Below, piece after piece: positions 1-29,445 of a stretch of DNA of 29,445 nucleotides. A program made the position numbers and the translations under genes. Numbering within the stretch: the first letter of the stretch is position 1; every line of letters begins with the position of its first letter. The notes beneath the pieces are model-generated. The model saw only the letters and a list, made by a program, of their open reading frames with translations, made no database searches and was not told the origin of the DNA. The DNA comes from a virus (taxonomy: Duplodnaviria; Caudoviricetes): IMG/VR virus record IMGVR_UViG_3300037483_001074, positions 1 through 29,445 of that record; one strand, 5' to 3'.

Positions 1-1133
1 TCGCGCGCCTCGCGCTCCTTGTAGAAGCAGGCGTCGCAGCCGCGAGCCGGGTGCATGGGCTTCCCGCACTTTGGGCACTCGGGCCGCTTCTTCCTCGCCT
101 TCGGAACGACCGGATCCTGGGGGAGAGTCCCGGCCGCAGGTGTCCCTGACTCCTGCGGAACGGGCCCAGGTTTGGCGGAGTCCGGCGCCCCGCGTCCGAA
201 CGCTTCGTCGACCGACCGCTCGATCTCCGCGGCCAGGGTGACATCCTCGGGCGCAAGCTCGGGCAGCTCTGGCTCCGGTTCCCTCGGGGTCTGGAAACGC
301 ACTCCGTCTGCCGTCTGTACAACCTCTGTGCGTAGGCTGACGACCGGCTCCGCCGGGCGGGGATTGGCTGCCTGCTGCGCCCCGCGGCGGAGCTCCTCGA
401 TCAGCGGGTCGGTCCTGCCCGGCGGGAGGCCGAGCGGGGCCTTCGCCTCGCCGCTCCCCGCCGACGCCGAGGCCGCGCGCGTCCGCTCCGTGCGGCGCCC
501 CTCGCTCGCATCGATGTCCTCGGCGACCCCCTCGATCGGGATGCCACCGAGCTCAGCCGCGAACGCGATGTCGAGCGCTCGAGCCCGCGCGCGCGATAGG
601 AGCATGTCCTTGAGGTAGGACTGGTACGTGCTGTCGTAGGACTTTCCGTACTGGTTCACGCGCTGTCCGAGGAGCTTTGCCGTGGCCGCGTCTTCGTAGG
701 TGAACTCCTTGACGGTCGGCTCCTGGCCCTTCCTCTTCGCGACCGCGCAGCCCTTGAGCGTCTCGCCCTCGCCCTCGGTCCACTCCTTGTAGCCGTCGAA
801 CGTCGGCTTCGACTGCACGACCGCGAGGGCCCCCTTCGACATCAGGGCGAGGCGCCCGGCCTGCGTGAAGTAGATGAGGTTCCAGGCGGCGAACGGCGGG
901 AGCCCAAGCTCGTCGCCTTTGCAGAGCACGGCGAAGGCTGCGTTCGGCGTCTTGATCTGGATTGGGAGGACCCCGGACTCGTGGATCTTCTGCGCGAACC
1001 ACGAAGCCCACCTGTACCAGCCGAGCGGGCGCTGGTTCGGGCCGAATGCGAGGTCTGCGTTCTTGAGGTTGAACTCCTCGGCCGGCGCTACGTCCTGCTG
1101 CCCTGACGGCAGCGCCTTCGGTACTTCACCCAC
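1..1133 (-). CDS. recT: RecT/Bet-like single-strand annealing protein with a C-terminal CxxC..CxxC zinc ribbon (3' end truncated by the window edge)
   Basis: Absent from the ORF track because it has no stop in the window. Manual translation from GTG 1133 (GGAGG at 1143-1139) gives MGEVPKALP...ESGVLPIQIKTPNAAFAVLCKGDELGLPPFAAWNLIYFTQAGRL...YQSYLKDMLLSRARARALDIAFAAELGG, matching the RecT/Bet pattern. It ends in CPKCGKPMHPARGCDAC and lies directly downstream of the RecE-like gene. Confidence 0.8.
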   Translation of the reverse strand, partial: MGEVPKALPSGQQDVAPAEEFNLKNADLAFGPNQRPLGWYRWASWFAQKIHESGVLPIQIKTPNAAFAVLCKGDELGLPPFAAWNLIYFTQAGRLALMSKGALAVVQSKPTFDGYKEWTEGEGETLKGCAVAKRKGQEPTVKEFTYEDAATAKLLGQRVNQYGKSYDSTYQSYLKDMLLSRARARALDIAFAAELGGIPIEGVAEDIDASEGRRTERTRAASASAGSGEAKAPLGLPPGRTDPLIEELRRGAQQAANPRPAEPVVSLRTEVVQTADGVRFQTPREPEPELPELAPEDVTLAAEIERSVDEAFGRGAPDSAKPGPVPQESGTPAAGTLPQDPVVPKARKKRPECPKCGKPMHPARGCDACFYKEREAR

Positions 1134-1177
1134 ACCCACCTCCCCACCAAAGTCACGGGGCCCGATCGGCTCGGTCT

Positions 1178-2125
1178 TCAGAGGGAAGCGCTGAACGCCT
1201 TCCCCATCCAGGCCGGAATCCCGGCTGTCTCGACCCCGCCGTCGTACCCGGGCCACTCGTCGCGCTCCTTGCAGAGCGCGTACTGCCGCAGGTGCTCGCG
1301 GAACTTCTGATACCCGTACTCGAGGGCCCCCGACTCGATCTCGAAGAGCCGGACGAGGTAGGGCTCGAACGTCTCGCACGCGAGCCACAGGAAGCGGCGA
1401 TCCCCCTCGGCCAGGGGGCGTAGCACGCGCCCGCCCTCGAGGTACATCGCAGCCTGCTCCGCGTAGTCGTAGTTGCCGATCGCGCGCTCCATGTTCCGGA
1501 GGCTCGCGACGTCGCTCATCGTCTTCACGTCGAGGAAGCACGACCAGCCGCCCAGGACGCCGGCGCGGTCGAGGCGCGACTTGCAGAGCACCTCGTGCTC
1601 CTCGTCGAGCCACACGAACACGAGCTCGGAGGCCCCCGGCCCGTAAAGGACCTCACGCGCCGAGGCATGCTGCGAGATGGAACGCAGGAGCCCAGCGCAC
1701 ACCGCCATCTGGTCGTACGTCAGGAGCTCCTTGCCCCGGTTCTCCGCCTCGAACTTCGCCCAGGCCGCCTTGCCCGCCGTGGTGCGGCGGTCGACCTTCG
1801 GGGCGACGACGAAGTTCTGGGCGAAGCGCTCCGGCTCGAGGACGGCGGCGTGCACGGCGTGGCCGAGCGCCTGCGCCGGCGTCGGGATGTCCTCCTTCAG
1901 GAGCCCGACGCGCGCGTGCGCCGCGGTGTCCTTGAAGAGGGACAGCACCGAGAAGTTGATGGCGTCGATCCGGGTGTACTCCTCGAAGGACATGTCCGTG
2001 TAGACGCCTGGCTCCTTCTTGAGCGGGCGCGAATCGGGGGGAGGGGAGTCGGGCCCTAGCGTCCCAGGTGCCTGCTCCCCTCCCCCCATCTCACTTTGGG
2101 GTATCTGGGCCTCGACGTCAGCCAC
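1178..2125 (-). CDS. recE: RecE/exonuclease VIII-like PD-(D/E)xK nuclease
   Basis: Motifs PGVYTDMSFEEY..IDAINFS, LGHAVHAAVLEP, KVDRRTTAGK, CKSRLD..FLDVKT and YDYAEQAAMYLEG are typical of phage ExoVIII-like nucleases. Paired with the RecT-like gene. Confidence 0.88.
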   Translation of the reverse strand: MADVEAQIPQSEMGGGEQAPGTLGPDSPPPDSRPLKKEPGVYTDMSFEEYTRIDAINFSVLSLFKDTAAHARVGLLKEDIPTPAQALGHAVHAAVLEPERFAQNFVVAPKVDRRTTAGKAAWAKFEAENRGKELLTYDQMAVCAGLLRSISQHASAREVLYGPGASELVFVWLDEEHEVLCKSRLDRAGVLGGWSCFLDVKTMSDVASLRNMERAIGNYDYAEQAAMYLEGGRVLRPLAEGDRRFLWLACETFEPYLVRLFEIESGALEYGYQKFREHLRQYALCKERDEWPGYDGGVETAGIPAWMGKAFSASL

Positions 2126-2417
2126 GGGCCGCCTTCTTCTCCAGCCGGGCGTCCGCGCGCTCCATCTTGGCGCGCTTCAGCGCTGCGGCCGCCTTGCGCT
2201 TCTTCGAGAGCGCGACGCGACGCCGCATCTCCACGCTCTTCTCGTGGGCGGTCCAGCCGGCCCACTGCGCGCTGCCGGCCCTGCCGGCGAGTTCGCGGCG
2301 CCCCTTGGGCCCGAGGAGCTTCATGCGGCGGCTGGCCATCGCGCTGGCCGCCGCACTGACGGCGGCGCGGGCGGCGTCTACCGGGGGAGGAGTGAGGGCG
2401 GGTTTGTCGTCTGCCAT
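2118..2417 (-). CDS. Small basic helical protein, possible nucleic-acid-binding regulator
   Basis: 99 aa, Ala/Arg/Lys-rich (KLLGPKGRRELAGRAGSAQW). Its stop overlaps the recE start, and it is the first gene after the predicted promoter. Confidence 0.7.
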   Translation of the reverse strand: MADDKPALTPPPVDAARAAVSAAASAMASRRMKLLGPKGRRELAGRAGSAQWAGWTAHEKSVEMRRRVALSKKRKAAAALKRAKMERADARLEKKAARG

Positions 2418-2453
2418 GGCTGGAATCTAGTCCAGCCTGCGCGGGATTGTCAA
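2418..2453 (-). promoter_or_regulatory. Sigma70-type promoter for a probably leaderless transcript, with an inverted repeat over the -10 element
   Basis: Minus strand reads TTGACA (2453-2448), 18-nt spacer, TAGATT (2429-2424), 6 nt, ATG (2417), with no SD. An inverted repeat GGCTGGA-N6-TCCAGCC spans 2418-2437. Confidence 0.7.
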
Positions 2454-2455
2454 GG

Positions 2456-2530
2456 TGGTGGCGGGGGGAGGAATCGAACCTCCGCGCTCCGGTGTATGAG
2501 GCAGGCGCTCTACCGCTGAGCTACCCCGCA
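2456..2530 (-). tRNA. tRNA with CAT anticodon (Met/fMet/Ile2 identity ambiguous), atypical or possibly degenerate
   Basis: TGCGGGG TA GCTC AGCGGTA GAGC G CCTGC CTCATAC ACCGG AGCGC GGAGG TTCGATT CCTCC CCCCGCC A CCA. The D and T arms are canonical and CCA is encoded. There is a 1:72 mismatch and two mismatches in the anticodon stem. Confidence 0.85.
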
Positions 2531-2550
2531 CCCGAGCACGTCGCGCGCGC

Positions 2551-2991
2551 TTACTCCTTGGGCGTGGCCGAGACCGGCCGGTCCGGCTGGGAGAACTTCC
2601 CCCATGCCGCGGCGAAGAACGCCCCGAAGATCGCCGACCACTCGCCGCCGGAGACCACGCTGTCGGCGAGCGCCACCTGGACGACGAGGTACGAGGCCCC
2701 GACCCCGTAGACCACAGCGAGGACGATGTTCTTGACCATAACGCCTCCCACTTGAAGCGGGGGCAATCCCCGCACGGCACTCTCGATGCGCCTGCGCGCC
2801 AAGGATACCGCGATCCTGGTCAGCAGCGAAGGCCTTGGCTCCTTCGCTTCCTTCTGTTCTTCCGGTCGCAGGCCGTGCTTCCCGATGGTGACGGCGAAGG
2901 CGGTCTCCCGGGCGCGCGCGAGCTCGACGCCATGGCGATACACGGCGTTGAACTCCCGGAGCCAGGCCTCGTCCCACTCCGCGCGCGTCAC
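2551..2991 (-). CDS. Putative holin (two C-terminal hydrophobic helices), with a possible second in-frame start at 2739
   Basis: GTG 2991 follows the fibre gene stop at 2997. The internal ATG 2739 has a GGAGG SD and gives a 62-aa MVKNIVLAVVYGVGASYLVVQVALAD..WSAIFGAFFAAAWGKF product. Located in the lysis region. Confidence 0.6.
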   Translation of the reverse strand: MTRAEWDEAWLREFNAVYRHGVELARARETAFAVTIGKHGLRPEEQKEAKEPRPSLLTRIAVSLARRRIESAVRGLPPLQVGGVMVKNIVLAVVYGVGASYLVVQVALADSVVSGGEWSAIFGAFFAAAWGKFSQPDRPVSATPKE

Positions 2992-2996
2992 GACAT

Positions 2997-4607
2997 TTAC
3001 GACCAGGTGCCCGTCTTGCTCACGACCATCCAGACCGCTCCGCTTCCGCCAGTGACCGCGATGAGATGGATCGTGTCTCCGATGGCGCTCGCCGCCCTCG
3101 ACGCCGCGTTCGTGCCGGCATCCTGGATCGTCTCTCCTGACGCAGCGTTGATCGTGACCGTCTGGGCCACCGTGAGCGCCACTCGGAACTGCGTCCCGAT
3201 CGTGGGGTTGTCCGGGAGGTTGATGATGGAGCCGTCCGCGTCTCCAGTGTTCGTATAGAGCTCGCCGCTCTCGTCTAGCGCCGGCGCCTTCGTGCCGGTG
3301 TTTGCCTCGACAGAAACCCCGGAGAGGAAATATCCGACCGTAGCGCCATCGTTTCCATTCGTCACCCGCACAACGCCGGCCGCGGCCCGCTCGAGTCCAG
3401 TGTCTGGGTTTTGGAGCGCGTCGGAAGAAGACGAGGTCCAGCCGAATTGACCGGAGGAGAGCATCCGGGTGAAATAGCAACACACTCCATCGTTTCCAAC
3501 GGCGAAGACCGTGTTTCCGGCACCGAACTTCAGCGCGAACCCGGAATCCGCAGTTTCCGCCGCAGTGAGCCCCATGATGTTCGTGCCGAGCGCGAAGAAC
3601 CCGAGAGCTGGCTGCGACGCGAAGGCTACCGCCGGGGCGGCCGACGACCCGTCCGCTACAAGGAGCGACCCGCTTCCCGTGCTCCCGTTCGTCACCTTCA
3701 CGACGGCCGCGGCCGACCGCGCGAGCCCGGTGTCGGAGGCAGAGGCGTCGATGTCACCTGACGACCAGGTACGCTGCACCCCAGAGTCAAGCTGCTCCTC
3801 CGCGGAGTTCAACTGCCAGACGCCGTCGCCGTTCAGCACTGTCTTCATGTAGCCGAGCGCGGGCTGCGTGAAGCCGGTATCCGGGTCTGCGCTGAACGCG
3901 ATACCAGGATTCGCAACCGTACCCACTAGCGCGAGGAACGGCAGCGTCGAGGTGACGGCCGTGGTCGAGACCGTTACGCGCGTCGTGCTGGCCGTCTCGA
4001 TCTGCGCCGAGCTGGGATTTGCGATGAAGCCGTCGAACACGCTGTCATGAAAAAAGAGCGCGTAGGCCTGCGTGCCGTCCGCCAGCAGCACCCCACGAGG
4101 CTGGGCGCCTGACGCCTGAACGCGGGCCGCCGTTCCATCAAGGCAAAGCCCGGCGGTTGTGGCTCCATCGAAGCTGTATGCCGGGTTCGTGCAGCCCACA
4201 GGTCCAATGGTCGGGATGGTGATAGTAAAGGCCGAGCCGAGCGTGAAGCCCTGTCCGGATTCGTTCGTGGCCTCGACCTCGTTATCTCGGACCACGAACG
4301 TCGTGAAGTTGCCGCTGGCGTCACTGAAACGCAGAAAGCCGGAACTGGAGCCAACAGTGACCTCCGAGAGTGGCACGGCAGTCCCGGACTGCATGGTGGC
4401 GCTGGTGCCGGCAGCGCTGCACACGCCTACCGTCGGCGCCCCCGTGAAAGAGTAGGCCGGGTCCGTGCAGCCCACCGGGCCGAGCACCGGAGCCGTGATC
4501 GTCCCGCCATCGAATGCGGTGCCACCCGTGCTGCCAGGCGGGCGCGTCGAGACCTGGGCCGAAGCCACCGTGGCGGCGAGCAGAACTGCAACCAGCGTTT
4601 TCAGCAT
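2997..4607 (-). CDS. Tail-fibre/adhesin-like beta-rich protein with an N-terminal Sec-type signal peptide
   Basis: Gly/Thr/Ala/Ser-rich. Contains repeats of the phage-fibre type (NPGIAFSADPDTG, PAYSF, DTGLxRxAAxVVxVTNG) and a C-terminal INLPDNPTIGTQFRV..TINAASGETI..GDTIHLIAV..WMVVS domain. N-terminus is MLKTLVAVLLAATVASA|Q. Confidence 0.7.
   Translation of the reverse strand: MLKTLVAVLLAATVASAQVSTRPPGSTGGTAFDGGTITAPVLGPVGCTDPAYSFTGAPTVGVCSAAGTSATMQSGTAVPLSEVTVGSSSGFLRFSDASGNFTTFVVRDNEVEATNESGQGFTLGSAFTITIPTIGPVGCTNPAYSFDGATTAGLCLDGTAARVQASGAQPRGVLLADGTQAYALFFHDSVFDGFIANPSSAQIETASTTRVTVSTTAVTSTLPFLALVGTVANPGIAFSADPDTGFTQPALGYMKTVLNGDGVWQLNSAEEQLDSGVQRTWSSGDIDASASDTGLARSAAAVVKVTNGSTGSGSLLVADGSSAAPAVAFASQPALGFFALGTNIMGLTAAETADSGFALKFGAGNTVFAVGNDGVCCYFTRMLSSGQFGWTSSSSDALQNPDTGLERAAAGVVRVTNGNDGATVGYFLSGVSVEANTGTKAPALDESGELYTNTGDADGSIINLPDNPTIGTQFRVALTVAQTVTINAASGETIQDAGTNAASRAASAIGDTIHLIAVTGGSGAVWMVVSKTGTWS
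4176..4481. repeat. Intragenic duplicated motif (about 30 bp, at 4176-4205 and 4452-4481) encoding GPVGCT[DN]PAY
   Basis: gtatgccgggttcgtgcagcccacaggtcc versus gtaggccgggtccgtgcagcccaccgggcc. Confidence 0.75.
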
Positions 4608-4616
4608 GGGATCCCC

Positions 4617-5384
4617 CTACCTGATCGCGACCTTGATTGTGACCTTCTCGAGGTTCGTCGTGGCGTCGGAAGCATCGGCGCCGGTGAAGGCGACCCCGAC
4701 CCGGCAGAGCGGGAAGGATGGGCCCTCGTCGACGACCGTGAGCCTGGCCGTGACGCCGGCCGTAGCGAACGAGCAGCGGTCCGTCGAGAGCGTCCCGCCG
4801 AGTCCGCAGTCGCTCGACTCGCCAGGGTAGAGCACAACCGGGTTCGCGCCGGCGCCGGCCGCCTTGCACTCCCACCGGACGACGAGCGCCGTCAGGTCGC
4901 CCTGGTCGTACTGGACCGTGAGCGCGACGCGCTGCGCCGCGGCCGAGGTGGAGAACCAGCCGTCGTTGTCGGTCGTGCCGCACAGGTGGTGGTAGAAGCC
5001 GAAGTTGTTCCCCGTGATGTTGATCGCAGTATCGACCGTGATCGAGGCCGCGCTCGCCTTCGCCGTGACGGCCACGACGGTCGTGGCGCTCGGGTTCGTC
5101 GCGGTCGGCGTTTGGATGATGAGCACGTCGCCCACCACGACGCCCGCAAACGGATTCGTGCCTGAGGTGACCTCGACCACCGTCGTGCTCGAGCCGGTCG
5201 TTTTGATCTGCGCAGCCACCGGAACCTGGGCCGCAAAGGGCCCCGGGCTCAGGGTGCAGTACGTCAACGTGGCGCTGTCGACGTCGTAGATCAGCGCGAG
5301 CGCGCCGTCCTTGGCGGCGCCCTGGGCGAACGCGCCCGAGGCAAGGAGCCCGAGCGCCAGCGTCAGCATGAACCTCTTCAGCAT
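4617..5384 (-). CDS. Beta-rich virion-like protein with an N-terminal Sec-type signal peptide
   Basis: N-terminus MLKRFMLTLALGLLASGAFA|Q. Thr/Val/Gly-rich segment TTVVEVTSGTNPFAGVVVGDVLII..ITVDTA resembles phage tail beta domains. Six Cys. Confidence 0.7.
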   Translation of the reverse strand: MLKRFMLTLALGLLASGAFAQGAAKDGALALIYDVDSATLTYCTLSPGPFAAQVPVAAQIKTTGSSTTVVEVTSGTNPFAGVVVGDVLIIQTPTATNPSATTVVAVTAKASAASITVDTAINITGNNFGFYHHLCGTTDNDGWFSTSAAAQRVALTVQYDQGDLTALVVRWECKAAGAGANPVVLYPGESSDCGLGGTLSTDRCSFATAGVTARLTVVDEGPSFPLCRVGVAFTGADASDATTNLEKVTIKVAIR

Positions 5385-5385
5385 C

Positions 5386-5871
5386 TCAAGCTCCCTTCGG
5401 AAACTGGTAGTGCATCGGGTCTATTCTACTGCCCTGGAATCTCCCGCCCCAGGTCCAACCGCACGCCTCGAAGATCTGGACGACCCCGGGGTGCATGTCG
5501 CCGGGCGTGCCCTGTTTGTTCGTCGCCTCGTTGAAGTCGAGCGCCGCGCCGAATGCGTGCATCGAGAGCTTCGAAGTCGAGCCCCGCTGCTGCCGCCAGG
5601 CGTAGCCACCGTCGTAGGTCTTCAGGTGCTGCCACAGACCCTCCTTGGCGAGCAGCTCGAAAACGTGCTGCGTCTCTGCGGCGATGAATGAGTGGACGCG
5701 GGCCCCCCGCGCGCGCACGGACAGATCCCACCCTAGCGGCAGCGGCACCGGGAACACGACCGAGGCCATGCGCGCCTCCCACAGCACCGAGATCGTCCCG
5801 TCGTCGCGCAGGTACTTCTTCGGGTCACCGAACGTCGCGACGATCTCGGCGTAGCCGTTCGGGGGCGTCAT
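5386..5871 (-). CDS. Endolysin, peptidase M15 family (zinc peptidoglycan peptidase)
   Basis: SMHAFGAALD (SxHxxGxAxD) and GWTWGGRF..DPMHYQ zinc-ligand motifs. No signal peptide. Confidence 0.92.
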   Translation of the reverse strand: MTPPNGYAEIVATFGDPKKYLRDDGTISVLWEARMASVVFPVPLPLGWDLSVRARGARVHSFIAAETQHVFELLAKEGLWQHLKTYDGGYAWRQQRGSTSKLSMHAFGAALDFNEATNKQGTPGDMHPGVVQIFEACGWTWGGRFQGSRIDPMHYQFPKGA

Positions 5872-6230
5872 CGGTCCGGCTCCTCTGACCGTTCACAGGC
5901 GGGGGCTTCGATCCCGGAGCGCACCTCGAGCCTGACGAACCTGCGCTCGAAGCAGATGTGGTCGCTGTTGCCGGCCCGAACGCGGGCGTAGTAGGACTTC
6001 TTGAACTTCTCGAAGTCAGCTTTCGTCTCGACGAGGTCCAGCTTCACCGCCTCGATCGCGGCCGACCCGTTCGCGTCGCTCACCTTCTGCGTCGCCATCG
6101 AGGCCCCGCCGCCCACGAGCGCGATGACCGCCCACGTCACGATCTTCTCGAGCAGCCCGCTCTTCGCGAGCTTCCTCATGATGACCGACGTCGAGGGGTC
6201 CAGCGGATCCGGCGCTCCCGACTCAGGCAT
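5868..6230 (-). CDS. Single-TM membrane protein with coiled coil (lysis-associated; holin- or spanin-like)
   Basis: Start reassigned to ATG 6230 (GGGGAGG SD). Hydrophobic stretch IVTWAVIALVGGGASMA. Its stop overlaps the endolysin start (ATGA). Confidence 0.65.
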   Translation of the reverse strand: MPESGAPDPLDPSTSVIMRKLAKSGLLEKIVTWAVIALVGGGASMATQKVSDANGSAAIEAVKLDLVETKADFEKFKKSYYARVRAGNSDHICFERRFVRLEVRSGIEAPACERSEEPDR

Positions 6231-6232
6231 CG

Positions 6233-6502
6233 TCAACCTCCCCCCGGATAGCGTCTGTCGCTCTTGCGCGTTCGCAGCTTCGGATTCCTCTGCACAGCCT
6301 GCAGGATACGCTTCTCCTCGCCGGCGATGTGGCCCTCGATCCCCTCGATCGTTTCCCCGAGGCGCTCGAGCCCTGACGTGAGCCCGTTCTCGACCTTCTC
6401 CTTCAGGCGCACGATCTCCTTCCCGTTGGCGACCGTCTCCTTGAGGTTCCACCCCAGGAGCGCTGTCCACCCGATCTTCACGAGGAGGTCGTAGTCGATC
6501 AT
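6233..6502 (-). CDS. Small protein with N-terminal hydrophobic segment and coiled coil (possibly lysis-associated)
   Basis: LLVKIGWTALLGW followed by a heptad-like region. ATGA overlap with the upstream gene. Confidence 0.65.
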   Translation of the reverse strand: MIDYDLLVKIGWTALLGWNLKETVANGKEIVRLKEKVENGLTSGLERLGETIEGIEGHIAGEEKRILQAVQRNPKLRTRKSDRRYPGGG

Positions 6503-6801
6503 GGATCGGTCACGTAGACGACAATCCCCTGGGCGGCGCCTCCGATCGTGACGAGGCTCAGCGCGGCGCCGGCGTCAGCCTCCACGTAGGGTAGCGCACT
6601 CGTCGGCCAGGTGATCGCGTCGTCCTTGAGCCCGCGGATGTCCCCGGTCAGGTTGGCGGCTCCAGTGAGGCGGAAACTCCCGGTAGCGGCCAGCGACAGC
6701 GAGAGCCCGAGGACCTTGTGCTTCTGGCCGGCGACAGCGGCGGCCACGATGACCGTTCCGGCGCCGCCCTGGGCGACGGGGAAATACTTCAAGAGCGCCA
6801 T
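6499..6801 (-). CDS. Hypothetical beta-rich virion protein
   Basis: 100 aa, GC3-biased codons, abuts both neighbours. Confidence 0.7.
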   Translation of the reverse strand: MALLKYFPVAQGGAGTVIVAAAVAGQKHKVLGLSLSLAATGSFRLTGAANLTGDIRGLKDDAITWPTSALPYVEADAGAALSLVTIGGAAQGIVVYVTDP

Positions 6802-6802
6802 C

Positions 6803-8089
6803 TTACCGGCTCTCCTTCCACGATATCGCCCCTGCAGCGTTCGCGACGCCGGTCATCGACGTTACGACCAGGCTGAACGCGCGCGGGTTGGCGCCGGCCA
6901 TGTCGAGGGTCGCTCTGAGCTTGTTGAGGAGCGGTGCCTGCACAATGGCGCCGGAGGCGACTCCGATTCCGGCGGCCACGTAACCGCTGTTCAACATGAT
7001 CCCAGCCGTGAACGCCCCGAGAGCCACGTCGGCGTGGACGCTGTACTCGACCGCGCTATGCGTGCCAGGGTCGACCCAGACCGGCGTCCCGGTGAAGGTC
7101 GGGTTGAAGACGATCTCCCACCGCGCGTTGTTTGTGGACACCAGCAGGTTGAAGGTCTGCGGCTCGATCGGGACGCGGTTCACCTTCGAAGCCGGACCGA
7201 AGACAGCCTTCGGCCGAACGCTGAGGATGGCACGCCGCGTCGTGACGGCAATCGCCGTTGTCCCGTTGTCGGCCGAGAAGAAGAGCCCGTACTCGTCCTG
7301 GTCGCCGTCCTCCGACATGACCGACGAGCACCCCTGCCGCAGCGTGTGCGAGGCGCCGGTGCCGGCAAGGTTCGTGAGCTCGAAGCGGATCGGCAGGCTC
7401 GCCGTCTCCATGTAGGGCCCGACGAGGATGTTCGCCGAGTTGAACTCGTGGACGTAGATGATGACGCCGCCGATCTTGAACCCGACGCGGACGCGCCCCT
7501 CGCTCAGCCACTGGAGGTCGACGACCATGAGCTGCGCCAGGGAGAGGTCCTGCGTAATGCCGCTCGGATTCGGCGCGGTCGCGGAGAGCGTGTCCAGGCT
7601 CCAGCTCGCCCTGACGACGCGGTTGTCGACCGCGACGCCGGAGACGAAGGTCCTGCGCACCAGGGCGACGTCCGTCGTGCCGTTCTGCTCGAGATAGATC
7701 CCGTTGTTGCCGTCGAAGTAGCCGGCACGCCACCGGACATCGGCGGCCGCGGCCCCGAACGTGAACGTCAGCGGGATCAGGTGGCTCTTCCACGGCCGAT
7801 AGTGGTGGTAGTCGCGCGTCTGCCGGAGCACGCTGTCCGTCGCGCCGGTGCCCACCGTGAGGGTCGCGCTCGAGTTGTTGGCGTCGTAGGTGACCGTCCC
7901 GCCGCCCACGAGCGTCTGGTCCCAGAAGAGCTCGGCGAGGTCCCACTCGAACGCCTGATCGAAGAGCGTGAGCGGCAGGCCCACACGCAGACGCCCGGAG
8001 GCGTCGAGCGCATCGGAGTCCCCGATGGTGACCTTCACGTTCCCCCGCGGGTCGTACTTCTTGAGGTCGGGGTAGTTGACGTGCGGCAT
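6803..8089 (-). CDS. Putative virion structural protein (lectin/beta-sandwich-like)
   Basis: 428 aa with DASGRLRVGLPLTLFD, DLQWLSEGRVRVGF and PYMETASLPIRFE motifs that I recall from uncharacterised phage structural proteins. Confidence 0.7.
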   Translation of the reverse strand: MPHVNYPDLKKYDPRGNVKVTIGDSDALDASGRLRVGLPLTLFDQAFEWDLAELFWDQTLVGGGTVTYDANNSSATLTVGTGATDSVLRQTRDYHHYRPWKSHLIPLTFTFGAAAADVRWRAGYFDGNNGIYLEQNGTTDVALVRRTFVSGVAVDNRVVRASWSLDTLSATAPNPSGITQDLSLAQLMVVDLQWLSEGRVRVGFKIGGVIIYVHEFNSANILVGPYMETASLPIRFELTNLAGTGASHTLRQGCSSVMSEDGDQDEYGLFFSADNGTTAIAVTTRRAILSVRPKAVFGPASKVNRVPIEPQTFNLLVSTNNARWEIVFNPTFTGTPVWVDPGTHSAVEYSVHADVALGAFTAGIMLNSGYVAAGIGVASGAIVQAPLLNKLRATLDMAGANPRAFSLVVTSMTGVANAAGAISWKESR

Positions 8090-8451
8090 CAGGCCGAGAT
8101 CCTGTTCACGAATCCGACGATGTTGAGCGCGCTCGCTACGCTCGAGAACGCCTTCATCACCTTCGCGTTGTTGAGCACCTGGCCGGTGGCGATCGGGATC
8201 AGAGGCGAATTCGGAGGGATGTTGTAAGCCTTGACCATGTGCCCGCCGGGGTCAGACGTGCTCCCCCACTCGACCGTGAGCGTTGCGGGAGCAGCCGTCA
8301 CGTTGGACACCCAGGCGTAGATCTCGTCGAAGTCCGTGGAGCCAGCGGCGGCCGTGTGGATCGTGTTGGCCGAGCCGGTGGCGGTGCCGGTGATCGGGAT
8401 GGGAAGGCCGTCCGTAGAGCCGCTCAGAAGCCGCCTGCTGTAGGTTGCCAT
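8089..8451 (-). CDS. Hypothetical virion protein
   Basis: 120 aa (LLSGSTDGLPIPI..TIHTA..DEIYAW..LNIVGFVNRI), beta-rich. TGATG overlap with the next gene. Confidence 0.75.
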   Translation of the reverse strand: MATYSRRLLSGSTDGLPIPITGTATGSANTIHTAAAGSTDFDEIYAWVSNVTAAPATLTVEWGSTSDPGGHMVKAYNIPPNSPLIPIATGQVLNNAKVMKAFSSVASALNIVGFVNRISA

Positions 8452-8454
8452 CCA

Positions 8455-9105
8455 TCACCCTCCGAAGATCTGCCCGGCGAGGACGAACTGCGCGTCCGGT
8501 GCCGCGAAGCTGCTCCCCACCAGGTCCGCGTAGTGGTGCGTGTGCGGCGTCGGGCGGCGCGGCTGGATGAGCCCGGCGCCGGCGGAGAGGTTCGCCTTCA
8601 CCGTCACCTTGTCTGGGCCCGCCTCGTCGGTGACCAGGAAGTCGATATCTCCCGAGTCCTCGAAGTTGAGCGCGTTGCGCGTGCCCACGTCCGCGTCCTC
8701 GAGCTGCACGCGCACATCCCGCTTGTGGACGTGGTCGCTGAAGGGGAGCTGCGGCCCAGACCCGATGGCGTTCGCGTTCCCGAGCCCGGTCGGGGCCGCG
8801 ATGTCTGCCTGGTGCTTGTGGTCCCCCGGCGACCACCCGACGGTCGGATCGCCAGGATCACCGGCGGCTCCGTCCACGAGCTCCGGGGTTCCGGCGTAGA
8901 AGGCGTTAGACGTCACGGCCAGGTCGTTCGCGCTCTGCAGGTAGTGGAGGAAGCGCTGGAGCTCCTGCATCGCCGCGTCGAACTCGCCCGGGAGGCGCTG
9001 CAGCCCGATCTCCGGCTTCTCGCCTTGCTTCGGGAAGGACAGGCGCCCGACGAGCTGCGGGACGTGGATCCCGTAGCGGCGCGTCGATCGAAGCCGGTCG
9101 GTCAC
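8455..9105 (-). CDS. Hypothetical protein, possibly tail-fibre-associated
   Basis: GTGA overlap with the giant gene stop. Contains DHKH/DHVH/HTH motifs of the kind seen in trimeric fibre segments. Confidence 0.7.
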   Translation of the reverse strand: MTDRLRSTRRYGIHVPQLVGRLSFPKQGEKPEIGLQRLPGEFDAAMQELQRFLHYLQSANDLAVTSNAFYAGTPELVDGAAGDPGDPTVGWSPGDHKHQADIAAPTGLGNANAIGSGPQLPFSDHVHKRDVRVQLEDADVGTRNALNFEDSGDIDFLVTDEAGPDKVTVKANLSAGAGLIQPRRPTPHTHHYADLVGSSFAAPDAQFVLAGQIFGG

Positions 9106-12100
9106 TTCGTCTTCACCTCGGCCTTCCCCTGCTGCAGCCTGCGCGTGACGCTCAATAGCATCTCACGCCTTGCAGCATCGTGAGCGAACCGATAGATCCG
9201 CTCCAGAAGCTCGCGCTTGGCGAAGGCGTCGAGGGCGCTCCAATCGTTGTTCGTCGTGAGCGTCCTGGCGAACGCCGTCGCGCGCTGTGAGTAGCCGGCG
9301 TAGATCCGGCGCTCGGCCGGCGTGAGGTCGACCTTCCGGCCGAAGGTCCCAGGGAGCGTGATCGTGCGCGGCGGCTGGCTCGGGCTGTAGCCGGCCTCCA
9401 GGAAGATGCGCTCGAGGTTCTTCTCGGGCCCGGCCTCCTCGGCGTAGCGGACCGGCGAGAGGAAGCGCGACGGCGCGTTCTCGCCGCGGATCACAGGTTC
9501 GCCGGTCCCGGTGAGCCGCGGCGGGAGCGTCGTCGACAGCATGGGGACGCGGGCCATGAGCGTCTGCGAGATCGAGTCCGTCTCCCTGATCGTGGGATCG
9601 ATCGCGCGCGCGCCAGCCGCCAGTAGGTTCGGCACCGCGGCCCCGAGCATCCGCTTCCAGAAGCGGCCGGCATAGCGGTCCGGGTCGCCGATCGCCTCGG
9701 CGGCGTTGATCAGGCCCTCGAGATAGGTCTTGTTGAGCGTCTGGTTCAGGACCGAGTAGTGGAGCTTGTCGAAGGCATCACCAGCGACCTTCTGGTCGTC
9801 GACGGCCGCGAGGTCGGCGGCGAGCCCAAACGTGGTGGCGAGCGGCTCGATCCTGGCGTATGAATACCAGGTCTTCCCGACGCGCACGGCGTAGGGGAGC
9901 TTTCCGGTCTTCAGCCAGTTCTCGCGGTCGCGCGGGTCCTCGGGGGCCCCGCCTGTGATGAACCCGTTCTTCGCCCACACGTAGACGGCCGCCGTGAGCA
10001 TCGTCCCGAGCATGCCTTGGGCCAGTCGGTCGCTCGCCTCACCGCCCTCGATCGAGCCCTTCGAGATGTTGTAGACGGTCTTCGCGAGGCCGAGAGGGGT
10101 GCGGCGGAAGCCCTGCACCAGCAGGCGCTCCGTCGTGTGGACGAACGGGATCGCGAACGACAGCGCAGGGTAGGCGTTTCGCAGCGCCTTGATCAGGCTC
10201 GAGAACTTCGTCGTCGCGTCACGGAACGTCGAGACATCCCCGGCGTGCCGCATGTCCTCGTAGATCGCGGCCAGGTCCCGGTGACGGTAGAGGAACTTGT
10301 AGCCGTCCGCGCCGTACTCGCTCTGGAAACTCGTGGGGTCGGCTAGGCGCTGCTCCTCGAGCAGGATCCACTGGCCCATGATCTCGTGGAGCTCACGCAA
10401 CCGCTCCTCGAAGTCGGGGCTGCTGATCTTCCAGCCGTTCTTATGGGCGTCCTGGTAGGCGCGGAACCAGAGCTGAGCCGCCTGCTCGGCCGACATCGCG
10501 GACTGGCGGGCCGCCAGATCGAGCCCCTCCATCACGCGGCCTGGCGTGCGCACGACCTTTCCGAGCACGCCCGGGATCGCCGGCGGGTAGAACTCGCCCT
10601 TCAGGCTGCGCATGAACTTGATGTCCTCGCGGCGGAGCGCCAGGAGCGTGTTGTTGAGCGCCGCCGGCATGCCGAAACCGAGGCGGACCTGGGCGCGGAG
10701 GGCCTCCATCGCCTGGCCGACGACCCGCTCGGTCGGCTTCGCCTCGCCGCGGAGGAGCTGCTCGAGGCCCTGGCGGATCCCGAACTGCTCGAGCCGGGCC
10801 GCGATCGCGCGCTCCGGGGTCCGCAGTGCCGCCTCGTGTACCAGGTTCCCGGCCACGTTCGCGATCGACGTAGAGGGCGCGGACAGCAGCGAGTTGATGT
10901 AATACTCGATGATCATCCGCAGGATCCCGGGCTTGTGGATCTTGCGGATCAGGCGGCCGGCGCGCTCCATGTCGTTCGCGCGCAAGGCCTCCACGAGCTC
11001 GGCCATCGCCTTCTCGTCGCCGCGGCGTCCGCGGAACAAGCGCTGCAGGAAGCGCTCCTCGGGGGTGAGCATCTGGGCCAGCATGTTGTGGGCCCGAAGC
11101 GCGCGGCCGGCCTCGGCGGCGGCGGCGGCCGTGCCGTACATCATGCCGATGAACTTGTGGAGCGCCAGGAGCTTCTCGCGCTCGGCGTTGAGCACCTCCT
11201 GCCGGCGGCGCTCCTGCTCCTCCGGGTCGAGCCCCTTCTCCTTGGCGTGCTCCTGCGCCTCGCGCCACGCCTCCCACCGGTTCCCGAAGTCGACCCCGGC
11301 GTGCTGCCGGAGCACGCGGCCGAAGATGATCTCGGGGGCCGTGAGCGCCCCCTTCTCGCGCACCATGCGGTGCCAGTCGGCCTCGGAGTACCCGAGCTCG
11401 AGCGCCATCGTGTGGAGCTCCGGCATCGTGTACTTCTGGCGCGCGACGCCAAGGCGGTCGCTGAGGGCCCTGGCCCCGCGTGCCACGACGTTCTTGATCT
11501 GGCCTTCGTCCGAGATCTGGTGGATGTTGATCGGGAAGTCGCGGCTCTTGCCGACCCCGATGGGCTTCCCGCCCGCCACGTCGATGGGGGCACCGGCCTC
11601 GCCACGCACGATCGCGTCCGCCACGGCCAGCATGTCCTGCGGCGTCACCTTGGGGATCGGGCGGATCGGCCCCTTGTAGGCGCGCACCTCGGGCACGGTC
11701 GTCTCGAGCGCCTGAGCGAACGGCTGCACCTGGCCGGTCCGCTGGAACTCGATCGGGGCGCCAAGCCCCCCGATGTAGTCCCAGAGCTCGCGACCGTAGC
11801 GGCCGGCCCACGGGACCTTCGCGACCAGGCCTTTCAACCAGGCCGAGAAACTGCGCGCACCCCTGCGGATCGCGTCGACGCCCAGGACGAAAGCGTCCCA
11901 GAACGCCCGCGGATCCACCCCAGCTGAAGCCTCAGCCATCCGCGACTGCGTCCTGAGCTCGGCGAAGCGCACGCGCCGCGCCCACCAGTCGGGGTCCGGC
12001 TTCCCCCATTCTGGGAGCGCCGATACCGGCGGCTCGGCCAGGTGCTGCCCCGCTTCGAAGTTAGGCACCCCGAGGAGCTCCTGCCAGGGCAGGTCCGGCC

Positions 12101-15100
12101 TGCCGTGATACGAAGACGCCGAGAGCAGGGTGTCGACCAGGCTCTTGCTCGTCCCGAGGTCGAATACGTCCTGCAGGACGCCGTCACCCATGTGCACGTT
12201 GGCGGCCGTGGACGACCGGTTGTCCTGTAGGATCCCCGGCCCGGCGGCGAAGACGGAGTCCGCGCCCGACACCTTGCCGACGAGGACGACGAAGCGCCTG
12301 AAGGAGCCTGGCGAGTTGAAGAGCGGACGCGGGACAAGCGTCATGAGCGCCAGCCTGTTCTGGCGGTCGACGAACATCACGGAGACGTCCGTCGAATCTT
12401 TCCGCCAGAGCCCGCTGCCCAGGATCGACTCGGCGAACGAGCGCACGTCCTTCTGGCTGCGCAGCCGATACGGCGACTGCTCGTTGTAGTACGCCGCCGA
12501 GTCGATGCCCTCCTGGAGGAACGGGTCCGGGTCCACAAAACCGCCGGCCGCGCGCCGGATCATGTAGTGGGTCCCGTTCGGGCGCACAACCGTCGCCTGT
12601 TCGTGGTCGACGATGGCGGCGCCCATGTAGCGCTTCCCGAGCGCCTGGGCGAGCTTTCCGGAATGCGTCAGGTCAGGATCGCTTGGGAGCGCGTTCCCGG
12701 ACGGGTGGTTGTGGAGGCTGATGATCCCAGCGATTTCTACGCCCTGTTGCGCGAACGCCGCGATCCTGCCCTCGATGTTCCGCACGAGTGGCGTGGTTGG
12801 GCCCCACGAGACGAACGAAGGCGACTGCGACGACGTCTGCATCGAGCCCCTGATGACGCCAGCACGGTCCACGAAGAAAATGGCGGCGTGCTCGAGCGAG
12901 GGGTTGCGCGCGGTCTGGAAGATGGCCGCGGCGTTCTCGAGGGAGCCCACGTATTGGCCGTCGAAGTCAATCTTCCCGAGCTTCTGGAAGCCCTCGCGGA
13001 GCGCCGTCGCCGCCACCCTGATGCCCGCACCGAGCTCGCGGCCGGTCGCCAGGCTGACGCCTGTCCCGAGGCGTGCTGGCTTGCGCCAGTCGAGGTGCGG
13101 CCTCTCGTAGCTTATGACCTCGGCCACCGGGCTCCCGACGATGCCTGCGACAGCCCGGACCTCCGAGTCCGGATCGCTCGAGCGTTCCTGGCCTTGGGCG
13201 AAGTCGTCGAGAGCGGCGTTCACCGAGAGTGGATCCGGCGCCGGGGCCTTCAGGGCCTCTTCCCCGACGCTCAGCCAGTAGAAGGCGCCGTGGTCCTCCT
13301 TCGGCATCGCAAAGCCCCGGTCCGTCCCGCGCGGCGGCACAAGCTCTCCCGTCAGGAACTCGCCGGTGCGAGTCCCGATCTGCCAGGCCCCGGGCTGCGC
13401 CTCGCCCCAGATGGCGCCGGCCTCCTCGAGGCGACGCTTCATGAACTCGTATTGCCTGAAGCTGACGATGGGCTTCACGTCGCGCTGCGCCCCGCTCGTG
13501 GGCCCAATCTCGCGCATGAGCCTGAGCGCCGCGTCGGTCGCGATCGCCGGCGGCGGCGGCTCGGCGGCGCGCGCCGCCTCACGGAACTCGGCCGCAGACT
13601 CGTCGTGGTTCCAGGTCAGGTTGCCGTAGGCGCGGCCGCGGAGGCGCTCGCCGAGTTCTGGCACGAAGCCCTTCGCGATGTTCCCGCTGATCTCGAAGCC
13701 CTCGTGCGTCTGGACCGAGAACTCACCGCCCTCCCGCATCTTGATGTCGACGCCCATCCGCTTCAGGCTGTGGATGATCGCGCCCCACTGCCGCGGGCTC
13801 TTGACTGCCATCGCGCGGCCAGCGGGGGTGAACTGCGCCAGCACCCGCGCAGCGTCGACGTAGTGGACGGCCCCGGCGTTGAGCGTCTCCTCGTCGCCGC
13901 CCATGCCGGCCAGGTCGAGCGCCGCGATGTCGCCGCTCACGAGCGCGTGCAACATCTTCAGCTTCCCGGCCAGGATGCCGCCGTTCCAGGCGTCGAGCCC
14001 GTGGTCGCTGAAGAGGATGTGGATCCTCGACTTGCTGCGCGTCGTGAACCGGTGGATCCGCCCGAGAGCCTGGACGAGGGACACGGAGTCGAAGGGCGAC
14101 GTCATCAGGATCATCGAGCGCGGCGCCGCGCCAGAGCGGTCGTCGAGGTTGATCCCGGTGCCGCCCTTCTCGTAGCTCGCGATCACGACCTTCGCCTCGC
14201 CACGCTGGAAGCGCGCCTGCGCGTCCTCGCTGCGCTCGTCGGCGGCGCCGTGGATCTCGGCGGTCGGGATCCCCTCGGCCTTCAGCCACTCGGCAAGCTG
14301 CTTCAGCGTCCCTTCGGACTCTGCGATCACGCGCTCGCCGATGATGTCGCCGCGTTCGTCTCGGATCTTCTCGCGCACCTCGGACTGGTTGACCCGCGTG
14401 GCGAATACGACCACCTGGCGGCCAGCCGCGAGCTCTTCCATCACGAGCTTCTGCGTCGCCTGGAGCTTGTACGGCTCCTGCTGGCGGCGCATGTGCATGA
14501 GCGCGTTCTTCCGGTCGAAGTTGCCCTGCTCGATCCGGTCCATGACCCGGTGCGCCTCTTCCGGCAGCATCACCTTGTGGGTGACCACCTGGATCGGAGA
14601 GAGGTCCACCTCGCGCTTGATGACGGTCCCGGTGCGCGTCAGGCGGCGGAAGAGCGCGTCGAGCGCCCGGCGCATCTTCCGCGGTGACGTCGTCTTCCAG
14701 ACGTCGATGGTCTCGGTCGCGGCCTCGCGCGCGGCAACGCGGTCCATGCCGGCGGCCAGGTTGCGCTTCAGGAGCACCTTCGACACGCGCTTCTGCTTCC
14801 GGATCGAGACGCCCAGGTCCTTCATCGCCGTCTCTGGGTCCTTGCCCTCGAAGAAGCCGATGGAGGCGAGGTAGCTCATGTGGTACGGCTTGTCCCCGGG
14901 CGTCGCCGTCGCGAAGCCCGCGACCCTCACCCGACGGATAAGGTCGGCACCCGCGGCCGCGACCTCGGAGTCGCCGGCGCTCTTGAGCTGGTGCGCCTCG
15001 TCCAGAAGCAGCACGGTGTCGCCGTCGACGGCGTAGTCGCGGAGCGCGTGGTAGGTGCCCAGGTTCACGACCCCGGACTTGAGCGGCTTGCCGCGCTCGG

Positions 15101-18100
15101 TGACGTACTCGATCGGGATCCCCATCGCCGCGGAGTCGTCGCGGTAGGAGCCGCTCGGCACCAGGCGCCCAGCGATCTTCTTCGGCTCGATCGACCCGGC
15201 CTTCGAGACGATCAGGACCTTGTTGCCCTTCTTCAGGAACGTGTGCGCGAGCGCCAGGAGCTCGCGGGTCTTCCCGACGCCGGTGCCGTCCTCGAACAGG
15301 AAGCCTGAGCCGGCGTCGAACGCCTCGATCGCCTTCGCGACTCCGACCGCCTGGTCCTCGGACAGGTGTTGCGCGAGCTCGGGCGGGATCAGGCCGAGCT
15401 TGGCAGGGCGCTCAAGGCTCTCCGCCTCCCGGGGGTTGACGATATGGAAGATCCCTGCTCGAGCAGCCGGACGCGCTCCCGCTCCAGGGACTCCAGCCGC
15501 TCCTTGTACTCCAGCAGGAACGCCAGGTCCTCGTCCCCCTCCGCGGCGGCCTCCAGGAGCTCCTTCTCCGACAGCAGCGCCCGCTCCTCGGGCAGCAGGT
15601 CCTCGAGCCGCGGCGGCGGCTTCACCTTGAGCTGGTCCTCGTTCGGCGGCAACGCCCGGTGCGGGTAGTCCACTGACTTCTCCCTTCAAGAGATCCGCCC
15701 AACGCTGACGGGCGGCGAGCTGTTCTGCGGTGGCCTTGCGCGGCGGCGGACCGTATCGCCCCACCAGGTTGTCCTGCGGCAGCGACACGAGAGACGGCAG
15801 CTTCGGCGCCTCCAGCAGCGACCTCTGGCTCGCGCGCTGCCGCTTCAGCCGCTCCGCCTCCTCGCGCGCGGCGCGCGCCTCGTCCTGGGTGAAGAGCGCG
15901 GCATCGGCGAAGTCTGGGGCTGGCTCGCCCTTGCGCGCGATCGGCTTCTGGGCCGTCCCGATCACTGCCTCCATGAACCCAGGGATGAGATCCTGGCCTT
16001 CCCTCGTCCGCGGCGCCTCCAGGAACCCCTCGACCTCGGCGCCCTCCGGGATCTCGAACGGGACGTCGTTCTGCATGACGCTCATGGCGTCGGTGTAGGC
16101 CGTCCGGATCCTCGAGAAGAGCCTCCCCTTGCCGAAGCGCATCGCCTCGATCACGGCATCGGCCGTCGCCTGCTTCCCCGTGGCCGGGTCGTTGATGCCC
16201 CACATGAACGTCTTGAGCAGCGGGTGGTCCGCCGACTCCAGGCCGGCCTCGAGGTCCTCCTCGAGGTTGTCGGCGATCGTCAGAAGCGCGGGATGCTCGA
16301 ACGCCTGGTCGGCGTACTCGTGCAGGAGCTCCTGGAACGCGCGATCCTCGGCCTGCGCCTTGCGCCGGTACTCGAGCATCCGCTTGAAGAGCGGGTCCTC
16401 GGGTCCCTTCGCGAGCGCCTTCGCGATCTTGGCGCGGCCCACGCCCGGCAGATCCACGACCTGGCGGATCGCGTCCTCGCCCATGCTGTCGACGTCGGCG
16501 GCCAGGCGCTGCAGCGAGTCGTAGACGTCCTCGTCGGTCTGCGCATGGGCGGCGCTGTACTCCTGGACCTTCGCCACGGCCTCGCCGAGAGGCAGCGCCG
16601 CGACGTGGTCGATCCAGCCTTTGACGCCGCTGTAGGCGTAGGTCGTGAGCGGCAGCTCCTCGCGCGCGGCGCCCGTGGGAAGCCCCTTGCCCTCGACGAG
16701 CTGGCGCAGCCGCTTCACGACGGCTGGATCCTTGGTCGTGCCGCGGATCGTCTCCCACCCGGCGCCGTAGATCGCCTGGGCGTTCGCGAGCGCGTCCTTG
16801 GCTGCACGGCGCTTCACCGCGCGGTTCTTGATCTTCTGGCCGGTGACCGGATCCACCTGGCGGCCGAAGTGGTCGTAGTCTGCCTGGCGCTGCTCTACGA
16901 GGAAGCGCCGCCACATCTGCTCCTCGACGTGCCGCCGCGCGGCGACGCGCGTCTTCTTATCCTGGATGCGATCGAGCGCCGTCTCCATCGCCTTCCGCCG
17001 GACCTCGCCGAGCTCGGAGATCTGCGGGCGCACGGGGCCCTTCGTCATCGTGGGCGGCGTGGGCGCTGCGGCGGGCCCGGCGGCGCGGGCGGCGGCTGGC
17101 GGCGGCGCCACAGCGCCAAATTCCCCGAACGCCGCGCGCATCCCAGGCGTCGGCTCGACACGCTTGATCGGCCGCGCACCGGCCGCGGGCCGTTTGGCCA
17201 ACTCGCCGACCGGCTTCGTGGTGTCGCCTTCCTTCAGCCAGGCCTTGAAGGCGTCGACCGGCATGGGGGTCACGGCCCCGATCCGCTCTTCCGCGCGGCC
17301 GTCCGAGAAGCCGCGGCGGTAGGCCTCGAGCGCCGACGCTTGATCCGGGAAGCCGAGCATCGCCTTGTGCTCGTCGAAGCGGCCCGTGTCGGCGTCCACC
17401 TGGTCGACGACGAAGACGTTCTGCGCGGCCGCGTCGTCACCGACGTAGACGTCGACCTGTTCGCCGTCTGCCCCCTCGGTGCGCTTCACGTACCCGTAGT
17501 CGGCCGGGAAGTCCCTGACCTCCCACGAGCCGTCCTTCGCCCTGCGGACGCCCCCCTTGGCCGTCTCGACCGAGATGTCGAGCCCCTGGAAGTCGCGGTG
17601 GCCCTTCCGGTAGTTGCCGGCCTCGATCTGCGCGGGCGTCGGGGCAGGCTCCGGCTCGGAGCTCAACTTGTCCACGTCGACGTACTGCTCGAAGCCCTCG
17701 TCGAAGAGCACGCGGGCCCGCGGCCGGCCCTCGACCTCGACGAGCTCCAGGGCGGTGCCGCGCCGGGCGCCGCTCGCAACGCGCTGGCCAACCGCTACGG
17801 CTTGACGTGCGGCGGGCCTGGTGGCAGGAGCCGGTTCCAGTCCTGCCGGAGCTTGCGCCTCCGCCGGAGCTTCCGCCGGCCGACCCTCGACGACCACCTC
17901 GACGTCGGGGTTCAGGCGCTGGAGCTCAGAGCGGATCTCCTCCGGGTTCGCTTCGCGAGTGAACGGCGTCGGGAGCTCGGTTGTGCCGAACGCCTCCATG
18001 ACCTCGTCGGCTACGGGGCCCTCGTGGGCAGCGATCCAGTTGCCCCCGCGGAGCCCGAGCGTGATCCTGCCGCGAGGCGCCAAGGACGGTTGTACCGCTA

Positions 18101-19910
18101 TACCGCCAGGTGTAACAGCGCCAGGCGCCACAGGAGGCGCGCCGGCGGCCAACGGCGGCTGGAAGGTCGCCCCGGGAGCCGCCGGGGCGACAGGCGGGGC
18201 CGTGGGCAGCGCAGGGGCCACGGCGGCGCCAGGCAGGATCGGAGTGGTCGTGATCGACGGAGCGGCGCCGGCGGCCGGGCCGCCCAGGATGCCGAGCTCC
18301 GGCGGGGCCGTTCCGATCGGCGTCGCGGCCGAGATGCCAGGGGGCGGCGTGCCGGCGTTCTGCGCCTGAGCAGCTTCGATCAGCCCCTGGACGGTCGGGC
18401 GCGCGGCGGCGGCGCGCTGCTGCGCGGCCTCGACTGGCGAGAGCTCGCCGGGCGCCACGGGCGGCACCGGAACGCCTGGCGTGACTGAAACGCCGACTCC
18501 CGGGCCTGGCAGCGGCGCGCCTGGGAGCGTCGGGGTGATGGCGGGGCCCGCGGCGAGCGGCGCCGCGGCCGGCGGCGGCGCACCAGGCACCGTGACGGGG
18601 CCCGCTACGCCCGGCTGCGGCGGCTCGGCGGCGACCGGCGTGCTCATGCCCTTCTGCTGCTGATCCAGAATCTCCTGGCGGGCCTGCTCGAGCGACTGGA
18701 TGGCGAGGATGTCCCCGGCGTTCCGCGCGGCGCCGAGCGATGAGTCGATCTCGTCGAGCTGCGCCTGGAGCGACGCGGCCGGCACCTCGGCGGCCGGGCG
18801 CTGCGGCAGCGGCGTCGCGGACTCGGTTTCTGCGGCAGCGCCGTCGACGGCCTCCTGGCGCGCCCGCTCGATCGGATGGTCGACCCCGGGGAACGCGCCC
18901 CCGACCGGGCCTCCGACGAGCGCTCCAGCGATCGCCTCGCCAGCGACCGCCGGCCCGGATGGCAGCCTGGCATTCTGGATCGCCTCCTGGACAATGAGCT
19001 GGCCAGCCTCTTCGACAGCTTCGGCGCCGGCGGTCGCGGCAGTCGTGACCGCGCGGCGAGCGAGTGGGCTCGCGATGCCGGCCCCGACCCCGCGAGCCAC
19101 CTGCAGGGCTGGGACCTCGAGAATGTTGGTCACGCCAGCGGCGCTCGCCTCGCGCCAGTTGACGGGGCGGTCGTCGAGAAACTTCTGGGCCGTCGCCTCC
19201 GCGAGGGCCGTGGTCCCCGAGATTGCCCCGGCCGTCAGGATCGGGCCAGCTCCCGGAATTGACGCCACGCCAAGGCCAACGACCATCGGCAATCCAGTCG
19301 TGAGCGCTGTCCTGGCAAGTCCCTTCGGAGTCGTGAACGACTGGATGAGCCCTTCGTAGGCGGCTGTCGCCTCTTCTGCGTCCCGTGTCTGGACCCCGGA
19401 AGCGACCTGACTCTCGAGGTTCGCAATGTGCTTACGCGCAAGGTCTTCGGCAGCCGACTCGGCCTCCTCGCGTGAAGCGCCATCTCTGAGGCGCTCCATC
19501 CCGTGCTGTCTGGCTGCGTGGAGGATATCCGCTGCACGCTTTCCGTACTTGTTGGCGTGCTGAGCGTATACATAAGGCTCAACTGCGTCTGGCCCTTGCG
19601 TATTCCTGACGTGCTCTGCCCCGACGCGAATTTCTCGCTCAGTCTGTTCGTTGAGCTTGTCCAGCCCGATAGGCTCTTCCGGCGTCGGGACCGGCGCGGC
19701 GACCTCGCCGAAAATGTCCGGGCCGCCTACGCCTCGCAGCCTGGCGAGGGCCTCGTCCAGGAAGCCCTGGTCGCGCGGTGGAGCCGTGGGTGGCCCAACG
19801 GTCGGACGAGGCGTGAACGGCCTGATGTACGGCTCGGGCCCGGCGGACTCGGCGCGAAGGGCAGCGAGCTCATCCTCGAGCCACGAGGACCTGGGCGGGT
19901 TGCTCCCCAT
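9102..19910 (-). CDS. Giant (3602 aa) polyvalent internal-virion/ejection protein: InPase-like + SF2 helicase (Strawberry-notch type) + JAB/MPN + LPD38-like C-terminus
   Basis: InPase-like segment PTPAQIEAGNYRKGH..DYGYVKRTEGADGEQVDVYVG..FDEHKAMLGF at about 17210-17645. Helicase motifs DGTGVGKT (~15270-15290), DEAH (~14995), TAT, GGTGINL and QALGRIHR (~14060). JAB motif E..HNHPSGNALPSDPD (~12670-12900). C-terminal GFITGGAP..PYAVRVGKTWYSYARIEP region. Confidence 0.85.
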   Translation of the reverse strand: MGSNPPRSSWLEDELAALRAESAGPEPYIRPFTPRPTVGPPTAPPRDQGFLDEALARLRGVGGPDIFGEVAAPVPTPEEPIGLDKLNEQTEREIRVGAEHVRNTQGPDAVEPYVYAQHANKYGKRAADILHAARQHGMERLRDGASREEAESAAEDLARKHIANLESQVASGVQTRDAEEATAAYEGLIQSFTTPKGLARTALTTGLPMVVGLGVASIPGAGPILTAGAISGTTALAEATAQKFLDDRPVNWREASAAGVTNILEVPALQVARGVGAGIASPLARRAVTTAATAGAEAVEEAGQLIVQEAIQNARLPSGPAVAGEAIAGALVGGPVGGAFPGVDHPIERARQEAVDGAAAETESATPLPQRPAAEVPAASLQAQLDEIDSSLGAARNAGDILAIQSLEQARQEILDQQQKGMSTPVAAEPPQPGVAGPVTVPGAPPPAAAPLAAGPAITPTLPGAPLPGPGVGVSVTPGVPVPPVAPGELSPVEAAQQRAAAARPTVQGLIEAAQAQNAGTPPPGISAATPIGTAPPELGILGGPAAGAAPSITTTPILPGAAVAPALPTAPPVAPAAPGATFQPPLAAGAPPVAPGAVTPGGIAVQPSLAPRGRITLGLRGGNWIAAHEGPVADEVMEAFGTTELPTPFTREANPEEIRSELQRLNPDVEVVVEGRPAEAPAEAQAPAGLEPAPATRPAARQAVAVGQRVASGARRGTALELVEVEGRPRARVLFDEGFEQYVDVDKLSSEPEPAPTPAQIEAGNYRKGHRDFQGLDISVETAKGGVRRAKDGSWEVRDFPADYGYVKRTEGADGEQVDVYVGDDAAAQNVFVVDQVDADTGRFDEHKAMLGFPDQASALEAYRRGFSDGRAEERIGAVTPMPVDAFKAWLKEGDTTKPVGELAKRPAAGARPIKRVEPTPGMRAAFGEFGAVAPPPAAARAAGPAAAPTPPTMTKGPVRPQISELGEVRRKAMETALDRIQDKKTRVAARRHVEEQMWRRFLVEQRQADYDHFGRQVDPVTGQKIKNRAVKRRAAKDALANAQAIYGAGWETIRGTTKDPAVVKRLRQLVEGKGLPTGAAREELPLTTYAYSGVKGWIDHVAALPLGEAVAKVQEYSAAHAQTDEDVYDSLQRLAADVDSMGEDAIRQVVDLPGVGRAKIAKALAKGPEDPLFKRMLEYRRKAQAEDRAFQELLHEYADQAFEHPALLTIADNLEEDLEAGLESADHPLLKTFMWGINDPATGKQATADAVIEAMRFGKGRLFSRIRTAYTDAMSVMQNDVPFEIPEGAEVEGFLEAPRTREGQDLIPGFMEAVIGTAQKPIARKGEPAPDFADAALFTQDEARAAREEAERLKRQRASQRSLLEAPKLPSLVSLPQDNLVGRYGPPPRKATAEQLAARQRWADLLKGEVSGLPAPGVAAERGPAQGEAAAAARGPAARGAGAAVGEGAPGGRRGGGRGPGVPAGVQGAAGVPGAGARPAARAGIFHIVNPREAESLERPAKLGLIPPELAQHLSEDQAVGVAKAIEAFDAGSGFLFEDGTGVGKTRELLALAHTFLKKGNKVLIVSKAGSIEPKKIAGRLVPSGSYRDDSAAMGIPIEYVTERGKPLKSGVVNLGTYHALRDYAVDGDTVLLLDEAHQLKSAGDSEVAAAGADLIRRVRVAGFATATPGDKPYHMSYLASIGFFEGKDPETAMKDLGVSIRKQKRVSKVLLKRNLAAGMDRVAAREAATETIDVWKTTSPRKMRRALDALFRRLTRTGTVIKREVDLSPIQVVTHKVMLPEEAHRVMDRIEQGNFDRKNALMHMRRQQEPYKLQATQKLVMEELAAGRQVVVFATRVNQSEVREKIRDERGDIIGERVIAESEGTLKQLAEWLKAEGIPTAEIHGAADERSEDAQARFQRGEAKVVIASYEKGGTGINLDDRSGAAPRSMILMTSPFDSVSLVQALGRIHRFTTRSKSRIHILFSDHGLDAWNGGILAGKLKMLHALVSGDIAALDLAGMGGDEETLNAGAVHYVDAARVLAQFTPAGRAMAVKSPRQWGAIIHSLKRMGVDIKMREGGEFSVQTHEGFEISGNIAKGFVPELGERLRGRAYGNLTWNHDESAAEFREAARAAEPPPPAIATDAALRLMREIGPTSGAQRDVKPIVSFRQYEFMKRRLEEAGAIWGEAQPGAWQIGTRTGEFLTGELVPPRGTDRGFAMPKEDHGAFYWLSVGEEALKAPAPDPLSVNAALDDFAQGQERSSDPDSEVRAVAGIVGSPVAEVISYERPHLDWRKPARLGTGVSLATGRELGAGIRVAATALREGFQKLGKIDFDGQYVGSLENAAAIFQTARNPSLEHAAIFFVDRAGVIRGSMQTSSQSPSFVSWGPTTPLVRNIEGRIAAFAQQGVEIAGIISLHNHPSGNALPSDPDLTHSGKLAQALGKRYMGAAIVDHEQATVVRPNGTHYMIRRAAGGFVDPDPFLQEGIDSAAYYNEQSPYRLRSQKDVRSFAESILGSGLWRKDSTDVSVMFVDRQNRLALMTLVPRPLFNSPGSFRRFVVLVGKVSGADSVFAAGPGILQDNRSSTAANVHMGDGVLQDVFDLGTSKSLVDTLLSASSYHGRPDLPWQELLGVPNFEAGQHLAEPPVSALPEWGKPDPDWWARRVRFAELRTQSRMAEASAGVDPRAFWDAFVLGVDAIRRGARSFSAWLKGLVAKVPWAGRYGRELWDYIGGLGAPIEFQRTGQVQPFAQALETTVPEVRAYKGPIRPIPKVTPQDMLAVADAIVRGEAGAPIDVAGGKPIGVGKSRDFPINIHQISDEGQIKNVVARGARALSDRLGVARQKYTMPELHTMALELGYSEADWHRMVREKGALTAPEIIFGRVLRQHAGVDFGNRWEAWREAQEHAKEKGLDPEEQERRRQEVLNAEREKLLALHKFIGMMYGTAAAAAEAGRALRAHNMLAQMLTPEERFLQRLFRGRRGDEKAMAELVEALRANDMERAGRLIRKIHKPGILRMIIEYYINSLLSAPSTSIANVAGNLVHEAALRTPERAIAARLEQFGIRQGLEQLLRGEAKPTERVVGQAMEALRAQVRLGFGMPAALNNTLLALRREDIKFMRSLKGEFYPPAIPGVLGKVVRTPGRVMEGLDLAARQSAMSAEQAAQLWFRAYQDAHKNGWKISSPDFEERLRELHEIMGQWILLEEQRLADPTSFQSEYGADGYKFLYRHRDLAAIYEDMRHAGDVSTFRDATTKFSSLIKALRNAYPALSFAIPFVHTTERLLVQGFRRTPLGLAKTVYNISKGSIEGGEASDRLAQGMLGTMLTAAVYVWAKNGFITGGAPEDPRDRENWLKTGKLPYAVRVGKTWYSYARIEPLATTFGLAADLAAVDDQKVAGDAFDKLHYSVLNQTLNKTYLEGLINAAEAIGDPDRYAGRFWKRMLGAAVPNLLAAGARAIDPTIRETDSISQTLMARVPMLSTTLPPRLTGTGEPVIRGENAPSRFLSPVRYAEEAGPEKNLERIFLEAGYSPSQPPRTITLPGTFGRKVDLTPAERRIYAGYSQRATAFARTLTTNNDWSALDAFAKRELLERIYRFAHDAARREMLLSVTRRLQQGKAEVKTK
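15389..15673 (-). CDS. Overprinted (nested, +1 frame) 94-aa acidic helical protein inside the giant gene
   Basis: AAGGGAG SD 6 nt before GTG. The first 73 codons all end in G/C, while about 50 of the 73 overlapping host-frame codons end in A/T. Product is MDYPHRALPPNEDQLKVKPPPRLEDLLPEERALLSEKELLEAAAEGDEDLAFLLEYKERLESLERERVRLLEQ... Confidence 0.7.
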   Translation of the reverse strand: MDYPHRALPPNEDQLKVKPPPRLEDLLPEERALLSEKELLEAAAEGDEDLAFLLEYKERLESLERERVRLLEQGSSISSTPGRRRALSALPSSA

Positions 19911-19922
19911 CGCGCCCCCGCC

Positions 19923-21116
19923 CTATCGCTCCCCGGTGCCTGGCGCAGCGGGAGGACGACTCGCGATCGCTCCCGCGATTGCAGCGAACGGATCGGCCCG
20001 TGGGTCGCGCAGCACGAATCCCGCGGCGACGTTCGCCCGCTCCATCCGCTCGCGGATCAGGGCGTCGATGTACTCCTTCAGCTCGGCTGCGTTCTGGCTC
20101 CCAGGATCCGCCTGCGCCAGCATCTGGCGCGCCTGTTCGATCTGTCGGCTGTAGGCGTCGTAGACGCGCGACGCCTCGCCGCGTGCGGACTGGTCCGCGC
20201 GCGCGCGAATGAGCGCGTCTCCGTAGCGGCCCTCGGCCTCGATGCGCTTGAGCTCGAGCGGATCAGGCGGCGGCAACTCCGCCTGGCGTAGTCGCTGCTC
20301 CACGAGGGCGCTCTCCAGGCCCATCTTGTCGCGCGCGAGCTCGGTCGCCTGCTCTTCGTCCGCACGACCCTCGAGCCATGCCCGCCTGGACGTCGCTTGC
20401 TCGAGCCCGGAGAGCTCACGCACGCCCTCGCGGGGGGCCCCGGTCCCGACGCCGCCGGTGAACGTCCAGGCTGTGCCGGGATCCTTCAGGTCTGGCGCTG
20501 GCCCCTGGTTCACGAGCTCCCGCACCTTCGCCGAGTACGGCTTCGACGCTGTCGGGCTCGTGCGCTCCGAGAGGTTCGGCGTCGCTCCCTGCTGCGTGAA
20601 CGTCGAGCCCGCGGATCCGCTCACGACGTCTGAGCCGAGCCGCGGATCGGAGCGCCGACCGCCGCCTTGCGTGCCCGAGCTCTCGACGACGGCCTTGTCG
20701 TAGTCCAGGTACTTGCCTCCGGAGCGCGACAGCGCCAGCGCCTCGTCAGGGCCCGCCCAGGTGATGCGCCCGTCCGCCGTCTTCACGGCCTTGACGCCAC
20801 CGTAGTAGGGGTCGCCGGCAGGCGCGGCCGCTGGCGTCGCCTCGGATCGGATGGGGCGCTCTGAGGCGGCGCCAGGGCCCGTCCCGACCGCAGGGGCCTT
20901 CATGGTCGTCGTCGGGGCCGGGACCTTCTGGTCGGACCCCTGGCCGCGCGGGTCCTCGAAGCCGCGGGCGGCCATGACGGCGGCGTCCATCCGCGCCTGG
21001 TCGTCGGCGCGGCGCTTCTGGCGCTCCGTCTCCATGAGGCTCGCCATCACCTCACGTGACGGAGTCGGCGTGAGCATCATGCTCGAGATCGGAAGCGAGC
21101 CCGGAAGCGGCGGCAT
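19923..21116 (-). CDS. Putative internal virion/ejection protein
   Basis: 397 aa, low-complexity N-terminal half and helical C-terminal half. Lies directly upstream of the giant protein. Confidence 0.65.
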   Translation of the reverse strand: MPPLPGSLPISSMMLTPTPSREVMASLMETERQKRRADDQARMDAAVMAARGFEDPRGQGSDQKVPAPTTTMKAPAVGTGPGAASERPIRSEATPAAAPAGDPYYGGVKAVKTADGRITWAGPDEALALSRSGGKYLDYDKAVVESSGTQGGGRRSDPRLGSDVVSGSAGSTFTQQGATPNLSERTSPTASKPYSAKVRELVNQGPAPDLKDPGTAWTFTGGVGTGAPREGVRELSGLEQATSRRAWLEGRADEEQATELARDKMGLESALVEQRLRQAELPPPDPLELKRIEAEGRYGDALIRARADQSARGEASRVYDAYSRQIEQARQMLAQADPGSQNAAELKEYIDALIRERMERANVAAGFVLRDPRADPFAAIAGAIASRPPAAPGTGER

Positions 21117-21119
21117 GGC

Positions 21120-21320
21120 TTAGTACCCGCTCTTGGCCTTGCGCTTTTTCAACGCTGCGGCTGCGTGCTTGCCTGTGAACTTCATGTCGCGCCTCCCTGG
21201 CCTCGACTTCTTGCCGTCGATGTAGGTGTCCTTCACCTCGTCCGATGGAAACGGCTCGTGCCTGGTGAAGTTGCTCATCTTCGAAAAAGGCTTCTTGAAG
21301 TGCTTCCAGTTGGAGATCAC
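21120..21320 (-). CDS. Small Lys-rich basic protein
   Basis: 66 aa. GTG immediately follows the upstream TGA, the ORF fills the gap, and codon usage is typical. Confidence 0.6.
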   Translation of the reverse strand: MISNWKHFKKPFSKMSNFTRHEPFPSDEVKDTYIDGKKSRPGRRDMKFTGKHAAAALKKRKAKSGY

Positions 21321-21887
21321 TCAGTACCCCGTGCCGGCCGGCTGGCACCCACCGAATGGCGACGGCTTCATCCCCGCCGGACAGTCACCCCCTGCTGCGT
21401 TGCGTCCTGCGGCCGCGGTAGCCTGCGCGGAGCTGCCGGCCCCTGCGTTCGCGAGATCGGTCAGGCCGGTGTAGTTGGCGATCGGACGACCCGCTCCGGC
21501 CATCCTCGTCATCTGCCCGGTCATGCGCTGATACGCTGCCGCCTGGGGCCCCCCGATCATCGACCCGTAATTCTCCGTCTCCAGCCTCGCGGGAGTTGCG
21601 TAGGCCCGCTCGGCGGAGGCTTGGTTGATCTGGCCGAGGTCGGCAAACTGCGCGCTCTTGGCGAGGGCTGCGGCCGCCTCTTGCGCAGTGCGATCCGCGG
21701 TGAGGCGTTCCCTGGCGAGCCCGCGCTCCGAGCGCTTTCCCTCGAGATACTCCCGGAAGGCCGCCTCGGTCCGAGCCGGGGCCTTCCGCTGCTCCTGAAT
21801 CCGCAGGTCCATGAGCTCCGGCAGACGCGCGGAGAGTGCCGCGATCATCGGGTTGATCTGGGAGAAGTCGAAAGCTACGCTCGACAT
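21321..21887 (-). CDS. Putative internal virion/ejection protein
   Basis: 188 aa, Ala/Gln/Arg-rich helical, GGAGG SD, located in the ejection cluster. Confidence 0.65.
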   Translation of the reverse strand: MSSVAFDFSQINPMIAALSARLPELMDLRIQEQRKAPARTEAAFREYLEGKRSERGLARERLTADRTAQEAAAALAKSAQFADLGQINQASAERAYATPARLETENYGSMIGGPQAAAYQRMTGQMTRMAGAGRPIANYTGLTDLANAGAGSSAQATAAAGRNAAGGDCPAGMKPSPFGGCQPAGTGY

Positions 21888-21896
21888 GACCGCCTC

Positions 21897-22715
21897 CTAA
21901 CCGAAGCTGTAGCTGTTGCCGCCGACCGACGCCGCCGACCCAACCGACGAGAAGATGCCGCCGGCGAGCCGCGAGTAGAAGTCCATGAGCGCGTTGTTCG
22001 CCGCGGTGGCCGCCGCGGCGTCGGCGCTGTACTTCTGGATGTCCTTGCCGTAGCGGTCGAGCGCGAGCTCGTTCTCCGAGACGTCGCGCCGGAGATCCAG
22101 GTCCATGCGCGACGTGCGCTCGCCGGCCTGACCCGCGGCCTGGCCCGCCTCCGACTTGAGGGCCTCTCCGAGCTGCGCTTCGCGGCCGAGCGTCACGCCG
22201 GCCTGGGCCTTATTGATGCTCTGCAGGCCACGGGCCCTGAACGCCGCCTCGTCGAACGGGATCCCTTGCGCGATCGAGGCTGCCTTTGCCTGTTGCAGCT
22301 CCGACTCGAGCGTGTCGCGCGTCTGCTGCGTCATCACGTCCTGCGCGAAGCCCGTTCCTGCCTTCAGATCCTCACCGTAACTGCGTTGCGACGCGAGGGT
22401 GCGCGCGATCTCGGGATCGTAGGCGGCCTGGGGATTGATCGGCGTGAGCTCTGGGCGCGTGAGGGCGCTGGGACCCCAGCTCGTCTGGGCACCTGACGGC
22501 ATCGATGGAATCGTCATCGTGCCGCCGCCGGAGACACGGCTCGCTGCAGGAGTGGTGGCGGCCGGCTTCTGTGGGACGGCGAGGCCACCGCCGCTCCAGG
22601 TCTTTTTGGGTGCGCTCGGTGTCGGTGTCAGCGATGGGGCGTTGAGTTGGACGCAGTTCGGATAGATCCCGCCCCAGCCATCCGGGCACTTCGGCTGCGT
22701 CCCAAGGGTCGCCAT
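21897..22715 (-). CDS. Putative internal virion/ejection (pilot-like) protein
   Basis: 272 aa, Ala/Gln-rich helices and a Gly/Ser-rich C-terminus, GGAGG SD, follows the nozzle gene. Confidence 0.65.
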   Translation of the reverse strand: MATLGTQPKCPDGWGGIYPNCVQLNAPSLTPTPSAPKKTWSGGGLAVPQKPAATTPAASRVSGGGTMTIPSMPSGAQTSWGPSALTRPELTPINPQAAYDPEIARTLASQRSYGEDLKAGTGFAQDVMTQQTRDTLESELQQAKAASIAQGIPFDEAAFRARGLQSINKAQAGVTLGREAQLGEALKSEAGQAAGQAGERTSRMDLDLRRDVSENELALDRYGKDIQKYSADAAAATAANNALMDFYSRLAGGIFSSVGSAASVGGNSYSFG

Positions 22716-22754
22716 CGGTCAGGCCTCCAGCACAGTCTACGCCAAATGTCCAGC

Positions 22755-24878
22755 CTACGCCTGCCCGATCACGGTGATCGGGTAGAGGAGTGGGTTGGAC
22801 GGGATCAGGCTCGCGTCGACGGCCGAGACGCTCATCGTCAGGGTCCCCACCGCCAGCGTCGAGCCCACGGTCGTCGCCACCAGGCCAGGCCCGGCCAGCA
22901 CGATCGTTTCGGAGATCGGCGACGCTCCGGCACCGGCAACCGTCACGGAGATCGGGAATGCGGCGGTTCCGTAGCTGTAGGCGAGGGTCACGCGGAAGAG
23001 CACGGTCTGTGGACAGCCGGTGACCGTCGCGGTCTCGCCAGGCAGGATCGTCGACCAGCTCGCTCCGTCGTCGTCGCTGATCTCGAACAGCGTGACGCCG
23101 TACTCGGTCTTGTCCTCGACGCCGCGCTGCGTGGCCCCGCGGTTCCAGACACCGCCCAGACCGCGGTACTCCATCCCGATCGGTGCGGTCGCGCGGAGCT
23201 CGAACGTGAAGCCGCGACCGGAGATCCTCTCGGTCGGGGTGAACGTGTGGACCGTCTGCGGCACGTACTTGAGCTTGTAGGTGCGCGCCGCCTCGCGGAT
23301 GTTGCGCCCACGCAGCGTGCGCGTCTCCTCGGACAGGCTCGCGGCCTCGTCAATCTTCCAGTGCCAGCGTTCGTTGTCTGGGAGTTGGCTGCGCCACGCC
23401 TGCTCGTCACCACCTCGAACGTGAAGCGTCCAGCCGGTCGTCTCGGATTCGACGTAAGCCCAGAGCTGCGCGAGCTCCTTGCCGAACTCGAGCTCGTCGC
23501 CGGGTTCGAAGAAGAGCTGGTGACCGGGCCTGATGATCAGGGCCTTCTCGAGAAGGTCGCCGTCGTCGTCGCCCTGGGTCCGGTCCTGCTTCCTGATCTT
23601 GCCATCGCAGGACCCGATCACGAGCTCGCCCTCGCGGTTGTAGAAGGCGCAGGAGTCGAAGCGATCCTTGAAGTCGAGCGTCCATTCCGGGTGGCGCGAC
23701 TCGCCGGCCATCGACGGCTCGAAGGACCCGTAGTAGCCGGCGTAGGCGACCGTGCCTGGAAAGAGATCCGTCCTCTCGAACTCGGGACGCGCGGGACGGT
23801 TCGTCACGAACAGATAGACCTTGTTCTGCTTGTCGTGCATCGCGAAGCCGTCGCGGAAGATCTGGCGGTTCGAGACGTCGCCTGGCAGCATGTCCCCGAA
23901 TCCGGAGTCCTCGCGCCAGAGGGGCTGGATCTCCTTCATCAGGTAGCGGAATCCGCCGTCGTAGATCCAGGCACCGTCCTCGCCGGGGAGCCAGAGCTTG
24001 TTGTGGATCTCCCAGATCCCGAAGTGCGTGATGCACCCGACGTCCGAATCGAGCTTCTCCATCACGAAGTCGTCCGAGCCTGGCTGGCCGCTCGCGCTGC
24101 GGATCATGTAGCACGCGCGTTCGCAGAAGACCAGGAGCTCGTTCCTGCCCTTCCAGATCGCGGTGACGGGCTCGCGGTCGAGGGTGTCGCGGAAGGAGGC
24201 GTTCTTCAGGTACTGCGGCTCTCCCGGCAACGAGAACCAGACGCGGTAGGGGAACTTCGCGCTGTGCGCGTACCACATCCGGCCGGCCCAGGAGTGCGCG
24301 AACTTCGTCGGCGGCGGGACGACGTGATCGTAGTCCTGCGGACCGAGGAAGGTGAGCTGCGCGGTCCTGACGTTCTCCTCGATGGACGTGATCCCGTAGG
24401 GCGCCTCCCAGGCCATGCGGAAGTCGTTGCCGTTCATCGAGACGTAGCCGCGGACGTCTGTCACCCGGCTCTCCGCCGAAGAGGCGTCGATGCTCGTCCA
24501 AGCGCGCCCGAGGCCACCGAGCTCGCCCACGTTCACGACGTTTCCGAAGTTGCTCTCGGCGAGCACGCGCGCGCCCGCCCGGTGGATGAACGTGATCGCA
24601 GCCAGACAGAGCCCGCTCGAGCCGCCGGACCCAGAGCCGGCCGCGACCGCCAGTGAGTTCATCGGCGGGCGGATGCCAGCGATGTTCCAGCTCCCGCTGG
24701 CGGCTGCGTGGCGCACGACCGGGCGCGTGTAGTACCCGACGATGTAGAGGTCGCCGCGGAACCAGACGAAGCACGGCCGCCTGGCGGTGTAGGTCGCGCC
24801 CTCGGCCTCGAACTGCGAAGCCTGGACGAGCCCCCCTGCCGAGGTCCCGAGCCGTCCGCCTTGGGCGTAGATGATCAG
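22755..24878 (-). CDS. Tail hub/nozzle-like beta-propeller protein (P22 gp10 / T7 gp12-like); probable CTG start
   Basis: Motifs WAGRMWYA..RVWFSLPGEP, VTAIWKGRNELLVF and DVGCITHFGI..LWLPGEDGAWIYDG. The frame stays open and coding-like for 54 codons upstream of the tracked GTG 24716, up to CTG 24878, which overlaps the upstream TGA and has AGGAG 8 nt upstream. Confidence 0.7.
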   Translation of the reverse strand: MIIYAQGGRLGTSAGGLVQASQFEAEGATYTARRPCFVWFRGDLYIVGYYTRPVVRHAAASGSWNIAGIRPPMNSLAVAAGSGSGGSSGLCLAAITFIHRAGARVLAESNFGNVVNVGELGGLGRAWTSIDASSAESRVTDVRGYVSMNGNDFRMAWEAPYGITSIEENVRTAQLTFLGPQDYDHVVPPPTKFAHSWAGRMWYAHSAKFPYRVWFSLPGEPQYLKNASFRDTLDREPVTAIWKGRNELLVFCERACYMIRSASGQPGSDDFVMEKLDSDVGCITHFGIWEIHNKLWLPGEDGAWIYDGGFRYLMKEIQPLWREDSGFGDMLPGDVSNRQIFRDGFAMHDKQNKVYLFVTNRPARPEFERTDLFPGTVAYAGYYGSFEPSMAGESRHPEWTLDFKDRFDSCAFYNREGELVIGSCDGKIRKQDRTQGDDDGDLLEKALIIRPGHQLFFEPGDELEFGKELAQLWAYVESETTGWTLHVRGGDEQAWRSQLPDNERWHWKIDEAASLSEETRTLRGRNIREAARTYKLKYVPQTVHTFTPTERISGRGFTFELRATAPIGMEYRGLGGVWNRGATQRGVEDKTEYGVTLFEISDDDGASWSTILPGETATVTGCPQTVLFRVTLAYSYGTAAFPISVTVAGAGASPISETIVLAGPGLVATTVGSTLAVGTLTMSVSAVDASLIPSNPLLYPITVIGQA

Positions 24879-26608
24879 AGCTCGCTCTCCTGGAATCCCT
24901 CACCGCCAGAAAAATCGCTCGGCACCGACGCGAGGCATCCTCGCGAGTAGCGCTCTGACTGGCTGTCGAAGGTCTGGTCGGTTGCGTTCACGCGGTACAC
25001 CTGGACGATATCGCCCGCAGCGGTGATGTCGGTCACGTCGTAGACGCCGTGGTGCGTCACGTCGGCAGCCTGCGTGATCGGATTCCACTCCCAGAACTGG
25101 CCTCCGACGTAGACCCTGCCACCGACCGCCTGGATCCACATCGGGGTGGCCTCTAAGTCGCCGTTGTCGAGCGTCATGACCAAGGCGCCAGTTCCTGGCA
25201 GACGGGCTGTGCTGGGGCTCGTGAAGTCGCCGATCGCCAGATGTTGCCGCGGCCCGACGTCAGATCCGTTCGTGAACAGCGTATAGGCGAGGCTGTTGAC
25301 AACGACGGTCTTGGCGTCGAGCGGGTCGATGTGATTCGCGTCCTTGGGGTCGTACATCGTGCACGAGGGAGCGCTTCGGAAGACAGTAAAGCCCGTCGCG
25401 ATCTCTGGGGAGGTCTGGATCACGTTACCGCTGTCGCCGTCTTCATCGAACCAGCCGATGATGATCGCGTGCGCCTTCCCGCCCCAATAGACGACGCCAC
25501 CATTCGACGGAGGGCCAGCATCGGTGTTAGGGTCGAAGTCGTCGACGGTTTGGCCAGCCGTCCAGCTCGCGCCATCGATGACGCTCCAGGTGCCGTCTTC
25601 CCCCCTGAGCGCCGCCCACTCTTCGCCGCTCGCGACCTCGGCCACACTCACGAGAACCGGACCGTAGGTCTGTTTGCCTAGGCGCGGGAGCGGATCGGGC
25701 CCATCCGGGATCGAGACGGTCTCCGTAGTCTGGCGGACGCCATCCCACCTGACGAGCTTCCGCGAGTCCCCTTGCACTACTAGGAGGTAGAGCACTTCTC
25801 CGACGCCGATCGTGCCGAGGATCGGGTCGTCGATGCGCTCCTGGAGCAACAGCAGCTCTTCGATCGTGTAGTCCCCGGACGTGAACGGGTTCTCGAGGTA
25901 CGCGATCACGCCCGACGAGCCCACGGGATGCTGAAACGGCCAGAGCGGCGGCGAGTCCCCGGCAGGCGTTTCCTGACCGGCCGGGCCTGGGCAGAGCGGA
26001 TCGCCTACCGGACCATCCGAGTTGCGCCAACAGTCCGATGCCTGGAGATGCGAGCGGTCCGGCAAGTTCATCCCGATGAGGGCCGGCGTGTCTGTGCCGT
26101 TGCGGTCGACCTTGGCGAAGACGCAGGCTTGGCCGCGGAACACGAAGGGATCGGTCATCGTCGTCGGACCGACGTAGCTCGCGCCCAAGACGTTGGCGAT
26201 CACGGGGCTGTTCTGGCCGCGCACGACGGCCGGCGCCCCGTAGAGCACGAAGACGAACTCCGAGTAGTCGTCCGCCTGGTCGACGAAGATGGCGCGGAAG
26301 GTCGCTGGGTTGCTTCCGACGTCAGCTCCTGGGAACAGGAGCAGCTCGCCGCCGTGGCCTTGCTGGTCTTCGGTCATGCCGTTGATGCACTCCTCGACGC
26401 CGGTGTCGAACTCGAGCGACAGGCCTGGACGCTCCCGCATCCCGCCCGGGGTGATCCGCACGTTGACGAGCATGTGGAACTTGTGCGGCGGGATCGTGGC
26501 CGGGTCCCCGGCTCGGAACATCCCGCCGAGGGTCGGCATCCCGCCGATGCCAACACGGAGCTCGAACGGCTTCGGCTGAGCCGCTTCGTCCGGCTGGCTG
26601 CGCGGCAT
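24875..26608 (-). CDS. Tail-associated beta-rich protein with a nozzle-like N-terminus
   Basis: N-terminal GGMFRAGDPATIP..LVNVRITPGGMRERPG resembles the start of podovirus nozzle proteins. The remainder is acidic and beta-rich. Confidence 0.65.
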   Translation of the reverse strand: MPRSQPDEAAQPKPFELRVGIGGMPTLGGMFRAGDPATIPPHKFHMLVNVRITPGGMRERPGLSLEFDTGVEECINGMTEDQQGHGGELLLFPGADVGSNPATFRAIFVDQADDYSEFVFVLYGAPAVVRGQNSPVIANVLGASYVGPTTMTDPFVFRGQACVFAKVDRNGTDTPALIGMNLPDRSHLQASDCWRNSDGPVGDPLCPGPAGQETPAGDSPPLWPFQHPVGSSGVIAYLENPFTSGDYTIEELLLLQERIDDPILGTIGVGEVLYLLVVQGDSRKLVRWDGVRQTTETVSIPDGPDPLPRLGKQTYGPVLVSVAEVASGEEWAALRGEDGTWSVIDGASWTAGQTVDDFDPNTDAGPPSNGGVVYWGGKAHAIIIGWFDEDGDSGNVIQTSPEIATGFTVFRSAPSCTMYDPKDANHIDPLDAKTVVVNSLAYTLFTNGSDVGPRQHLAIGDFTSPSTARLPGTGALVMTLDNGDLEATPMWIQAVGGRVYVGGQFWEWNPITQAADVTHHGVYDVTDITAAGDIVQVYRVNATDQTFDSQSERYSRGCLASVPSDFSGGEGFQESEL

Positions 26609-27544
26609 CTACCGCAGCTCACCGAAGAAGCTCGGCGACCGCCGGTGCTCCGACCGGAAGCGCGACACCTGGAGCTTGAGCGACGAGATGCCCTTCTGGT
26701 AGTCGGCCTCGTACTTCCGCCAGCGTCCGTCCGCCTTGGACTCGCGGAGCTTCGCCTTAAGGCCGTTCAGGATCACGGTCACGTGGAAGCGCTCCGGGAT
26801 CTGGTTGAGCGAGGCGTTCGCCGTCGTGACGTCCTCGGCGGCCGTGATCGTGCCGGTCGCTGGCGTCGCTGGCGCTCCGGCCACCTGGTAGGTGAAGGTG
26901 GTCGAGCTCGTCACGACGATCTCGAAGGTCCCGTTGTACTCGCTCTCGTTCGCGCCCGAAACGACCACGCTGTCGAACGTGACGAGCCCGTGGGCCGTGG
27001 CCGACGTCACCGTGGCCGTCGTGCCCGACCTGGTGATGCTCGAGGGCGTGAAGCTGATCTGGTCCGGGTCACCGGCATCCAGGAGCTTCGGCGGCTTCCG
27101 CATGTACGTGAGACGCAACGTCAGCTCGTTCGGGTTGACCGGGATCTGGATCAGGTCGAGGAAGGTGTCTGGGTCCTGGCCGAAGATCGAGAAGATGCGC
27201 GGCGTGTCGGTCGGACGGTTCCCGGTACGCGCCTCCTGGATCATCGACTCCGGCTCCTCGATCAGCGGCGGGAGCTGCTGGATCCCGCCCACCACACGGT
27301 AGAGGTCGCCGTAGGGGCCCAGGTCGTCGTAGTTGGACGGGACAGCCACCTGGGCATCGTTCGCGGGCACGGTCAGGTCGGCGTCTTCGCGCTTCCAGCG
27401 GTGGTCGCCGGCCCACCAGATCTCGTTCACGACCTCGCGCACAAAGCTGAGAGCCCGGCGCCGCCTCGGGATGTAGGCGGCGTCGGACTCCGGCACGTTG
27501 TCGCCATACGAAAGGCCCTGGTCGATGATCTCGTCGACGTTCAC
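26609..27544 (-). CDS. Head-tail adaptor / tail tubular protein A-like, with an inserted beta domain
   Basis: MNVDEII..VREVVNEIW..HRW..VAVPSNY..LTYMRKP..QIPERFHVTVILNG layout of phage adaptors. Insert SITRSGTTATVTSATAHGL..EYNGTFEI..FTY. Confidence 0.7.
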   Translation of the reverse strand: MNVDEIIDQGLSYGDNVPESDAAYIPRRRRALSFVREVVNEIWWAGDHRWKREDADLTVPANDAQVAVPSNYDDLGPYGDLYRVVGGIQQLPPLIEEPESMIQEARTGNRPTDTPRIFSIFGQDPDTFLDLIQIPVNPNELTLRLTYMRKPPKLLDAGDPDQISFTPSSITRSGTTATVTSATAHGLVTFDSVVVSGANESEYNGTFEIVVTSSTTFTYQVAGAPATPATGTITAAEDVTTANASLNQIPERFHVTVILNGLKAKLRESKADGRWRKYEADYQKGISSLKLQVSRFRSEHRRSPSFFGELR

Positions 27545-27557
27545 CTACCCCACCCCT

Positions 27558-28361
27558 CTAGACCAAGGGGCCGACCGGCTCCTTGTCGGCGAGCTCGGCT
27601 GCGCGCGCCTTGATCTTCTGTGCGACGAAAGCGATCGTCTCCGGGTCGTTGAAAACCAGATTCCGGAGCTCCTCCTTGTTGAGCTTCACGCCTGCGGCCT
27701 CGGCCTCTTCGAGGATGCCGGCCCCAGAGGTCGACACCGCGGCCGCCGGCTCCGGGATGCGATCCGGTGGCGGTGCGTTGAGCCGCCCCTCGAGAACGCC
27801 CGTGATCTCGGCGGCGCTGTACTTCGTGACCTCGAGCGGGCGGTTCTGCAGGTGCTTGATCGCCCACTCGACCATGTGGGAGCTCGACGACGGAGGCGCC
27901 GGCTGGCCCTTGTCGGTGAAGCGCTTCTGGCGCTCGAGCTCGGTCGCGAGCACCTCGCGGGCCCGCGCGTCCTGGCTCGCGTTGTAGAGCGGGAGCCCTG
28001 CCTCGATCGCGACCGAGATGTCGTCCCGGTTCTGGACGATGTTGAAGCCGCGAGCGAAGAGGTCCGGCCTGTCGCGCTGCAGGAAGCGGCACATCATGTC
28101 GACGTTCAGCGTCTGGACGAAGCCGCCGCCCTCGCGCTCGTCCGTCTGGTCTTCGACGACGATCGTGCCCGGGATGGGGGCCCCGGCGGCGTCGCGGGCG
28201 CTCTCGTACCGGTATCTCGAGCCCGGCCCGGGGCGCGCGACTCGGTTCCGCGGCGGGACGACGAAACGCTTCGCGTCGTAGCCGATCTCCAGGTCCTCCT
28301 CGCCGGGCCAGACGAAGACGACGTTGGTCTTGCTACTCCAGAACTTCTTGACTTCCGGCAT
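27558..28361 (-). CDS. Hypothetical phage protein
   Basis: 267 aa, AAGGAG SD, strong GC3 bias. Confidence 0.75.
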   Translation of the reverse strand: MPEVKKFWSSKTNVVFVWPGEEDLEIGYDAKRFVVPPRNRVARPGPGSRYRYESARDAAGAPIPGTIVVEDQTDEREGGGFVQTLNVDMMCRFLQRDRPDLFARGFNIVQNRDDISVAIEAGLPLYNASQDARAREVLATELERQKRFTDKGQPAPPSSSSHMVEWAIKHLQNRPLEVTKYSAAEITGVLEGRLNAPPPDRIPEPAAAVSTSGAGILEEAEAAGVKLNKEELRNLVFNDPETIAFVAQKIKARAAELADKEPVGPLV

Positions 28362-29067
28362 TGTGCTCTCCTTGGGCGGGGGCGACCCGACCGTAGGTCC
28401 TGGTGGACCGGGGCGACCGGTCCCCGATTACGACTCCGGCTGCGGGGCCATGGAACACCATCGGCTTCGGCTTTCGCCTGATCTCTGGATGCCCAGGGTT
28501 GCCCCAGACGGCGCTCAGGTACTGCCTCCATTCCGAGTCCGACACGGAATCGATCTTGCGCTGCAGGTACGGCTCGATCTGGGCCTTGCGGTACGCGAGC
28601 TCTGCCTCGTGCTCGGCCTGGAGCTTCGCGATGTACGCCAAGCGCGCGCGGTGGCGCCGCTCCCAGGCCTCGACCGTGTTCTTGTCGAAGTGGAAACGGC
28701 ACCAACGATAGAGGGCCCAATCCCAGGGCACGTAGTCGCCTGGCCCCCCACGCAGATGCTGCTCCGTCTCGGTGTACTCGAGGACGTGATCGAGGAAGTT
28801 GGGCGTGGGGCGCCGCCAGTCCATCGGAACGGGACAGGGGAACGCACCGCGCCGGTACTTCGGCAACGGGAAGTAGCGCCCGATCACGTGGTGGACGACA
28901 CGTACCTCGCGCGGCGACCCCGGGAATCGCCAGAGCTGGATCCGCCACATGGGGATGAGCTCCCGGTCGAACTCGCGAATCGCCTTCGTCACCGCCGGGT
29001 CCTTCTCGAACCCGGGCGGGGCGACGCACGTGTAGCGATCCGGCGCGAGGATCTGGTAGTCGTTCAT
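28333..29067 (-). CDS. Hypothetical phage protein
   Basis: Start reassigned to ATG 29067 (ATGA overlap with the upstream stop), MNDYQILAPDRY..., 244 aa. Confidence 0.7.
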   Translation of the reverse strand: MNDYQILAPDRYTCVAPPGFEKDPAVTKAIREFDRELIPMWRIQLWRFPGSPREVRVVHHVIGRYFPLPKYRRGAFPCPVPMDWRRPTPNFLDHVLEYTETEQHLRGGPGDYVPWDWALYRWCRFHFDKNTVEAWERRHRARLAYIAKLQAEHEAELAYRKAQIEPYLQRKIDSVSDSEWRQYLSAVWGNPGHPEIRRKPKPMVFHGPAAGVVIGDRSPRSTRTYGRVAPAQGEHNAGSQEVLE

Positions 29068-29408
29068 GCGGCCTTCGGCTTGCCCTTCTTCCCGGCCGGC
29101 TTCGTCGCAGGCGCCGGTGCCGGCGGAGGAGGAGGAGCTTCGACGACCTGGAGGAACTGCCCCCGGGTCGTCGCGGAGGTGAGCGTCTGACGCCACGGCG
29201 CCGCCGCGGTGGGGTTGCAGAGGAAGACGATCCGCTCGGTCGGACGCGCCCGCCAGGAGGGCAACCAGCCCTCTTTTCGGATCTCCTCTCCGAGCTTCTT
29301 CTCGAGCTCCGCGCCCATCACGAACGGACCGTAGGCGTCTTTGTTTTCGGGAAGGGTGCGGACGTCCGCACCCCACCCGAACGTCTTGCCGTCAACCGTG
29401 ATCAGCAT
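29064..29408 (-). CDS. Hypothetical phage protein
   Basis: 114 aa with a Pro/Lys-rich tail, coupled to the downstream gene. Confidence 0.7.
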   Translation of the reverse strand: MLITVDGKTFGWGADVRTLPENKDAYGPFVMGAELEKKLGEEIRKEGWLPSWRARPTERIVFLCNPTAAAPWRQTLTSATTRGQFLQVVEAPPPPPAPAPATKPAGKKGKPKAA

Positions 29409-29415
29409 CGAGGGC

Positions 29416-29445
29416 CTAGCTCTGCAGCGGGATCCTGCGCCCTTC
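29416..29445 (-). CDS. 3' end of an upstream gene (truncated by the window edge)
   Basis: Reads EGRRIPLQS* with TAG ending 7 nt before the next ATG. Too short to verify. Confidence 0.35.
   Translation of the reverse strand, partial: EGRRIPLQS

Follow-up and report, generated by a model that had tools for sequence, protein, structure and literature searches.

The window analyzed here is the whole 29,445-nt stretch of the IMG/VR record IMGVR_UViG_3300037483_001074 (positions 1 to 29,445), a linear virus record that is 44% complete. Its minus strand carries a gene for a giant protein, with neighboring genes that match the SU10 adaptor and virion structural families, and an ORF is nested in the +1 frame of this giant gene just ahead of the part encoding the helicase domain (Table 1). 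Elsewhere in the window (3-2125, minus strand), a weak RecT-like gene lies beside a PD-(D/E)XK DUF3799 gene, likely forming a recombination module.

Table 1. Features of the giant gene and its nested ORF, in window coordinates
Feature	Position	Strand	Details
Giant polyvalent protein gene (host of the nested ORF)	9102..19910	minus	3602 aa
InPase domain of the giant protein, residues 760-893	17232..17633	minus	Pfam PF18823, E 4.4e-43
Shine-Dalgarno-like AAGGGAG	15680..15686	minus	6 nt upstream of the nested GTG; from sequence
Gly/Ala/Pro/Arg-rich linker, giant residues 1413-1486	15453..15674	minus	Shadow of the nested gene; 50/73 codons A/T-ending
Nested gene	15389..15673	minus	+1 frame, GTG start, 94 aa; residues ~2-76 conserved, tail variable
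SF2 ATPase (Snf2-related, strawberry-notch-like), residues 1487-2030	13821..15452	minus	Predicted partner of the nested protein
RadC/JAB-like domain of the giant protein	12603..12731	minus	Pfam PF04002, E 1.7e-4, 21.9 bits vs cutoff 22.1

The giant protein unites InPase, SF2 ATPase, and RadC-like domains in one chain within a virion-gene context, the features by which polyvalent proteins are recognized. Pfam placed Helicase_C at residues 1866-1955, with AAA_34, Helicase_C_4, and RadC all below cutoff in the window protein; in the relative P0028, AAA_34 and Helicase_C_4 were both above cutoff, as was AAA_34 alone in P0012 and P0022. According to PMC5512222, strawberry-notch-like ATPases also bear a winged helix at the C terminus. 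The window helicase has intact Walker A, DEAH, and motif VI sequences, and in the PDB it matches Snf2/Rad54 ATPases best (E 1e-17). LPD38, LPD39, and ddrB-ParB occur in relatives. The protein is similar to the P1 DarB-type polyvalent proteins as presented in the main text of Iyer et al. 2017 (PMC5512222), which are giant multidomain phage proteins encoded among virion genes and bearing InPase, RadC/JAB-like, and SF2 ATPase domains. It differs from the DarB archetype in two ways. At E 0.01, neither the 3602-aa protein nor any of five full-length relatives showed a methylase family, and the giant protein is therefore not a DarB-like methylase-helicase dyad; P1 darB, in turn, lacks an SD-led nested ORF. 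Polyvalent proteins are described in the same main text as likely packaged in the capsid (PMC5512222), and by analogy we infer that the giant protein would be injected into the new host.

Two reading frames in one stretch of the giant gene

The earlier note on this DNA, made from the letters alone, had claimed a collapse of third-position GC in the main frame over a normal-looking +1 frame, and both parts were borne out. The first 73 codons of the nested ORF end in G or C without exception, whereas the giant frame has A or T at the end of 50 of its 73 codons across this stretch, versus 8.9 expected for the same amino acids and 10.1% in the rest of the giant gene (binomial p 8e-33; maximum of 19 in 3000 synonymous resamplings). 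The per-frame codon plot suggested in the note revealed a single peak along the giant gene, with the codon-usage score (+1 minus giant frame, 73-codon windows) reaching 1.61 at giant codon 1413, which is the nested GTG, and at most 0.004 outside the nested region; the longest other run of nested-like codon pattern in the giant gene covered 29 codons. The note had cautioned that the G/C-ending run partly follows from the amino acid content of the giant protein. This caveat holds, as the +1 frame stayed open in 49% of the synonymous resamplings, so that an open +1 frame alone is no evidence.

At about 15455 the codon bias shifts back to the giant frame. From the nested stop it is 7 codons to the H in HLSEDQ of the giant protein, and the last ~21 nested codons, which vary among relatives, overlap the conserved N-terminal extension of the helicase. 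Other low-complexity spacers exist in the giant gene, but by codon score only the spacer before the helicase is dual-coding, and the other third-position GC dips (codons ~80-200 and 660-700) gave no second gene by the same score. The first of these dips (19310-19670, minus strand) is a milder drop, to 0.62-0.72, and the N-terminal segment that it marks was possibly acquired recently.

Two compensating indel errors, with the +1 frame being a plain part of the giant protein, would produce this codon pattern by themselves, and the earlier note had named them as one finding that would refute its reading. Contigs from runs of three studies argue against such errors, as they are free of gaps over the locus: X1 contigs, which may be the window's own source, showed 0 differences and 0 gaps over 15000-16011, and the same was true of X2 over 15650-16101 and X3 over 15255-15495. 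The X2 and X3 sequences, short-read contigs from two other studies, bridge both possible frameshift points. Moreover, the two-frame layout, with its own SD and start, recurs in all five close loci described below. Given the gap-free X2 and X3 contigs and this shared layout, we excluded the indel reading, whose probability is practically nil.

A second strain (X4 record 26, X1 record 5) showed 59 differences over 15104-16115 and a net 9-base deletion, most of which is listed near 15819-15831. Among the differences listed, only two fall within the nested ORF, and the listed gaps are all outside it.

Start signal, selection, and distribution of the nested ORF

The AAGGGAG motif and GTG that the earlier note had assigned to the nested ORF are present at the spacing given in Table 1, and motif and start are both kept in close relatives. 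A +1-frame TGA (15688-15686) overlaps the first base of AAGGGAG. By strict anti-SD matching the nested SD is a weak match, consisting of a 4-mer only (GGAG); the gene at 4617-5384 of the same window shows the same arrangement of GAAGGGAG, 6 nt, and start. A hairpin is predicted over the nested SD of the window, with folding no better than in shuffled sequences (z -0.85), and the RNA around six nested starts showed no structure of note. Within 15300-16300, neither a sigma-70 promoter nor a terminator was detected, and no RNA entry was listed among the holders of the window sequence.

Protein searches with the nested peptide returned 7 homologues with the single sequence, 3 more with a profile, and a further 2 among representatives. 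Five close metagenome loci (L001-L005, of which L001 and L002 are near-identical) were compared. In all five, the giant frame is open through the spacer into the helicase, the nested frame is open too, and an SD-like motif with a GTG or ATG stands directly before a conserved YPH. An SD-like motif and start occupy the matching place in L001-L005 and L034, and start codon and SD are kept in six of the six close loci when the window is counted and L001 and L002 are taken as one. Because motifs, spacers, and start codons differ among these loci, the signal has been kept despite changing letters. No close relatives were found in viral_contigs, with the peptide or helicase as single query or with alignment A1, or among the annotated phages.

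Substitution patterns in this group differed between the two frames. Giant-frame third-position differences amounted to 0.185 in the overlap versus 0.364 in the helicase. In all 10 pairs, the nested frame had a pN/pS below 1, and that of the giant frame exceeded 1. Pooled over six loci, with L034 included and the alignment guided by the peptide, pN/pS was 0.64 for the nested and 1.40 for the giant frame. Judged by these ratios, the nested frame only is under purifying selection in the close group of the window. Across the peptide groups the picture was less uniform: nested-frame constraint was clear in two groups, selection was weak in the EELTA group (0.79 nested vs 1.01 giant), and both frames were constrained alike in the L021 group (0.40 and 0.45).

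To survey the wider helicase family, loci were collected by a Walker A pattern, which matched 28 viral and 45 genome loci and yielded 35 true helicase relatives; 38 of the 45 genome_contigs matches were not helicases and were excluded. Without L037, which duplicates L021, and L002, which is nearly the same as L001, the final set held 39 loci (35 relatives minus one duplicate, with four close loci and the window added). Of these, 37 entered the tree and the motif table, as alignment A2 was built without L029, which is short, and L036, which holds an N.

An SD-led +1 ORF of at least 35 codons starting 60-170 codons before Walker A was found in 27 of 38 loci, compared with 0 of 38 in the +2 frame; in other windows such +1 ORFs occurred in 1-5 of 28-39 loci, and in the adjoining window in 8 of 39. 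The +1 frame was free of stops at codons -90 to -45 in 31/39 loci, versus 1-11 in other windows. When loci were collapsed to <55% identity (29 clusters), an SD plus ATG/GTG +1 ORF was present in 18/29 clusters versus 0-2 of 22-29 in six control windows of equal size, the test window having been picked after the first loci were known, and the +1 frame was open in 24/29 versus 0-6 elsewhere.

Several proposals of the earlier note can be judged on these data. Its suggested scan of homologous genes for SD-led +1 ORFs before the helicase gave the enrichment just described, its proposed two-frame dN/dS comparison came out in favor of the nested frame, and the loss of SD and start, or the +1 stops, that it expected in homologues if the gene were spurious did not appear in close relatives, which keep both signals. 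Conserved SD and start, nested-frame selection, and family-wide position thus support a separately initiated nested gene, as the note had held in proposing that the linker carries a second gene with its own initiation. We regard this gene as almost certainly real, and its product is likely translated separately, from its own ribosome-binding site.

In nearly all loci the nested ORF ends near the start of the helicase, as might be expected if the second frame served translation control, either as a leader for re-initiation of a helicase-first product or as part of a programmed frameshift. The details point the other way: a giant-frame ATG or GTG near the nested stop occurs in 1 of 39 loci, no X XXY YYZ heptamer is present in the six closest loci, and the nested stops vary from 15 to 57 codons before Walker A. 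The conservation of amino acids in the nested frame and the unremarkable RNA structure at the six starts also count against such control, which we consider very improbable. The re-initiation idea, raised in the earlier note, and the slippery-site reading were both rejected on the first two of these observations.

Nine loci have no SD before the ATG chosen and show an A-rich run instead, with A at -3 in 8/9; two of the nine come from Bacteroidota assemblies. The A-rich run replaces the SD upstream of the nested ATG in L021, L025, L027, L028, L036, L039, L079, and L084. Bacteroidota are reported to have no SDs and to favor A at -3 (PMC6847099). Since the local DNA is A-rich as well (33-47%), the A-rich start signal is only a hint.

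Nested peptides fall into groups that neither BLAST nor the A1 profile links, and a common function across clades is thus assumed from position. Most of these groups sit together on the helicase tree, and the segments upstream of the linker form 24 clusters among 36 loci, which suggests that the hidden gene travels with the helicase and not with the upstream domains. Both the shadow linker and the nested ORF are missing from L067, whose helicase is intact, and in P1 darB no SD-led ORF in another frame precedes the helicase; such motors can therefore exist without the partner.

Some individual loci showed further peculiarities. L067, from a Cytophagales assembly, has an insert of its own in the hairpin that follows motif III of the helicase, which in the clade of the window is the predicted docking site of the peptide; this is a single case. 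In L030 (1650-2010), the open stretch of the helicase ORF ahead of Walker A measures just 117 codons, most of them shared with the nested ORF, giving a near-minimal unit of helicase and nested gene. The P0015 helicase has an apparent intein-like insert interrupting the Walker A region, which we take to be of the LAGLIDADG type (Pfam PF14528 match). In phage P1 (L094:26577-26975), iddB is annotated antisense inside ddrB, an embedded gene of the anti-restriction operon.

The nested protein and its predicted complex with the helicase

Profile searches revealed no Pfam family for 5 nested peptides and no PHROG for 14, and neither a TnpV-like nor any other Pfam or PHROG small-protein family matched them. 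Searching PDB sequences with the peptide profile gave nothing below E 1.5, and a fold search of two models against BFVD or PDB gave no match at E 0.001, PDB having been queried with the first, weaker model. Only unnamed clusters were found in the ESM Atlas (0.89-0.90). An AlphaFold2 model built from 14 sequences (pLDDT 79.4) showed a proline-rich arm in extended conformation along with three helices, two of them short (28-32, 36-46) and one long (48-76).

In complex prediction, peptide residues 1-76 and helicase domain residues 1487-2030 scored 0.70, 0.72, and 0.70, compared with 0.00 for the best of three controls. The mark for the complex score is reached by 116/157 solved and 2/215 mismatched pairs, counts that are only rough with the present alignments. 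The runs share at least 69% of contacts, with a partner pLDDT of at least 70, and recall of a similar complex is unlikely because the peptide has no solved relative. The model places peptide residues 2-34, 45-46, and 55 on helicase lobe 1. There the contacts fall at 1644-1659, the segment and helix that follow DEAH, at 1676-1696, the helices that follow motif III, and at 1703-1743, a hairpin region. An insert peculiar to the helicases of this clade forms part of the hairpin region and accounts for 5 of the 49 interface residues. The proline-rich arm (2-34) is predicted to run along the helix that follows Walker B and along the helical/beta-hairpin insert that follows motif III. In Snf2 ATPases, the segment after DEAH contacts DNA. 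From this model, the nested protein probably binds helicase lobe 1, and as a prediction only, the earlier note's proposal of a cognate partner for the helicase is upheld by the separation of 0.70 from 0.00.

A conserved motif of the giant frame lies just before the spacer (15690-15760, minus strand; giant residues ~1385-1408) and consists of RYGP.P followed by a short helix. It is also present in L001, L003, L004, L034, and L043 and resembles the proline-rich arm of the peptide (KVKPPPR). This motif might bind the same helicase site in cis, in competition with the peptide.

Other features of the peptide allow a different reading, in which a real gene has made use of an unconstrained spacer and acts elsewhere, on a host protein or as an acidic DNA mimic, with the docking being a false positive. 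DNA mimics of the Ocr/ArdA type expose an acidic surface whose spacing copies that of DNA phosphates and which competes with DNA. Residues 1-76 contain 20 Asp/Glu versus 11 Lys/Arg, 23 of the 39 nested peptides are net acidic, and the peptides differ between clades. Conservation is not raised at the interface either, in the helicase (151/245 vs 1095/1754 for the rest) or in the peptide (0.63 vs 0.64). However, the remaining 16 of the 39 peptides are not net acidic, the other low-complexity spacers of the giant gene are not dual-coding, the position is fixed to the helicase across the 24 upstream contexts, and all three docking controls scored 0.00. We therefore hold an unrelated target to be improbable.

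The main rival to a brake or chaperone is a positive cofactor or structural subunit, which would stay bound, be packaged, and work with the motor in the new host. The same predicted interface is compatible with this role. Walker A lies outside the interface, so that a brake is not implied by the model and the direction of effect is inferred; likewise, the invariant peptide residues E38, E41, A42, and L70 are outside it, so that the model leaves the conserved acidic helix unexplained, and this helix would be free for a second partner. A precedent is provided by TraH, which stabilizes the TraI relaxosome, as reported in passages of PMC7314908. On the other hand, the intact helicase of L067 without a nested ORF indicates that the peptide is not an obligatory subunit, and a permanent subunit could simply have been fused in frame. 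On balance, we regard a cofactor role as rather unlikely.

Proposed role and significance

Taken on the structural prediction, there is about an even chance that the nested protein is a cognate binding partner of the helicase, serving as its brake or chaperone in the producing cell. In this mechanism, one late mRNA would yield both the giant and the nested protein, and the motor would be covered as it is made, with the peptide clamping onto helicase lobe 1 as a brake or folding aid in the virion-building cell. Since the small protein is a chain of its own, it would not have to accompany the giant protein through packaging or injection, which could leave the motor free in the next host. Because it lies within the spacer, the nested gene would move with the helicase when polyvalent domains reshuffle.

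Genes embedded out of frame in others have been found in unrelated systems. Rz1 of the lambda spanins is embedded out of frame in Rz and works with the product of its host gene in lysis, and comS, with a function in competence, is embedded out of frame in srfAB; neither pair has any sequence or domain relation to the nested gene. Closer in arrangement is TraH, described in passages of PMC7314908 as an acidic protein encoded in another reading frame inside traI of the IncP plasmid RP4. TraH is likewise small, acidic, and encoded out of frame within the gene for a large DNA-processing enzyme on a mobile element, and it acts on the complex of that enzyme. Its host is a conjugation relaxase, whereas the host here is the SF2 ATPase domain of a phage polyvalent protein, and the Pfam scan assigned the nested peptide to no family. 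GndA, a +1-frame microprotein in E. coli gnd that relocates Gnd according to parts of a preprint (bioRxiv 10.64898/2026.10.22.760973), shares the +1 frame, an internal start of its own, and action on the product of the host gene. As given in the same parts of that source, GndA overlaps a folded metabolic enzyme, is membrane-bound, and is heat-induced via an RNA thermometer; in the nested gene, by contrast, the overlap is a spacer and no notable RNA structure is present at the start. By analogy, the nested gene would resemble TraH and GndA in its working while belonging to neither family. The word "overlap" is absent from the main text of PMC5512222, and a literature search covering mainly open-access papers found no report of nested genes in polyvalent proteins.

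More tentatively, the Snf2-type motors of injected polyvalent proteins may carry a built-in, clade-specific off-switch, an effector/immunity pair within one gene. Such a pair would pass through domain shuffling as a single module, with a start signal fitted to the host ribosome (SD, or A-rich in Bacteroidota-type loci), and packaging would leave the switch behind, confining the activity of the motor to the newly infected cell.

Much of the annotated low-complexity "linker" before the helicase of such giant phage proteins is the shadow of a second gene, for which neither Pfam nor PHROG has a profile. As a search rule, the cognate regulator of an enzyme may be indicated by reduced third-position GC, or by an SD-led +1 ORF, before the enzyme domain. 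If the predicted binding holds, a defined assay with two proteins would become available for enzymes whose part in polyvalent proteins has so far only been inferred, and small natural proteins that bind Snf2-type ATPase lobes would be useful as tools. For the phage itself, such binding would explain how it can produce a DNA motor destined for the next host while sparing its own DNA.
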